From Chthoniobacteraceae bacterium (GTDB lineage: Bacteria; Verrucomicrobiota; Verrucomicrobiia; Chthoniobacterales; Chthoniobacteraceae): DNA of 64,000 nt. The stretch covers positions 12,254 to 76,253 of the forward strand of contig JBBCKI010000064.1 in the NCBI GenBank assembly GCA_037190965.1, in the 5' to 3' direction. Both the position numbers and the translations under genes were made by a program. Below, piece after piece: positions 1-64,000 of this stretch (positions within the stretch are counted from its first letter, which is position 1; each line of letters begins with the position of its first letter). The notes beneath the pieces were generated by a model. The model had not been told where the DNA came from, ran no database searches, and saw nothing but the letters and a program-made list of their open reading frames with translations.

Positions 1-7
1 GCGCGAG

Positions 8-1012
8 GTGTTGAGCGAAAGCCTCGCGCAAAAGGGAGTCATCTGGAAACCGCTGGAGCAGGCCGCCGTCGAGCATCCCGAGCTTTTCCATAAGCATTTC
101 ATGGCGCATGGAGCCAAGCTCGGCTCCGAGAAATTTGCCGCGCTGCATCAGGCCTCCGTCAGGACCGGCACGTTTCTTTACGTCCCGCGTGGGGTGGAGA
201 TCGACCTGCCGATCGAGGTGTTCCACTGGTTGTCGGGCGAAAACAATTCGACCTTCCCGCACACCCTCCTCATCGCCGAGGAGAACTCCAAGGTCACGCT
301 CGTTGACTATTTCTTCGCCGCCGATCCCGCCGTTGCGGGACTAGCCATCGGGGTGAACGATCTTTACGTCGCCGACGGGGCGCAACTCGCCTATGTCTGT
401 GTGCAGAACTGGAGCCGCAAGGCGCGCGCGTTCCAGATCAACAACACCGTCGTGGGCCGCAACGCCACCGCGAAAAGCCTTAACCTGAATCTTGGCGGTC
501 TTTACGCCCGCACGGAGAGCCTGAGCAAGCTGATGGGCGAGGGGGGCCGCAGTGACATGCTTAGCGTGACGGTCGCCGACGGCGAACAGGAGTTCGACCA
601 GCGCACGTTGCAGGATCATTTTGCGCCGGGAGCTTCCAGCGATCTGCTTTACAAGAACTCGCTCGACGACCGCTCGCGCACGATCTTTGCCGGGTTGATC
701 AAGGTGGAGACCGGGGCGCACCGCACCGATGCTTACCAGAAAGTCCGCAACCTGCTCCTGAGCGACAACGCCGAAGCGAACTCCGCGCCGGGGCTCGAGA
801 TTCTGGCCGACGACGTGCTCTGTTCCCACGGCGCAACGTCCGGGCAGATCGAAGCGGACGAGCTCTTCTACATGCTGGCGCGCGGGATCGACAAGCGCAC
901 CGCTCAACGGCTCATCGTCCATGGGTTTCTCCAGGAAGCGATCGACCGTCTTGGCAATCCGGAGATTGCCGCGCATCTCGGGGATCTCGTCGCTGTGAAG
1001 TTCAAGCAGTAG
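8..1012 (+). CDS. sufD: Fe-S cluster assembly protein SufD (5' end probably outside the window)
   Basis: SufBD beta-helix pattern; 'NLLLSDNAEANSAPGLEILADDVLCSHGATSGQI..ELFYMLARGI' C-terminal signature. Confidence 0.9.
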   Translation: MLSESLAQKGVIWKPLEQAAVEHPELFHKHFMAHGAKLGSEKFAALHQASVRTGTFLYVPRGVEIDLPIEVFHWLSGENNSTFPHTLLIAEENSKVTLVDYFFAADPAVAGLAIGVNDLYVADGAQLAYVCVQNWSRKARAFQINNTVVGRNATAKSLNLNLGGLYARTESLSKLMGEGGRSDMLSVTVADGEQEFDQRTLQDHFAPGASSDLLYKNSLDDRSRTIFAGLIKVETGAHRTDAYQKVRNLLLSDNAEANSAPGLEILADDVLCSHGATSGQIEADELFYMLARGIDKRTAQRLIVHGFLQEAIDRLGNPEIAAHLGDLVAVKFKQ

Positions 1013-1034
1013 GAAGATGGCGGGCCAGTGGCCC

Positions 1035-1119
1035 GAGGGCGGCGTCGCAGAGCTCCGCCCTCCGTCGGAATCTGACGCGGAGGAGCGCTTTCCTCGGAGG
1101 ACGGAGCTCCGCGACGCCG
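1035..1119. repeat. REP-like inverted pair, family A (consensus GAGGGCGGCGTCGCGGAGCTCCGCCCTCCG)
   Basis: Copy at 1035-1067 and inverted copy at 1095-1119, between convergent genes; the motif recurs at four other sites. Confidence 0.85.
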
Positions 1120-1131
1120 TGCTGCGCTCCT

Positions 1132-2001
1132 CTAAAGATCCGACATTCGGTTCAACCGGTAACCGCTTGGTGTGCAGCCAAGTTCCTTCCGGAACGCGAG
1201 ATGAAAATAGTGATCGCTGGCGAAACCGCATTCTGCGGCGATCTGCTTCACGCTGGCGGTTGTCTGGCGAAGCAGGCTTGTCGCATGGCGCATTCTGAGC
1301 CTGTTGAGAAAACGTTTTGGCGAAAGGTGCGTCTCGCGTTGAAACAGCTTTCTGAATTGTACCGGAGTGAGCTGGATCTCTCGCGCCAGCTCTTCCACGG
1401 ATAGATCACACGAAGCGAACTCCGTTTCCATCTTTTTGAGCACGCCGGCGATGCGTGGGTCTCCCTCTTGTTTGCCACGGGCGAGATGTAGCCCCTTGCG
1501 GAGTTGAAGTGCCAGGAGTTCCTTGACCAGTGATTCCCCCCGCTGCTGCCCCGCCTCGGGATCCCGGTTCTTCAGGCAGGTTAATTCCTTGAGGGATTCA
1601 AAGAGCCCATCCCGTGTGGAAAGAGTGCCGATGGCCGTGTGGCATCGCGCCAGAAAAGAGTGCCCCCAACGGTTGGTGACGTGGCAATGCAGGGAGAGTT
1701 GATGGAGCCGGGTGCTTTCCCCGCCGACTTCCAACGCATGCCGGATCCCCTCATTGAGCATCAAAAACTGCCCCGGCTTCAGTTCCACTGAGCCCGTTTC
1801 CAGTTTGACGCGGAGCGTGCCCAGCGTCGGGAAAAGAAAGAAGCCGTCCGGGCATATTCTCCAATTCACACTCCAGGGGGCATGGTTGCGGAAGTAGCTG
1901 CACGAGACCATCGAAACCCGGTAGTCGCAGAATAGTTCCCGTAGCGATTGGCGGCGAACGGCGTCGAGATAGTCCTCAAGGAAATCTGATCTTTCGGGCA
2001 T
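1132..2001 (-). CDS. AraC-family transcriptional regulator
   Basis: N-terminal cupin-like region; C-terminal 'SVKQIAAECGFASDHYFHLAFRKELGCTPSGYR' HTH. Confidence 0.9.
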   Translation of the reverse strand: MPERSDFLEDYLDAVRRQSLRELFCDYRVSMVSCSYFRNHAPWSVNWRICPDGFFLFPTLGTLRVKLETGSVELKPGQFLMLNEGIRHALEVGGESTRLHQLSLHCHVTNRWGHSFLARCHTAIGTLSTRDGLFESLKELTCLKNRDPEAGQQRGESLVKELLALQLRKGLHLARGKQEGDPRIAGVLKKMETEFASCDLSVEELAREIQLTPVQFRKLFQRETHLSPKRFLNRLRMRHATSLLRQTTASVKQIAAECGFASDHYFHLAFRKELGCTPSGYRLNRMSDL

Positions 2002-2117
2002 GGTTTCGATTTTTATACCAGACTATCGAAAGTTGGAGTAGAAAAATGAGAGGGGCTTCTGGGAAACTTGTTTGCGTTGAGAGTGGCAAAACAATCATCA
2101 AAACAGTAAGGCGAAAT

Positions 2118-2945
2118 ATGATTCTAAAACCAATCACCGAAGCTCAGTGGAAGGATTACGACGAAAAAGGGTATCTAGTCATTGGGCGGATTCCTGATGG
2201 AGAGTTGCGAAAAATGCAAGATCGCCTCGATGAGATCATGCTTGGCAAGGCCTCCGTCGATTACGCGCGGATGCTCATGCAGCGCGACAGCGAAACCGGC
2301 AACTACGAAGACGCCGGGGAACAATCAAAAGGCTTCAAGGGAGCCACTCTCGATTATCGGAAGATTCAGGATCTGGAATACGATCCGATCTTTCTTGAGT
2401 ATCTTCAGGATCCGATCTTCGAGGCGATCTGCAAGCGGATCTACGGCGAATCTGCAGCGGTCGCAATTTTTCGCGCGATGTTCATGAATAAACCCGCTTC
2501 CAAGGGAACGTTCCTCCCCTGGCATCAGGATCGTTGGACCACGCTGGACCGGGATCCGTTACTGACCGTCTGGACGGCGCTCGACCCGGCTACCGTGGAG
2601 AATGGCTGTGTGCAGGTGGTGCCCGGGAGTCACAAGCACGGTCTGATTAACCCAACCCATCCGTCAGGCTTCCTCAGCAAGGCCCAGGCGGCCGCCATTT
2701 GCACGGAGGACCGGATTGTGCATGTCAAACTGGAGCCGGGCGAGGTCGTGATTCTTCACAATTACCTGCTTCACGCCAGCGACATCAACCGCAGCACCCA
2801 ATCGCGCAGGGCCTTCAGCGTCTGTTACATGGATGCGGCGACTCTTGAAAATGGCGCGCCGAACTCGTTTCCAGTCGCGTTTGGCCCAGGGGCTCTGTCA
2901 GTCGAGGGGCTCCAGGCCGGCGCTGCCGTCGCCGGATCAATCTGA
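2118..2945 (+). CDS. Phytanoyl-CoA dioxygenase (PhyH) family Fe(II)/2OG dioxygenase
   Basis: 'PWHQD', 'WTALDPATVENGCVQVVPGSH', distal His 'LLHAS' and 'SRRAF'. Confidence 0.88.
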   Translation: MILKPITEAQWKDYDEKGYLVIGRIPDGELRKMQDRLDEIMLGKASVDYARMLMQRDSETGNYEDAGEQSKGFKGATLDYRKIQDLEYDPIFLEYLQDPIFEAICKRIYGESAAVAIFRAMFMNKPASKGTFLPWHQDRWTTLDRDPLLTVWTALDPATVENGCVQVVPGSHKHGLINPTHPSGFLSKAQAAAICTEDRIVHVKLEPGEVVILHNYLLHASDINRSTQSRRAFSVCYMDAATLENGAPNSFPVAFGPGALSVEGLQAGAAVAGSI

Positions 2946-3041
2946 GCGTTCAGGCCGGGGATTGACCGCGCGGCGATTCCCCGGGCTTGCACCGACCTCC
3001 CGGGGCTGCTTGATTGATCTTTGGGAGATTCAAGCAACCCG

Positions 3042-4127
3042 ATGAAATTCACACCGCTCAAAACACCGATCAAATCGGTGACGCTCGATGAACTGGAGGC
3101 CCGGTTTTGCGAGTTGGGCCAGCCTGCCTACCGCGCAAAGCAGGTGCTGGAGTGGCTTTACGCCAAACGGGTAAAATCTTTCGCGGAGATGACGAATCTC
3201 CCCACCGATCTCCGGGCGAAACTGGACGAAGAGTTCGGGTTCGACGTGCTGGAGCCGGTGCGCAAAATCGGCTCGGGCGACACGACGCAAAAGTTTCTCT
3301 TCAAGCTCGGCGACGGCTCGCTGATCGAAGCGGTGCTCATCCCGGCCTCTCCGGCGCTCTATGGCGAGCGGTCCGACCGCCGCACCATCTGCATCTCCTC
3401 GCAGGTTGGCTGCGCCTACGGGTGCAAGTTCTGCGCGAGCGGTCTCGACGGCTTCTCCCGCAACCTGCACGCCGGGGAGATAGTGGATCAATTCCTGCGC
3501 GTGGAAGAGCTCAGCGGAGAGCGGATCAATAACATCGTCTTCATGGGGATGGGCGAACCCCTCGCCAATTACGATAACCTGATCCGCGCGATCACGATTC
3601 TCAACGCCTCATGGGGCATCGGCCTCGGGGCGCGGCACATGACGGTCTCCACCAGCGGCCTCGCGCCGATGATCCGGAAACTCGCGGAGCAACCGTTGCA
3701 GATCCGTCTCGCTATTTCCCTGCACGGCGCGACCGACGAAGTCCGCCAGCAGATCATGCCGGTGAACCGGAAGTACCCACTCGCGGAGCTGCTGGATGCC
3801 TGCGAGTACTACGACTCGAAGAAAACGCAGCGGATCACCTTCGAGTTCATCCTCATCGAAGGGATCAACGACTCGCTGGAGCAAGCCGCCGTGCTCGCCC
3901 GCATCACCAAGCGACTGGGCGCAAAGGTGAACTGCATTCCGTACAACAAGGTGGAGGGACTTCCGTGGAAACGTCCCTCCCTGCGCCGTCAGGATGCCTT
4001 CATGGATGTCCTCGCCCGGGCAGGAGCCTCCGCCACCATCCGCCGCGAAAAGGGCCACGACATCGAGGCCGCCTGCGGGCAACTCCGGCTTCAGGTGAAG
4101 CGGGAGGGCGACGTTGTGGGAGCCTGA
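3042..4127 (+). CDS. rlmN: 23S rRNA/tRNA C2-methyltransferase RlmN
   Basis: 'CISSQVGCAYGCKFCASG' radical SAM motif, 'VFMGMGEP', 'IEAACGQL'. Confidence 0.95.
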   Translation: MKFTPLKTPIKSVTLDELEARFCELGQPAYRAKQVLEWLYAKRVKSFAEMTNLPTDLRAKLDEEFGFDVLEPVRKIGSGDTTQKFLFKLGDGSLIEAVLIPASPALYGERSDRRTICISSQVGCAYGCKFCASGLDGFSRNLHAGEIVDQFLRVEELSGERINNIVFMGMGEPLANYDNLIRAITILNASWGIGLGARHMTVSTSGLAPMIRKLAEQPLQIRLAISLHGATDEVRQQIMPVNRKYPLAELLDACEYYDSKKTQRITFEFILIEGINDSLEQAAVLARITKRLGAKVNCIPYNKVEGLPWKRPSLRRQDAFMDVLARAGASATIRREKGHDIEAACGQLRLQVKREGDVVGA

Positions 4128-4188
4128 ACCTAGGCTGAAATACGGCCAATTCGGTTGAAGGCGCGTTCCTTCCTTTGAGGAGGGGAAT

Positions 4189-5649
4189 ATGTCGCCGAGG
4201 GATTCGAGATTTTCGCAGTGGGTGCGGGCTGCCGCATTTCCGGTGGTTTTGGGGCTGATGGCGGTTTGCATCGCGTTCTCCCAGAAGCCCGGGGGCGATC
4301 AGTCCGCTCCCTCTCCGGAAGCGCCACGCCGCGAGACAGCCGGGATTCTTTCTTTTGCGCCGGTGGTCGAGAAGGTCGCGCCGAGCGTGGTCAGCATTCA
4401 CACGAGCCGTACGGTCAAGGTTCCCCGGATGCTTCGCGATTTTTTCGGAGCGCCGAACTCAGGCGTGACCCAGGGGCTCGGGTCGGGCGTGATCGTCAGC
4501 CGCGATGGGTATATCCTCACCAACAATCATGTGACCGATGGGGCCGATGGCGTGTTCGTTACCATCGGCAAAGACCGCAAAGAGTATAAGGCTAAAAAAA
4601 TCGGGGCCGATCCCGGCACGGATCTGGCCGTGCTGAAGATCGAGGGAAATAATTTTCCCGCCATTCCTTTTGCCGACAGCGACAAGGTGCGCGTGGGCGA
4701 TATCGTGTTGGCCGTCGGCAATCCGTTCGGCCTGACCCAGACGGTAACGATGGGGATCATCAGTGGGTTGGGGCGTAGCGGCATGGGGATCATCGATTAT
4801 GAAAATTTCATTCAGACCGACGCGTCGGTGAACCCGGGCAACTCCGGCGGGGCGCTTGTCGATGCGGAGGGGCGGCTCATCGGGATCAACACCGCCATCT
4901 TCAGCCGGAGCGGCGGCAATCAGGGGATCGGGTTTGCGGTTCCCTCCAACCTTGCGGTGCAGGTGCTCAACAGCATCCGGGCGAAAGGGCGTGTCGAGCG
5001 CGGCTATCTAGGGACGGTGATCCAGCCGGTGACCCGGGAGATCGCCGTTGTGATGAAGCTCAAGTCGGCTTCGGGTGCTCTCGTCTCCGATGTCACGCCG
5101 GGAAGCCCAGCCGCCAAGGCGGGCCTCGCGCCGGGCGATGTGATCGTGGCCGTCAACGGCAAGGGCGTCGATACGCCGCGTGAACTCCGTCTGGCCATCG
5201 GCAGCCTTGCGCCGGGCTCAAAAGTGAAGGTGAAATTCGTGAGAGACGGGGAAGAGAAGGAGGTCGAGGCAACGCTGGGGGAACTGCCTCCAACGGAGAC
5301 CCGCCTTGCGCCGGAGGAAGGGAGACCGGGCCCGACCCCCGCTCCGGCTTCCTCCTTTCTCGACGGGGTGCGCCTCCGCGATCTCCTGGACGAATACCGC
5401 GAGGCGCTGGGAATTCCGCCTTCGGTGAAGGGCGCGATCATCGTTGAGGTCGACCCCGATTCCGTTGCCTATCGCGCAGGATTGCGGCAGGGACACGTGA
5501 TCGTGGAGATCAACCGGAAGCCGGTTGGGGACGCCGAACAGGCCCAGGAGGTGGGAGGCGCGGTGAAGAAGGGTGACCCAGTGCTGCTGCGCGTCTGGAG
5601 CGGCGGCCAGAGCCAATATCTAGCCATCTCGCCACGCCCCGAGAACTGA
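4189..5649 (+). CDS. HtrA/DegQ-family periplasmic serine protease with two PDZ domains
   Basis: 'LTNNHV', 'TDLAVLKI', 'QTDASVNPGNSGG'; N-terminal hydrophobic segment. Confidence 0.93.
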   Translation: MSPRDSRFSQWVRAAAFPVVLGLMAVCIAFSQKPGGDQSAPSPEAPRRETAGILSFAPVVEKVAPSVVSIHTSRTVKVPRMLRDFFGAPNSGVTQGLGSGVIVSRDGYILTNNHVTDGADGVFVTIGKDRKEYKAKKIGADPGTDLAVLKIEGNNFPAIPFADSDKVRVGDIVLAVGNPFGLTQTVTMGIISGLGRSGMGIIDYENFIQTDASVNPGNSGGALVDAEGRLIGINTAIFSRSGGNQGIGFAVPSNLAVQVLNSIRAKGRVERGYLGTVIQPVTREIAVVMKLKSASGALVSDVTPGSPAAKAGLAPGDVIVAVNGKGVDTPRELRLAIGSLAPGSKVKVKFVRDGEEKEVEATLGELPPTETRLAPEEGRPGPTPAPASSFLDGVRLRDLLDEYREALGIPPSVKGAIIVEVDPDSVAYRAGLRQGHVIVEINRKPVGDAEQAQEVGGAVKKGDPVLLRVWSGGQSQYLAISPRPEN

Positions 5650-5662
5650 TTTCGAAGTTCGT

Positions 5663-6751
5663 TTACCTTTCCACCGGCGACACGGGCGCGCCCGATTCGA
5701 TGGCGGCCTCCAGATCCGCGGCGCGGCGAGTGTAGGTGTGGTGAGCGAGGATGCGCCGGAAAGCGGCATTGCCGATTTGGTGAGCCCGTCTGGAATTCAG
5801 TATTTCGAGTTGCCCTGCAACCTCCTCGCCCGTGCGAGCCAGCAGGATTTCGTAGTCGGGTTCGAAATAGTCTTCGATGCCCTCCCATTCATCGCTAATG
5901 ATGCAGGCGGCGGCGCCTGCGGCTTCGAAAAGACGGGGGCTCGGGCAGTGACCGAATTTGGCCGCGCCGGAATGGACGACATTCAAAACGGTATAGGCTG
6001 AACTATTGAACGCGTTGTGATGCCCGGTGCCGAGATGGCCGAGGGAGCGGACATTCGATGGCATGGAGCATTCCTCCCAGCCGCTTCCGGCAAGAAGAAA
6101 ATGACGGTCGGGGAGTTGCTCGACGGTTTGAAAAAAGAAGTCCTGAGCGCGCTTTTCGCGTTCCGCGGTGCGGTTTCCCATGAAGGCCAGATCGCACGCG
6201 AAACGTTCGTCCCTGGGTACCGGGTAATGCACCGAGGGGTCGAGCGCCGGGAGAATGGAAGCACAACAGCGAACCCCCAGGGATTGATAAGCCTGGAGCA
6301 ACGATCTGCCGCATCCGCTGGTGAAGACGAGATCAAACTGCGAGAGGAGACGGTGCGAGGGATGGCAAGGGTCCGCATGGATCTTGCCGAGCGTTATGGG
6401 AGCATTCGTGTCCCAGAACGCCACTTGCGTACCGGGGCGGCGGAGGTCAAGAACAGCCTCGTCAAGCAACGGGTCGAGCGGGCCGACGTTGTTGGTCTTG
6501 ATGATCAGATCGGCGTCGCGAGCGTTCTCGATTTCGTTCAGGGCGGCTCCTTCCTCGTTCGCGTAGACGACCGACTGCGCCCATGTGGGCGGCTGGAGGT
6601 CGCGATATTGCGCCCGCTCTGGGTTCTCGGGTTCGTAGAACGTGACATGATGCCCCCGGGTATGGAGGGCTCGGAGAAGACCCCGGAAGTAAGTGGCCGC
6701 TCCGTTGCGATAGGCTGAAAGCAGGCTGGTGCCAAAGATAGCGATGTTCAT
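5663..6751 (-). CDS. CgeB-like (spore maturation family) glycosyltransferase
   Basis: 'SSLLSAY.NGAATY.RGLLRAL'-type N-terminus, 'CDLAFMGNR', 'PSPRLFEAAGAAACIISD'. Confidence 0.8.
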   Translation of the reverse strand: MNIAIFGTSLLSAYRNGAATYFRGLLRALHTRGHHVTFYEPENPERAQYRDLQPPTWAQSVVYANEEGAALNEIENARDADLIIKTNNVGPLDPLLDEAVLDLRRPGTQVAFWDTNAPITLGKIHADPCHPSHRLLSQFDLVFTSGCGRSLLQAYQSLGVRCCASILPALDPSVHYPVPRDERFACDLAFMGNRTAEREKRAQDFFFQTVEQLPDRHFLLAGSGWEECSMPSNVRSLGHLGTGHHNAFNSSAYTVLNVVHSGAAKFGHCPSPRLFEAAGAAACIISDEWEGIEDYFEPDYEILLARTGEEVAGQLEILNSRRAHQIGNAAFRRILAHHTYTRRAADLEAAIESGAPVSPVER

Positions 6752-6784
6752 GGAAAGACTAGTCTTGTGAATTGCGCGCACTGG

Positions 6785-7966
6785 TCAGTGCGTCGTCGGG
6801 CGGCTCTCCAGCTCAAGGCTATGGGGAGTGCGGGAAATCAGCTCGCGATAGCATTCAAGATAGCTGCCGGCCATCATCTCGGGCGTGCGCTCAAGGGCTC
6901 TGCGCCGCGCCTGGGCTCCGAGCTGGTTCCGGAAGGAAGTATCTTTGATCAGGCGGCGCAACGCGGCGGCGAGCGATTTTGGGTCGTCGGGGGAGAAAAA
7001 GAGCGCCGTGTCGCACCAGGTCTCGCGCAGGCTGGGAATGTCGCTCAACACCAACGCGCATCCTGCCAGCGCGGCTTCGATCGCGGCCAGTCCGGAGGGT
7101 TCATAGCGGGAGGGGAGGACGAAAATCGAGGCAAGCCCCATCCAGTTTGCCAGGTCCGCGGATACGAGCGGCCCAAGGCAGTCGATGTGCTTGAATTCCA
7201 CCGCGTTGCCAAGAGGGTCCTCCGTCGATCCCGCCATGAAAACGGGCCATGGCAGACCTGCGGCGGCGGCCTCCAGTGTCGCCATGTTTTTTGCCGCATC
7301 CCAGGCGCGGCCTGCCGCGAGGATGAAATCGCGCTTGGCTCTGGCGGGAAAGAGCGCGTTGCTGCGGGCGTGAGGAATGACGCAGGGAAGGGCGTGCGAG
7401 GCTTTGTTTCTTTCGTCGGCGGAGGGCAGCGCACCCAGAACGCAAAGAGCATCGAGATTGGCTCTCGTTGAGGCCACGACGAGGTCCGCGCTACGAATTC
7501 CCGCGGCGACCTCCATCCGATAGCGGCTCCACTCGGCGGGCGCGTCTCCGCCATGAACGGCGCTCCACCATGAGACGCGATCTCCATGGGCGGCAAGAAG
7601 CACCGGCGCGCTCCAGGGGAGCGAGGCGTGACAATAGTGATTGAGATGAATCACGTTCGGCTCGAAGGCTTCCTCCAACCCGAGCAACCATTCCCCGGCG
7701 CGCGCAAGGTCGGCCCACGGCTCCGGCATCCATTCCAGCGCGAACGGGTGTTCGTGAAACTCGATATTGCCGACGGCGGCGGCCTCCGTACGCTGGCGCG
7801 GTGTGGGCGAGGGGCCGAGGCAGGCCAGGCAGATCTCGATCCCGCGCGGGCGCAAAGCGCGGGCCAGTTCCAGCGAGTAATTCCAGATGCCACTGACGGC
7901 GTCGGTGGTCATCAGGACACGGGAGGGTTGCGGGGCGATATGGGAGAGGTTGGAGAAATGGGCCAT
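6785..7966 (-). CDS. Glycosyltransferase family 4
   Basis: 'VLMTTDAVSGIWNYSLELARAL', 'PSRYEPSGLAAIEAALAGCALVLSDIP'. Confidence 0.85.
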   Translation of the reverse strand: MAHFSNLSHIAPQPSRVLMTTDAVSGIWNYSLELARALRPRGIEICLACLGPSPTPRQRTEAAAVGNIEFHEHPFALEWMPEPWADLARAGEWLLGLEEAFEPNVIHLNHYCHASLPWSAPVLLAAHGDRVSWWSAVHGGDAPAEWSRYRMEVAAGIRSADLVVASTRANLDALCVLGALPSADERNKASHALPCVIPHARSNALFPARAKRDFILAAGRAWDAAKNMATLEAAAAGLPWPVFMAGSTEDPLGNAVEFKHIDCLGPLVSADLANWMGLASIFVLPSRYEPSGLAAIEAALAGCALVLSDIPSLRETWCDTALFFSPDDPKSLAAALRRLIKDTSFRNQLGAQARRRALERTPEMMAGSYLECYRELISRTPHSLELESRPTTH

Positions 7967-7984
7967 CGTTTGGGGGGAGTTTGG

Positions 7985-9037
7985 TTAGTCGATCTCGATG
8001 AGAACTTTCATGCATCCTTCCGGGCGCTCGCGGGCGAGACGCAGGGCGTCGCCGAGGCGCCCCAACGGGAAGCAGTGGGTGTAGAGCGGGCCGGGGGTCA
8101 TCAGGCCCGTATCCACCGCGGCCACTGCTTCCCGCATCCCTTCCAGACAGAGCGCGCGTGAGGGTTCGTGCGCGTTGATGACATCGAGCCCGCGCCGGTT
8201 CCAAAGAGGGAGATTGACGGCGCGCGGAGTGTGATGCTCGCCCGCAACCATCAGCCTGCCGCGTTCGCGGGTCAGCTCCGCAGCGAGGTCGAGCGCGGGA
8301 GGTTTCCCGACCGCTTCGATGACGATGTCGCAGAGCGCGCCATCGGTGAGATCGCGCATGGCGCGCGGCGTTTCCAGGGGATCAAACGTGAGCGTGTGCG
8401 CGGCGCCGAAGCGCTTCGCTACCTCAAGGGAGCACGGTCTGCGTCCGATGGCGATCACCCTGGCCTCGGCGAGAACGGCAAGCTGGGTGATCATCGCACC
8501 AAGAAACCCGATCCCCACCACCGCCACGGTGTCTCCTTTGTTGATGCCGCTCCGGCGAAAGAGATTGACCGCACCTCCCAGCGGGCGCGCGGGGAATGGC
8601 TTGCCATCCAGGCCTTCGGGCAGGCGGACGACGCTCTGCACGTCCGCGACATCGTATTGGGCGTAGCCATGGCTGGAAAGAATAGCGACCCTTTCCCCCG
8701 GTTCGAAACCTTCCACCCCTGCACCCAGGGCATCGATGCGCCCCCAGGCTTCGCTGCCGGGCGCTCCCGGGTTGCCGGGTGTCACGATTGCGAGCGGATG
8801 CTCCCGGCATTTCTCCCACGAGGCGAAGTCCGGGGCGGAAACGCCGCACCCCTCCAGCTTCACGCGGACCTGCCCGGGCCCAGGCCGGGGGACCGGGAAC
8901 TCGCGAATGTCGAAGCATTCCGGCGCGGCCTCATGGGTTGACATGGTCCATAGAGCGGCAGCCATTCTGGCGGCTGGCCGCCCGGGGCGGATGCGTGCCT
9001 CACCATTCAGAGGCGATGCAGTAGGGGATCGGCTCAT
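7985..9037 (-). CDS. MDR (zinc-binding dehydrogenase-like) oxidoreductase with degenerate Zn site
   Basis: GroES-like N-domain 'PGPGQVRVKLEGCGV', Rossmann 'VVGIGFLG', 'CDIVIEAVG'. Confidence 0.8.
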   Translation of the reverse strand: MSRSPTASPLNGEARIRPGRPAARMAAALWTMSTHEAAPECFDIREFPVPRPGPGQVRVKLEGCGVSAPDFASWEKCREHPLAIVTPGNPGAPGSEAWGRIDALGAGVEGFEPGERVAILSSHGYAQYDVADVQSVVRLPEGLDGKPFPARPLGGAVNLFRRSGINKGDTVAVVGIGFLGAMITQLAVLAEARVIAIGRRPCSLEVAKRFGAAHTLTFDPLETPRAMRDLTDGALCDIVIEAVGKPPALDLAAELTRERGRLMVAGEHHTPRAVNLPLWNRRGLDVINAHEPSRALCLEGMREAVAAVDTGLMTPGPLYTHCFPLGRLGDALRLARERPEGCMKVLIEID

Positions 9038-9101
9038 ACGCTACCTCCTCCAATCGAATTGGATCGATTCATTCGGCGTGTCTTTTTTTTGGATGGCAAA
9101 G

Positions 9102-10220
9102 TCATACCCTTAAACCTCGCAAAGCCAGTTCGGTGGAGGCTTCGCGCGACCGGTCCACGGGCGTTCGTCCCTCCAGCCATTCGGCGAGCTCCATCAGACC
9201 GTCTTCGAAGCGGACGGTCGGTTCATACCCCAGAACGATCCGGGCCAGGGAAATGTCGGCAAAACAGTTGCGAATATCGCCGATCCGATATTCTCCCGTG
9301 GTTTCAGGCTCCAGATTCGAAGTCCCCAATACATCGCCAAGGCTTTCGGCGGCTTCCCTGATCGTGTGGCTGCGGCCGCTCCCGATGTTGAGCGCCTGCC
9401 CCTCCGCGTTGCGCGCTTCCAGGGCAAGCCGCAACGCGCGCACCACATCGCGCACGCTCACGAAATCGCGCCGCTGCTCGCCATCCTCGAGAAGCTGGGG
9501 AGGCTTGCCGTTAAGGTAACGCGCCGCAAAGATCGCCAGCACGCCGGTGTATGGGTTGGAAAGCGCCTGGCGCGGGCCGTAGACATTGAAGAGCCGAAGG
9601 GCGACCGTCGGGATTCCGTAAGCCTCGCCGACGGAAATGCAGAGCTGCTCCATATGGTACTTGGAGATGGCATAAACGCTGGGAGGGCAGGGGGTCTTGC
9701 TTTCCGGCGTCGGCACCGGCGCGAGCGCGTCGCCCAGGCCGTCGCGCACTTCCCAGTCGCGCTTCCGGAGCTGGGAGAGAGAGCGAGGCTTTCCTTCGGC
9801 AAGGATTCCCCCGGCAGTTCGGTATAGCCCCTCGCCATAGAGAGCCATGCTGGAGGCGACGACCAGTTTCTCCACGGGCCGCCGCGCCAGCTCTTCGAGC
9901 AGCACGGCGGTTCCGGTCGCATTGACGCTGGTGAAGTGCGCGATCTCGTACATGCTCTGCCCAACGCCCGCAGTTGCCGCGAGATGGATGACGGCCCGCA
10001 CCCCGGAAAGCGCGCGACGCACGGCATCGGGGTCGCGCATATCCCCGCAGAGGAGTTCAACCTCCCGGTTCAGGTGGTCGGGCCGGGCAGCACGGGAACC
10101 ATGCACCTGCGGACAAAGATTATCGAAGGCACGAACCGAATAGCCGTGCTCCAGAAGTTCGTCGGCAAGATGCGATCCGATAAATCCCGCGCCGCCGGTG
10201 ATTAAGATTTTCGCCGCCAT
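9102..10220 (-). CDS. NAD-dependent nucleotide-sugar epimerase/dehydratase
   Basis: 'ITGGAGFIGSH', 'YAISK' YxxxK motif, 'LRLFNVYGPRQ'. Confidence 0.92.
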   Translation of the reverse strand: MAAKILITGGAGFIGSHLADELLEHGYSVRAFDNLCPQVHGSRAARPDHLNREVELLCGDMRDPDAVRRALSGVRAVIHLAATAGVGQSMYEIAHFTSVNATGTAVLLEELARRPVEKLVVASSMALYGEGLYRTAGGILAEGKPRSLSQLRKRDWEVRDGLGDALAPVPTPESKTPCPPSVYAISKYHMEQLCISVGEAYGIPTVALRLFNVYGPRQALSNPYTGVLAIFAARYLNGKPPQLLEDGEQRRDFVSVRDVVRALRLALEARNAEGQALNIGSGRSHTIREAAESLGDVLGTSNLEPETTGEYRIGDIRNCFADISLARIVLGYEPTVRFEDGLMELAEWLEGRTPVDRSREASTELALRGLRV

Positions 10221-10368
10221 GTCAAACAGCTTCGAACGCGGGGCAGGGGATCACGGGCCTGAGCCGTGGCTCCAGCAAACCCCGCTGGGATTTTTTTGCC
10301 GGGTCAGTGGGAAAGAAGGGGCCACCCGGCAGCAGGATCACGATCTATTTGGAGAGCCGGGAACACGT

Positions 10369-11934
10369 ATGAAACCTTCTTTAAATCCATCGGTATGGGA
10401 ATCAGATTGGTCCAGGGCCGATGCGATGCCGCTGACGCGCGGAATGGAGGCCGATGTCTGCATTGTGGGCGCGGGGATTGCCGGGCTGAGCACCGGTTAT
10501 CTGCTCGCACGGCAGGGACAATCGGTCGTGATTCTCGATGCGGGTCTGCCGGGCGGCGGCGAAACCGCGCACACGACGGCGCACCTCTCCAACGCCATCG
10601 ATGCCCGCTACTTCGAAATGGCCCGTATTCACGGTTCCGAAGGGGCTCGCCTGATCGCGGAGAGCCATACAGCGGCCATTGCGCGGATCGAGGAGGCGGT
10701 CAGGACGGAAAATATCTCGTGCGATTTTGAGCGGGTGAACGGTTATCTGTTTGCCCCTCCGCCTTCACCGCTTCGGGAGGAGGATAAAGAGATTCTCGAC
10801 CGCGAACTGATCGCCGCCCATGAGGCGGGTCTCGGCACGGTCGACAAGCTCGATGAAGCGCCGATCCCGGATTTCGACACCGGCCCGTGTCTCCTGTTTC
10901 CGCAACAGGCGCAGATCCATCCGCTGAAATACCTGGCGGGGCTGCGCGCGGCGTTTCTGCGCAACGGCGGCAAGCTCTATGGGCATACCCATGTCAAAAG
11001 CGTGACAGGCGGCGATGAGGGGTGCGTCAGGACGGCGGATGGTAAAACCGTCCGTGCCGGTCATTTTGTGGTGGCCACGAACACTCCCATAAACGACGTC
11101 GTGGCGATCCATGCCAAGCAGACCCCTTATCGAACCTATGTCATCGGCGCGGAGGTGCCCAGGGGGTCAGTCAAGCACGCGCTGTTCTGGGACACGCTCG
11201 ACCCTTATCACTATGTGCGAATCCAGGAAGGGCCGACTGGCGATCTGCTGCTCGTCGGAGGGGAGGATCACAAGACCGGGCAGGCCGACGACGCCGCAAT
11301 CCGGTTTGCCCGGCTGGAACGCTGGGCTCGGGAGCGATTCCCCATGATCCTTGGCGTGCCGTACCGCTGGTCCGGGCAGACCATCGAAACGGTGGACGGG
11401 ATCGCCTTCATCGGCCGCAACCCGATGGACAAGCGTAATGTCTATATCGCGACGGGCGATTGCGGGATGGGGATGACGCATGGCACCATCGCGGGAATGC
11501 TCCTCACGGACATGATCATGGGGCGCGCCAATCGCTGGGAGCCAATCTATGATCCCGCGCGAAAACTGCGGGGATCGATGGGCGAGCTGGCCAAACAGAA
11601 TCTCAATGTCGCCGCCCGCTACAGTGACTATGTGACGGCGGGAGATGTCGCCGACGAAGCCGATATCCCTGTCAATAGCGGCGCGGTCGTGCGGGAGGGG
11701 TTTCGAAAAGTGGCGGTCTATCGCGATACGGGCGGCATATGCCATCATTTCTCGGCGGTCTGCCCTCACTTGAAGTGCCTGGTGCATTGGAATACGCTGG
11801 AGAAGACGTGGGACTGCCCCTGCCACGGCTCGCGCTTCAGCGCCACGGGCGAGGTCCTCAACGGCCCCGCCATTTCCAATCTGGAGTGTCTCGATCAACC
11901 TGCTGAAAAACAGCCTAACATTTCCACACGATGA
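10369..11934 (+). CDS. FAD-dependent oxidoreductase with C-terminal Rieske domain (YhfW-like)
   Basis: 'IVGAGIAG' FAD motif; Rieske 'CPHLKC...WDCPCHGSRF'. Confidence 0.9.
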   Translation: MKPSLNPSVWESDWSRADAMPLTRGMEADVCIVGAGIAGLSTGYLLARQGQSVVILDAGLPGGGETAHTTAHLSNAIDARYFEMARIHGSEGARLIAESHTAAIARIEEAVRTENISCDFERVNGYLFAPPPSPLREEDKEILDRELIAAHEAGLGTVDKLDEAPIPDFDTGPCLLFPQQAQIHPLKYLAGLRAAFLRNGGKLYGHTHVKSVTGGDEGCVRTADGKTVRAGHFVVATNTPINDVVAIHAKQTPYRTYVIGAEVPRGSVKHALFWDTLDPYHYVRIQEGPTGDLLLVGGEDHKTGQADDAAIRFARLERWARERFPMILGVPYRWSGQTIETVDGIAFIGRNPMDKRNVYIATGDCGMGMTHGTIAGMLLTDMIMGRANRWEPIYDPARKLRGSMGELAKQNLNVAARYSDYVTAGDVADEADIPVNSGAVVREGFRKVAVYRDTGGICHHFSAVCPHLKCLVHWNTLEKTWDCPCHGSRFSATGEVLNGPAISNLECLDQPAEKQPNISTR

Positions 11935-12602
11935 GTCGTTGGCTATACATGCTGAAGCCGTACCGCAACCTGGGCGATACCGAGCGGTTGCTTTCGGGGA
12001 TCGCGGGAACGGCCCTCATTCTCGGGAGCTTGCGCGAGCGCGGAACGCGCGGCTGGTTCCTGGCGATCTTCGGCTACGCGCTGTATCTGCGCGGGTTTAC
12101 CGGCAATTCCAAGTTGTATCAACTGCTGGGGCATACCCGCGTCGGGCCGCCGCTGACGGATGAGGCTTACGGCATTCATGTGCATCGCACGTTCCTGATC
12201 AATCGGCCTGTCGCCGATGTCTACCGGGCCTGGCGCAATTTCGAAAACCTGCCGCATTTCATGTCGCATCTGGAGCGGGTCACCGTCCTGAGCCCCCTCC
12301 GTTCGCGCTGGGTGGCCAAAGCCCCAGCGGGCCTGCATGTCACGTGGGATGCGGAGATCGTCGAGGAAAAACCCAACGCGCTCATCGCCTGGCGTTCACT
12401 GGACAATGCCGATGTCGACAACGCCGGAAAGATTTTCTTTCGCGATCTTAATGGCGTGACGGAAATCGAGGTCATGCTTCACTACAGCCCGCCGGGAGGC
12501 CGCCCCGGCGCGGCTTTGGCGCGGCTGTTCCAAGAGGAGCCGACGCGGCAGATCGAGTTGGACCTCCTTCGCTTCAAGCACATGATGGAAGTGGCGGGGT
12601 AG
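11931..12602 (+). CDS. SRPBCC/polyketide cyclase family protein with N-terminal membrane (DUF2892-like) segment
   Basis: 'NLGDTERLLS', 'INRPVADVYRAWRNFENLPHFMSHL'; 4-bp overlap with the upstream gene. Confidence 0.85.
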   Translation: MSRWLYMLKPYRNLGDTERLLSGIAGTALILGSLRERGTRGWFLAIFGYALYLRGFTGNSKLYQLLGHTRVGPPLTDEAYGIHVHRTFLINRPVADVYRAWRNFENLPHFMSHLERVTVLSPLRSRWVAKAPAGLHVTWDAEIVEEKPNALIAWRSLDNADVDNAGKIFFRDLNGVTEIEVMLHYSPPGGRPGAALARLFQEEPTRQIELDLLRFKHMMEVAG

Positions 12603-12692
12603 AGCGGTTTAATGAATTCTGTAGCCATTGCTTTGCGGCGGCGCGGGCCGTTGCGCGGCTATTCAAGCTCGGGCAGTATCTAAGCCGTCAGT

Positions 12693-14228
12693 TTACGCGT
12701 GGCAGCGATGAGCCCATGCGTGCATTGCGGCCTCGTAGATCACGCGGAGCGGTTTGCCGGTAAGCTCGGAGGCGGCCCGGCATGATTCGAACTCCGGCGC
12801 GGCTTGAATCACTTCGTTGCCCCGCAGACCCAGCTTTACGATGATTTCGCCAAAGGGGGTGGCTACGGTTTGGAACTTGCGATCCAGCTTCCAGCGTTCC
12901 ACTCGATCAAGCCGAAGGCCGAACGAGGTGGTTTCGGTGAAAAGGAGGTCGGCGATTTTTGAGAGACCCGCTTCCTCGCACAGCACGGTCAACTGCACGC
13001 CGGGACGATTCTTTTTCATCTGGATCGGCGTCAGGAATACGTCAAGCGCACCCGCCGCGAAGAGTTTATCCACGGTCGCGCCGGTGATTTCCGGCGAGAG
13101 ATCGTCGAGGTTGGTCTCGATCCGCGCGATCGTGTCGGTTTGGTAGGCGGATGCGTCGTTGGGAGCCTCCATTTCGCCGATCACGGCCCGCAACACGTTG
13201 GGGCGGGAGGGGATGACGCGCGAGCCGATGCCGTAGCCGATCTTTTCGACCTTCAATCGCGGCATCGTCCCGAACGACTCGCCAAACTCCGCCACAATGG
13301 CGGCTCCCGTTGGGGTAATGAATTCGAACGGTTCGTCGATCTGCGAGACGGGGATTCTCTGCAGAATCTCCAGCGTCGCGGCGGCGGGGATCGGGAATCG
13401 GCCATGGGCGCAGTCGACCCAGCCTCGTCCGTCGTGCAGCGAAGAGACGAGCACTTTTTCGATGCCTAGTGTTTCGATGCCGACGCACGCGCAGATAATA
13501 TCGGCGATGGAATCGAGCGCGCCCACTTCATGGAACCCGACCTCCTCGGGCGGCTTGCCGTGAATCTTGCCTTCGGCGACGGCGACGCGATGGAAAATGG
13601 AGAGCGAGTGTTTTTTGACAAAAGGAGAAAGATCGCTCTGCTCGATCAATGCGCGGATTTCCGCGTAGCTGCGGCCATGATCGTGATCATGATCATGTGT
13701 ATGGCCATGGGCATGGGTATGGGAATGCCCATGCGTGTGCTCATGGCTATGGTGATGCCCGTGCTCATGCTCGCCATGCGAATGGCCATGGCAGCAGTGG
13801 CTGTGATCGCCGTGATCGTGGGCGTGATCGCCATGGTTGCAATGCTCATGGGAATGTCCCCCCTCCGCGTGTTCGTGAGGATGCTCGTCGTGGCTATGGC
13901 CATGGCAGCAGGTCTCGCCGTGTTCGTGGGAGTGCGTGTGCGAATGGCTGTGTGGGTGAGAATGCCCTTCTTCCCCGTGCCCATGACAACAGTGGTGTTC
14001 CTCATGCTCGTCCTGATCGTGGGTATGGGTGGCCCCTTCATGGATGCTGAACTTCACCCCTTCAATGGCCTGCCTCTGCTTCCGCTCAAAGTGCATGTGG
14101 AAGTCGCCAATCTCCAGCTTGGCCAACTCCCACTCAAGAGTGGAGGGTTTAACGCCCAGGTCGCAAAGAGCGCCGACGGTCATGTCGCCGCTGATGCCGG
14201 AAAAGCAATCGAGAAAGAGAACGCGCAT
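12693..14228 (-). CDS. larC: Nickel pincer cofactor biosynthesis protein LarC with long His/Cys-rich insert
   Basis: 'FLDCFSGISGDMTVGAL', 'FHEVGALDSIADI', 'TPTGAAI', 'ETNLDD', 'MKKNRPG'. Confidence 0.92.
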   Translation of the reverse strand: MRVLFLDCFSGISGDMTVGALCDLGVKPSTLEWELAKLEIGDFHMHFERKQRQAIEGVKFSIHEGATHTHDQDEHEEHHCCHGHGEEGHSHPHSHSHTHSHEHGETCCHGHSHDEHPHEHAEGGHSHEHCNHGDHAHDHGDHSHCCHGHSHGEHEHGHHHSHEHTHGHSHTHAHGHTHDHDHDHGRSYAEIRALIEQSDLSPFVKKHSLSIFHRVAVAEGKIHGKPPEEVGFHEVGALDSIADIICACVGIETLGIEKVLVSSLHDGRGWVDCAHGRFPIPAAATLEILQRIPVSQIDEPFEFITPTGAAIVAEFGESFGTMPRLKVEKIGYGIGSRVIPSRPNVLRAVIGEMEAPNDASAYQTDTIARIETNLDDLSPEITGATVDKLFAAGALDVFLTPIQMKKNRPGVQLTVLCEEAGLSKIADLLFTETTSFGLRLDRVERWKLDRKFQTVATPFGEIIVKLGLRGNEVIQAAPEFESCRAASELTGKPLRVIYEAAMHAWAHRCHA

Positions 14229-14261
14229 AGGTGAATCAGGGAAGTTAAGGTCTGTGAATCG

Positions 14262-14813
14262 TCAAAGCGAGCGTTGGATATCATAAATGACGTCCTCTTC
14301 GATTTGGGAGAGGGCGTCGGTCAGCTTGTCGTCCAGCGCCAAGGAACGTCGGGTAGAGATCTGGATTTTTTCACTCTCCAGTTGCCCGGAATACCAATGC
14401 AATAAGAGCCCAACGGAGGGGGAGCCGGTTTCCTTGATGAGATGCTCGATCAGCTCGGACCACAATCTACATCCTTCGAACGCCGCTTCTTCGTCCGTTC
14501 GGGACTGGCGTTTCGAGACGGATTGTCTTTGGCGGCTCCAGCGCTGAATCTTTGCGTCGCTCCAGCCCTTCTTGCGGAGCTGGGCTGTTGAGTCGGTGAC
14601 CTCCTTGCCAGCTCGCCTCGCGAGTAACCCCAGAGCTGTACCGCAATCGCAGTTTCCACCGGAAGGATGGACGGTAATCTCTCCCGGGCGAAGGCTGCTT
14701 TGAAGATAGGGGTTATTCAGCGGCTGCAACCGACGATGAAATCGGTTGGCCGCTTGTTTCGCCGCAGAAAGTAAATCCTGGGAAGGAAGGGTCAGCGCAA
14801 TGAAGTGGCACAT
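14262..14813 (-). CDS. Hypothetical protein
   Basis: 183-aa ORF filling the hisA-larC gap; 'CDCGT' motif. Confidence 0.65.
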   Translation of the reverse strand: MCHFIALTLPSQDLLSAAKQAANRFHRRLQPLNNPYLQSSLRPGEITVHPSGGNCDCGTALGLLARRAGKEVTDSTAQLRKKGWSDAKIQRWSRQRQSVSKRQSRTDEEAAFEGCRLWSELIEHLIKETGSPSVGLLLHWYSGQLESEKIQISTRRSLALDDKLTDALSQIEEDVIYDIQRSL

Positions 14814-14838
14814 ATCCTTCAGCCACCTGTGGGCATGG

Positions 14839-15564
14839 TCAGGCTTTCTTCAACTCCTTCACCAACTTCGGCAGGTCAATCTTATCGTCGTAGAGCGCCT
14901 TGCCGATGATCACGCCGTAGAGGCCCTGCATTTTGTTGAGCCGGATGACGTCCGCCGCACTGGAGACGCCGCCGCTGGCGATGAGCTGACATTTGAGCTG
15001 CCCAAGAAGGTTTTCCATCTCCGCGAAGTTCGGGCCTTCGAGCATTCCGTCGGTGGCGATGTCGGTGTAGATCAACGTGCCTGCTCCTGCCGCTTCCACC
15101 TGCAAGGCGAGATCGATGGCGCGGACGCCTGCGGACTCAGTCCACCCTTTGACGGAGACGATGCCGTCACGGGCGTCGATGCCGACGGCGATTCGCTCTC
15201 CTCCAAATTTAGCGGCCATTTTGGCGACGAAATCGACCGATTCCGCCGCGCGGGTGCCGATGACGATGCGGGAGACTCCGGCGTCGAAGGCGCAGGCGAT
15301 GGCTTCCTCGCTCCGCATGCCGCCGCCGAGTTCGCACGGGATCCCGGCGGTCTGGGTAATGGCGCGCACGGCGTCGAGGTTCTTGTTCACGCCGGTGAAG
15401 GCGGCGTCGAGATCGACGATGTGAAGGTAGTCGCCCCCTTCATCGGCCCACTTCTTGGCGAAAGCGGCGGGGTCGTTGGAGTAAACGGTTTTCTGGTCGG
15501 CTTTGCCTTGGCGAAGGCGGACGACCTGGCCGTCCATAAGGTCAATGGCGGGAAGGAGAATCAT
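14839..15564 (-). CDS. hisA: ProFAR isomerase HisA
   Basis: 'PAIDLMDGQVVRLRQG', 'LHIVDLDAAF', 'YTDIATDGMLEGPN'. Confidence 0.95.
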   Translation of the reverse strand: MILLPAIDLMDGQVVRLRQGKADQKTVYSNDPAAFAKKWADEGGDYLHIVDLDAAFTGVNKNLDAVRAITQTAGIPCELGGGMRSEEAIACAFDAGVSRIVIGTRAAESVDFVAKMAAKFGGERIAVGIDARDGIVSVKGWTESAGVRAIDLALQVEAAGAGTLIYTDIATDGMLEGPNFAEMENLLGQLKCQLIASGGVSSAADVIRLNKMQGLYGVIIGKALYDDKIDLPKLVKELKKA

Positions 15565-15573
15565 AAATGGAAA

Positions 15574-16275
15574 TTAGGCCCGAGCTGAATGCGCCGGGCG
15601 GGTGAGATTATTCCTCGAGTTTGAGGCCGACTGATCGAGTTTGAGGCCGACTGATTTAGGTACAGGGACGGATTCGACGAAATTACGCAAGATCCCGAGC
15701 CCAACGCTCTGGCTTTTCTCCGGGTGAAATTGCACCCCGGCCACCTTGCCACTCGCGGCGCTGGCGGCAAAGACTTCGCCGTAGTCCGAGGTGGAGGTGG
15801 TCTTCCCGGGCTCGCTCGGGACCGGATAGTACGAGTGGACAAAAAAGACGTGCGGGTTCTCCGGCAGTCCCTTCCAAAGGAAATGGTCGGGTTGGGTGAG
15901 GGCGAGGGCGTTCCAGCCGATCTGCGGCACTTTCAAGCCGGGGGTGGAGAACCGGGTGACTTTGCCCTTGAAAAAGCCGAAGCCGCGCGCGCCGTCGGTG
16001 GCTTCCTCGCTCTCTTCAAAGAGGAGTTGATAGCCGACGCAGATGCCGAGGAACGGTTTCCCGCTTTCCAGCCATTCTGCCAGCGGCTCCCAGAGGCCAC
16101 GGGAGCGGATGCCCTGGACGCAATCCGAGAACGCGCCGACACCGGGGAGCACCACGGCACTAGCTTTGTCAATTGCGTCGGCGGTGCTGACAAGTTGGAC
16201 ATCGGCGCCCTCGTGTTCGAAGGCCTTTTGGACGCTGCGGATGTTGCCGCTGCCGTAGTCGATCAACGCGATCAT
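15574..16275 (-). CDS. hisH: Imidazole glycerol phosphate synthase subunit HisH
   Basis: 'IDYGSGNIRSV', 'LPGVGAF', 'GICVG', 'QFHPEKS'. Confidence 0.95.
   Translation of the reverse strand: MIALIDYGSGNIRSVQKAFEHEGADVQLVSTADAIDKASAVVLPGVGAFSDCVQGIRSRGLWEPLAEWLESGKPFLGICVGYQLLFEESEEATDGARGFGFFKGKVTRFSTPGLKVPQIGWNALALTQPDHFLWKGLPENPHVFFVHSYYPVPSEPGKTTSTSDYGEVFAASAASGKVAGVQFHPEKSQSVGLGILRNFVESVPVPKSVGLKLDQSASNSRNNLTRPAHSARA
15615..15654. repeat. Perfect 20-bp tandem duplication (TCGAGTTTGAGGCCGACTGA x2) in the hisH 3' end
   Basis: Read directly from the sequence. Confidence 0.95.
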
Positions 16276-16278
16276 TGG

Positions 16279-16878
16279 CTAGAGGACCCCCTTCGTGCTT
16301 GGGATGCCTTGAACGCGAGGGTCCTGCTGCGCGGCTTGATCGGCGGCGCGGGCGAGCGCTTTGAAGACTGACTCCGCCATGTGATGGGCGTCGCGGCCGT
16401 AAAGGATCTCAATATGGACGTTGGAGGCGCTGTGAACGGAGAAGCCGCGCAGAAACTCCTCCACCAGTTGGAAGGGGAAGAGCCCGATGGCTTCAACGCC
16501 GCGAGGGGCGCGATATTCCAGGAAGGGGCGTCCGCTGAAGTCAACGACGGCGCGGGTGAGCGTTTCGTCCATCGGGACGTAGGCGGAGCCATAACGGCGG
16601 ATGCCGCTCTTGTCGCCAAGGGCCTTGGCAAACGCGTTGCCGAGGGCGATGCCGACATCCTCCACGGTGTGATGAAAATCGACTTCGATATCGCCATCCG
16701 CCACGACGTCGAGGTCGAAAAGGCCATGCCGGGCGAAGAGCGTGAGCATGTGGTCGAAGAAAGGGATCTTCGTCGCGATGCGGCTCTTGCCGCATCCGTC
16801 CACGGTGAGCTGGATGGATATGCGGGTTTCGGCGGTGTTGCGTTCGACGCTGGCGGAACGGGTCATCAGGCTACTCAT
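16279..16878 (-). CDS. hisB: Imidazoleglycerol-phosphate dehydratase HisB
   Basis: 'FFDHML', 'HHTVEDVGI', 'DAHHMAESVFKA', 'PSTKGVL'. Confidence 0.96.
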   Translation of the reverse strand: MSSLMTRSASVERNTAETRISIQLTVDGCGKSRIATKIPFFDHMLTLFARHGLFDLDVVADGDIEVDFHHTVEDVGIALGNAFAKALGDKSGIRRYGSAYVPMDETLTRAVVDFSGRPFLEYRAPRGVEAIGLFPFQLVEEFLRGFSVHSASNVHIEILYGRDAHHMAESVFKALARAADQAAQQDPRVQGIPSTKGVL

Positions 16879-16968
16879 AGCGGGTCTGGAAACTTTTCCA
16901 AGCCCGGAAAAGGACCTTGGCTGAGCGGCTGTTCGGAGGATCGGCGACCGTGCTGCCGTATCTTTTCG

Positions 16969-18129
16969 CTACTTGGCCGGAGCCGTGGCGGCTTGGGCCG
17001 CCGGAGCTGCGGGAGCCGCCGGGACTGCTTCCTTCACCGGTTCGGGCGTCGGAGCGGGAGCGGCGAGTTCCGCTTTGAGGGTCGCCAGCGCGGGATTGAG
17101 CCTTACCAGCATTTCATTGGCCGTCCAGAGGGACTGGGCTTCCTTGAGTTTTGCTTCGGCGGGTTCGGCGTTTCGCGCGGCGATCTCCTTGGCGGCCTCC
17201 TCGGCCATGGCGATGCTCTTCTCCATGGGAGCGAGATCGAGCCCCTTTAGCCGCGTCAGCTCCGTACCGATGGTTTGCTTGAGATCCGTAGTGCTCTTCG
17301 CGGAGATCGGAAGGAACGGCTTCCACTTGGCGGTGGATTGGGTGACAGCTGCCTCGGCTTTGGCGATGGCGTCGTCGTGCGCGGCAATCATGCGGCTCTT
17401 TTCCGGCTCCACCGCGAGAACGATCCCTTCGCTGAACTGCTGTTCCCGGGTCTTAATGATCGGGATCATCCGGTCGATCTCGCCATTGAGTCGCGGAATA
17501 ACGGAGAGCGCAAACTTGACGCTTTCCGGGAAGGCTGTCGAGCCCGGGAAGGCGCGTTCCAGCCGGTCGCAAACATTGAGCGCACCGACATAATCACCCC
17601 GCGTGGCCAACTCCCGCGCCTGGGCCAGCAACTGTTGGGCGTTGATCTGGTAACTGTTGGCCTGGGCTTCGGCAGCCGTGTACCAGCGGTTGTTCCATTT
17701 AAGTTCCTTCTTGGCGACGCGAGCTTTTTCCTCTTTCAGGGTCTCGATCTGGTTTTTGGCGTTCTGATGATGCCCGCTATCCGGGAATTTTTTCAGGAAC
17801 CCCTGGAAAGCCGCGATTGCCGAGTCATAAGCCGCCAGCGACAGAGAGTTGGGGCCCGGCCTGAATCGCTGGAGACTCTCATAAGCGAGATTGTCGCGGG
17901 GTGTCTTAACAACTCCTTTGACCTCGCTCTTTTCAAAAGTCATCTCATCGGTGATTCCGTCCGAGACCTGCACGGTCATGACCCAATGGGTTTCCGTCTC
18001 GTTTTGGATGAAGCCTTCGAATTCCTCGCCACTTTTGAGGGTGATGCTGTCGCCGCGGGATGAGGAGAGCGGGGAGGCGAAGAGCGCGCAGGTAAGAACG
18101 AGGCTGAGTGGGAATGAAACCTTGACCAT
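16969..18129 (-). CDS. Secreted hypothetical helical protein
   Basis: Signal peptide followed by 'DSITLKSGEEFEG'; Ala/Pro-rich tail. Confidence 0.7.
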   Translation of the reverse strand: MVKVSFPLSLVLTCALFASPLSSSRGDSITLKSGEEFEGFIQNETETHWVMTVQVSDGITDEMTFEKSEVKGVVKTPRDNLAYESLQRFRPGPNSLSLAAYDSAIAAFQGFLKKFPDSGHHQNAKNQIETLKEEKARVAKKELKWNNRWYTAAEAQANSYQINAQQLLAQARELATRGDYVGALNVCDRLERAFPGSTAFPESVKFALSVIPRLNGEIDRMIPIIKTREQQFSEGIVLAVEPEKSRMIAAHDDAIAKAEAAVTQSTAKWKPFLPISAKSTTDLKQTIGTELTRLKGLDLAPMEKSIAMAEEAAKEIAARNAEPAEAKLKEAQSLWTANEMLVRLNPALATLKAELAAPAPTPEPVKEAVPAAPAAPAAQAATAPAK

Positions 18130-18271
18130 GGGGGATGGAATCTGAAACCGCGATTTTGTCTCGGGAAAAGAATTTGGAAAGGGAATTTTAGAGCTAGGCG
18201 ATTTAAATCGGCATCGGCAAGTCTGGCCCCTCAAAGAGAGCAAAGATAATGCCATAAGGCGCTCCACGTCA

Positions 18272-19201
18272 CTACTTTCTGTAGTTAGGCTCGTGCGAGG
18301 GCATTTTTTGGTCTTGCTGGAGGACTGATTCAAATAGATCGCCGAACTCTTCGACGCGCGCCAAAGTTTGCTGGCAGGTGAAGTCGAGCAGATCGGGATC
18401 CTTTTTTTTCAAGCAGCGTTGCACCTCTTCCCAGGTGACTGGAGTGGAGACCGTCGGTTTCTCCCGTGCCCGCAGGGAATAGACGCAAACGGTGGTTTTG
18501 TGGGCGTCGTTCTGGCTCCAGTCGATGAAGATTTTGCCCTTCCGCAGGCTCCGCTGCATTTGTGCGAGGATTTTGCCGGGGTGCTCCCGGGCGAGGTGGG
18601 TTGCGAGGTCCTTGGCGTGGGCTTTGCTTTGGTGAAAGGAAACACCGGGCGCCAGCGGGACATAAACTTGCAGCCCCTTGGAGCCGGAGGTTTTGGGATA
18701 TGCTTTCAAATTCGCCTTTTCCAGCAGCGCCCTAAGCCGCAAAGCAACTTCGCAACAAAGCACGATGTTGGCGGGAGGTCCGGGGTCGAGATCGAAGACC
18801 ATCGCGGTGGGGTGTTTCGGCGTTTCGGCGCAAGCCAGCGAGGGATGAAGCTCCAGGCTTGCGAGATTGGCCGCCCAGACAAGGGATGGAAGCGCGTCCA
18901 CGAGACAATAGGCGACCGTTTTGCCGCTGGACCCGCTTCGGATGGGGACGGTTTTCACCCAGGGAGGGCGGTGGGAGGGGCAGTTTTTTTCGTAAAAGAA
19001 TTCTTCTGCAACACCGTCGGGGTAACGCTTCAGGGTGAGCGCGCGGTTCCGGAGGTGCGGCAGCAGGAATGGAGAAATGCGGATGTAATAATCGATGACA
19101 TCCGCTTTGGTAAAGCCGATCGCCGGGTAGAGCACTTTGTCGAGATTGGAGAGGGCAATCCTGCGGCCCTCGACCTCCAGTGTCTCGGCTCTCTTCGTCA
19201 T
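18272..19201 (-). CDS. ligD: Stand-alone LigD polymerase/primase domain (NHEJ)
   Basis: 'LSNLDKVLYP..GFTKADVIDYY', 'RYPDG', 'VFDLDPG', 'KTSGSKGLQ', 'IFIDWSQN'; no ligase or phosphoesterase domain. Confidence 0.88.
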   Translation of the reverse strand: MTKRAETLEVEGRRIALSNLDKVLYPAIGFTKADVIDYYIRISPFLLPHLRNRALTLKRYPDGVAEEFFYEKNCPSHRPPWVKTVPIRSGSSGKTVAYCLVDALPSLVWAANLASLELHPSLACAETPKHPTAMVFDLDPGPPANIVLCCEVALRLRALLEKANLKAYPKTSGSKGLQVYVPLAPGVSFHQSKAHAKDLATHLAREHPGKILAQMQRSLRKGKIFIDWSQNDAHKTTVCVYSLRAREKPTVSTPVTWEEVQRCLKKKDPDLLDFTCQQTLARVEEFGDLFESVLQQDQKMPSHEPNYRK

Positions 19202-19215
19202 GGGAAAAAGGGAAT

Positions 19216-19243
19216 ATGCGGCCCCGCTTTCGCGGGGCCGCAT
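19216..19243 (-). terminator. Probable intrinsic terminator after the DUF4142 gene
   Basis: 12-bp stem ATGCGGCCCCGC/GCGGGGCCGCAT with GAAA loop on the minus strand, followed by a pyrimidine/T tract. Confidence 0.6.
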
Positions 19244-19281
19244 TATGATGAAAGGGCCTGTCGGGCCGAAGGCGCTCTAGT

Positions 19282-19959
19282 CTAGTCTCCCCCTGTGCTG
19301 GCGCCTTTCTTTTGCGGCTGCTGCATCGAGGGTTTGCTCTTCTGGGGTTGTTTTTGATTTTTCTCGCCGACGGCCTCCGGACGGGCGCTCTGGAGGGCTG
19401 ATAGATGGTTCTTCAACCGCGGCAGCATGCTTTCCGCCCATCCCTTGATTTCAGGATCGGAGGTGCGGCTGCGTTCTCTCTCGAAGGTGGAGATGGTCTG
19501 TTGGGTGTTCTGGACCTGGTCCTGCATGAACGCCTTGTCAAACTGCTCCCCGGATTTTGACTCCAGCGCGGCCACTTTCTGTTGCTGCGCCTTGGTGGGG
19601 CTGCTCGGCAGCGTGATCCCCTTGCTGGCCGCCAGTTTTTCAAGCTGCTGGTTGGCCGCGGTGTGATTGCGGACGATGTCCTGAGCGATCTTGCGAATCT
19701 CCGGGTTGGTCGAAGTCTTCTCGGCGATTTTGCCGAGCTCGATTTCGTACAGATTCGATTCTGCCGCCTTTTGGAGGAAGGCCTGATCGGTTCCTGGCAC
19801 TGCGGCTTTTTCTCCCACCGGTTGGGGTTTCGTGGTGTGCGGCTGGTTTTTGGTGGTGGCCGCGCCGGCTGGGGCGCCTGATTCGGCGTGGGCGTTTCCT
19901 ATCAGGGCCAGCGCCGTCACGGCGGAGGCAAGAGCAGTGATCGACTTGATGCGTTTCAT
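19282..19959 (-). CDS. DUF4142 domain secreted protein (ferritin-like)
   Basis: Signal peptide; 'DQAFLQKAAESNLYEIELGKIA', 'FDKAFM', 'LPRLKNHL'; AAGGAG SD. Confidence 0.85.
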   Translation of the reverse strand: MKRIKSITALASAVTALALIGNAHAESGAPAGAATTKNQPHTTKPQPVGEKAAVPGTDQAFLQKAAESNLYEIELGKIAEKTSTNPEIRKIAQDIVRNHTAANQQLEKLAASKGITLPSSPTKAQQQKVAALESKSGEQFDKAFMQDQVQNTQQTISTFERERSRTSDPEIKGWAESMLPRLKNHLSALQSARPEAVGEKNQKQPQKSKPSMQQPQKKGASTGGD

Positions 19960-20050
19960 GAATGGAACTCCTTGTTGTTATGGGACGCCCCTGGTTTGCG
20001 GGGCGCGCTAGGTTTGAATTCGCGGGCAGGGCGTCAGCCGGTTGTTTCCG

Positions 20051-20219
20051 GTTCAACCTGAAAATCGAAGTTAATCGCGGCGATCTTGTGCAATTTCCTG
20101 GGCAGAAACGGTTTCGTCGAAATTCGCCGTATCGCTGCGGATACGGCTCATTTATCCTCAACCGTTTCTGCTACAGGCTCTTGCACAATCTCATCCGCTC
20201 CAACATCGGTTTTCGGGTT
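20051..20219 (-). ncRNA. Candidate structured ncRNA, rod-hairpin family, copy 1
   Basis: Nested inverted segments (e.g. GCAGAAACGGTT 20102-13 / AACCGTTTCTGC 20160-71); loop motifs and spacing shared with 37671-37839; strand inferred from copy 2. Confidence 0.65.
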
Positions 20220-20303
20220 CATGAAACCTTTGGAAGGAACGGATAGACTTGCGCCGCGGTTCATCTGCACGGATGCTGCCGCCGGTTTTATTATTCATCC
20301 CTC

Positions 20304-22010
20304 ATGAATCTGTCGCCCGATCATCCCATAGCCGGCGTTCTTGCGCCGTTGTTTGCCCTTCGTTCCGAGCATGATTTGGGCATTGGTGATACTCGGACAT
20401 TGCGGGAGTTTGTCGATTGGGCGCACGAAATCGGGTTCCGCCTTGTGCAGCTCCTGCCGGTCAATGAAACCGGCAACGATCACTCGCCTTACAACGCGAT
20501 TTCCTCCGTTGCCATCGAACCGACGACCATCGCCACGCTGCCGGGAGAGATCCCCGATCTTCTGCCGGGCGACTACGAGGCGGTTCTGGCGGGGGCCGAT
20601 CTTCCGATGCTCCAGAGCGGACCGGTTTGCTACCGCGGGGTCAAGCCGCTCAAGCGCGAGTTGCTCCGGAGAGCTTTTGCGGTTTTCTCGGAAATAGCGT
20701 TGCAACGAAACGACGCGCGGGCCCGCGAGTTTCATGAATGGTGCCGCGAACAGGCGGGCTGGCTGGAGGGGTACACTCTTTTTCGCGCCTTGATGGATCA
20801 CAATGGCGGGAGCGAGCAATGGGACCGGTGGCCGCCGGAACAGCGGACGCTCCGGAGTGCACGGGGATGGCTGGCGACCCAATCCCCGGAGTTCCGCCGG
20901 AGTTTTGAAGAGAAGATGCAGTTCTTCCGCTACGTGCAGTGGATCGCCTTCGGGCAGTGGCAGCGGCTTAAGGCTTACTGCGACCGCAAGGGAGTCGCAC
21001 TGATGGGCGACGTGCCGATCGGCGTGAGTTACTATGGAGCGGACATCTTTTCGACCCCGGAGATCTTCGATTTCCACTGGTCGGGCGGAGCGCCCCCCGA
21101 GAAAGTTTTCAAGAGCGACCCGTTCACCGAAAAGTGGGGACAGAACTGGGGGGTGCCGATGTATCGCTGGGAGATCCTGCGCGAAAACGGCTTCGCCTGG
21201 TGGAAGGAGCGGGTGCGACAGGTGCGGGAGATTTTCCATCTCTTCCGAATCGACCATGTGCTTGGTTTTTATCGAATGTACGGGTTCCCATGGCGGCCCG
21301 AGCGCAACGCGGAATTTCTGCCGCTCAACGAGCGCGAGGCGCGGGAGCGCACTGGAGGCGAGTTGCCGCACTTCATCCCGCGCGACGATTCATCGTGGGA
21401 GAACCGCGAGGCGAACCGCCGGGAAGGGGAGACCTACCTGCGGGCGCTTCTGGAGGAGGTGGGGGAACATCGCCTGATCGGCGAAGATCTCGGCGTCGTG
21501 CCCGACTATGTCCGGCCCAGCCTGGCTTCACTAGGGATCGCCGGGTTCAAAATTCCGCAGTGGGAGCGGCAGCCCAATTGGCATCTCGTGCCGGGCAGGG
21601 ACTACCAGCGTCTCTCCATCGCGACGTATGCTACCCACGATCATTTGCCGCTGGCCGCGCTTTGGAAGCAGATGTGCGATGCCGCCGAGGCGGGAGACGG
21701 CCATCAGCGTTGGGAACTGGAGCAACTCGGCGCGTTCGCGGGGATCGGCGTTTACGGTCCGCAGCCGTTTACCCCGGAGATCCACGAGGCCCTGCTGGCC
21801 GCGCTCTTCCAGAGCAATGCCTGGATTGCGGTGGCGATGATCACCGATCTCTTTGGGAGCAGCAAACGCTTCAACGTCCCCGGCGCGGTGAATGATTCCA
21901 ACTGGAGCGAGCGTCTGAACCGGACCGTGGCGCAGTGGCGAAAGAACCCCGAGGTGGTTGAAAAAATGGCGCGCATTCGCGAGTTCATTGAACGGAGCGG
22001 GCGGGCTTGA
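20304..22010 (+). CDS. malQ: 4-alpha-glucanotransferase (GH77)
   Basis: 'GVLAPLFAL', 'MGDVPIGV', 'GQNWGVPMY', 'FRIDHVLGF', 'GEDLG', 'THDH'. Confidence 0.92.
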   Translation: MNLSPDHPIAGVLAPLFALRSEHDLGIGDTRTLREFVDWAHEIGFRLVQLLPVNETGNDHSPYNAISSVAIEPTTIATLPGEIPDLLPGDYEAVLAGADLPMLQSGPVCYRGVKPLKRELLRRAFAVFSEIALQRNDARAREFHEWCREQAGWLEGYTLFRALMDHNGGSEQWDRWPPEQRTLRSARGWLATQSPEFRRSFEEKMQFFRYVQWIAFGQWQRLKAYCDRKGVALMGDVPIGVSYYGADIFSTPEIFDFHWSGGAPPEKVFKSDPFTEKWGQNWGVPMYRWEILRENGFAWWKERVRQVREIFHLFRIDHVLGFYRMYGFPWRPERNAEFLPLNEREARERTGGELPHFIPRDDSSWENREANRREGETYLRALLEEVGEHRLIGEDLGVVPDYVRPSLASLGIAGFKIPQWERQPNWHLVPGRDYQRLSIATYATHDHLPLAALWKQMCDAAEAGDGHQRWELEQLGAFAGIGVYGPQPFTPEIHEALLAALFQSNAWIAVAMITDLFGSSKRFNVPGAVNDSNWSERLNRTVAQWRKNPEVVEKMARIREFIERSGRA

Positions 22011-22032
22011 CGCCAAGGGGCAGGGGACAATT

Positions 22033-23769
22033 CTAAACCTCGGAAGCGGCGGCTACGGCCGCAACTTCGGGCCGTTTCTCAAACACGGCGGTGAACCAGA
22101 ATAGCGCCCCGTTTCCCTCTGAGCTGTTTGCACCAATGGTGCCGCCCATGAGTTCGGTAAGCTGCTTGCAGATTGCGAGCCCGAGGCCGGTGCCGCCGAA
22201 CTTGCGCGTGGTGGAGGTGTCCACCTGCACAAACGGCTGGAAAAGTTGCGAGAGCCATTCCCCGGAGATGCCGGGGCCGGAGTCCCGGATCTCAAATTTC
22301 AAGGTGACGCGTTCGTCCATCTCGGCGTCAAGCCCGACGGTGACCTTGACGGTTCCCCGTTCGGTGAATTTGATGGCGTTGTGGACGAGGTTGAGCAAAA
22401 CCTGACCGAGTCGCCCTGGGTCCCCGTTGAGCTTTGTCGGCGTGCCGGGTTTGATCTCGCAGGAGAGATCGATGGCATTCTTCAAGGCGGGGGCCAGCAT
22501 ATCGAAGGTCCGGTCGAGCACTTCCTGAAGGTCGAAATCGCAGTGGGAAAGGCGAAATTTGCCTGCCTCCATCTTGGAAAAATCGAGGATGTCCTCGATC
22601 AGGCGCAGCAGGCTTTCGCCGCAGGTAGATGCTACCTTGGCATATTGGCGTTGGTCGTCGCTGAGCGGCGATTGGAGCAGGAGATCCGTCATGCCGATCA
22701 CGCCGTTGAGCGGCGTGCGGATTTCATGGCTCATGTTGGAGAGGAACGCGCCTTTTGCCTGATTGGCGGCGGCGGCTTCGAGGGCGAGCGCCTCCGCACG
22801 CGAGACGGAGGCGGCCAGTTCTTCGTTGGTGTTTTGCAGGCGGAGCTTGGACTCCACGAGTTCCAGGCGGGCATTGCTCCGGCCAATTTCAATGCCGGTA
22901 ATCATCAAATTGAATATCGTGGCGGTAAGGAGATAGGCCCAAAGCAGAAGAACGCTCTCGGTGGAGTCGGTATAAAGGAACGGGCCGCGCCCCGCCGCCG
23001 AACCCGCCGCGGCGATGGCTGCCAGCGCAAGAACGCCAAGCGATGTTCCCATCACGCCCAGCCGCAGGGCCGCCCAGATGGTCAGAAAAAATGGGATGAA
23101 GATCAGCGGGAGGATCTTCGAACCCGAGGGCAGGAAGAAGATCGTTCCCATCACGAGTGTCGAGACGGTGCAACAGATGATAAACTCCCGGTGCCTTTCC
23201 ATGAGTTTCCTCCAGTTATTCCGCGACGAGGAGAGGAGAATGGGCCCGGCGACAAGGACTCCCATCCAGTCGCCCAGCCACCAATAGCGCCAGGAATAGA
23301 AGAAGGACTCGATGGGGATCTCCCCGGCGAAATGAAGGGTGGAGACCCCCACCAGGGCGGAGATCATCATTCCGAGGCCGGTAAGACCGGAGAAGAGCCA
23401 GATGTCGCGCCGCCGGTCAAAATTGGCATGAAAGCCCGAGCGGCGGAGCATCCATGCCGCGCAGAGAGGCGCGAGAGTCTGCCCAGCCACGAGAAAGCCC
23501 GCTGTCGGCCATCCGATCCCGAAGGAAAATTCCTGAAGAATTGCCGCCGAGCCAAAAATTGCGGGCCAGTAGGAAAGCCCCCAGCGAAGCATCCCCGCCG
23601 TGGCGATCCCGGTGGGGAGCCAGATCAGGGTGATGGCCGGGTGCGGCAACGCAAGAAGCAGCCCGAGACGGGCGGCGAGGAAGTAGCAGAGCCCCAGGAT
23701 TAGCGCCTTAACTGCAACGGCGCCCATTCGTCTGGCTGTGCCTGCTTGATCGTAGGCTGGTGAGGGCAT
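22033..23769 (-). CDS. MASE1-domain sensor histidine kinase (no receiver domain)
   Basis: Multi-TM MASE1 'IWLPTGIA','WWLGD'; H-box '[12 protein letters not shown]'; 'GGTGLGLAI'. Confidence 0.9.
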
Positions 23770-23847
23770 CTGACCCTCTTATTATGAGCAAAAAACGACG
23801 CCTCACCAGCTAAAACGGCAATGACGAAAAAGCGTCCGATTTCGCAA

Positions 23848-23995
23848 GGTAGCCCGCTCGCGCCGTCGAGCGCGGGAGGTGATCATGTGGCGCGTTTGGC
23901 AGCTATCCCCGCAGCACGGCTGGTTCTGGTTGGGATGCGGCTTCAAAAGAGACACGGAAGCCGATACCCGCGCTCGGTGGCGCGAGCGGGCTACC
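23848..23995. repeat. GTAG-type REP-like inverted pair (family B)
   Basis: GGTAGCCCGCTCGCGCCGTCGAGCGCGGG at 23848-76 and a 27/29-identical reverse complement at 23967-95. Confidence 0.8.
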
Positions 23996-24016
23996 GGTGC
24001 TGCCGCACCTTTCGCA

Positions 24017-25075
24017 TCATGCGTCCAACGCACGCGACGTTCCTCCATTGGGAATTGCCGCGTGGTGTTGGTAGTCCGGATCCGTCTCCTGTTTCCTCTG
24101 GATTTCCGCAATTTCTTTCCAGACCGCGAGCAAGCCGTCCGGGCACGGAGGAAGATCGTGCCGAATCAAGGCATGCAGTTTGCCAAGGTTATAGCAGGGA
24201 ACGGCCGCGTACATGTGGTGTTCGGTATGGTAATTCATCTGCCAGTAGAGAAACCGGACCAGCGGGTTCAACGTGAAGGTCCTGCAGCATAGGCGGAAGT
24301 CGGGAACGTTGTCCTGAAGCCCGATGTGCTGGGTGTTATTGCAGAGAAAGAAAAGCCAGCCCCCATAAAACGGGGCTGCGGTAACGATGACGGGAACAAT
24401 CCACCAGCCCAGGCAAAGCGAAGTTGCGGCGATCACTCCGTGTCCAAGGATCAGGATTCTCGTCCATCTTATGGTGGGGATCCGTTTCTCAGGAAGCGAT
24501 TCGGGATAAAGGGCCATCTCCCAGTCTCCTTGAAACTTGCCGCGTGCGATGCGGAAGGTATCCCTGAGAGTGTTCCAGGCGAGCAGGGGACTGATAAAGC
24601 AATTGAGAAAGAAATGACGTACCATCAGGCGAATGGGCAGGACGACCTCCAGGTCGTCGGGTGGATGCAGGGTATAGCGGTGGTGCATCGTATGGCTGGC
24701 CTCGAATTTTTCATGGTTGATCCAGCCCAGAAAGGCGAGGAGATCGGCGAAGAAGCGATTGAGCCGCTTGGTTTTGAAAACCGTTCCGTGGCCGAGTTCA
24801 TGGACACCGTTCATCAGGAAGGCCGTAACGGTGCCGTGGAGAAAAACGGCCGACAGGGTTATCCACCATGCCCAATGGCGCGATGAATAGAATGCAGTCG
24901 CTCCTGTCGCCGCGAGGATGGCGAGATACCCCCCTGTCTGGATGAACCCTTTTAAGTCACTCCGCTGGTGCAGGGCTTTCATCTCCGGCGCAGGAATCGG
25001 AGTGCGATACCACTGGATGACCGGGCGTTTCCGCTCCTGGTCGGTGAACTTCGCTAGAGAGTCGGTCTGATTCAC
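24017..25075 (-). CDS. Membrane di-iron fatty-acid-desaturase-like protein
   Basis: His boxes HELGH, HTMHH, HTEHH; TM segments. Confidence 0.85.
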   Translation of the reverse strand: MNQTDSLAKFTDQERKRPVIQWYRTPIPAPEMKALHQRSDLKGFIQTGGYLAILAATGATAFYSSRHWAWWITLSAVFLHGTVTAFLMNGVHELGHGTVFKTKRLNRFFADLLAFLGWINHEKFEASHTMHHRYTLHPPDDLEVVLPIRLMVRHFFLNCFISPLLAWNTLRDTFRIARGKFQGDWEMALYPESLPEKRIPTIRWTRILILGHGVIAATSLCLGWWIVPVIVTAAPFYGGWLFFLCNNTQHIGLQDNVPDFRLCCRTFTLNPLVRFLYWQMNYHTEHHMYAAVPCYNLGKLHALIRHDLPPCPDGLLAVWKEIAEIQRKQETDPDYQHHAAIPNGGTSRALDA

Positions 25076-25140
25076 ACCGCGAAGCTAACAGGTCCGGATG
25101 CCCTTGCATTTCAAGCCGGTGGTGCAATACAATATCAAAC

Positions 25141-26037
25141 ATGGCTTTGTCGCGTGAATTGGCTCAAAGGGCCCGTGTCGAGATGAACCTGGCGGAACGT
25201 GGGGTAGCCGGAGTGCCCTTGCTGGGACGGTATAACTATGCGAGTGCCCGCTCGGCCTTGTCCGAGCATGTTCACGAGGACGCGATTGAAATCTGCTTTC
25301 TTGTCAAAGGCCGGCAGACCTATCGGTTGCGAGGAGAGACTTACCGGCTCAACGGGGGCGATGTCTTTATGACGCTGCCCAAAGAGCGGCACGGGACGGG
25401 AGGTTTCCCCGAGGAAAAAGGAGTGCTCTATTGGTTATGGATCGCCGCGCCTTCCCGGGGTGAACGGCTGCTCGGATTGCCTCGGGGGCAAGATCAGGCG
25501 CTTCTCAATGCTTTGCAGGGCGGTGATTCCCGGCATTTTCGGGGTTCCTGGGAAATGAAGGAGCATCTCGATGAGATCACCTCGCTCTATTTCCAGCCGG
25601 CAACGCCGCTGAATACCTTCGCGATGGCAAACCGCGTCGGGGCTTTTTTGGGAAACGTGATTGCCTGTGCAGGCAAAGCGCCCGCGCGCGGCGGCTCCCG
25701 TTCGCTCGAGCCCATTGCGCAATATATCGATGCAAATCTAGGGGAGCCGCTCCCGATTCCGCATCTTGCCGCGCGGGCGGGTCTATCCGTGGCCCGTTTC
25801 AAGGCGTGGTTCAAGCAGGAAGCAGGAGTGCCGCCGGGCGAATATGTTCTGCGGGCCAAAATCGAGGAGGCCCAACGGCGGCTGGCCCGGAGAAAGGCAA
25901 GCGTGACGGAGATCGCGTACGATCTCGGGTTCTCCACCTCTCAATATTTTTCCACCGTCTTCAAACGCTTTACCGGCGAAACGCCAAGCGATTTCCGGAA
26001 GGGGCGCTACGGATTCGTAGTCACTTCGCGGACGTAG
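25141..26037 (+). CDS. AraC-family transcriptional regulator
   Basis: Cupin 'HVHEDAIEICF'; HTH 'SVTEIAYDLGFSTSQYFSTVFKRFTGETP'. Confidence 0.9.
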   Translation: MALSRELAQRARVEMNLAERGVAGVPLLGRYNYASARSALSEHVHEDAIEICFLVKGRQTYRLRGETYRLNGGDVFMTLPKERHGTGGFPEEKGVLYWLWIAAPSRGERLLGLPRGQDQALLNALQGGDSRHFRGSWEMKEHLDEITSLYFQPATPLNTFAMANRVGAFLGNVIACAGKAPARGGSRSLEPIAQYIDANLGEPLPIPHLAARAGLSVARFKAWFKQEAGVPPGEYVLRAKIEEAQRRLARRKASVTEIAYDLGFSTSQYFSTVFKRFTGETPSDFRKGRYGFVVTSRT

Positions 26038-27563
26038 ATATTAACCTGCCCGTCGGAACTCCGCTTGATGTCGCGAATTTCGAAAGGGCGCATTTCGTCG
26101 CGAGAGAAATTTTCCTTCTCCTTGGGCGTGGCGGAGCCGGAGGGATATTCGACAATGATGCGGGTCTGTTGCTGCTTGGTAACGCTGCCGATGACGTTGC
26201 CCAGAGTGCTGTTGGAGCGGAGCACCGCCCGGTTGTCGCGGGCGGCGGTGACCACGAAGTTGCCGCGAAGATAGAGGCGTTCTCCGCCCGTGCCGCGATC
26301 GGCAAGCTCAGCGGCGTCGGAAAGGCCCAGAAGACGGCCGCGCGGCATTTGCCCGGGGGCATAGGTGCGCCAGGTGCCGCCGGAACTTCCGGCACCTGCC
26401 GGCGTGGCTGCCGACACCAGGAACGGCTGGAGAAGCGGTGACTTTGCCGGGGAGACGGCGGCGACTTCCGGGGTCGGAGCAGGTTCGACAGGGGCGGGAG
26501 TTACCGCGGGAGAGGCCTGGGCCACCGGGCGGTCGGGCACTTCAGGAACCTCGGGGACAATCGCGGGCGGGTTCGCGGGAACGGGCGGCAGGGCCTGCGG
26601 TGGCTCGGACTGTGGTTCCGGCACAACGGCGACTGCCTTCGGCGGCGTTTCCTCGGTGGGAACGGCGGGAGTCTGCTTTGGAGTGGGGGTCGCCACTTGA
26701 ACGATGGTGGTCTCAGCCGCCGGGACGGCGACAGGCACGGGGGCGGGTGCTCCCGGGCTCCCCGCGAGGCGGGCGTTCCGCGCTCTGACGGAATCCGCAT
26801 AGACCTTCAGGCAATCTTCCATCAACTGCCCGCGCACGACGGGAAGCCCGCCCGCGGGGTTGAGGATGGGCGGCGGCTCGAGGCTGAAAGAGCCGCTCCC
26901 TTGTTTGAGGGCGTAAGCTCCGTAAAGGAGTGGGACAACGGTGAATTGAAGCCGCCCGTCCGCCATCCGTTCCACATGAATCACGGCGGCGAGGTCGGTC
27001 ATCTTCTCCAGTTTGATGTCGAGCCCTGCGGCGAGCATCTGTCCCAGGATGGGAACCGATTTGGCGGGTGCCGTATAGATGTGTTCAATGACAACCTGCG
27101 GGAAATCGACTGACTGAGCCACCGCGACCACGCCCGACTTGAAGAAATTCTCTTCCTTCAGGTCGTAGGACTGCATGATCGTATAACGACCCGTCAAATA
27201 CGGAACCAGGCGTTTGGTGCTCTTGAAGTTATTGATGTAGTCACGGAGCAGCCCTTCGTTTTCGCGGTTCAGCTCGAAACGCGACATCGCGCTGTAGCGC
27301 TCAAAAGCCTTTTGCGGGGTGAGGAATTCGCCCGGAGGGGCCGCGGTCAGTTCGTACCGCTCAGGCGGCGTGAGTTTGCCGAGTTTTTGCAGGAGGCGGT
27401 AGCTCTCCGGTTTTTCCGGGTGGCCGAAGATGTAGAAAGAGCCCAGCCAGGTCGCCAGAGCGAGCCCGATCAGGATCAGGATGCCGACGGTCCAAAGAAA
27501 GAGATTGTCCCGCCCCGGCGGCGGTTCGTCGTAGTCGTGATGCCCGAAGAGATCGTCGTTCAT
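26007..27563 (-). CDS. Hypothetical membrane-anchored protein with Pro-rich linker
   Basis: 518-aa ORF; single N-terminal TM segment; P/A/E-rich region. Confidence 0.75.
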   Translation of the reverse strand: MNDDLFGHHDYDEPPPGRDNLFLWTVGILILIGLALATWLGSFYIFGHPEKPESYRLLQKLGKLTPPERYELTAAPPGEFLTPQKAFERYSAMSRFELNRENEGLLRDYINNFKSTKRLVPYLTGRYTIMQSYDLKEENFFKSGVVAVAQSVDFPQVVIEHIYTAPAKSVPILGQMLAAGLDIKLEKMTDLAAVIHVERMADGRLQFTVVPLLYGAYALKQGSGSFSLEPPPILNPAGGLPVVRGQLMEDCLKVYADSVRARNARLAGSPGAPAPVPVAVPAAETTIVQVATPTPKQTPAVPTEETPPKAVAVVPEPQSEPPQALPPVPANPPAIVPEVPEVPDRPVAQASPAVTPAPVEPAPTPEVAAVSPAKSPLLQPFLVSAATPAGAGSSGGTWRTYAPGQMPRGRLLGLSDAAELADRGTGGERLYLRGNFVVTAARDNRAVLRSNSTLGNVIGSVTKQQQTRIIVEYPSGSATPKEKENFSRDEMRPFEIRDIKRSSDGQVNIYVREVTTNP

Positions 27564-27638
27564 GAAGCGGTGTGGCTTGGCTTACCTGGCTTGGGACCTG
27601 GCTTGGAACGGGTGGGCGGAGACGGTATTCAGGTTATC

Positions 27639-27992
27639 TCAGGCGTGGTGATGTTTCGTTTCGTCCGTCTTGGAGGATTCGAAAGAAGTGCCGCATCCGC
27701 AGGATCGAGTGGCATTCGGGTTTCGGATGCGAAAACCTGCGCCTGCCAGTTCATCGGTGAAGTCGATGGTCGAGCCGCTCAGGTATTTCATGCTAAAGGT
27801 GTCCACGAGGACGCGGGCGTTCTCGCGCTCAATGATTTCATCGCCCTCTTTTGGGTGGTCGAGCACCATCCCATACTGCATTCCGGCGCACCCTCCCGCC
27901 TCCACAAATATGCGAAGCCCCTTGCCTTCGCCGGGGGCATCGGCAAGTAGAACCTGAAGTTGTTTGACGGCGGAGTCGGTGACAGTGATCAT
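27639..27992 (-). CDS. A-type Fe-S carrier (HesB/IscA/ErpA family)
   Basis: 'GGCAGMQY' and 'NPNATRSCGCGTSF'. Confidence 0.93.
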   Translation of the reverse strand: MITVTDSAVKQLQVLLADAPGEGKGLRIFVEAGGCAGMQYGMVLDHPKEGDEIIERENARVLVDTFSMKYLSGSTIDFTDELAGAGFRIRNPNATRSCGCGTSFESSKTDETKHHHA

Positions 27993-28105
27993 TTCGCTCC
28001 TGAAATCTTACCGATTTGCATGATCGAAGTCAAACTACGCTCCCAATCTCCCGGCACGCGGTTTTTCCGCGACTTCCTGCGTACCTGTAAATCGGTCTTC
28101 CCCCG

Positions 28106-30025
28106 ATGAGCCGCATCCATCTGCTTTCTGACGAGGTGGCCAGCCAGGTCGCGGCGGGCGAGGTGGTGGAACGCCCCGCGTCGGTGGTCAAGGAGCTGGT
28201 GGAAAACGCGATCGACGCCCAGGCTCGGCACATCGAGGTATTGGTACGGCGGGGCGGGATCTCACTCATTCGCGTGGTTGATGACGGGGTGGGGATGGAC
28301 CGGGATGACGCGCTCCTTTGCATGGAGCGCCATGCCACCAGCAAGATTCGCAAGGGGACCGACCTCTCGGAAATCCGCACGCTCGGGTTCCGTGGGGAAG
28401 CGTTGCCGAGCATCGCGAGCGTCTCCCGTTTTCGGCTTTCCACGCGCGAACACGGCGCCGTCGCGGGTACGGAGTTGATGATCACCGGCGGCAAGATCGA
28501 TTACGTGCGCGACGGCGGGGAAGCCCCGGGAACTCAGATCGAGGTGCGCTCGCTCTTTTTCAATCTCCCCGCGCGCCGGAAGTTTTTGCGGACGGAGAAC
28601 ACGGAGATGAGCCACGTGGAGCAGCAGCTTGCGCTGCAAGCCCTGGGGCATCCCGAGATCGGCTTCGTTTTCAGGACCGACCAGCGATTGATCTTTCAGC
28701 TTCCTCCGACCGCCTCGCTGCGCGACCGCATTCGCGATCTTTGGGGGGCGACGCTGGCCGATGAGCTTCTGGAGATCCCCGAGGTGCCTCTGCACGGCAT
28801 CAAAGTGCATGGATTTTTGGGCAGGCCGGGGATCAGCCGTTCAACCCGGGCTCAACAGTTGGTTTTCGTCAACGGTCGGGCGGTGGAAAACAGCACGCTC
28901 AACTATGGGCTGCGCGAGGGTTACCACACGACGTTGATGAAGGGGCAGTTCCCCGTGACGTTTCTGTTCGTGGAGGTTGAGCCCTCGGCGGTCGATGTCA
29001 ACGTTCACCCGGCCAAACGCGAAGTCCGTTTTCGCGATCCTTCAAGCATCAGGGAGGCGGTGGTCGAGGTAGTCAAGCGGACGCTGGAGACCGACCGGGA
29101 ACGGTGGAGCGCCAGTTTCGCCGCGCCGGGGATCGACGTCCGGATGCCGGAGTCCGCACAGGATCCCCAGCCCATACGGGAGCCGGTGCCGGAACGGCCT
29201 GCCGAAACGCCGCGTTTTCCTCAAACGGCATCTTTGGGGTTGGGGTTCGAGCGCACCCCTCAATTTCCTCAATCACCGGCTGCCCCTTTGCATTCCGGGA
29301 GCATCCCCGAGGAACAGCGGGCCGATGGGCGGCTTGCGGAGCTTCCGCTGGAGCAGGAGAACTTCACGCCGCGCGCGGTGGTCAAGCCCGCAGCCCCGCT
29401 ATCGGTCTCGGGATTTGCCATTCCGGGCGATTCCGACGCGGAGGAGAAGCCGTTCCGACTGCTCGGGGTGATTGGCAATCTTTACGTGGTCATGGAGAAC
29501 GCCACCGGCCTGGTGCTGGTGGATCAACACGCCGCGCATGAGAGGATCCTGTTCGAGGAACTCCGGCGCCGCATGGAGCAAACGGGCGTTCCATGCCAGC
29601 GTCTCCTGATGCCGGTGACATTGGAGCTTGGCCCGCGCGACAGCGACTGGGTGGCGCAAAATCTGGAGACGCTCCAGAAGATGGGGATCGGCATGGAATC
29701 GTTCGGGGCGGGAACCTGGAAGCTCGACAGCCTGCCGCAGTTTGTCCGGCCTTCGGACCCGCTGACGCTGCTGCGGGAGGTGATCGACGAACTCCGAGCC
29801 GTCAGTTCGCAGACCTCCAAGCTTCGCCTGGGAGAAGATGTCATCGCCAAGACGGTCTGCCGCGCTGCCGTAAAAGCCAATGACATCCTCCGCGAGCCGG
29901 AGTTGGTGAGGCTGATTCTCGACCTGCTCGCCTGTGAGCTTCCTTATTGCTGTCCGCACGGCCGCCCCACGATGATCCAAATTTCTTATGGTGAACTGGA
30001 GAAAAAGTTTGGCCGCAAGGTGTAA
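28106..30025 (+). CDS. mutL: DNA mismatch repair protein MutL
   Basis: 'AAGEVVERPASVVKELVEN', 'GFRGEALPSI', endonuclease 'DQHAAHERILFE', 'CPHGRP'. Confidence 0.97.
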   Translation: MSRIHLLSDEVASQVAAGEVVERPASVVKELVENAIDAQARHIEVLVRRGGISLIRVVDDGVGMDRDDALLCMERHATSKIRKGTDLSEIRTLGFRGEALPSIASVSRFRLSTREHGAVAGTELMITGGKIDYVRDGGEAPGTQIEVRSLFFNLPARRKFLRTENTEMSHVEQQLALQALGHPEIGFVFRTDQRLIFQLPPTASLRDRIRDLWGATLADELLEIPEVPLHGIKVHGFLGRPGISRSTRAQQLVFVNGRAVENSTLNYGLREGYHTTLMKGQFPVTFLFVEVEPSAVDVNVHPAKREVRFRDPSSIREAVVEVVKRTLETDRERWSASFAAPGIDVRMPESAQDPQPIREPVPERPAETPRFPQTASLGLGFERTPQFPQSPAAPLHSGSIPEEQRADGRLAELPLEQENFTPRAVVKPAAPLSVSGFAIPGDSDAEEKPFRLLGVIGNLYVVMENATGLVLVDQHAAHERILFEELRRRMEQTGVPCQRLLMPVTLELGPRDSDWVAQNLETLQKMGIGMESFGAGTWKLDSLPQFVRPSDPLTLLREVIDELRAVSSQTSKLRLGEDVIAKTVCRAAVKANDILREPELVRLILDLLACELPYCCPHGRPTMIQISYGELEKKFGRKV

Positions 30026-30139
30026 AACGTCTATCGGAACGCGATAAAACAACATTCCAACGTTCGGGGAAAGACCCACGGGGTCAACGTGCCGCCGCCT
30101 GATTGCGGGCGCTGGCCGGGCCGCTATTCTCGCGGCAGG

Positions 30140-31543
30140 ATGACTTTCGATAAAATTCTGATTGTCGACGACGAGGCTTCCATTCACCGGCTTCTGGAGC
30201 ACCACCTCCGGCGGCAGCATTACCAGGTTTCCATCGCGACTACGCTGGCCGAGGCGGAGGATCTTTCCAAACAGGAGCGTTTCGACTTGGTGCTCCTGGA
30301 TCTTTGTCTCCCCGACGGGGACGGGCTGGAGTTTTTGAAATGCAAGGCGCAGGAGGCGTCGGCTCCCGCGATTGTGGTGATGAGCGGCTACAGCAGCATG
30401 GAGACCGCAATCCGCTGCATCCGCGCCGGTGCCATCGATTACCTCGTGAAACCGTTCTCCCTGGAGGAATTGCAACTCGTGGTTCATCGGGCCGAATCGA
30501 GGGCCGAATCGTTGAGGCAGAAACATCCACGCACCGACATTGCAGCGCAGGAATCGGGCTGCGGTGGGCGTGTTTTCGGGGATTCTCCCGCCATGGCCGC
30601 CTTGCAGGCGATGGTGATGAAGGTCGCGCCGACGGATACGCCGGTCCTCATTACCGGAGAGAGCGGGGTGGGGAAGGACAAGGTGGCCGAGGTCGTTCAC
30701 CGCGCCAGCGCGAGATCCGGGGGCCCCTTGATCAAGCTGAACTGTGGCGCCGGGCGCGAGGACCAGATCGAGAAGGAGCTTTTTGGGTGCGAAGCCGCCG
30801 CTGGGAGCCTGGAGCTTGCCCAGGGGGGCACATTGTTGCTCGAGGAAATTTCCGAACTGCCGCCGCGCGCCCAAGTCAAAATGCTGCGTGTGTTGCAACA
30901 ACGGCAGTTCGAGCGAATCGGTGACGCAGCGCCAAGGGCGGTCGATATCCGGCTCATCGCCACGACCCAGCGAGATCTCGAGACCTGTGTCGCAAAGGGA
31001 GCGTTTCGTCAGGATCTCGCTTTCCGGCTCAATGTGCTTCCGCTGCACGTGCTGCCGTTGCGCGAGCGGATTACCGATTTGCCGATGCTCGTGACCCATT
31101 GGGCGGAGGCCTACGGACGTCGCAACGGTTTGACCCTCGGAGGATTCAGCGACGACGCCCTGCGGTGTCTGATGGCTTATTCGTGGCCGGGGAATTTGCG
31201 CGAGTTGGAGAACGCGTTGGAACGGGCGGTGATTCTGACCGGTTTTCACCAGCGGGTGGAGGCGTCGGCGTTCGATTTCCTCAGCCGGCCTGCATCAGTT
31301 CCCCCCGTGACGGTTCCACTGCCGGATGAACCTCTTCTGACTCTCGATCAACTGGAGCGGCAGCATGTGTTTCGCGCTCTGGAGTACACCAAACAGAACC
31401 GGACAAGAGCGGCGGGGTTGCTCAAGATCAGCGTGAGAACCCTCCGCAACAAGCTGCATCAATACCGCAACGAGGATTCTGCAGTCTCCTGCCTGCAAAG
31501 CCACCTCGCGATCGTCGCGCCCGGTGTCGTGGACAGGAGATAG
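30140..31543 (+). CDS. NtrC-family response regulator (REC-AAA+-Fis HTH), atypical
   Basis: REC 'ILIVDDE..LLDL', Walker A 'GESGVGKD', 'WPGNLREL', HTH 'NRTRAAGLLKISVRTLRNKL'; GAFTGA absent. Confidence 0.88.
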   Translation: MTFDKILIVDDEASIHRLLEHHLRRQHYQVSIATTLAEAEDLSKQERFDLVLLDLCLPDGDGLEFLKCKAQEASAPAIVVMSGYSSMETAIRCIRAGAIDYLVKPFSLEELQLVVHRAESRAESLRQKHPRTDIAAQESGCGGRVFGDSPAMAALQAMVMKVAPTDTPVLITGESGVGKDKVAEVVHRASARSGGPLIKLNCGAGREDQIEKELFGCEAAAGSLELAQGGTLLLEEISELPPRAQVKMLRVLQQRQFERIGDAAPRAVDIRLIATTQRDLETCVAKGAFRQDLAFRLNVLPLHVLPLRERITDLPMLVTHWAEAYGRRNGLTLGGFSDDALRCLMAYSWPGNLRELENALERAVILTGFHQRVEASAFDFLSRPASVPPVTVPLPDEPLLTLDQLERQHVFRALEYTKQNRTRAAGLLKISVRTLRNKLHQYRNEDSAVSCLQSHLAIVAPGVVDRR

Positions 31544-31603
31544 ACTGAATCTTCCCGAAACAACGCAACGGCGGCGTCATTTCTCCCTCGAAAGCCGCTT
31601 TCA

Positions 31604-31621
31604 TGCACCGGATCCGGTGCA
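31604..31621. promoter_or_regulatory. Perfect 18-bp palindrome TGCACCGGATCCGGTGCA, candidate operator
   Basis: Read directly; resembles the NtrC box TGCAC-N7-GTGCA but with N8. Confidence 0.4.
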
Positions 31622-31923
31622 ATCTCGTCATTTTTAGGCCGGCTTGGGGTGTAACTGAGATTGTATTACTTTGTTAAATAACTGTTGGTTATCTTGGGGC
31701 ATTCCGTTTCGTAGAAAGGGCCCGGAGTTTTTCAAAATGGCTTGACTCAATCGTTTTCTTGAAATTGCGAGCTTGCCCCCGGGCTCAATTTCACGGCATA
31801 TGCAGCCCTCTTGTTTATGCTGAATTTTTTCAAGATGCTCCGTCGGGGCCAGTCGTTTGGCATAGGCAGGTTTAAAAGTCGATTGCGTCGGTCAGAAGCC
31901 GTGCCATCGTAGAGAACAAAAAC

Positions 31924-32133
31924 ATGCTAGTCCTATCACGCAAAGTGGGAGAAACGATCATGATCGGTGATAACATCGAGATCATGGTCACTCGGATTGA
32001 ACGAGATACCGTCCGTATCAGGATCAGTGCCCCCCGGGAGATCCCGATTTTTCGTGGAGAGCTTTATCGTGAGATCAAGCGAACCGCGGAAGAAGGTGCA
32101 GGCGCTCCGCCGCTCGACCTACCTGAGGCATAA
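31924..32133 (+). CDS. csrA: Carbon storage regulator CsrA
   Basis: '[20 protein letters not shown]...[19 protein letters not shown]'. Confidence 0.92.
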
Positions 32134-32202
32134 CCCAGGGATCCGCAGGGGGAGAACCCATGCGAGGAGGCCGGGTGCCATCTTTCTGATCCAGCAACCA
32201 TT

Positions 32203-32248
32203 CAAGAGACGGTTCGCACTCTTTTGAGGGGGGCGAACCGTCTTTTTT
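32203..32248 (+). terminator. Intrinsic terminator after csrA
   Basis: AGACGGTTCGC...GCGAACCGTCT stem followed by a T run. Confidence 0.75.
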
Positions 32249-32407
32249 GAAAAGCCCTCTGATGAGGTGCGGCTTGGGGACGAGGAGTACGCAACGGATG
32301 CTTGAACTGGCACAGTTGACGCGCCTTCCTGCCGACCGGTTTGGAATTCAGCGCCGCCAGTACTGCGGCAGGCGCTTGCTTGGGCGCCACGCCGCTCCCA
32401 CGACAAT

Positions 32408-32439
32408 CCGACGGGGGCGGAGCTCCGCGACGCCGCCCT
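32408..32439. repeat. REP-like family A, single copy
   Basis: CCGACGGGGGCGGAGCTCCGCGACGCCGCCCT. Confidence 0.75.
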
Positions 32440-32461
32440 GTGGAGTTGGCTGACGAAGGTA

Positions 32462-34174
32462 TCAGACCTCTTCCGGAGAGCCCTCTGCCGCAGCCGGAGT
32501 TTCCTGATTCTGACTTTCCTTAGCCGCTGGTAGTTCTTCGGCCACTGGCGCCAATTCGGCAGTCGGAAGCGCTTCCACATCAGGCTCGGGAGCCGCTTGA
32601 GCCTCCTGAGTCGCTTCAACCGCCGCGGAAGGCTTTGCTTCTGCCGGGGCCGACGCAGTCGCGGCTGAGGTTTCCGCAGAGAGGTCCTTGGGAGTCAGCG
32701 GGAGATCAAGGGTGCCATCGTGGAATTCGATGACGTGGCCCGAGGTGATCAACCAGTGGAGATCAGAGGCAAGACTCGTTTTGAGTTTCTGGAAATCGGG
32801 CTCTGCTTCGTGCGGCTTGAGCAGGTGGTTGGAGATGTCGGCTCGGGTGCATTTCGGCGAGGTCTCGATGACGTTGAGAATGCCCGCAATATGTTCGGAG
32901 ACATTTCTCGCTTCCGATCCGAACCGGACGGGGCGGACAGTGGAGACGAAAAGGATCCGCTTGCGATGTTTCCAGATATGCAGGCCGTTCTCCGTGAAGT
33001 GCGGGCGTATCTGGTTGACGATTTGCGCCGGGAAGCCGCGTTCCTTCTCCCACGCCGCGCGGATGGCGTCGCGGATCACGCGGTCGTTCACATTGCGGCT
33101 GGCGGTCCCGCTGATCTCGACGCTCTTCTGGCCTTTCACTTCTTTCTCGAGATAGTTGGCGCGGAAGTGTGCTTCCACTTCAGCAAGCGTCTTGAACTCC
33201 ACGGGCACCTCTTCCTTCAGGGTGCGGTAAAGGGTGGTGGAACTCGCCTCGGTCTTCCATTGCTCGATGGCCGCCGGGTCGTTGACGACCTCGATTTGCC
33301 GAAGGAAATCGTTGAAGTCCATGCGGCGGCTGAACCGGGCTTCAAAGAGGCGGCGTAGCGCGAGCTGGTAGCCGTGGTGATTGGTGGGCCCCAGCAGGAC
33401 GCCGCTGAAGCGGCATCGGGCGACATTGGTGTAGTTTCCCTTTGGTGGGTCATTCTGGATGACCTCTTCGCAGTAGAAGGTTCCCTTGAGGGTGCGGAAG
33501 GCGTCGCGCTCGGCGTGGGCGCGGTTCAGGGAAACCGGGCCGCCTTCGCCGGTCTGATAGACGGGGCAGGCGGGCGCGTTGGAGGTGATGCGAACGCGAT
33601 GCCGCTCCGGCTTGTTGAGGAACATTCTCCCCAGGCTGTAGAGCGGATAAGCGCGGTGGTTCGACTTGATCTGCTGCGAAAGCGCGCCGATTCCTTCGGG
33701 TTCCGGAATGAAATCGATTTGAAGCGGGATGTTCGGCGTCGGGGCCGCTGGAGCCGCGTCGGCTGCTTGCGGACGCGGTTTGTCGAAACGGCGTTCGCCC
33801 CGTGGGTTGTTGCGGTTGTCCTGTCCAGGTCGATTAGGATGATTGGGACGGTTAGGATGATTAGGGCCGCCGCTTTTGCCCTGATTTCCCCGATTGCCTT
33901 GATTGGGCCTGGGCTGGCCCTGTTGCCCATGTTGACCTTGGGGGCCACGCCCGGGGCCTCCGGGCCGCCGGTTGTTATCGCGATTTCCAGGGCCACCGGG
34001 GCGTCCGCCTCCTCCGGGACCACTTGAGCGTCCGCGACTGCCACGGTCAAAGTCGCGTCGAGGATAGCGGCCAGCCGTCTCCCCTTCAAAATTCGCGTAC
34101 GGATTGGTGCCGGCTGGTTCTTTGAGCCAGTCGGGCAAAAATTTCAAATCGAGGTCAGGAGGCAGGTCGCTCAT
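32462..34174 (-). CDS. Hypothetical protein with G/R/N/P-rich low-complexity N-terminus
   Basis: 570-aa ORF with a globular-looking core and low-complexity ends. Confidence 0.8.
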   Translation of the reverse strand: MSDLPPDLDLKFLPDWLKEPAGTNPYANFEGETAGRYPRRDFDRGSRGRSSGPGGGGRPGGPGNRDNNRRPGGPGRGPQGQHGQQGQPRPNQGNRGNQGKSGGPNHPNRPNHPNRPGQDNRNNPRGERRFDKPRPQAADAAPAAPTPNIPLQIDFIPEPEGIGALSQQIKSNHRAYPLYSLGRMFLNKPERHRVRITSNAPACPVYQTGEGGPVSLNRAHAERDAFRTLKGTFYCEEVIQNDPPKGNYTNVARCRFSGVLLGPTNHHGYQLALRRLFEARFSRRMDFNDFLRQIEVVNDPAAIEQWKTEASSTTLYRTLKEEVPVEFKTLAEVEAHFRANYLEKEVKGQKSVEISGTASRNVNDRVIRDAIRAAWEKERGFPAQIVNQIRPHFTENGLHIWKHRKRILFVSTVRPVRFGSEARNVSEHIAGILNVIETSPKCTRADISNHLLKPHEAEPDFQKLKTSLASDLHWLITSGHVIEFHDGTLDLPLTPKDLSAETSAATASAPAEAKPSAAVEATQEAQAAPEPDVEALPTAELAPVAEELPAAKESQNQETPAAAEGSPEEV

Positions 34175-34306
34175 GTTCTTCCAGGCGGGTTTAAACGGCT
34201 ACACTACGGCAACGCAGGCTCGGGCTCAACAGCGATTCGTCCTGAAATACGTCTTTTGTCATCTTTCTTTGTTTCGAGAAAAACACTCTAATTCGCGATT
34301 CTTAGT

Positions 34307-34479
34307 TATAGCGTCTCTCAAAATCCTTTCCGGCGGCACTGGGGCGGCGCGGCCTCTGGCGCGGCGTCGCCAAGCTTGGGTAGGGGCACTGCGGCCCCCA
34401 ACCACTGCACTTTTCTCCTTGCTCCAGAAGCCACGGCGCTCCCATTGCCTTTCGGAAATTATTTTCGAGAAACGCTATA
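34307..34479. repeat. Long imperfect palindrome (about 173 bp) upstream of acpP
   Basis: TATAGCGTCTCTCAAAAT..TTTCCG pairs with CGGAAA..ATTTTCGAGAAACGCTATA; inner arms also pair. Confidence 0.65.
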
Positions 34480-34564
34480 GAGTGCAAAATCTTTGTTGCC
34501 AAAGGAGCCCGTGCTCATTAGTGCTTTCCGCACAAAATCCAACCAAAACCAGGACACCCCTATT

Positions 34565-34807
34565 ATGGCAGAGAAAAGCATCGAAGAAAAAGTCAAAGAC
34601 ATCATCGTTGAGCAGCTCGGCGTGAACCCGGAGCAGGTCACGACCAGCGCTTCGTTCATCGAAGATCTCGGCGCCGACTCGCTCGACACCGTGGAGCTCG
34701 TGATGGCGTTTGAAGAAGAATTCTCCGTCGAGGTCCCCGATGAGGACGCCGAGAAGCTCCAGACGGTGGGTGACGTGGTCAAGTACATCGAAGACAAGGC
34801 CAAGTAA
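34565..34807 (+). CDS. acpP: Acyl carrier protein
   Basis: '[20 protein letters not shown]'. Confidence 0.97.
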
Positions 34808-34894
34808 GGCCTCGGTCTTAATCGGAATCTCAGGCAAAGGCTGGGGCGGCAAGCCCCGCAACGCACATTTTTCGCGGAGAATCACTCCGCGACC

Positions 34895-34929
34895 AAAAGA
34901 CCACGGGTTCACCCCGTGGTCTTTTTTTT
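34895..34929 (+). terminator. Intrinsic terminator after acpP
   Basis: AAAAGACCACGGG-loop-CCCGTGGTCTTTTTTTT. Confidence 0.85.
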
Positions 34930-34982
34930 GCCTTCACGATGTGTGGTAAAAGAAGCGCTGGCAGGCGGCCGGAGAGTCCCGT

Positions 34983-35522
34983 ATGTTCCCTTTCGCGATG
35001 ATCAGCGAAGACAGTTTTCAGTATGCCATTGAGAATACGAAGGTGGTGCTTGCCCCCGACCGGCGTATCGAAACCTTTGGCAGCACGAATTTCCGGTTTC
35101 ATCTTGTTACCGAATTGATGGATCGTGCCGGAGTGGTACGGGTGCGGGATGGGAAGATCGAGGCGGATCGGCCGCAGATCATCGCGCCCGGGCATTACTC
35201 CCGGCTCATGCTGGAGGGTTTCGGCGAGCAGGCCCGCAATTTCGCCGAGTGGCTGGAAAGCCGCCCCGAAAAGATGGCTTTTCTGAAGTACGGCTTCCAG
35301 TTCCGCAAGCGGGACGTGGTCGAAAACGTCGTCCACGGCGGGGTGGAAGAGGTGGTCGACCGGATCAAGTCGGGAATCGGCAAGGCGGAAGAGCCGCTGA
35401 GTGCGATTATTTTAGGGGTGGATGACGCTTGGGAGGTCTGTCTTCTCAAGTTCACCATCGACCTCATCCAGCAGTCCGCCGGAGGAAATATGAACGATTT
35501 CCGGCAGCGAGGTCTGCTGTAA
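34983..35522 (+). CDS. Conserved-looking hypothetical protein
   Basis: 179-aa ORF in operon with LysM protein and accA. Confidence 0.75.
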   Translation: MFPFAMISEDSFQYAIENTKVVLAPDRRIETFGSTNFRFHLVTELMDRAGVVRVRDGKIEADRPQIIAPGHYSRLMLEGFGEQARNFAEWLESRPEKMAFLKYGFQFRKRDVVENVVHGGVEEVVDRIKSGIGKAEEPLSAIILGVDDAWEVCLLKFTIDLIQQSAGGNMNDFRQRGLL

Positions 35523-35546
35523 GCCGCAGAGCGTGAACTCGTTGCC

Positions 35547-36389
35547 GTGGGAAAAACCATCTGGATCTTCAAAACGCTGGTCATTCTGGGCCTGATCGCG
35601 GCCATTTTCATTCCGGCGGCTTATTTTTCCTACGAGCTTTTCGTCAAGCCCAACCAGATCCCCGCAGAGGAGGCGCTGGGACTGGCGAAGCCGCCGCCCG
35701 ACCCGAGCCTGCCGGAACTGGAGAAGGCGCTGGCAATCAAGGAGAAGCACAAGTTGTTGGAGGCGCGGCTTGCCCTGGAGACCTTTCTCGACAATTACCC
35801 GTTCTCCACCCGGCTCAATGACGCCAAGGAGGCGCTGGGGCAGATCAACACCGATATTTTCTTTTCCGCGATCTCCGCGCCGGAAAAAATCCGCTACGAG
35901 GTAAAAAAAGGGGACGCTTTGGTGAAGATCGAGCGGAAGCTCAACACGACCCGCGAGCTTTTGATGCGCTGCAACAACCTCGACGATCCCCGGCGGCTGA
36001 GCATCGGGCAGGTGCTTTTCGTCAACCAGGTCGATTTTTCCGTGGTGGTTGATCGCAAGCAGCGGAAAGTGACAATCCTGAATTACTCGCGGTTCTTCAA
36101 GCAATACACGCCGGTGGAATGGCATGCCCCGGAACCCAAGGCGGGTACCCCGGCCGTGCCGCTCGCCGCCAAGGTGAAGGATAAAATCGCCTGGTATGAA
36201 GGGGCCCGGGTCTCCTTCGGCTCCAAGGAGTACGCGGCGAGCACCCGTTGGGTGGAATTGACCACGCGAGGGTTCACCTTCTACTCCCAACAAGGCCCAA
36301 AACCGGATGGAGGAATCGCTTTCTCGGCGGGAGACATGGAAGAACTCTCGACTTTGCTGGGCAAAAACGTTCCAGTTTCGATCCAGTAA
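35547..36389 (+). CDS. Membrane-anchored LysM domain protein
   Basis: 'YEVKKGDALVKIERKLNTT..LMRCNNLDDPRRLSIGQVL'. Confidence 0.85.
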   Translation: MGKTIWIFKTLVILGLIAAIFIPAAYFSYELFVKPNQIPAEEALGLAKPPPDPSLPELEKALAIKEKHKLLEARLALETFLDNYPFSTRLNDAKEALGQINTDIFFSAISAPEKIRYEVKKGDALVKIERKLNTTRELLMRCNNLDDPRRLSIGQVLFVNQVDFSVVVDRKQRKVTILNYSRFFKQYTPVEWHAPEPKAGTPAVPLAAKVKDKIAWYEGARVSFGSKEYAASTRWVELTTRGFTFYSQQGPKPDGGIAFSAGDMEELSTLLGKNVPVSIQ

Positions 36390-36392
36390 CCC

Positions 36393-37355
36393 ATGAAGAT
36401 TGCACCGCTCGAATTTGAAAAACCGATTATCGAATTGCAGGCCAAGCTCGACGAGCTGAGGCGGCAGTTCCGCGATCAGGATATCAACCTCGACGCCGAA
36501 GTCCGCCATATGGAGACCAGGATCGAGCAGACCAAGCAGGAGATTTACAAAAACCTGACAGCCTGGCAGCGGGTGCAGATCGCCCGGCATCCGGCGCGGC
36601 CCTTCATGCTCGACTACGTGAATCTCGCCTTCAACGGTTTTGTGGAATTGCACGGCGATCGCGCCTTCGGCAATGACTACGCCATGCCCGGCGGCTTTGC
36701 CACGCTCGACGACGTGCGCTGCGTGGTGGTCGGCCACCAGAAAGGGCGCGACGTGAAGGAGAACATCCTCCGCAATTTCGGGAGCGCCCATCCGGAAGGG
36801 TATCGCAAGGCCCTGCGGCTCATGAAGATGGGCGAGCGGTTTCACTTGCCCGTGGTTTCCATGATCGACACCCCCGGAGCCTATCCCGGAGTGGGAGCGG
36901 AGGAGCGGCATATCTCCGAGGCCATCGCCGTGAATCTTCGCGAGATGATGGTGTTGAAAACGCCGATTGTAGCCGTGGTCATCGGCGAAGGCGGCTCCGG
37001 CGGGGCGCTTGGCATCGGCGTGGCGGATCGCGTGTTAATGCTGGAGAATTCCTATTATTCGGTCATCAGCCCGGAGGGTTGCGCCGCGATTCTCTGGAAG
37101 CACCGTAAACATGCCCCCGAGGCCGCCGAAGCGTTAAAATTGACGGCGAAGGATCTTGCCGAGTTGAAACTCGTCGATGAGGTGGTGCCTGAACCGCTCG
37201 GCGGGGCGCATCACGACCGGCAGGCCGCAGCGGAGAATCTCAAGCAGATCGTGCTCAAGCATTTGCGGGAGCTTTCCCAGATCCCGATGGATCAGCTTTT
37301 GGCTCAGCGTTACCAGAAATTCCGGCGCGCCGGGGAATTCATGGAGCCGCAGTAG
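36393..37355 (+). CDS. accA: Acetyl-CoA carboxylase carboxyltransferase alpha subunit
   Basis: 'LEFEKPI', 'ARHPARP', 'ELHGDRAFG', 'IDTPGAYPG', 'GEGGSGGALG'. Confidence 0.97.
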   Translation: MKIAPLEFEKPIIELQAKLDELRRQFRDQDINLDAEVRHMETRIEQTKQEIYKNLTAWQRVQIARHPARPFMLDYVNLAFNGFVELHGDRAFGNDYAMPGGFATLDDVRCVVVGHQKGRDVKENILRNFGSAHPEGYRKALRLMKMGERFHLPVVSMIDTPGAYPGVGAEERHISEAIAVNLREMMVLKTPIVAVVIGEGGSGGALGIGVADRVLMLENSYYSVISPEGCAAILWKHRKHAPEAAEALKLTAKDLAELKLVDEVVPEPLGGAHHDRQAAAENLKQIVLKHLRELSQIPMDQLLAQRYQKFRRAGEFMEPQ

Positions 37356-37374
37356 GCTGAAGGGGGGCGGGCGA

Positions 37375-37623
37375 TCAGAGCAGATCTTCCGAGGCGACGC
37401 TGGTTTGGGCGCGGGTGCTCAGGAGGCGGGCCTGTTCCACCACCGCGTCGGGATCTTCGTTGAACCGATAGCCGTGGCAATTCGGGCAGGTAACGACGCG
37501 GGCAGTCACGATGGAATCACACCCTTCGCAGACTTTGTATTCCGTCGGGCGGGTGATGATTTTTTCGGCTTTGCGGGCGCGTTCTGCAAGATGGCTCTCT
37601 TCCGGCATGTGCGTGAAAATCAT
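37375..37623 (-). CDS. Small zinc-ribbon protein
   Basis: CEGC...CPNC motif pair. Confidence 0.75.
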   Translation of the reverse strand: MIFTHMPEESHLAERARKAEKIITRPTEYKVCEGCDSIVTARVVTCPNCHGYRFNEDPDAVVEQARLLSTRAQTSVASEDLL

Positions 37624-37670
37624 CCGCCCTGATGCCGAATGCAAGGATTATCCCGATCTCGGAATTCGGG

Positions 37671-37839
37671 GTTTAACCCTAACTCCGACGTTAATCGCGG
37701 CGATCTGACGCAATTTGTTGGCCGCGAGTGCCTTTCGTCAGAGGCTCACCATATCTAAAAATACGCTTCGCCCTTCCTCAAGTCATCGCGACTCAACCTT
37801 TTGCGCCAGCTCATCCGCTCCAACATCGGAGTTAAGGTT
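37671..37839 (-). ncRNA. Candidate structured ncRNA, rod-hairpin family, copy 2
   Basis: Same length and loop motifs as 20051-20219; stems differ in sequence but still pair; A.C mismatches on + become G.U on -. Confidence 0.7.
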
Positions 37840-37971
37840 TAATCGGATCATTTGACTTGCCGCCCGGTTCGCGCTTAACTCCCCGCGCCGATAAGTTCCT
37901 CCGCCACCACTATTTCCGATGTCAACGATCCCAGTCGCCCGGTTTCACTTTCCAAGGGAGGCCCGCCCGTA

Positions 37972-38973
37972 ATGAGTCTCGCTTCTTCCAAAACCCAGGC
38001 CGAACTGGCCGCCTCGCAGCGTTTCGAAAAGACGGTCGCGCTGTTTACCGTGATCACGCCGTTCCTCGGGGTCATGGCCGCGATGGTGCTTCTTTACGGC
38101 GGCAATTACCTGCACGCCGTCGATCTTTGGGGTTTTTTCGCGATGTTCGTGTTCACCACCTACGGGCTGACAATGGGGTACCATCGGCTCTTCACGCACA
38201 AGAGCTTCCGCTGTGTCGCTCCCGTCAAGGCGGCCCTTTGCATCGGCGGGACGATGGCCGCGCAGGGTTCCGTCGTGTTCTGGGTGGCCCATCATCGCAA
38301 GCACCACATGCACAGCGATGAGATCGATGACCCCCATTCGCCGCATTTCGCGGGCGGCGGCCTCAAGGGGCTCTGCCTCGGCTGGTGGCATTCGCACCTT
38401 GGCTGGATGTTCGTCAACGAGCCGATCAACTACTTCCGCCTCGCCCCCGATCTTCTTCGCGACCCGCTGGTGATGCGGATTACCAAACGCTATTTCTTCT
38501 GGGTGATCGCCGGGATCGTTCTGCCGGGCATCGTCAGCGCGCTGGTCACGCAGTCCTGGATGGGATTGGTGACCGGGATGCTGTGGGGCGGGCTGGTGCG
38601 GATTTTCGTCGTGCACCACACCACCTGGAGCATCAACTCCATTTGCCACATGTTCGGCGCGTCTCCTTTCGACAGCAAAGACGAGAGCCGCAACAATGTT
38701 GCCTGCGCCCTGCTGACCTTCGGCGAGGGGTGGCATAATAATCACCACGCTTTCCCGACCTCCGCGCGCCACGGTCTCTTCTGGTGGCAGCTCGATATGG
38801 TCTACATCCTCATCAAGACGCTTTCGGCGATTGGGCTGGCGTCCGACATCCGGTTGCCTGATCCCAAGCAGATGGAAGCGCGGCGGCGTTCGGCGAAGGC
38901 TGTGTCCGCACAGGAGGATGCGTCCGAAGCGACGGAAGCCGCGGCCGTGGAAGGCGAGACAGTTTCGCCTTAA
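37972..38973 (+). CDS. Delta-9-type acyl-CoA/acyl-lipid desaturase
   Basis: His boxes HRLFTH, HRKHH, 'GEGWHNNHH'. Confidence 0.92.
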   Translation: MSLASSKTQAELAASQRFEKTVALFTVITPFLGVMAAMVLLYGGNYLHAVDLWGFFAMFVFTTYGLTMGYHRLFTHKSFRCVAPVKAALCIGGTMAAQGSVVFWVAHHRKHHMHSDEIDDPHSPHFAGGGLKGLCLGWWHSHLGWMFVNEPINYFRLAPDLLRDPLVMRITKRYFFWVIAGIVLPGIVSALVTQSWMGLVTGMLWGGLVRIFVVHHTTWSINSICHMFGASPFDSKDESRNNVACALLTFGEGWHNNHHAFPTSARHGLFWWQLDMVYILIKTLSAIGLASDIRLPDPKQMEARRRSAKAVSAQEDASEATEAAAVEGETVSP

Positions 38974-39001
38974 TGAAAACAAAATTGAGGGCCTTCGGCC
39001 G

Positions 39002-39106
39002 GGGCGGCGTCGTGTAACTCCGCCCTCCGAAGATCGCGCGGCAAGCGCGCAGGATGGGCGTTGGTAGGCAAATAACCCCAACGGAGGGCGGAGCTCCGCG
39101 ACGCCG
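39002..39106. repeat. REP-like family A inverted pair
   Basis: 39002-29 (degenerate) and 39082-106, between convergent genes. Confidence 0.8.
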
Positions 39107-39129
39107 TTGCATTCGGCGTCGATCCCAAC

Positions 39130-39330
39130 CTATCCTCCCGCCGCAATTCGCAGGATCTCCAACCGGTCGCCATCGGCCAAGGCGCAGCCTTCCCACTCCG
39201 TGCGATGCAGGGCGCATTCGTTATGTTCGACCAGGAGCGTCTGAGGCGCGAGGCCGAGGGCCTCGATTAATTCGGGCAAAGTGCGGACGCCGGGGAATTC
39301 GCGAGGTTCGCCGTTAAGGGTGAGTTTCAT
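39130..39330 (-). CDS. thiS: Sulfur carrier protein ThiS
   Basis: 'LTLNGE', ubiquitin-like size, C-terminal GG; next to thiH. Confidence 0.9.
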   Translation of the reverse strand: MKLTLNGEPREFPGVRTLPELIEALGLAPQTLLVEHNECALHRTEWEGCALADGDRLEILRIAAGG

Positions 39331-39343
39331 GATTTGGGGGGGC

Positions 39344-40477
39344 TCAGGCCGCGCTTGAATCAGCCATCAAAATGCCCGGGTCCCAATCCTTCCAGACCGG
39401 TTCGTAGCCACGCGACCGGAGCAGGGCGGCAATTTCCGCCGGAGAGCGGGGATCGGAAATCTCGAACTGCGGGGTGGCACCCTCTTCGGCTTCGGCCGGG
39501 TTTTCCAGCGCGACCTGCTTGCCCCGGACGGTTTGATGCAACGCCTCCCGGCCCTGTCCCGTATAGCCGCCCGGTTCCGTATGGCTCCCGGCGCTCATCA
39601 TGGTGACGCCAAGGGGGATCAGCGAATCCCGAAGCTCGGGAGTCTCCCGGGTGCTCAGGACGATGCCGACCTGCGGAAAACAGAGGCGCATGGCGCAGAC
39701 CAGCTGAACGAACTCGCGATCCGGCAGCGTGAAGCGCGGCTGGAACCCGCCTGCGGCGGGGCGCATCCGGGGGAAGGAGACGGTGAACTGCGCCTTCCAG
39801 CAATGCTTGAGGAGGTGCTCCAGATGGGCCGCGAGCGCCATTGCCTCTTCCTTCCAATGCCAGAGCCCGAAGAGCGCGCCGATGCCGATCCGGCGGAATC
39901 CCGCCGCGTAAGCGCGCTCCGGGCAGGCCAGCCGCCAGAAAAAGTCTTTCTTGGGGCCGCTGACGTGAAGCTCCTGATAGGTCGGCACGTGATAGGTCTC
40001 CTGATAGACGACAAGCCCCTCCGCGCCCGCCTTCACGAGCGGGATGTATTCCTCGGTCTCCATCGGGGCGACTTCGAGCGACAGGCTCGGGACTTCCGGG
40101 GCCAGCGCCTGCACGCACCGTTCCAGATAGCCGTTGGAGACGAACTTCGGGTGTTCTCCCGCGACAAGGAGAAGATTGCGGAATCCCTCATCCATGAGAT
40201 GCCTCGCCTCTTTCCTCATCTGTTCCACATCGAGCGTTACACGGAGGATCGGGTTATCCCGAGAGAAACCGCAGTAAGTGCAGGTGTTGATGCACTCGTT
40301 GGAAAGATAGAGGGGCGCGAAAAGGCGCATTGCCTTTCCAAAATGAGCCAGCGTGGTGTAATGCGCCTGCTGCGCCATCGACTCCAATTCGGAGTCGGGC
40401 TTCGGTTCGAGCAGTTGGGCGAACCGGCGCATCAATGGCGATGGCGCCAGCGTAGGATAGAGATCGGCAAAACTCAT
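39344..40477 (-). CDS. thiH: 2-iminoacetate synthase ThiH
   Basis: 'PLYLSNECINTCTYCGF', 'VYQETYH', 'SAGSHTEPGGY', 'QFEISDPRS', 'PVWKDWD'. Confidence 0.93.
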   Translation of the reverse strand: MSFADLYPTLAPSPLMRRFAQLLEPKPDSELESMAQQAHYTTLAHFGKAMRLFAPLYLSNECINTCTYCGFSRDNPILRVTLDVEQMRKEARHLMDEGFRNLLLVAGEHPKFVSNGYLERCVQALAPEVPSLSLEVAPMETEEYIPLVKAGAEGLVVYQETYHVPTYQELHVSGPKKDFFWRLACPERAYAAGFRRIGIGALFGLWHWKEEAMALAAHLEHLLKHCWKAQFTVSFPRMRPAAGGFQPRFTLPDREFVQLVCAMRLCFPQVGIVLSTRETPELRDSLIPLGVTMMSAGSHTEPGGYTGQGREALHQTVRGKQVALENPAEAEEGATPQFEISDPRSPAEIAALLRSRGYEPVWKDWDPGILMADSSAA

Positions 40478-40571
40478 CGGCGGCGATCATGAAATCGAAG
40501 ACGAACAAAGACAAGACCTTGATGGGAGGGGCGGGTTGCCTGCCCACCTTCGAATTTGGGGTGGGACCGCG

Positions 40572-41294
40572 ATGATTTACCCCTTGAACAACCGCCTTGT
40601 CGTCCTGGTCATTCGCGTCTTTGCGTGGGGCGTGCGATGGACGCTGCGCCGCCGCTTCTACGGCGTCTATGTGCGCGGAACGCCTCCCGCCCTGCAGCCC
40701 GGGCAGCCGGTGATCTTTTGCGTCAACCACACGAATTGGTGGGATGGGTTTGCCATCGCCTCGTTGCTCCCGCTGTTCCCCAAAAAGCGTTTCTATGTGG
40801 CGCAATATGAGAAGCTGCTCGCGCGGTATCGCTTCCTCCGGTGGTTTGGGGCCTTCGGGCTGGATCTGGACGGCTCGGCGCTGCCGGGGCTTCGGTATGC
40901 GCTGAAGCTTCTGCGGGATCCGGACAATGTCCTCTGGATCTTTCCCCAGGGGATGCTTCTGCCGCAATGGATCCCCATCCGCATCAAGCCGGGCGCTTTT
41001 TGGCTCGCCCGGCGGAGCGGGGCCGTGGTGGTCCCGGTGGCGTTCCGTTATGAATGGATGGTGGAATCGCGTCCAAGCCTGTTCATCAGTTTCGGGGAGC
41101 CGCTGCCCCCTGAGGCCCCGGACGCAGTGCTGGAGGCGGCGCTTCAACGGCTTTACGACGGGATCGGCGAGACACTTGCGCCGGTTGATCTCACATCCTA
41201 CCATCCCCTGTTTACGCCGCGCCTTTCGATGAATAAACTTTGGGATTGGCTTCGGTGTTTTGGCAGCAACTCCTTCAATCCTCGCAACGAATGA
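40572..41294 (+). CDS. Lysophospholipid acyltransferase family protein
   Basis: HX4D 'NHTNWWDG', 'WIFPQG'. Confidence 0.85.
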   Translation: MIYPLNNRLVVLVIRVFAWGVRWTLRRRFYGVYVRGTPPALQPGQPVIFCVNHTNWWDGFAIASLLPLFPKKRFYVAQYEKLLARYRFLRWFGAFGLDLDGSALPGLRYALKLLRDPDNVLWIFPQGMLLPQWIPIRIKPGAFWLARRSGAVVVPVAFRYEWMVESRPSLFISFGEPLPPEAPDAVLEAALQRLYDGIGETLAPVDLTSYHPLFTPRLSMNKLWDWLRCFGSNSFNPRNE

Positions 41295-41301
41295 TCGCCC
41301 A

Positions 41302-42474
41302 ATGATTGTCTATCAGGCTGTAATCCTCCTCTTTCTCTTCGGTTGTTTGGCGATGATGTTCTGGAATCTCAGCGCGTTCCGGTCGGTGCGGCTGCTGGAT
41401 GAAATGCCCGGGGAAGACGCGCCGCTGGTTTCCGTGTTGGTTCCCGCGCGCAATGAGGCGTTGCGGATCGGCCCGTGCGCTTCTTCGCTCGCCTGCCAGC
41501 GGTATCCGAACTTCGAGGTCCTTGTGCTCGACGATCATTCCGAAGATGGGACCGCCGGGGTGCTGCGGGATTTGGGGTACTCGGACGACCCTTCCGCGCG
41601 GCTTCGGATCCTAACCGGGCAGCCGCTGCCTGCCGGTTGGACCGGCAAAGGGTGGGCCTGTCACCAACTCGCCGCGGCCGCCAAGGGCGAGTACCTCCTT
41701 TTTATCGACGCCGATACCGAGCATGCCCCGCAGATGCTGGCCTCCACGGTGGCCATGGCGCGGGAGACCGGGGCGGATCTCCTCTCCGCATGGCCTCGTC
41801 TCCTGGCCTTCACCTGGAGCGAAAAGGCGATCCTCCCGATGCTTCATGTCGCCTTCGTCTACTACCCGCACGCGCTCTGGGAGTGGATCCAGAGCACTCC
41901 CGAGCGGCTCCAGAGCGTTTCCGCAGAGAGGCGGCGGGCGATGGGGGCGGCCAATGGGCAGTTCATTTTTTTCCGCAGGACCGCGTACGAACAGGTCGGC
42001 GGGCATGCCGATTGCCGCAGCCATATGGTGGAGGATCTCGCCCTCGGGCGCGCCACCGCAAGGGCGGGGTTGCGGCTCGTCAATTGCGACGGATCCGCCA
42101 TTTCGCGCGTGCGGATGTATACCTGTTTTTCCGAAGTATGGGAGGGGTTCACCAAGAACATCCGCGCGGCTTTCGAGAACGCGCTGGCCATGTATTTTCT
42201 GACCGGGACGGTGCTCTGCGCCACCTTCCTGCTCCCGTTTGTATTCGTCTGGTTTACTGAAGGGTTGGCCCGGTGGCTGGTGCTGGGACAGATCGCGGTG
42301 ATTTATGCCATCCGCATCCGCCTGACCGTGCGCTTCGGGACCTCGTGGCTCGGTTGTCTTCTCCATCCCGTCGGGCAGGCGTTGACGACCGCCATCGCGC
42401 TCAACTCCTGGCGTTGCAGCGCCGGGAAGGGGGTGACCTGGAAGGGGCGGCGGTACGATGTCGTCCATCCTTAG
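41302..42474 (+). CDS. Membrane glycosyltransferase family 2 (CrtQ/CruC/HpnB-like)
   Basis: 'SVLVPARNE', 'LPAGWTGKGWACHQL', 'FIDAD', 'ANGQF', 'VEDLAL', 'TWKGR'. Confidence 0.85.
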   Translation: MIVYQAVILLFLFGCLAMMFWNLSAFRSVRLLDEMPGEDAPLVSVLVPARNEALRIGPCASSLACQRYPNFEVLVLDDHSEDGTAGVLRDLGYSDDPSARLRILTGQPLPAGWTGKGWACHQLAAAAKGEYLLFIDADTEHAPQMLASTVAMARETGADLLSAWPRLLAFTWSEKAILPMLHVAFVYYPHALWEWIQSTPERLQSVSAERRRAMGAANGQFIFFRRTAYEQVGGHADCRSHMVEDLALGRATARAGLRLVNCDGSAISRVRMYTCFSEVWEGFTKNIRAAFENALAMYFLTGTVLCATFLLPFVFVWFTEGLARWLVLGQIAVIYAIRIRLTVRFGTSWLGCLLHPVGQALTTAIALNSWRCSAGKGVTWKGRRYDVVHP

Positions 42475-42501
42475 AGATAGTGGGGCGCGATATGAGTGGG
42501 G

Positions 42502-42765
42502 ATGTATCATCTCCTCATTCGCCAGAAAGTCGCCGATTACGACCAGTGGTGGGCGTTCCATCAGTCCACGCGCCCCTCGCGCGATCTGGCGGGGCTGGAG
42601 GAGAGAAACGTGTTTCGCAATCTCAGCGATCCCGACGAAGTCTTCCTGCTCTTCGCCTTCCACGATCTCATGAAAGCGGAGTCGTACGTGGCCAGGCTTG
42701 ACTACCCTCCGCATTTGAAGGAAGCCGGAGTTGTCGACCGGCCCGATGCCTATTTTTTAACCTGA
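42502..42765 (+). CDS. Small dimeric alpha-beta barrel-like protein
   Basis: 'HLLIRQKVADYDQW...VFRNLSDPDEV' pattern. Confidence 0.65.
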   Translation: MYHLLIRQKVADYDQWWAFHQSTRPSRDLAGLEERNVFRNLSDPDEVFLLFAFHDLMKAESYVARLDYPPHLKEAGVVDRPDAYFLT

Positions 42766-42858
42766 AGGCGGGTGGAAACGCGAGCGGATAATTCGCAGGC
42801 GTCCCTTCCAGTTTCGCTTGGCAAGCGCGATCGCACTCGATAACCACGCTTCCAGCAG

Positions 42859-43605
42859 ATGGAATGGTTACTCGATCCGCAAGTTTGGTTCAGCCTCGCG
42901 ACTTTGACTTTTCTGGAAATCGTCCTTGGCATTGATAACATTATCTTCATCTCGATCCTCGCCAACAAGGTACGGCCGGATCAACGGGCGCGGGCGCGTC
43001 AACTGGGGATCGCCTTTGCGCTGATCACCCGTGTGTTGCTGCTTTGCGCGTTGGCATGGTTGATTGGGTTGACGAAACCGCTCTTTGAGGTGCTCGGGCA
43101 TTCCGTTTCCGGCAAGGACCTCATCCTCCTGATCGGGGGATTGTTCCTCATCGCCAAAAGCACGCATGAGATTCACGGTACCCTGGAAGGAGAAGAGGTG
43201 GCCGACGTTATCGGCGTTCAAGGGAAGTCGGCCGGTCTTCTGTCCGTCGCCATTCAAATCGGGCTCATGGACATCATCTTCTCGCTCGATTCGGTGATCA
43301 CGGCCGTCGGCATCGCCCAGCATCTTCCTGTGATGATCGCGGCGGTGGTGCTGGCCATGGCGGTGATGCTCTTGCTTGCCGGCCCGATCAGCGCCTTCGT
43401 GGATCGTCACCCGACCGTCAAGATGTTGGCGCTCAGCTTTCTGATTCTCATCGGGGTGGTGCTGGTTGCCGACGGCTTCGGCCAACACATTCCGAAGGGG
43501 TATATCTACTTCGCGATGGCTTTCTCGATGGGAGTCGAGATGCTCAACATCAAGGTCCGCAAGAAGCGCAAGCCGGTGCACCTGCGGAGCCGTGTTGGGG
43601 ATTAG
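42859..43605 (+). CDS. TerC family membrane protein
   Basis: 'LEIVLGIDNIIFI', 'DIIFSLDSVITAVG'. Confidence 0.92.
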   Translation: MEWLLDPQVWFSLATLTFLEIVLGIDNIIFISILANKVRPDQRARARQLGIAFALITRVLLLCALAWLIGLTKPLFEVLGHSVSGKDLILLIGGLFLIAKSTHEIHGTLEGEEVADVIGVQGKSAGLLSVAIQIGLMDIIFSLDSVITAVGIAQHLPVMIAAVVLAMAVMLLLAGPISAFVDRHPTVKMLALSFLILIGVVLVADGFGQHIPKGYIYFAMAFSMGVEMLNIKVRKKRKPVHLRSRVGD

Positions 43606-43629
43606 TCCCAAACCGGAAACGCCATTCAC

Positions 43630-43705
43630 CTCGCGCCAAGGACGCCAAGCTCCCCAAGTCTTCAGAATCTTCCAACCTTGGCGGGCTTGGCGTTCTTGGC
43701 GCGAG
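43630..43705. repeat. Palindrome built from 9-nt 'NNNGCCAAG'-type repeats
   Basis: CTCGCGCCAAG GACGCCAAG CTCCCCAAG ... CTTGGCGGG CTTGGCGTT CTTGGCGCGAG. Confidence 0.8.
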
Positions 43706-43770
43706 ACAAAAGCCGGTGGATCATTCTGTGGTTGCCCCGGGGAGTGGTTTATGCTTTGTTATACCGAGAC

Positions 43771-43950
43771 ATGGCAACCAACGCATCCTTCCAATCTTTT
43801 GAGATGGCGGGCCCGCTTTCCGGCGGTGGGCGTTGCATGTCCATCCAGCGCCCTGCCCAGCAGGTTCTGCCCTTCGTGCTGTTCAAGCGCATGGAGCGGA
43901 CGAAGCGCTTCTCCCACCGACTCGCGGCTTGCCGCCAGTCGTGGGAATAG
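43771..43950 (+). CDS. Small ORF (59 aa) upstream of rnk
   Basis: ATG-started ORF filling the gap; no recognisable domain. Confidence 0.4.
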   Translation: MATNASFQSFEMAGPLSGGGRCMSIQRPAQQVLPFVLFKRMERTKRFSHRLAACRQSWE

Positions 43951-44090
43951 AGCCAAGCCGCTCTAAGAGTTCACTCTATTCCCCGGATTTCTCCGAAAGA
44001 GAGACGCCGCTTTCCATTCCCCCTTTATCCAAACCCTTATCGGGCGTTGCCTGCCTGCAAACTGAACTGAAAACTTCCAATAGTACACGT

Positions 44091-44501
44091 ATGAACAACC
44101 GTATCTATATCTCCGAACGGGATGCGAAACGCATCAAAGCGCTGGTCGATACCGCACCGAGAGTGGATCCTCGCACGCGCGAGTATATGGCCCGGCTGGA
44201 GGCTGAGCTGAACCGTGCCAAGATCGTGCCGGAAGACAAGCTGCCTCACGATGTCATCACCTTGAATTCTCAGGTGGAGCTTGAGGACCTCTCGGACGGC
44301 GAAATCATGAACTACGTCCTCGTTTTCCCCGAGGAGGCCGACGCGTCGGAAGGAAAGATTTCCATTCTGGCTCCCTTGGGAACCGGGATGCTCGGTTATC
44401 AGGCCGGCGACGAGTTCTCCTGGGAGACCCCTGGAGGCAAGGTCCGCTTGAAAGTGCGTAAAGTCGCCCCCCGGGAAGTAAAAGCGGGGCTGGGGCTATA
44501 G
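44091..44501 (+). CDS. rnk: Rnk (GreA/GreB family) regulator
   Basis: 'LEAELNRAKIV...DVITLNSQV', 'LVFPEEAD...KISILAPLGTGMLGY'. Confidence 0.88.
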   Translation: MNNRIYISERDAKRIKALVDTAPRVDPRTREYMARLEAELNRAKIVPEDKLPHDVITLNSQVELEDLSDGEIMNYVLVFPEEADASEGKISILAPLGTGMLGYQAGDEFSWETPGGKVRLKVRKVAPREVKAGLGL

Positions 44502-44533
44502 CTCTGGCACAAAAAAACCAGAATTTGAAATGA

Positions 44534-44572
44534 TTCGGGCTCGTAGTTCCTTTTGGGGGCTACGAGCCCGAA
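44534..44572. terminator. Strong hairpin downstream of rnk
   Basis: TTCGGGCTCGTAG...CTACGAGCCCGAA; no clear U tract. Confidence 0.45.
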
Positions 44573-44596
44573 CGACGTAAGGACATAAGATCACAC

Positions 44597-45010
44597 ATGA
44601 CGGAGACTTGTTACACAGCGCCTTCCCGTGAGTGCGTGGAGTGGGCTCGCCGGGTTAACAGCCGGTGGTTGGTGCATGAGGGCTTGAACGAGACGGCCCG
44701 GATGTATCTGGACCATCTGGCCGACACGGACCCCCGGCGCTTGGAGAAGTCGTGCTGGATCGCCCGGGCGCTCGTCCGTCAAAACCGTGACACTGAGGAC
44801 CCCAAGCCCCGCTTCTACGGCGGGCTGTTTTGCCTCGCCACCCCGGAGGAAGCCCAGCGTTTCTTCAGTGATCGCCTTTTCATCGCGGCTCTTTGGCCCG
44901 GCCTTGAGTTGTCTTCAGCCCACGTTGAGAAGTTGAGCGAGGAGACGGTCCGGAAACTGGCGGCCCTTCGCGAGGAGATCGTTCGGGTCAAAACGCAAAT
45001 CCAAAGCTGA
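44597..45010 (+). CDS. Hypothetical protein
   Basis: 137-aa ORF; 23-bp convergent overlap with the tamA-like gene. Confidence 0.6.
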   Translation: MTETCYTAPSRECVEWARRVNSRWLVHEGLNETARMYLDHLADTDPRRLEKSCWIARALVRQNRDTEDPKPRFYGGLFCLATPEEAQRFFSDRLFIAALWPGLELSSAHVEKLSEETVRKLAALREEIVRVKTQIQS

Positions 45011-47237
45011 AGTGCCACGCGCCGCGTGGCTGGTCGCCCTTGCGCACCGGATTGTGGCCGTAGTCGACGCGGATGGGGCCGATGGGGAGTTGATAGCGCA
45101 GGCCCGCGCCGACGGCGTACCCGGTTTCTCCGATGCCGTCGCTTACGGTCCGACCGACGCTCCCGGCGTCGAAGAAGACCGCGCCCTTGAGGTTGGCGTA
45201 AATCGGGAAGGTGTTTTCGATATTGAAGGTGGTGAAGGTCTGCCCGCCGATGGAGTGGCCAAACTTGTCCTTCGGCCCGAGGCTTCGCTCCACGTAGCTC
45301 CGCACGCTGCGGCTGCCGCCGTTGAAAAAGCGTTCGTCGATGGGAAGGCTGTGGTCGCCGTGCAACGGGAGAATGACGCCGCCCCGGAGGCCGACGGCGA
45401 GAAGCGTTTTGCCGATGGGAAGGTAATAGGAAACCCGGGCGGTGCTGCGGACGAAATCGACGGTGCTCCCCAAAGCGGCGAGCGCGAAGTCGCTGGTGGC
45501 GTTCATGACGAGCCCCTTGGTGGGGTTGAGGACGCTGTCCCGGAAGTCGAGCGTGGCCGAGGTGCCGAGGCTGTTGACGAGGTAGCGGGTGGGGCCAAGC
45601 TCGAGAGGATCAATCCCCCCGGTGTTGTCGATCTGCACCCCGCGCGTGAGAACGAACGCGGAGAGTTCCAGGTTCTTGCCGATCTTGCGGGATAACTCGG
45701 TATGAATTCCCGATTCGAGCTTGGAATAATCGTTAAGCTGCTGGCTCAGGAGGTACCCCCGGAACCGGAGGGTATAGTTGGTATCCAGCACCCACGGGTC
45801 GGTGTAGAGGAACTCGCCTCGAAGGAGGTTTTGCGCGATCTCCGCGTTGATGTTGAGCGGGCGGCCCATGCCAAAAAGATTCCGGTCAACGTATCGGGCA
45901 CCGAGGATGATCCCCTCGAGAGAACCGTAACCGAGGGAGAAACCGAGTTCCCGCGCCTTGGCTTCTTCGACCTCGAAGTCCAGCCGCACTTCGTGATTGG
46001 GGAGGGGAGTTTGGGTCAGCTTGAGGTTTGAGAAAAGCCCCGTGCTCATCAGCATCCGGTAGCGTTCCTCCACCTTTGCAGGATCGTACGGCTGGCCTTG
46101 CAGGCTCTTGAATCGTCTCTCCAGAAAGCCGGGCCGTAGTCGTTGCCTCGATTCGTCTTTGTATTTCTGGGTGACACCGTCGAACCGATAGAGATCGCCC
46201 GCATCGACGATGAACTTCACGGGCACGACTCCGTTGACGGCCCGCGATGGGTCGCTCTCCGAGCGGGCTTTCGCCATGAAGTAACCGCGCGATCGGTAGA
46301 AATAGACGATCTTTCTCTCCAGGTTGGTGACCGCCAGCGGCGTGTACGGCTTGGAGGTGAAGACCTCCAGTTCCTTGAGCAGAGTGCTGTGGGGGAAGAA
46401 GAGGATATCCCCCTCGAGCTCGATTTTGCCGAAGCGGTACTGCGTGCCTTCCTCAACGGTAATGACAAGATTGGCGCGGGTTTTGTCGGGGGAGAGGGTG
46501 ATGGCCGGTTCCTCAACCACCACATCGAGATACCCTTCCGAGCGGTAATATCCGCGTATCCGGTCCGTGCCGCTCCGGATGTTGCTCTCCACGAACGGAA
46601 TCACCGGCGGTTTTTCACCGGAAAAGCCGGTCAGAACTTTGAATAGCGTCCCGGAGGGAATGGCCCGGTTTCCTTGAAAGACGACTTTCCCCAAGGTCGT
46701 CAGCGGGCCTTCGTAAATGGTGAGAATGAGGAGATTCCCCCGGCCGATGGACCACTTTACCGAGGCCTGTGAATAGCCATTCTTTCGATAAAACACGCCG
46801 AGGAAAAACGCCGTGTCGTCGGCGAGCGCCGGGGAGAGCCCGGATTCTCCAATCTCGGAGAGTTGGTCGGCAATAGCGGCGCGGATCTGGTCTTCGCTGA
46901 AATGAGTGTTGCCCTGGAGTTGCAACCTGACCGGAGTGGTGGGCCGCCGCGCTGGCCGCTGGGGTAGTGGGGGCAGGGGTTCCAAGGCTTCCAGAGGCTC
47001 CTGTGGCGGCGCGGGAGGAAGTGCGGGAGGCGGAATTGGGTGCGGGGTGGGAAGCGGAGAAGGTGTGGGCGCGGGCTTGGGCGGTTTTGGGGGTTTCGCA
47101 GGAGCGACACCTCTCTGTTCCGGGCCGGCAGGGAGCGGCGGTTCCGGGAAGAAGCGTTGGGCGTGGAGCGGAAGGTTCAGCGCAAAGGTGAGGATAAGAA
47201 GAAGAGAAAAGAGTGGGCCTGCGGCCAAGGGCGGCAT
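44988..47237 (-). CDS. Omp85/BamA-TamA family outer membrane protein
   Basis: POTRA repeats, 'FFNGGSRSVRSY', 'GPIRVDYG', terminal 'FSFGFAF'; start chosen at the signal peptide and uncertain. Confidence 0.88.
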   Translation of the reverse strand: MPPLAAGPLFSLLLILTFALNLPLHAQRFFPEPPLPAGPEQRGVAPAKPPKPPKPAPTPSPLPTPHPIPPPALPPAPPQEPLEALEPLPPLPQRPARRPTTPVRLQLQGNTHFSEDQIRAAIADQLSEIGESGLSPALADDTAFFLGVFYRKNGYSQASVKWSIGRGNLLILTIYEGPLTTLGKVVFQGNRAIPSGTLFKVLTGFSGEKPPVIPFVESNIRSGTDRIRGYYRSEGYLDVVVEEPAITLSPDKTRANLVITVEEGTQYRFGKIELEGDILFFPHSTLLKELEVFTSKPYTPLAVTNLERKIVYFYRSRGYFMAKARSESDPSRAVNGVVPVKFIVDAGDLYRFDGVTQKYKDESRQRLRPGFLERRFKSLQGQPYDPAKVEERYRMLMSTGLFSNLKLTQTPLPNHEVRLDFEVEEAKARELGFSLGYGSLEGIILGARYVDRNLFGMGRPLNINAEIAQNLLRGEFLYTDPWVLDTNYTLRFRGYLLSQQLNDYSKLESGIHTELSRKIGKNLELSAFVLTRGVQIDNTGGIDPLELGPTRYLVNSLGTSATLDFRDSVLNPTKGLVMNATSDFALAALGSTVDFVRSTARVSYYLPIGKTLLAVGLRGGVILPLHGDHSLPIDERFFNGGSRSVRSYVERSLGPKDKFGHSIGGQTFTTFNIENTFPIYANLKGAVFFDAGSVGRTVSDGIGETGYAVGAGLRYQLPIGPIRVDYGHNPVRKGDQPRGAWHFSFGFAF

Positions 47238-47306
47238 CGCGGAGTTCCGCCCTCCGTCGGGGACGCTACCGCGCCAGTTTCGGAGGGCGGAGCTCTGCGA
47301 CGCCGC
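47229..47306. repeat. REP-like family A inverted pair
   Basis: 47229-60 and 47281-306, between tamB-like and tamA-like genes. Confidence 0.85.
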
Positions 47307-47349
47307 AACGCGTTGCTTAGGAGGCATGATGATAATCGTGTCAATCATG

Positions 47350-50300
47350 TTAGCGAAAGCGGAGGAGGTAGCGTAGCTGCACCTTGACGTCGCCCTCAAG
47401 ATCCAGCCCCGCGCCGACTTCAAATTGCCGGGAAAGCTCAAAGCGCCCGCCCACCTGCTGCCGCCCCGTGCGCGGGTCGACGGTGCCGACGTCGAGGTGA
47501 AACCGATCGAGGAGCGGCTTGTCCTTGTCGGGGGAAGCACTAGGCGGTGGGGTCTTCTTTTTGAAGGCTTTGTGATAGAGATCCTGGAGGAGCAGAATTC
47601 CGGCGCGCCCGGCCAGGACTTGATTGTTTTCCGTAAACTCCCGAGTTGTCGCGCCCGTGGCCAGCAGGGCGATCACCTCTTCCTGTGCCAGCGGCGGCTC
47701 GCTGCTGAAGACGGTCTCCGGAGCGGCGGCGGTGCCGTAGATGTGGACGTTGATGGTGTAGTCCCGAAGCCGCGAGGAGCCATGAATATCGAGCGTCGGG
47801 TTGAACGAATCCGACGCGTTGAACCGGACAAAACCGTGGTCGATCTGAAGCCTGCTGAACGGCAGCGAGGCGACGAAGTTTTCAATCCGCGCGGTTCCGT
47901 CCAGCGTGGGTGCGAGCCCCGTGCCGCCAAGCTTCAGGTCGGCGGTCGCCTGCCCCTGGGCGAGGTTGCTGCGGACGATGAACGGCTCCGTGGTCCGGAT
48001 GGCGATGTCGAAGGTCCAGCCACGGACGGGGGCGACATCGATGGAAACCTGCTTGGGCGAGGAGACCCGCTCCGGCGTTGGACGGCCCGGAAGGCCGATG
48101 GGAAGAATATCGACATCCCGGAAGAAGCGGCTCTTGTTGATGCCGATTTTTCCGGAGACCTTGGCAGAATTCAGCGGCCCGGCGATTTTGAGGTCCGAGT
48201 CGGTTCGCACGATCAGGCTGTCATTGCGGACGAGAAGGGTGCCTTGCGATTTGATGCGGAGATCAAGCTGCGGTTCGTTCCATTTTTCGAGCAGCACTCG
48301 GCCCGAGGCATTGAAAGGGCCGCCCGCCGCATCGCCTTGGAAGCGGCGGATGGCGAGTTGGTTGCCGGAGAAGCGGAGATCCCCCTGCAAATTGTTGATC
48401 CCGGGAAGATCGGCGTTTTGGAATCGGATCGCGGGGAAGGCGAGTTGCAGCCCGCCATCGAAGACCGGATTCGCCAGCGTTCCGCGAGCGGAGGCGTCGA
48501 GGCTTAGCCGCCCCTCCACGTAACGGAGGCTGGGGGTGAGTTTCGCGAACACGGCGGCGGAGGAGGGAGGAAGCTTGACGGACGCCTTTAACGGCGTGGA
48601 AGGGGCGACGCCTTTTTCCCGGATCACGCTGCGAAGGTCGAAGGGAAGCTCGCCGCCGAATTGCAACGGGCTGACGGCGGGGATCCGGGCTTCCCCTTTC
48701 AGGACGAGGCGCGCTTCTTTGAGGATCAGCGAGGCGTCGAGAGCGGCCGGTTGCAGCTTCTCGACGCGGCGGCTCTGGAGATCGCGCCCTTTGACCGTCA
48801 GGGTCAACTCGGGGGCGGCGACGGTCCCGGCGGCGTTCAGCGACACATCAACCAGGCCGCGCAGGCCCAGCCCCGGTTCAGGGGCAGGCGCGGTATTTTT
48901 GGCTTTGTTAGCCGGTTTGGCCGATTTGGCCGGGTTACTCGGTTCTGGGTTCGTATCGGGAAAGATCTTTGCGAGGTCGATCTGCTGGAGAACAAGCTCG
49001 CCTTCCAACTCGCCGGTTTCCGGGAGGATCGTCTCCGGTTTGTCCGCCGTGCGGAGATCGAGGGGAAGCGCGAACTGCCCGGTAATCGACCCTTTTTTGC
49101 CAAGTTCCAGTCGCAGTTCCCGAACTTGCAGCCGCTGCTCGGCGAGTTGAATCTGCGCCCGTGCCGATCCCTGCTCCGAGCGGAGATGGAACGTCTTGAA
49201 ATCGATGCTCTCCGGAGAGTAGACCCCGGCGATCTCCGCTTCCACTCCGGTCATGTCGCCGAAGCGGCCTTTTTGTACGGCAACGCGCCCGTCGCCCGTA
49301 TGGAGCAGGGTCTTTAAACGTCCTGTTCCGTGCCAGTCGATCTGCAGTGAGCCGCCGACCGGCGTTTTTACCAGCGGCTGGAAAGCGGCGAGATCGTTCA
49401 CGCTTCCGGCAAGCCGTGCATCATAGGCAAACGGCGGACGAAGCTCCAGGGAGCCTTCTCCCGCCAGTTTATCGACACCGTTGAGATCGAGTTCAAAGCG
49501 GTTGACCCGCGCGGTGTTCCCCTCCACGGGAATTTCCGCCGAGAGGCGTTTTGCGGAAAACTCACGAAAGACGAGGTCGCGCGCTTCGATCTTCCCCTGG
49601 CCCCGGGTTTCGCCCCGGCTGCGATGGAACTCTCCGGCGGCGGAGAGGGTGCCGCCGAGGGCATTGGCCGATGCGGCATTGAGCAAGGCGAGGGAAGGAG
49701 CCTGAATGTCAAAACGCGCATCGAAGTCGACGCGATCCCAATCTGTTTCGGAGCGAGTCGCAGGCAACCGGTAACGCCCTTCGAATCGAGCTTTGTTCTC
49801 GCCGCGCCGGAATTCAGCGGAATCGACGATCAACTCTCCCTTCTCAAGCCGAAGGGTGGCCGAGGCGGCATCGAGAGCGATCTCTCCCGTCGTCAGGGCG
49901 GCGGACGGTGCTCCCTCTTTGGTCGATGCAGGGGCGAGCGATGCCGAGGCGGTGACGGAAAGGCCATCGAACCACGGCGTCCCCGTCGGGCGTTTGAGCC
50001 TGGCCAGATTCGCGCTCAGGCGGGCCTCCCCCTGGCCGAGGGTGATTTTTAACGGATCTTCGCGATCGGCGGGTATCGCGGGGAGCGCGAACCACAGCCC
50101 CGGAGTGGAGGAGTCGAGGGTGGCGGTGAATTCACCTTCCGAGAGATGCAATTTGCCACGAGCGGTGGCGCTCCCCGAGGCAAAGCCGGGGCTGATTTTG
50201 TCCAGATCGGGGGCATCGAGACTGAAGGCGACTTCGACGCCTTCCCGTCGGAGCGTATCCATCGAATCCGGCAGATTCCGCTCGAACTCGAAGGCCAGGC

Positions 50301-51402
50301 GGTTGTCCGCTGTGGCCAGGAACGTTTCGCTCAGGCGGGCGGTCCCTCCCTCCAACGCAAGCTGCACCTGCCCTTTGTCGAACCGGATTTTCTCGAAGCT
50401 CCCGCTGTCTGCCTGCAACCGGGCGATGCCTTTCCATGAAGAGGGGAGGTCGGGCGTGCCCACGAGGTCGATGTCCACATCGGTCACGGTTCCCGACATT
50501 CCCGGCTTCCCGGGCAAAAAGTCACGCAGCGCGTCGAGGGAAAGCCCCTTCAGCGAGGCGGTCAGCTTCGCGTTGTTGCCGCGGCCCCGGCGTTGTTGCT
50601 GGATGAAAATCTCGGTCTCTCCGCCAAAAAGGTTTCCATTGGCCAGGAGGGTGTTGGACCCCTCGGCACGGCGGGAGCCGTCGAGTTCCACCCGGGTCAC
50701 CCGGATCTCCTCGCCCAATTGAAAGCTGCCGACGATCAGTCGGCGTCCCGTATAGGTGGCTTCGGCGTGGAGATTGCGCCAGGAGGCGATAAGCGGGATC
50801 GAGACTTCTCCCACGTTGATGGAGCCGGGGGTATCCGGGGCGAGCTGGACATTCAGGCCCTTCAGAACCAACGGCCCCTGTGGAAGATGGGCTGTGATGT
50901 TGAAATTCTCAATATCGACGCGATTGCTAAACAGAGCGGGCTGTTGGAGGATGTCGCGAAGAAGGTTGGTCAGTTTCTGACGGCGTTTTAGCCCTTTGGG
51001 AGGGGGCGGTTCAATCTCCAGCGTGGCATTGCGCAATTCGTAGCTGGAGAGAAACTCGGTCACGCCCCGGGTGAGCAGACGCGGAAGGCTGTAATCGAAG
51101 CGAGCGTATTCAATCTCAATGGAGCGAATGGGCGATTTTTCGCCATCGTCTTCCTCTGCCTTGCCGTGAACGTTCTTCAGCGTGAGGCCGGTCAGGACGG
51201 AGCCTTCGATCTCGAGGGAGAGTTCGACGTTCTCATGCCGCGCCACCTGAACGGCGACGGTGTGCAGCGTCCAGACCAGAAGGGGGCGGTGAAAGAGCAA
51301 GGCCAGCGCGCCAGCCGTCAGCAGCCCCCGGACGAGGAGTTTTTTCCATCGCTTTGGAGTCCGGCCGGATGGGGGAGGGCTGACATTCTCCGATTCGGGC
51401 AT
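47350..51402 (-). CDS. TamB/AsmA-like translocation-assembly protein
   Basis: N-terminal TM, long beta-rich body, DUF490-like C-terminus 'SSEPPLAQEEVIALLATG'; next to an Omp85 gene. Confidence 0.85.
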   Translation of the reverse strand: MPESENVSPPPSGRTPKRWKKLLVRGLLTAGALALLFHRPLLVWTLHTVAVQVARHENVELSLEIEGSVLTGLTLKNVHGKAEEDDGEKSPIRSIEIEYARFDYSLPRLLTRGVTEFLSSYELRNATLEIEPPPPKGLKRRQKLTNLLRDILQQPALFSNRVDIENFNITAHLPQGPLVLKGLNVQLAPDTPGSINVGEVSIPLIASWRNLHAEATYTGRRLIVGSFQLGEEIRVTRVELDGSRRAEGSNTLLANGNLFGGETEIFIQQQRRGRGNNAKLTASLKGLSLDALRDFLPGKPGMSGTVTDVDIDLVGTPDLPSSWKGIARLQADSGSFEKIRFDKGQVQLALEGGTARLSETFLATADNRLAFEFERNLPDSMDTLRREGVEVAFSLDAPDLDKISPGFASGSATARGKLHLSEGEFTATLDSSTPGLWFALPAIPADREDPLKITLGQGEARLSANLARLKRPTGTPWFDGLSVTASASLAPASTKEGAPSAALTTGEIALDAASATLRLEKGELIVDSAEFRRGENKARFEGRYRLPATRSETDWDRVDFDARFDIQAPSLALLNAASANALGGTLSAAGEFHRSRGETRGQGKIEARDLVFREFSAKRLSAEIPVEGNTARVNRFELDLNGVDKLAGEGSLELRPPFAYDARLAGSVNDLAAFQPLVKTPVGGSLQIDWHGTGRLKTLLHTGDGRVAVQKGRFGDMTGVEAEIAGVYSPESIDFKTFHLRSEQGSARAQIQLAEQRLQVRELRLELGKKGSITGQFALPLDLRTADKPETILPETGELEGELVLQQIDLAKIFPDTNPEPSNPAKSAKPANKAKNTAPAPEPGLGLRGLVDVSLNAAGTVAAPELTLTVKGRDLQSRRVEKLQPAALDASLILKEARLVLKGEARIPAVSPLQFGGELPFDLRSVIREKGVAPSTPLKASVKLPPSSAAVFAKLTPSLRYVEGRLSLDASARGTLANPVFDGGLQLAFPAIRFQNADLPGINNLQGDLRFSGNQLAIRRFQGDAAGGPFNASGRVLLEKWNEPQLDLRIKSQGTLLVRNDSLIVRTDSDLKIAGPLNSAKVSGKIGINKSRFFRDVDILPIGLPGRPTPERVSSPKQVSIDVAPVRGWTFDIAIRTTEPFIVRSNLAQGQATADLKLGGTGLAPTLDGTARIENFVASLPFSRLQIDHGFVRFNASDSFNPTLDIHGSSRLRDYTINVHIYGTAAAPETVFSSEPPLAQEEVIALLATGATTREFTENNQVLAGRAGILLLQDLYHKAFKKKTPPPSASPDKDKPLLDRFHLDVGTVDPRTGRQQVGGRFELSRQFEVGAGLDLEGDVKVQLRYLLRFR

Positions 51403-51654
51403 TGCGGTTATTTTATCCAATTAGAAGCACGGTGTCGGCAAGCACAAGCCGTCTTAACGAGATAGAGGAGTTCATGCCCATGCAGTCGGAGAAAACCTGT
51501 CGCTGGTTCTGAAGCAGTTTAAGTATTTCTGTCGCCACATCCCTACTTAAAACGCTCCGGATAGAAATCAACGGTCTTGTCGCGGTAAATCGCTCGCCAT
51601 GGGGGGCGGCGACTTTTTAGACTCCGCCCCGATGAATGACGGAACTCGAATCGA

Positions 51655-52560
51655 ATGAAGAAGGAAGACAATCCGAACAGGGATGAAGACAGCCCTTCCT
51701 GGTGGGTGAAGATCTGGCGGTTGCTCGTGCTCGCCATCAAAAAATATGTGGCGACTGACGGGGAACTCCGGGCCGCGTCGTTCGCGTATTACGCCTTTTT
51801 CGCGCTCTTCCCCCTGCTTCTCCTCATTATCTCCATCGGCGGGTGGATTTTGCGCGGCAATGAAGAGCAGGTTGAGAGCCGGGTGCTGGAGCTGATCAGC
51901 CACTATGTTCCCGTGGGGCACGGGGGGACGAATTTGATCGCTTCCACCATCGAAGGGGTGGTCGCATCGCGGGGAACGGCGGGGGTGGTGGCGATTCTGG
52001 CGCTGACCTGGAGCTCGCTCCGGTTCTTTCAGGCGCTGGTGCAGGGGGTTAACCGGGCCTGGGGCTTGGAGGAATATTCATGGTGGCGGTTGCCGCTGGC
52101 TAATTTGTCCATGGTGGGGATCACCGGCAGCACCTTCCTCCTGGGGCTCATCGTGCCGCTGGTGATGAAGGCCGTCGAGACCTACTGGCAGCAGGCAGGG
52201 GTGGTGGGGTTCGAGTACCTGCAATTTTCCCTCCGCATGGCGCGGTGGTTTCTCCCCTCGGTCATTCTCTTCTACGGCCTGCTGATGTTTTATAAATACG
52301 CGCCCCGGCGAAAAACGGCGTTTCGCGAAGTCTGGGTGACGTCGCTCCTCGCCGCCATTTTGTTGCAGGTAGTGGCGAAGGGGATCGTCATTTATGCCGA
52401 CAACTTTGCGCGTTTCAACACGCTCTACGGAGCCTTGGGCAGCGTGGTGGTGGTGTTGATGTGGATTTACCTCTCGGGCTCGGTGGTGATTTTCTGCGGT
52501 TGCCTCTGCGCGGCCCAAGCGGAGATTTTTGGGAAGAAGAACGGTCAGGCCGGGACGTGA
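51655..52560 (+). CDS. YihY/BrkB family membrane protein
   Basis: 'AASFAYYAFFALFPLLL', 'YGALGSVVVVLMWIYLS'. Confidence 0.9.
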   Translation: MKKEDNPNRDEDSPSWWVKIWRLLVLAIKKYVATDGELRAASFAYYAFFALFPLLLLIISIGGWILRGNEEQVESRVLELISHYVPVGHGGTNLIASTIEGVVASRGTAGVVAILALTWSSLRFFQALVQGVNRAWGLEEYSWWRLPLANLSMVGITGSTFLLGLIVPLVMKAVETYWQQAGVVGFEYLQFSLRMARWFLPSVILFYGLLMFYKYAPRRKTAFREVWVTSLLAAILLQVVAKGIVIYADNFARFNTLYGALGSVVVVLMWIYLSGSVVIFCGCLCAAQAEIFGKKNGQAGT

Positions 52561-52570
52561 TTAGTCGGCA

Positions 52571-52676
52571 GAGGGCGGCGTCGCGGAGCTCCGCCCTCCG
52601 TCGATTTTCGCGACCAGCGCGCATGGAAAACTGGCGCGGCAGCGCCCTACCCCGGAGGCGGAGCTCCGCGACGCCG
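52571..52676. repeat. REP-like family A inverted pair
   Basis: 52571-603 and 52653-676, between convergent genes. Confidence 0.85.
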
Positions 52677-52716
52677 GTAACGCCGAAGGCGCTTGCCTCT
52701 GCCTTTCTCAGAGGCT

Positions 52717-53661
52717 CTAAATCCCCGCGAATTTCATCCCGAGGTTGATCCAATACGGGATCGTCAGGAGCGAAAGGGCCGTTGTTACGAAGACGATTTG
52801 CACCGCCATTGCGCTGTCGCCACCGTAATGCTTGGTGAGAACAATGGGCAGCATCGCGCATGGCATGGCGGATTGCACGATCAGCACCTGCTTGAGTTCC
52901 ACAGGGCACGGGAGCCAGCGGGCAAGGGCGATAAACGCGAGCGGCAGCACACCGAGCCGGAGGAGGGTCGCCCCCGCCACCGCCGCTGTCCGGGAGCGCG
53001 AGAAACCGGCCTCCGCCACGAAGTCCGAAAGGGTCGCTCCGGTTAGAAGCAGAGCCATCGGGATCGCCGCCGCTCCAATCATGCCGAGACTGCTGAAGAT
53101 CCACGCCGGGAGAAATTCCTTCGGGTGAAAGAGGTTCAGTACGACGGAGACGAGAATGGCAATGACCGGCGCGCTGAGAATTTGTCGCCAGAGCGGTTTC
53201 TCACGCGAGCGTGCGCCTCCCGCAAGAATGAGTCCGGCTCCGGCCCAAAAGGCGATTTCCACCCCAAGATTGTGCATGAAGAGCACGCCGAGCGTCTTCG
53301 TTCCAAAGAGCTTCTCCACCAACGGGATGGCTGTGTAGCCGTAGTTGTAGAGCCCGGTGATGTAAACGAAGGTCCGCAATTCCGATTGGCCGGAGAGCCG
53401 CAATGCCTTTGCGCCGAAAAATGCGACCAGATAGCCGAGCCCGACCATGACGACGCCGGTGAGCGGCGCCAGCCACAGGTTCACTCCCTCCCGGAGCAAA
53501 TCATTCCCGAGGATGGAGCGGGCGATCAGCGCCGGGTAGAGGAGGTTGACGCAGATCCTCAGGAGCGACCTGTCGGCCTCTTCCGTAAGCACCCTCGTCC
53601 GCCGGAGCAGGAAACCGAAGGCAATGACGACGAAGATCGGCGCTACTGCGACGAAGATCAT
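52717..53661 (-). CDS. AEC (auxin efflux carrier) family transporter
   Basis: About 10 TM segments; 'NYGYTAIPL', 'QSAMPCA'. Confidence 0.87.
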   Translation of the reverse strand: MIFVAVAPIFVVIAFGFLLRRTRVLTEEADRSLLRICVNLLYPALIARSILGNDLLREGVNLWLAPLTGVVMVGLGYLVAFFGAKALRLSGQSELRTFVYITGLYNYGYTAIPLVEKLFGTKTLGVLFMHNLGVEIAFWAGAGLILAGGARSREKPLWRQILSAPVIAILVSVVLNLFHPKEFLPAWIFSSLGMIGAAAIPMALLLTGATLSDFVAEAGFSRSRTAAVAGATLLRLGVLPLAFIALARWLPCPVELKQVLIVQSAMPCAMLPIVLTKHYGGDSAMAVQIVFVTTALSLLTIPYWINLGMKFAGI

Positions 53662-53664
53662 GCG

Positions 53665-54411
53665 CTACGAGAGCATTTCGTAATTGAGCAGACTCAGGCA
53701 GTACAGAGCGGCCGTCTCGGTACGCAGGACGATGGGTCCCAGCGTGATCGGGCGGCAGCCGTGGCTCTTGGCGAGCGAAATTTCGGCAGGGGTGAAGTCC
53801 CCCTCCGGCCCCACCAGTACCAGCACGCTGGCCGGTTTTTTGCCTGCGCTCGCGAGATGCTCGGCGAAAACCTCCCTGGGATGCCGCGCATCAGGTTGAA
53901 GCGAGGCGATCAGCGTGAGGTCGTAGCGCTCGCCCGCCGCAAAGAAGTCTTTGAGGCTTTGGGGTTTTGTCACGGTGGGGAGCCAGTTCTGGCCGCACTG
54001 CTTGGCGGCTTCCACCACGACATCCTGCCATTTCCCCTGTTTCTTCGCGGCGTCGGCCGCGTCGCACTGCACGACGGTCCGTTCGCTCAGGAGCGGGACG
54101 ATGCCTGCCGCGCCGAGTTCCGTCGCCTTCTGGACGATCAGGTCCATGTTCTTCCCCTTCGGGATTGCCTGCCCGAGGGTGATCCGGCACGAGAGCGGCG
54201 GCGTCTTGGCGTGGTGGATCGCCTTGAGACCGACGGAACGCTTGGCCACGGAGACAACCTCGACGGTGGCTTCGACGCCCTGGCCGTTGAAGACCACGGC
54301 GCGGTCCCCTTGCTGGATGCGGAGGACATCGGTGGCGTGATGGCTCTCCGCCTCGTCGAGAGCAAGGGCATCAAGGTTCCAACGGGCGGGCGGGATGTAG
54401 AAACGGTGCAT
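53665..54411 (-). CDS. rsmE: 16S rRNA m3U1498 methyltransferase RsmE
   Basis: 'HATDVLR', 'QKATELG', 'VGPEGDF', 'LGPIVLRTETA'. Confidence 0.95.
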   Translation of the reverse strand: MHRFYIPPARWNLDALALDEAESHHATDVLRIQQGDRAVVFNGQGVEATVEVVSVAKRSVGLKAIHHAKTPPLSCRITLGQAIPKGKNMDLIVQKATELGAAGIVPLLSERTVVQCDAADAAKKQGKWQDVVVEAAKQCGQNWLPTVTKPQSLKDFFAAGERYDLTLIASLQPDARHPREVFAEHLASAGKKPASVLVLVGPEGDFTPAEISLAKSHGCRPITLGPIVLRTETAALYCLSLLNYEMLS

Positions 54412-54442
54412 TAGACAGGTTCGGTAAGCGGCAAAACGGCGA

Positions 54443-55603
54443 TCAGCGGAAGAAATCTTTCGCCTTCTCGAAGAAGCCTTTGTGCAACGGCGAGTTTTCT
54501 TCGCCGCAAAGTTCCGCGAACTCTTCGAGCTTCTTGCGTTGCTCGGAGTTCAGCTTGCTGGGCACTTCCACCAGGACGCGCACCAGCAGGTCGCCCCGCT
54601 GGCTGGAACTGAGGGTGGGGACGCCTTTTCCGCGCAGCTTGAAGACGGTGCCACTCTGGGTTCCCGCGGGAATCTTGAGCGAGGCCTTGCCTTCCAGCGT
54701 GGGGACGGTGGTTTCGCCGCCAAGGGTCGCTGTCGTAAAGGAAATGGGGACTTCGGTGAAGAGGTTGTCCTCCTCGCGTTCAAAGACTTCGTGTTCCTTG
54801 ACGTGGATGACCACGTAGAGATCCCCCGGAGGGCCGCCGCGAATGCCTGCCTCGCCATTGCGCGAGGAGCGGAGGCGCGAGCCGTCGTCGATCCCCGCGG
54901 GGATCTTGAGCTTGATGCGGGAACGCCCTTCGACACGGCCTTCGCCTTCGCAACCCTTGCACGGGTTGGCGATGATCTGGCCTGTTCCCCGGCAGCGCGG
55001 GCACGTTTGGGAAACCTGGAAGAATCCACGCGAACTGATCACCTGGCCCCGCCCATGACAGGTCGGGCAGGTGGTCGCCTTGGAGCCCGCCTCCGCACCG
55101 CTGCCGTGGCACTTCTGGCACGAGTCGAGTTTGCTGATCTCGATCTCTTTTTCGCAGCCGAAAGCGGCTTCCTCCAGACGGATCTGGAGATCGTAACGGA
55201 GATCGGAGCCTCGCGAGCGTGTTTCGCCGCGCTCCTGGCCTCCGCCACCTCCGAAAAATTGCTCGAAGACGCTGCCTCCGCCGCCCTGGGATCCGAAGAC
55301 TTCGCGGAAAATATCGAAAGGATCGTGGAATCCACCGCCGCCTCCTCCACGGGGGCCTGCGGTGCCCTGCGCGAACGCGGCGTGGCCCATCCGGTCGTAG
55401 GCGGCGCGCTTGTTGTCGTCCATCAGGACGTCATACGCTTCGCCCAGTTCCTTGAACTTTTCCTCGGCGGTGTGATCACCCGGGTTTTTGTCCGGGTGAT
55501 ACTTTACGGCCAGTTTCCGGTAGGAACGCTTGATCTCCTCGCTGGTTGAGCTTTTGGAGACTTCAAGCACCTCATAATAGTCCCGCTTGCTTGCCATCGT
55601 CAT
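54443..55603 (-). CDS. dnaJ: Chaperone DnaJ
   Basis: J-domain HPD, G/F region, four CxxCxGxG repeats. Confidence 0.97.
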
Positions 55604-56169
55604 GATTGCGCGGGACCTGAAGAGACGAAGACGTTGGCCGGGCGGATCAGCCGGTCGCGGAATTTATAGCCTTTGCGAAGTTGCCGGACGACGTGGCCTT
55701 CCGGCACGGTGTCGCTGGCCTCGGTGCCGAGGGCTTCGTGCAGGTTGTGGTCAAACGGCTTGCCTTCAGCGTCGATGACTTCGATTCCGCTGTTGGCAAT
55801 GAAGTCCTGGAGCTGCCGGGCGACCATCTCGAAACCGACAATGACCCCCTGGCTCCCGTCGACGCGTGCGGCCTGAAGCCCGAGCTCGAAATTGTCGAGA
55901 ATCGGCAGCAGTCGTTCCAGCAGCGCGGCGGTCGCCGATTTGATGGCGTCCTCCTTGTCCCGCGCGGCGCGTTTGCGGTAGTTCTCAAAATCAGCCTGCG
56001 TCCTCAGGGCGAGGTCGCGGAAGCGTTCCACATCCGCCTGCAGGGCTTCGAAACCGTTCGCCTCGCCTGCCTGCTCGGGAGTGGCCGTGGCCTCCTCCTG
56101 CGCTTGCGGCTTCTGTTCGGCCCGGGTTTCTTCTGCGGCGGAATTCTCCTCTGTATGTTCGTTGCTCAT
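55600..56169 (-). CDS. grpE: Nucleotide exchange factor GrpE
   Basis: 'ADFENYRKR', 'LLPILDNFE', 'FDHNLHEA', 'GY...RLIRPA'. Confidence 0.95.
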
Positions 56170-57593
56170 GTCTTCCGGATTACAATCAAAGTAATGTCGT
56201 CGTTTTGCGGATAGGTTCCAATAAAGGCCCTTAGATCATCCGTCAACCGGGCTATGATCGCGGGGGCCCCGCCGGACGCGCTGGCCTGGATGCTTTGGAT
56301 CATGTTTTTCATGCCAAACTCCAGCCCTTTGCTGTCCAGCGCCTCGGTGACGCCGTCGGTATAAAGTACCAGGCAGTCGTCCTTTTCCAGCGAAACGGAA
56401 AAATCGCCCGCGATCCTATCGAACACGTCCCCGCTGTCAATGCCCAGAGCCATGCCGGGCGGGTTGATCTTGGAGACCGTCTGGGCCGTGGCCGAGTAAT
56501 GCAAGGGAGCGTCGTGACCGGCGCGGCAGAGCGTGACCTTGTTGGACTCGTGGTCGAGGATCACGTACGCCATCGAGATGAACATGTCCTCTTTGATGTC
56601 CGGGTAAAGCTGCCGGTTGACCCGGTGTAACGCTTCGGCCGCCGAGACGCAACCCGGGGCGGAGCTTCTCAATACGCTGCGGCACATCGCCATGATCAGC
56701 GAGGCGGGGACCCCTTTGCCGGAGACGTCGGCGATGACCACGCCCGTGCTGTGGTCGTTGACGTGGATGTAATCGTAGTAATCGCCGCTGACCCGTGAGG
56801 CCGGAATGTTGATCCCGCAGACTTCGTACCCGTTGATCTGGGGAGCGGTGCTTGGGAGGAGAATCCGCTGAATGTCCTGCGCGATGAGGAGATCCTGGTC
56901 GAGCCGGCGTTTCTCGTGTGCCTCCGAGTAGATGCTCGCGCTGTAGAGGGCAAAGGCCGATTGTTCGGCGATCGCCTTGAAGATGGCGAAGTCGCTCGAA
57001 TCGAAAGCGCGGCTCATGGCTCCGTTGGCCAGGGCAAGCACCCCGAGCCGGTGATCCGCGTAGACGAGCGGGATGATCATCGCGGACCCGGTTTGAAGCG
57101 TGGTGTCGCGCATTTCGGTGAGGCGCAGGTCCCCCTCCATCAGCAGCAATCCTTCCTGCTGCTGCCATACCGCGCCGATCACGCCTTCGCCGGGATCAAC
57201 CGGGTGCCTGCGAAGATAGCTCTGGAGAGCCACCGGGGTATGCTCCACCTGCGCGAGGATGTGCGGGGGGATCTCGATGAGCGGCGGGCAGCTCTTGGAG
57301 ATGAACGAGGGGATCAAGGCCGCGCTCTGGCGGTTCGTCACGTAAAGGGCGCCGCCGTGGGCGTCAAGAACGCGCATGGCCGCCTCGACGATCAGGCGGT
57401 GCAGCTCTTCGATCTTCAGGTTGTCGGAAAAGGCGGAGCCGAGCTCGTGGAGGAAGTCGAACATCCGCGTCTCTTCCAACTGGAGCTTCTCGCAGGCCTT
57501 GGCGAGATCTTCGATTTTTTCCCGCTGTCGCCGGATGAAAAAGGCGGCAACAACCCAACTGATAATCAGCAATCCAAAAAGAAAGCTGCTCAT
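56166..57593 (-). CDS. GAF + PP2C (SpoIIE/RsbU-like) phosphatase
   Basis: 'VSGDYYD', 'IADVSGKGVPASL', 'YTDGVTEA', 'DDITL'. Confidence 0.92.
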   Translation of the reverse strand: MSSFLFGLLIISWVVAAFFIRRQREKIEDLAKACEKLQLEETRMFDFLHELGSAFSDNLKIEELHRLIVEAAMRVLDAHGGALYVTNRQSAALIPSFISKSCPPLIEIPPHILAQVEHTPVALQSYLRRHPVDPGEGVIGAVWQQQEGLLLMEGDLRLTEMRDTTLQTGSAMIIPLVYADHRLGVLALANGAMSRAFDSSDFAIFKAIAEQSAFALYSASIYSEAHEKRRLDQDLLIAQDIQRILLPSTAPQINGYEVCGINIPASRVSGDYYDYIHVNDHSTGVVIADVSGKGVPASLIMAMCRSVLRSSAPGCVSAAEALHRVNRQLYPDIKEDMFISMAYVILDHESNKVTLCRAGHDAPLHYSATAQTVSKINPPGMALGIDSGDVFDRIAGDFSVSLEKDDCLVLYTDGVTEALDSKGLEFGMKNMIQSIQASASGGAPAIIARLTDDLRAFIGTYPQNDDITLIVIRKT

Positions 57594-57665
57594 GTCGGTG
57601 GAAAACGTTGGGACAAGGGAAAAGGGGGGAGGGTGTGAAAAGGGGGGAAGCCGAGTGAAGGGCCG

Positions 57666-58181
57666 TTACTCGGATTGACTCAAATCTTGTTTCAAATATT
57701 CAAGAACGTCTTTGAACTTCGTCAGGTTTTCAGGGTCTGCCGCGACCAGCGCCTCATGGGCTTCGATCATTGTGCGGGCCTGTTCAGATCGATCGCTGCT
57801 GCCCGTGTCAGGCGCGGCGATTGGTTCCGCCGGAGCGCCTTCGCCCGGGGTTTTGATGCCGCAGAGGTCGATGGCAAAAAGTTGGTCGAGCCCGAGATTG
57901 CGAAGCAAATCGCTGTTGCGCTCGTTGAGGTTGGTTACGTGCAGGTTTCCCTGGCCGATTTCGCGCAGCCGCAAGGCGATGCCTGCGAGGGTTCCCATGA
58001 AGGTCGAGTCCATGACAGGGCAGTTACGGAGATCGACGACGAATTCCCGGTGCCCCCGGTTCGTCATTTTGCGTGCGAACTCCTTGAGCCCCGAACTGTT
58101 GAGGAACGAGCCCTTGCCCTGCACCCGGATCCAAACGACCTTGTTGGCGCAACCGACTAAAATGCTGCTTTGAGTGCTCAC
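57666..58181 (-). CDS. STAS-domain anti-anti-sigma factor
   Basis: 'VVDLRNCPVMDSTFMGTL'. Confidence 0.88.
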   Translation of the reverse strand: MSTQSSILVGCANKVVWIRVQGKGSFLNSSGLKEFARKMTNRGHREFVVDLRNCPVMDSTFMGTLAGIALRLREIGQGNLHVTNLNERNSDLLRNLGLDQLFAIDLCGIKTPGEGAPAEPIAAPDTGSSDRSEQARTMIEAHEALVAADPENLTKFKDVLEYLKQDLSQSE

Positions 58182-58338
58182 CTGTGCGAACTATAAGGGT
58201 TTCCCTGGAGGGGTGTCAAACGGCAGACGGGGCAGACGGCCAATCCGGGACTGCTTTCTCTCAAACTGCACTGCTTGCGATCCAATGCAAGACCAGACAT
58301 TCCGGGAGACCCGCCGCTTCCATGATCCGTTTTCAAGA

Positions 58339-58869
58339 TTAATGCCAGAGGAAGGACTGCGTGAGGGCGACGATCTTTCCGTTTTCGATCACCAGAGCGC
58401 GCCAGGCGGTAATGGCTCCGTCGTCGTTGTAGTTGTCGCCGGTGACCTGGAACTTCGTGTCGTGGGTTCCTTTGCCTACAGAGACATCGACCTCCTGGGC
58501 TTGCACGTAGTTCCCCAGATTGGCCTGCCGGTATTCCAGCCGGACGGTTACGTTGGCGGGCCGGGTGGCTCTCCACCAGAAAGTAAAGTAGTGGCCGTAG
58601 CGCGCCTTGCGCTCCTCCGTGGTTACCGCACCGTAGTTGATCCGCAGCCGTTCGAAACTAAGCATCCGATCGTTGGTCGGCTTTTCCACCGTGGGATCGT
58701 TGAGGAAAAGCTTCTCTTTGCGAAACGAAAACGTGTCGTCCAGGGCGAGGGGGAGCACATTGGCCTTTGCCAAAAGGCGCGGAGCCGAGGCCACGGAATT
58801 GAGTTCGGCGGCTTTCCCGCTTGGCAGGGCCGATAACGCGAGGCCCAAAATCAGAAACCGGCGAATCAT
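58339..58869 (-). CDS. Secreted hypothetical protein
   Basis: Signal peptide; 176 aa. Confidence 0.7.
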   Translation of the reverse strand: MIRRFLILGLALSALPSGKAAELNSVASAPRLLAKANVLPLALDDTFSFRKEKLFLNDPTVEKPTNDRMLSFERLRINYGAVTTEERKARYGHYFTFWWRATRPANVTVRLEYRQANLGNYVQAQEVDVSVGKGTHDTKFQVTGDNYNDDGAITAWRALVIENGKIVALTQSFLWH

Positions 58870-58992
58870 GGTCTCGTGAGACTAAAGCGACTCGCCCCCC
58901 GCGTGTCAACGACTCTCGGCGATTATGGGTGCAGACAGGGCGCCCGCTCCCCCGGGTTGCATTCTCACTCACGCCGCCGGATAGTCGCCGCC

Positions 58993-59997
58993 GTGAAGGG
59001 CGCGCCTTTTGAAGTCACCTATCGAAAAGGGATTGAGCTTTCCGGGCACGGGCTTTGGCTTGACCCGCAAGGTTCGCGACCGCTTGCGTTTGTTTCCCAT
59101 GCTCATAGTGACCACCTTGGGCGTCATCGGGAGGTGATCGCCTCCCCGGGAACGGCCCGGTTGATGCGGGAGCGTCTCGGGACAGGGAAACGGGTGGAGC
59201 ATCAGGTTGCGTTCCGCGAGCGCTTTTCACTGCCGCACTTGCCCGGGCTTGAAATGGAGCTTCTCCCGGCGGGGCATATTTTCGGCTCGGCCCAGATCTA
59301 TCTGGAGTCCGGAAGCAGTTCATTGCTTTACACCGGCGATTTCAAAACACGCCCAGGGCTCTCCGCCGAACCGCTGGAATGGCGTCATGCGGAGACACTC
59401 GTGATGGAGACTACCTTCGGTAAGCCATGCTATCGGCTGCCGCCGACCGGGCAAGTCGTCGCGCAGATTCTCGATTTTTGCCGACGGGCGTTGGAGGAGG
59501 GGGCGGTGCCGGTGCTGCTCTGCTATTCGCTGGGCAAGGCGCAGGAAGCGATTTGTGCTTTGCTGGCGGATGGGTTGACCCCGGTGCTTCACCATACCGT
59601 ATTTCGAATGACGGAGATCTATCGCGAGATGAAAGAGGGGTTTCCTGACGGTTATCTCCCCTTCAATGCGGAAGGCGGGTTGCAAGGGCGGGTCTTGATT
59701 TGTCCGCCGCCGGTGGCGCGCACTTCAACGGTGCAACGGATTTCCAAACGGCGGGTGGCGGTGTTGACCGGGTGGGCGATCGACCCCCGCACGCGTTACC
59801 GGTATGGCGTGGACGCAGCGTTCCCGCTCTCTGACCATGCGGATTACGACGAACTTCTGAGCTACGTGGAACTTGTCCGCCCCCGGCGCGTGTTGACCCT
59901 GCACGGCTTTGCCGCCGCGTTTGCCTGCGATCTGCGAGCGCGCGGGGTGGAGGCTTGGGCGATCAGCGAGGAGAATCAACTCGAACTGGCCCTTTGA
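58993..59997 (+). CDS. Metallo-beta-lactamase/beta-CASP nuclease (ligase-associated exonuclease-like)
   Basis: 'SHAHSDH', 'AGHIFGS', 'YTGDF', 'METTFG', 'SDHAD'; start uncertain. Confidence 0.85.
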   Translation: MKGAPFEVTYRKGIELSGHGLWLDPQGSRPLAFVSHAHSDHLGRHREVIASPGTARLMRERLGTGKRVEHQVAFRERFSLPHLPGLEMELLPAGHIFGSAQIYLESGSSSLLYTGDFKTRPGLSAEPLEWRHAETLVMETTFGKPCYRLPPTGQVVAQILDFCRRALEEGAVPVLLCYSLGKAQEAICALLADGLTPVLHHTVFRMTEIYREMKEGFPDGYLPFNAEGGLQGRVLICPPPVARTSTVQRISKRRVAVLTGWAIDPRTRYRYGVDAAFPLSDHADYDELLSYVELVRPRRVLTLHGFAAAFACDLRARGVEAWAISEENQLELAL

Positions 59998-60107
59998 GAA
60001 CCGAGTGGCGAGGTCATTGATCTGCAACTGATGTAGGACTTTTCCTACAAGATTTTTGCGGAGTGCTTCCCGTTGTTGAGCTTTCTGCGATTTGGTGTGA
60101 TGCAGTC

Positions 60108-60764
60108 ATGATTATCCGCTCCGCAATAGCCGCTCTTCTGTTGGTTGGCTCTGGCACCGTCCACGCCAACCTGGTCAATTCGTATAGCGTCGATTACTCT
60201 TTTGAGGGGTCGGTCGATTTCGGTGGTGGAGATGTAAGAAGTGATTCGGTTTCCGGAAATGAAATGCAGGATGGCTTTACGATCTCGGGTCCTGCGGACT
60301 TTCAACTCACGGTTGAGAATGGCCTGTTGGAAGTCGGGAACGTGGGTTATTTTTCACTTTTCGCCCAGCATGCGCAGCCCGCACCTGGTTCCTACAGCGT
60401 TTTCAATCCGACGACGTTTTCAATGAGTTTGTCGATGACGTTCGATCTATCGAGTGCCGCCATCATCACGTTGGATTTCTCAACGCCCATGCTGCCGGAT
60501 TGGCTCTTCACAAGTGGTGCTTCGTCCGTCACTCTTAACGGTTCCGAGGCCGCCAGCGGAGTGCCCATTGCGGTTAATAGCGGTTCGAATACCGTTGTTT
60601 TTACGATCCAGGGGACCAGCGTAGGGGAACCCGGGGCTCAGGTTTTCTTTGGGGTTAACGGGGAAATTACGGCGGTCCCTGAACCCGGTAGCTTTGCCTT
60701 GTTGGCAGGTGGTGCGGCTGCTGTGGCCTCCTCCTGGGCCATGCGTCGTCGCAAGATTGCCTAG
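60108..60764 (+). CDS. PEP-CTERM sorting domain protein
   Basis: Signal peptide; 'VPEPGSFALLAGG' + TM + 'RRRK'. Confidence 0.9.
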   Translation: MIIRSAIAALLLVGSGTVHANLVNSYSVDYSFEGSVDFGGGDVRSDSVSGNEMQDGFTISGPADFQLTVENGLLEVGNVGYFSLFAQHAQPAPGSYSVFNPTTFSMSLSMTFDLSSAAIITLDFSTPMLPDWLFTSGASSVTLNGSEAASGVPIAVNSGSNTVVFTIQGTSVGEPGAQVFFGVNGEITAVPEPGSFALLAGGAAAVASSWAMRRRKIA

Positions 60765-60841
60765 GTAGCGGCCATCGCGACGTGAGCGGCGACGGTACCG
60801 CGGATCACGGGAAGTTGACGCGGTGCCGCGCTTGATTTTCA

Positions 60842-61852
60842 ATGCCGGAGATCATGATCGAAATTACCGCCGCGCTCCGCGAGAAGGAGAAACGGGCCGC
60901 TTCTCTTGAACACGAACTCCCCTTTGACCCGACCTACGGATACGGCATCGAGAAGTTGCTGGCCGTGCCTTCGCCGGAAGGGCCCGCCGATTTTGTCGAG
61001 TTTTGGGAGGCGACTTATCGCGAAGCCCGGAGCGTCGAACTCGCGTTGACCAAGCGCGAGGTGGCCAGCCCTGATCCCGATTTCCGGCTCTTCGAGGTCG
61101 AATTCAATTCCCTTGGCGGCCTGCGGATTGGAGGTTGGATCACCATTCCCGCCAAGGGGGAGATCACCTGCGGGAAGGTGGTAGGCCATGGCTACGGCCC
61201 CAATGTCGAACCCCAGTTTTTGAGGCTGCCGTATGAGGCCGCTTCCCTCTACTTTTGCGCGAGGGGGTTCCGCCGCTCGGCTAACCCCTCCATTCCGGCC
61301 AATACGCCCGAGCACGTGGTGCATGGCATGGAATCCCGTGAAAGCTATGTGTGGAGAGGCTGCGTGGCCGATGTCTGGTGCGCCGCGTCGGCCTTGCTGG
61401 AAGTCTTTCCGGAAATTGCGGGAAACCTTTTTTATTCCGGAGCCAGTTTTGGCGGTGGGCTTGGGGCGCTTGCGTTGCCGTGGGATGCCCGTTTCAAAAG
61501 AGCCTATCTTGGCGTGCCTACTTTCGGGAATCAGCCGCTGCGCGTCAGCTTGCCCTGCACGGGAAGCGGCGACGCCGTAAGCCGTCGCTACCGCGAAGTT
61601 CCCGGGATTCTGGAGGTGCTCGCCTATTTCGATGCGGCCACTGCGGCCCGTTATATCAAGATCCCTACCCTGTTGGAGGTTGCCCTGTTCGATCCTGCCG
61701 TGGTGCCTCCGGGGCAATTTGCGGTCGCCAACGCCATTCCATGCGAGAAGCAGCTCTTCGTCCGGGTCAACTCGCATTCAACCTCGCCCTTCGATCTTGA
61801 GGAAAGCCTGGAGCTTGAGCGCTTGCAGGCCAACTGGTTTCGTCAGGGTTGA
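60842..61852 (+). CDS. Acetyl xylan esterase / cephalosporin-C deacetylase (CE7-like)
   Basis: 'PADFVEFWEAT', 'HGYG', nucleophile 'GASFGGG', 'YFDA', 'DPAVVPP'. Confidence 0.85.
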   Translation: MPEIMIEITAALREKEKRAASLEHELPFDPTYGYGIEKLLAVPSPEGPADFVEFWEATYREARSVELALTKREVASPDPDFRLFEVEFNSLGGLRIGGWITIPAKGEITCGKVVGHGYGPNVEPQFLRLPYEAASLYFCARGFRRSANPSIPANTPEHVVHGMESRESYVWRGCVADVWCAASALLEVFPEIAGNLFYSGASFGGGLGALALPWDARFKRAYLGVPTFGNQPLRVSLPCTGSGDAVSRRYREVPGILEVLAYFDAATAARYIKIPTLLEVALFDPAVVPPGQFAVANAIPCEKQLFVRVNSHSTSPFDLEESLELERLQANWFRQG

Positions 61853-61985
61853 GCCTGCGTAAAAATTTTTACAAAAAAAGTTTGCGCCTTTGTCGCTGGT
61901 TGGGTGTATTACACCACAGAAGACAAAAATAGGGTTCGAGCCGGATTCCCCGGCGGGACGCCTGAAGACACAACCAAGGAAGATT

Positions 61986-62315
61986 ATGCCACAAGAAGTG
62001 ACGCTGAGAGGACCGAACTACACATTCCAATGTTACGGAGTGCACGAAGCCAAGCGGCTGGGATTGATCGATTCGTGGGAAAAGGGGGGCACCCACGCGC
62101 CGGTATCAACCGTATTTGAGCAGGGCGAGGGGAAGTTGCTCGCGGACTGGGTGGAAAAAGTCCCCGATGCGCTGCTGATTGCGACGGCACGCTACCAGAT
62201 CACGGTTTACCGCCCCAAGAGCCGGATCGTGATCCTTGAAGATGAAGCGGAGGAATCAGAGGAAAGCGACGGAGCCGCCGATGAATCGGCCAACCGTGAA
62301 GAGGAGGCTGCGTGA
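61986..62315 (+). CDS. Hypothetical protein with acidic tail
   Basis: ATG with AAGGA SD; 4-bp overlap with the next ORF. Confidence 0.55.
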   Translation: MPQEVTLRGPNYTFQCYGVHEAKRLGLIDSWEKGGTHAPVSTVFEQGEGKLLADWVEKVPDALLIATARYQITVYRPKSRIVILEDEAEESEESDGAADESANREEEAA

Positions 62316-62635
62316 GCGAACACAAGACCCTCGATCGGATGATCGCCGAAAGTACGGAATTCGTCTGCGAGCACTGGGGGCAGGGGGAGGCGTCCATCGA
62401 GCTTTACGCCCCGGTGACGCGCGGAATCGACGGCACGACCTGGATTCACCCCGCCTGGGGGCGTGACTACCCATGGAAAGAGATCGTTGCCCGCGCCACG
62501 CGCATCTGGCGGGTATCCGGCTCGCTCTGGAACCCCGGAACATTCACGCTGATCTATTGCAAGCGAATCTCCGGCGAACCCCACGCGGTCGCTATTCTGA
62601 GGAAGGAGTCGATGAACCGGGAGGCTGCAGCCTGA
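62312..62635 (+). CDS. Hypothetical protein
   Basis: GTG start with GAGGAGG SD embedded in the upstream ORF. Confidence 0.55.
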   Translation: MSEHKTLDRMIAESTEFVCEHWGQGEASIELYAPVTRGIDGTTWIHPAWGRDYPWKEIVARATRIWRVSGSLWNPGTFTLIYCKRISGEPHAVAILRKESMNREAAA

Positions 62636-62858
62636 CTTTTGTCTCGTTGACCCGAATGGCGTAGTCATCGGCGCTGAAGACGTCGCGCTCGATCAACAGG
62701 CGAATGAGAACGCCGACCCGAAGTTGAAGCTCCCGATTCTCCTGTTGGAGGCGCTCAACGGTTTCTTCGTTCTTCTCATCCTGATCCAGTTGGGATTTCT
62801 TGAGTTCGACGAGGGCATTGTCCTGATTGAGGTTCCAGAAAATGTCGATCAAGCTCAT
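62592..62858 (-). CDS. Small coiled-coil hypothetical protein
   Basis: 'VERLQQENRELQLRVGVLIRLLIER'. Confidence 0.6.
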   Translation of the reverse strand: MSLIDIFWNLNQDNALVELKKSQLDQDEKNEETVERLQQENRELQLRVGVLIRLLIERDVFSADDYAIRVNETKVRLQPPGSSTPSSE

Positions 62859-62943
62859 CGCGTCGGAATATCCTATATAGGGAGCCGACCCTGCAAGAAG
62901 AACAGGATGCTGAGCTCTTGCAGGGGATGGTAGCATCAGACCC

Positions 62944-63648
62944 ATGCCTTCAAAGATTTCCATTCCCGCCGGGTTCAGCATCGATCAGGTCGTCCCGTGG
63001 GGGCGTGGGTTTGATGAGTATGTCCGGTTCTTCAGTTTGAATGAAGAGGATCTCTCCCGCAGGATCATCGACTGCGGTGGCGGCCCGAGCGATTTTGCGG
63101 CGCAGATGCATCGGCGTGGGAACCGTAGTCTCTCCGCCGATCCGCTCTACGCTTTTTCCGCCGCCGAGATCAGGCGGCGGATCGATGAAACCTATCCCAT
63201 GATTATGGAGCAGGCTGAGCGCAATCGCGATGGCTTCCTCTGGACAGAGTTTTCGGGCGTGGCTGAGTTGGGGCGTCGGCGTTTGGCGTCGATGGAGAAC
63301 TTTCTCGCGGATTTCGATCCGGGGCGGGCAGAGGGGCGATATGTGCCGGAACGTCTGCCGTCCCTTTCCTTTTCTGCTAACTGCTTCGATCTCGCCCTTT
63401 GCTCCCATTTTCTTTTTCTCTACACCGAACAGGTCGATCTTGAGACGCACTGGGAAGCAATTTCGGAAATGCTTCGTGTGGCCCCGGAAGCGCGGATTTT
63501 CCCTTTGATCAGTCTGCGGGGCGATCGGTCGGCTCACCTGGATGAAATCCTGAGTCGCTGCGCCGCCTCGGGCTGGACGGCTCTTCTCGAACGCGTTCCT
63601 TACGAATTTCAGCGTGGCGGCAACGAGATGCTCCGCATCCGGCGCTGA
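62944..63648 (+). CDS. Class I SAM-dependent methyltransferase
   Basis: 'IIDCGGGPSDF', 'FDLALCSHFLFLY', 'YEFQRGGNEML'. Confidence 0.85.
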   Translation: MPSKISIPAGFSIDQVVPWGRGFDEYVRFFSLNEEDLSRRIIDCGGGPSDFAAQMHRRGNRSLSADPLYAFSAAEIRRRIDETYPMIMEQAERNRDGFLWTEFSGVAELGRRRLASMENFLADFDPGRAEGRYVPERLPSLSFSANCFDLALCSHFLFLYTEQVDLETHWEAISEMLRVAPEARIFPLISLRGDRSAHLDEILSRCAASGWTALLERVPYEFQRGGNEMLRIRR

Positions 63649-63742
63649 CCGGCTCACTATTTCTTCTTCTTTCGGCGCGTTTTGAGCATCGGGAGACCAG
63701 TTCTACCCCGGTTTCCGATGGGACGAAAAAGGGGGTGAAGCG

Positions 63743-63946
63743 ATGAGATACGGTGTCGAATGCTGGGTGGATGGAAAGCGGCTGTTCGCGTTGGAGGCGG
63801 ACTCGGCGGAGCCGGATCTTGCCCGCGACATCGCCATTGAATTGCTGGAGACGCATCTCCAGCAAAAGGTGCTTGGCGACGAGCACGAGATGGAGCGCCA
63901 GATCATACGGATTATGGTGGCGGCCCAGCCGGTGGGTGCTCGGTGA
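63743..63946 (+). CDS. Small hypothetical protein
   Basis: 67-aa ATG ORF with purine-rich upstream sequence. Confidence 0.4.
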   Translation: MRYGVECWVDGKRLFALEADSAEPDLARDIAIELLETHLQQKVLGDEHEMERQIIRIMVAAQPVGAR

Positions 63947-64000
63947 ATCGAGGGAAGAGTGGGCCTGCGGCCGGGGCGGGGGGGGGGGGGGGGGGGGGGG

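Follow-up and report, generated by a model that had tools for sequence, protein, structure and literature searches.

The imperfect hairpin present twice in the window (the whole stretch of 64,000 nt analysed here) is almost certainly a MITE: it is short and non-coding, it carries terminal inverted repeats and a target duplication, and it is multi-copy, dispersed and patchy among relatives. According to our preferred reading, which we hold to be probable as a whole, this is a 161-bp MITE with IS1380-type ends, likely mobilised in trans; its fold, better on one strand, is likely important for single-stranded DNA at the replication fork and not for an RNA.

Structure of the two copies in the window

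Copy 2 forms a single rod (Table 1). All the stems that the initial annotation had named in it were recovered, namely CTGACGCAA (37705) with TTGCGCCAG (37801), GTTG (37717) with CAAC (37794), GCCGCGA (37721) with TCGCGAC (37786), TGCCTT (37729) with AAGTCA (37780), AGGC (37742) with GCCC (37770) and CATATC (37750) with AATACG (37760), and we counted in them exactly the seven A·C positions on the plus strand that had been read as G·U pairs on the minus strand, plus one C·T. The terminal stem at 37675-92/37822-39 was recovered as well, but the true ends of the element are 37677 and 37837, and the bases outside them (37672-76 and 37838-42) form a TTTAA duplication. Folding of both strands clearly favoured the minus strand, as had been proposed (-91.2 kcal/mol, z -8.5, against -58.9 kcal/mol, z -2.9, for the plus strand). 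Of the four apical G·A positions, three correspond to columns kept in 19, 19 and 19 of 21 subfamily representatives, the fourth column being partly misaligned.

Copy 1 is identical to copy 2 at 97 of 161 positions (ungapped) and folds nearly equally well on both strands (-86.8 vs -84.3 kcal/mol), with three G·T against four A·C mismatches, which bears out the earlier caveat that two mismatches in the terminal stem of this copy favour the opposite strand.

Table 1. Coordinates and strands of the MITE copies, their parts and the genes and promoter-like boxes next to copy 2, in positions of the window
Feature	Position	Strand	Description
MITE copy 1	20057..20217	minus	161 bp, other subfamily; duplication TTCAA/TTCAT at 20052-56 and 20218-22
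MITE copy 2	37677..37837	minus	161 bp, imperfect hairpin (rod) over the whole element; minus is the better-folding strand
Left 5-bp target-site duplication of copy 2	37672..37676	no strand	TTTAA on plus
Right 5-bp target-site duplication of copy 2	37838..37842	no strand	TTTAA on plus, identical to the left one
Terminal inverted repeat of copy 2	37677..37692	plus	14/16 identical to the inverted repeat of the IS1380 element
Terminal inverted repeat of copy 2	37822..37837	minus	13/16 identical to the inverted repeat of the IS1380 element
Apical part of copy 2	37735..37779	minus	one G-C pair flanked by two tandem G·A pairs (37775-79 vs 37735-39)
Apical part of copy 2, continued			further tandem G·A and loop at 37756-59
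77-aa protein gene (zinc-ribbon-like)	37375..37608	minus	two CxxC motifs; no Pfam or NCBIfam match
Fatty acid desaturase gene	37972..38973	plus	PF00487
Promoter-like boxes TTGCAT, 17 nt, GATTTT	37616..37644	minus	between MITE and zinc-ribbon-like gene; predicted from the sequence and motifs of relatives
Promoter-like boxes TTGACT, 17 nt, TTAACT	37852..37880	plus	putative, for the desaturase gene, facing away from the MITE

Copy number, target duplications and distribution of the family

The element had been taken for a two-copy repeat, a view that the genome containing the window (own genome) overturns, since it holds about 77 elements, merged copies and remnants taken together, 29 of them near full length. 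The elements span 160-162 bp with CC...GG ends, and no gene was called over 74 of the 77 own-genome elements by a rough, purpose-made gene caller. Among 58 distinct full copies, gathered from five genomes and metagenome loci, an exact 5-bp direct duplication flanks 34 (shuffles: mean 8.0, maximum 18), and an exact inverted 5-bp flank was found in 4. Duplication length was varied over the 41 own-genome elements for which both ends could be assigned, and a signal appeared at length 5 alone (15 of 41 exact against a shuffle mean of 1.6); this count is too low, as some ends are one base off.

A covariance-model search matched 13 of 151 genomes of the family, 10 strongly and 3 marginally (E about 2e-5 to 5e-5), with no strong match in the 5 same-genus genomes. 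A pattern scan of 185,579 species genomes added a single locus, where an IS end lies next to a piece of broken transposase, and a metagenome scan returned 27 loci, nearly all belonging to the hairpin MITE family; the plasmid collection searched gave no real match to the MITE or to the L082 fragment. An empty allele of either window locus was not found, and the contigs of three DNA runs held no joint skipping the whole element.

Several variants were observed. In the relative G122, five copies (L142-L146), each with its own exact 5-bp duplication, are of a 205-bp form in which one arm carries an insertion of 44 nt rich in purines and in GGA. A 66-bp form, shortened by an internal deletion with a short GCAAGA repeat at the joint, recurs at L088, L097, L102, L103, L105, L106 and L109, and most of these copies have intact 5-bp duplications; because its junction varies, repeated deletion in place fits this form, and we make no claim of independent transposition for it. 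A 20-bp remnant (G000:C35:10702-10721) consists of the two element tips alone, flanked by TTGAA/TTGAA. Elsewhere in the window, two intergenic long inverted repeats with 29-nt arms (23848-23995 and 43630-43705) are unrelated to the MITE family, and a CsrA homologue (31924-32133, PF02599) adjoins a sigma-54-type response regulator. The GGA motifs of the MITE lie mostly in paired or internal-loop positions, and no link to CsrA is claimed.

A probable IS1380 partner

The partner of the MITE is very probably an IS1380 element. G122, the genome with the most uniform MITE copies (more than 20 near-identical), carries a 1511-bp element with 16-bp inverted repeats, TTAAA/TTAAA flanks and a 477-aa ORF that scores 246.7 bits against the cut-off of 180 of the IS1380 equivalog NF033539. 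The MITE ends match the inverted repeat of this element at 13-14 of 16 positions in copy 2, 12-13 of 16 in copy 1 and 15 of 16 in a G122 copy; the TTAAA duplication is common to the G122 element and the MITE, and related IS1380 elements of the same transposase clade share CC(C/T)GAA..CCGAAGTT ends. IS1380 elements in general (NF033539, PF13701; e.g., IS1247, ISEcp1) resemble the MITE in having terminal inverted repeats of about 16 bp and a 5-bp duplication; for IS1247, an IR of 16/13 and a DR of 5 are listed in Table 2 of PMC3281130. Unlike them, the MITE has no transposase and its interior is an unrelated 130-bp rod, for which blastn found no match to the IS interior above chance.

The MITE was likely moved in trans by an IS1380-family transposase. 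Because a search with the G122 protein found no such transposase in the own 73-contig draft genome, mobilisation in trans is there only something that we infer; the same search found none in G011 and G035. The L082 fragment, without a match in a protein search, aligns to the G122 transposase over 29 residues. Other candidate partners were discarded: the DDE_Tnp_1 match L035 of the own genome has different termini, and on reading, the ends of the IS1380 matches L031 (G012) and L139 (G167) do not match. L035 (G000:C34:111785-115426) looks intact and is a DDE insertion sequence bounded by 15-bp inverted ends of its own, presumably of the IS1182 family.

One strand folds better across the family

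The better-folding strand is the same in 58 of 58 copies folded as RNA (mean -91.7 vs -73.8 kcal/mol for the weaker strand) and in 57 of 58 folded as DNA (mean -45.8 vs -38.5 kcal/mol), so the unequal folding energies foreseen for the two strands hold across homologues. In a strand-neutral self-alignment of the 58 copies, which are related and whose mismatch totals are therefore not independent events, G·A outnumbered C·T by 572 to 31 and G·T outnumbered A·C by 242 to 136. The asymmetry had been described as one of G·U wobbles; this part is upheld, but the dominant asymmetric mismatch is G·A, with G·T second. Counted as distinct founder states in six subfamilies, G·A has 16, G·T 11, A·C 4 and C·T 1.

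Between subfamilies the stems covary, with two-sided changes at 28 of 45 pairs against 5-13 in slid controls (no correction for relatedness), and the columns of tandem G·A stay as they are when those beside them change. Since one strand folds better family-wide and the stems covary, a single-stranded fold has shaped the element. The proposal of a functional single-stranded molecule read from the minus strand is thereby retained as far as the fold of one strand is concerned (58/58, with covarying stems), but it is not supported for a transcribed small RNA, given the transposon ends and target duplications.

Within subfamilies, derived changes produced 26 G·T and 18 A·C (p 0.29); substitutions affected 89 of 4422 paired sites (2.0%) vs 41 of 1632 unpaired sites (2.5%); these derived-change counts cover six subfamilies with 39 of the 58 copies, the two window copies being outside this set. 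Inserted copies decay near-neutrally, and the fold was kept in founders, not visibly after insertion. Deamination bias was rejected as the cause of the G·T excess, as by our reasoning the usual model predicts the G·T surplus for the G-rich strand, whereas the data have it on the other one; derived G>A and C>T changes showed no bias (23 vs 20).

Of the mismatches, G·T and G·A are the more stable ones also in DNA, so that the wobbles do not point to RNA in particular; the conserved tandem G·A pairs and the surplus of G·U in founders are as compatible with RNA as with DNA. Where internal sequence has been lost and both ends remain, the deletions are centred on the axis of the hairpin, with a median asymmetry of 10 nt where 28 would be expected (p 0.0002, from 28 gaps, several of them the same 66-bp form); this fits hairpin formation in single-stranded DNA.

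Orientation follows GC skew

In 66 of 76 own-genome elements (of the 77, one was left out for short flanks) and in 39 of 44 elements of four other genomes, it is the C-rich strand that carries the better fold. This polarity is already present in young copies, as seen in 20 of 22 elements of the young G122 set. A control repeat family splits 50:52 with respect to GC skew; it consists of REP-like inverted doublets, with 104 matches to its 24-base core in the own genome and occurrences in the window at 1027-1124, 32415-32440, 38992-39111, 47219-47310 and 52563-52696. When skew was computed at third codon positions from genes of both directions, the MITE count was 66 of 75 on the C-rich strand, and the bias appeared in all four gene contexts (30:3, 17:0, 9:1 and, weakest, 8:5 in the convergent one). 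In tandem contexts, called with the rough gene caller, the own genome had 9 sense vs 32 antisense elements and the other genomes 16 vs 15; an antisense bias to tandem genes was discarded, as the own-genome 32:9 is not repeated elsewhere (15:16). MITE orientation therefore follows GC skew, and does not consistently follow the neighbouring genes.

As a general rule, the G-rich strand is the leading strand. In the own genome, L2 and rpoB on the G-rich strand and a gene count of 1368:1221 agree with this rule, and the tRNAs (16:24) go against it. Assuming that G-rich is leading, the better-folding strand would be the leading-strand template.

Proposed mechanism and alternatives

We consider it probable that the fold acts at the DNA level near the replication fork. 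The MITE may have arisen as an inverted duplication of an IS end, with the transposase recognising the 16-bp ends. With the better-folding strand as leading-strand template, the strand exposed as lagging-strand template would be the one that folds more weakly as DNA. Two processes could then create the polarity, alone or together: insertion directed by the fork, and a rapid loss, by slippage across the hairpin, of copies lying the other way round. Pairing would be kept in founder lineages by selection at mobilisation or by template-switch correction, while inserted copies would decay near-neutrally.

The best-surviving alternative, which we regard as possible at less than even odds, is that orientation is set only by the transposase, through polar insertion via the beta clamp, and that the mismatch pattern came about by chance in a single ancestral palindrome, was inherited from it and was made uniform by template switching. 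Few founder events are involved, and in 20 of 28 related IS1380 elements the G-rich strand carries the transposase gene (p 0.036), the 28 taking in non-independent cases, repeated ones from three genomes, and a few with short flanks; one IS1380 peptide binds the beta clamp (PMC3971601). Against it, the MITE bias (105/120) exceeds the IS1380 bias (Fisher p 0.045), the two MITE ends look alike and so offer no obvious signal of polarity, G·A in one subfamily stands as A·G in another at several loop columns, and Table 1 of PMC3971601 gives no orientation bias for IS1380 in three phyla. This alternative overlaps with the insertion-or-loss step of our preferred, replication-fork explanation.

Somewhat less likely still is that this DDE-family MITE moves as a folded single strand, with the rod joining the ends, its purine-purine and G·T mismatches leaving only one strand competent and replication setting the orientation. 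Single-strand movement with replication-set orientation has precedents in attC sites and IS200/IS605 elements.

Selection of the fold as RNA, whereby the rod would alter mRNA processing or stability in read-through transcripts, appears improbable. The wide gap between the mean RNA energies of the two strands speaks for it, tandem G·A and G·U being typical RNA features, and ERIC and bcr1 offer precedents for an effect on mRNA processing or stability (review PMC3184786). However, the tandem contexts show no sense bias elsewhere and go against sense in the own genome, orientation tracks GC skew instead, and paired sites are unprotected in inserted copies.

Genes around copy 2

The remaining alternative, a trans-acting small RNA (6S-like or other) or a cis-leader of the zinc-ribbon-like and DUF4142 genes, concerns the loci themselves. 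The zinc-ribbon-like gene is present in 5 of 5 same-genus genomes with the MITE absent before it, its product being 72-94% identical there and the gene apparently near-leaderless; similar TTG...GATTTT motifs occur in the same 5 of 5 genomes lacking the MITE. In G005, both neighbour genes are kept without the MITE, the spacer being too diverged to align. The ATG at 37608 aligns with the gene start in the same-genus relatives; the distance of about 50 nt once given between hairpin and gene holds only from an upstream ATG (37623), and is 63-68 nt from the ATG at 37608. Both promoter-like box pairs lie below the threshold of a promoter scan, which returned no site. Copy 2 probably inserted, as a passenger, between two promoters standing back to back.

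A cis-regulatory leader had also been suggested; from the promoter-like boxes between MITE and gene and the relatives without the MITE, this role is unlikely, and the gene families downstream, whose consistency among homologues would have marked a cis element, vary, as does orientation, with all four gene contexts occurring. 6S RNA has a central bubble and a low copy number. A 6S-like RNA was discarded, as the MITE is an unbroken rod without a bubble, has too many copies and has no Rfam match (none at gathering in the window, one chance match at E 9.5). Thus, despite the strong, covarying minus-strand fold and the fact that both window copies point toward a downstream gene, a small RNA or leader is scarcely credible for dozens of copies with target duplications and IS ends.

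Relation to known systems and significance

Integron attC sites carry RYYYAAC/GTTRRRY boxes and stand in cassette arrays. They are like the MITE in being imperfect palindromes with a purine-rich better-folding strand, and the MITE was rejected as an attC site, its flanks (TTTAG/TTTAG, TTAAG/TTAAG) breaking the boxes and its copies being solitary. The MITE lies outside cassette arrays and has DDE-type ends, and unlike attC it shows direct 5-bp duplications with variable outer bases and no fixed R boxes. In sedentary chromosomal integrons, the better-folding (bottom) strand of attC lay on the template of the leading strand in 25 of 30 cases, according to PMC5371416.

Among bacterial MITEs, bcr1 of the Bacillus cereus group (about 155 bp) is likewise intergenic, with 5-bp direct repeats, patchy positions and compensatory changes that keep the fold, as the review PMC3184786 describes it; ERIC, RUP and Correia/NEMIS are grouped with it as near systems. 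The hairpin MITE differs from all of these in being a single unbranched rod, not a cruciform with two stem-loops, and in having an identified partner transposase family. Its strong skew-linked orientation also sets it apart from the IS1380 family, for which PMC3971601 reports none. A literature search, mostly without subscription papers and limited to titles and the starts of abstracts, returned no description of this MITE family or of a replication-oriented IS1380 MITE.

These results remove a false small-RNA candidate and show that G·U-rich covarying rods can be transposon derivatives; as a general trap, wobble asymmetry is no proof of RNA. On the positive side they add a MITE of IS1380 type whose matching transposase looks intact and whose orientation is biased to GC skew at 87%, in a parent family reported as unbiased. 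The transposition pathway of IS1380 is stated as unknown in PMC9330008; if true, folded-strand movement would be a single-stranded route for IS1380 transposases. The MITE lends itself, as a small substrate, to tests of the IS1380 transposition pathway and of the way in which palindromes are shaped by replication.
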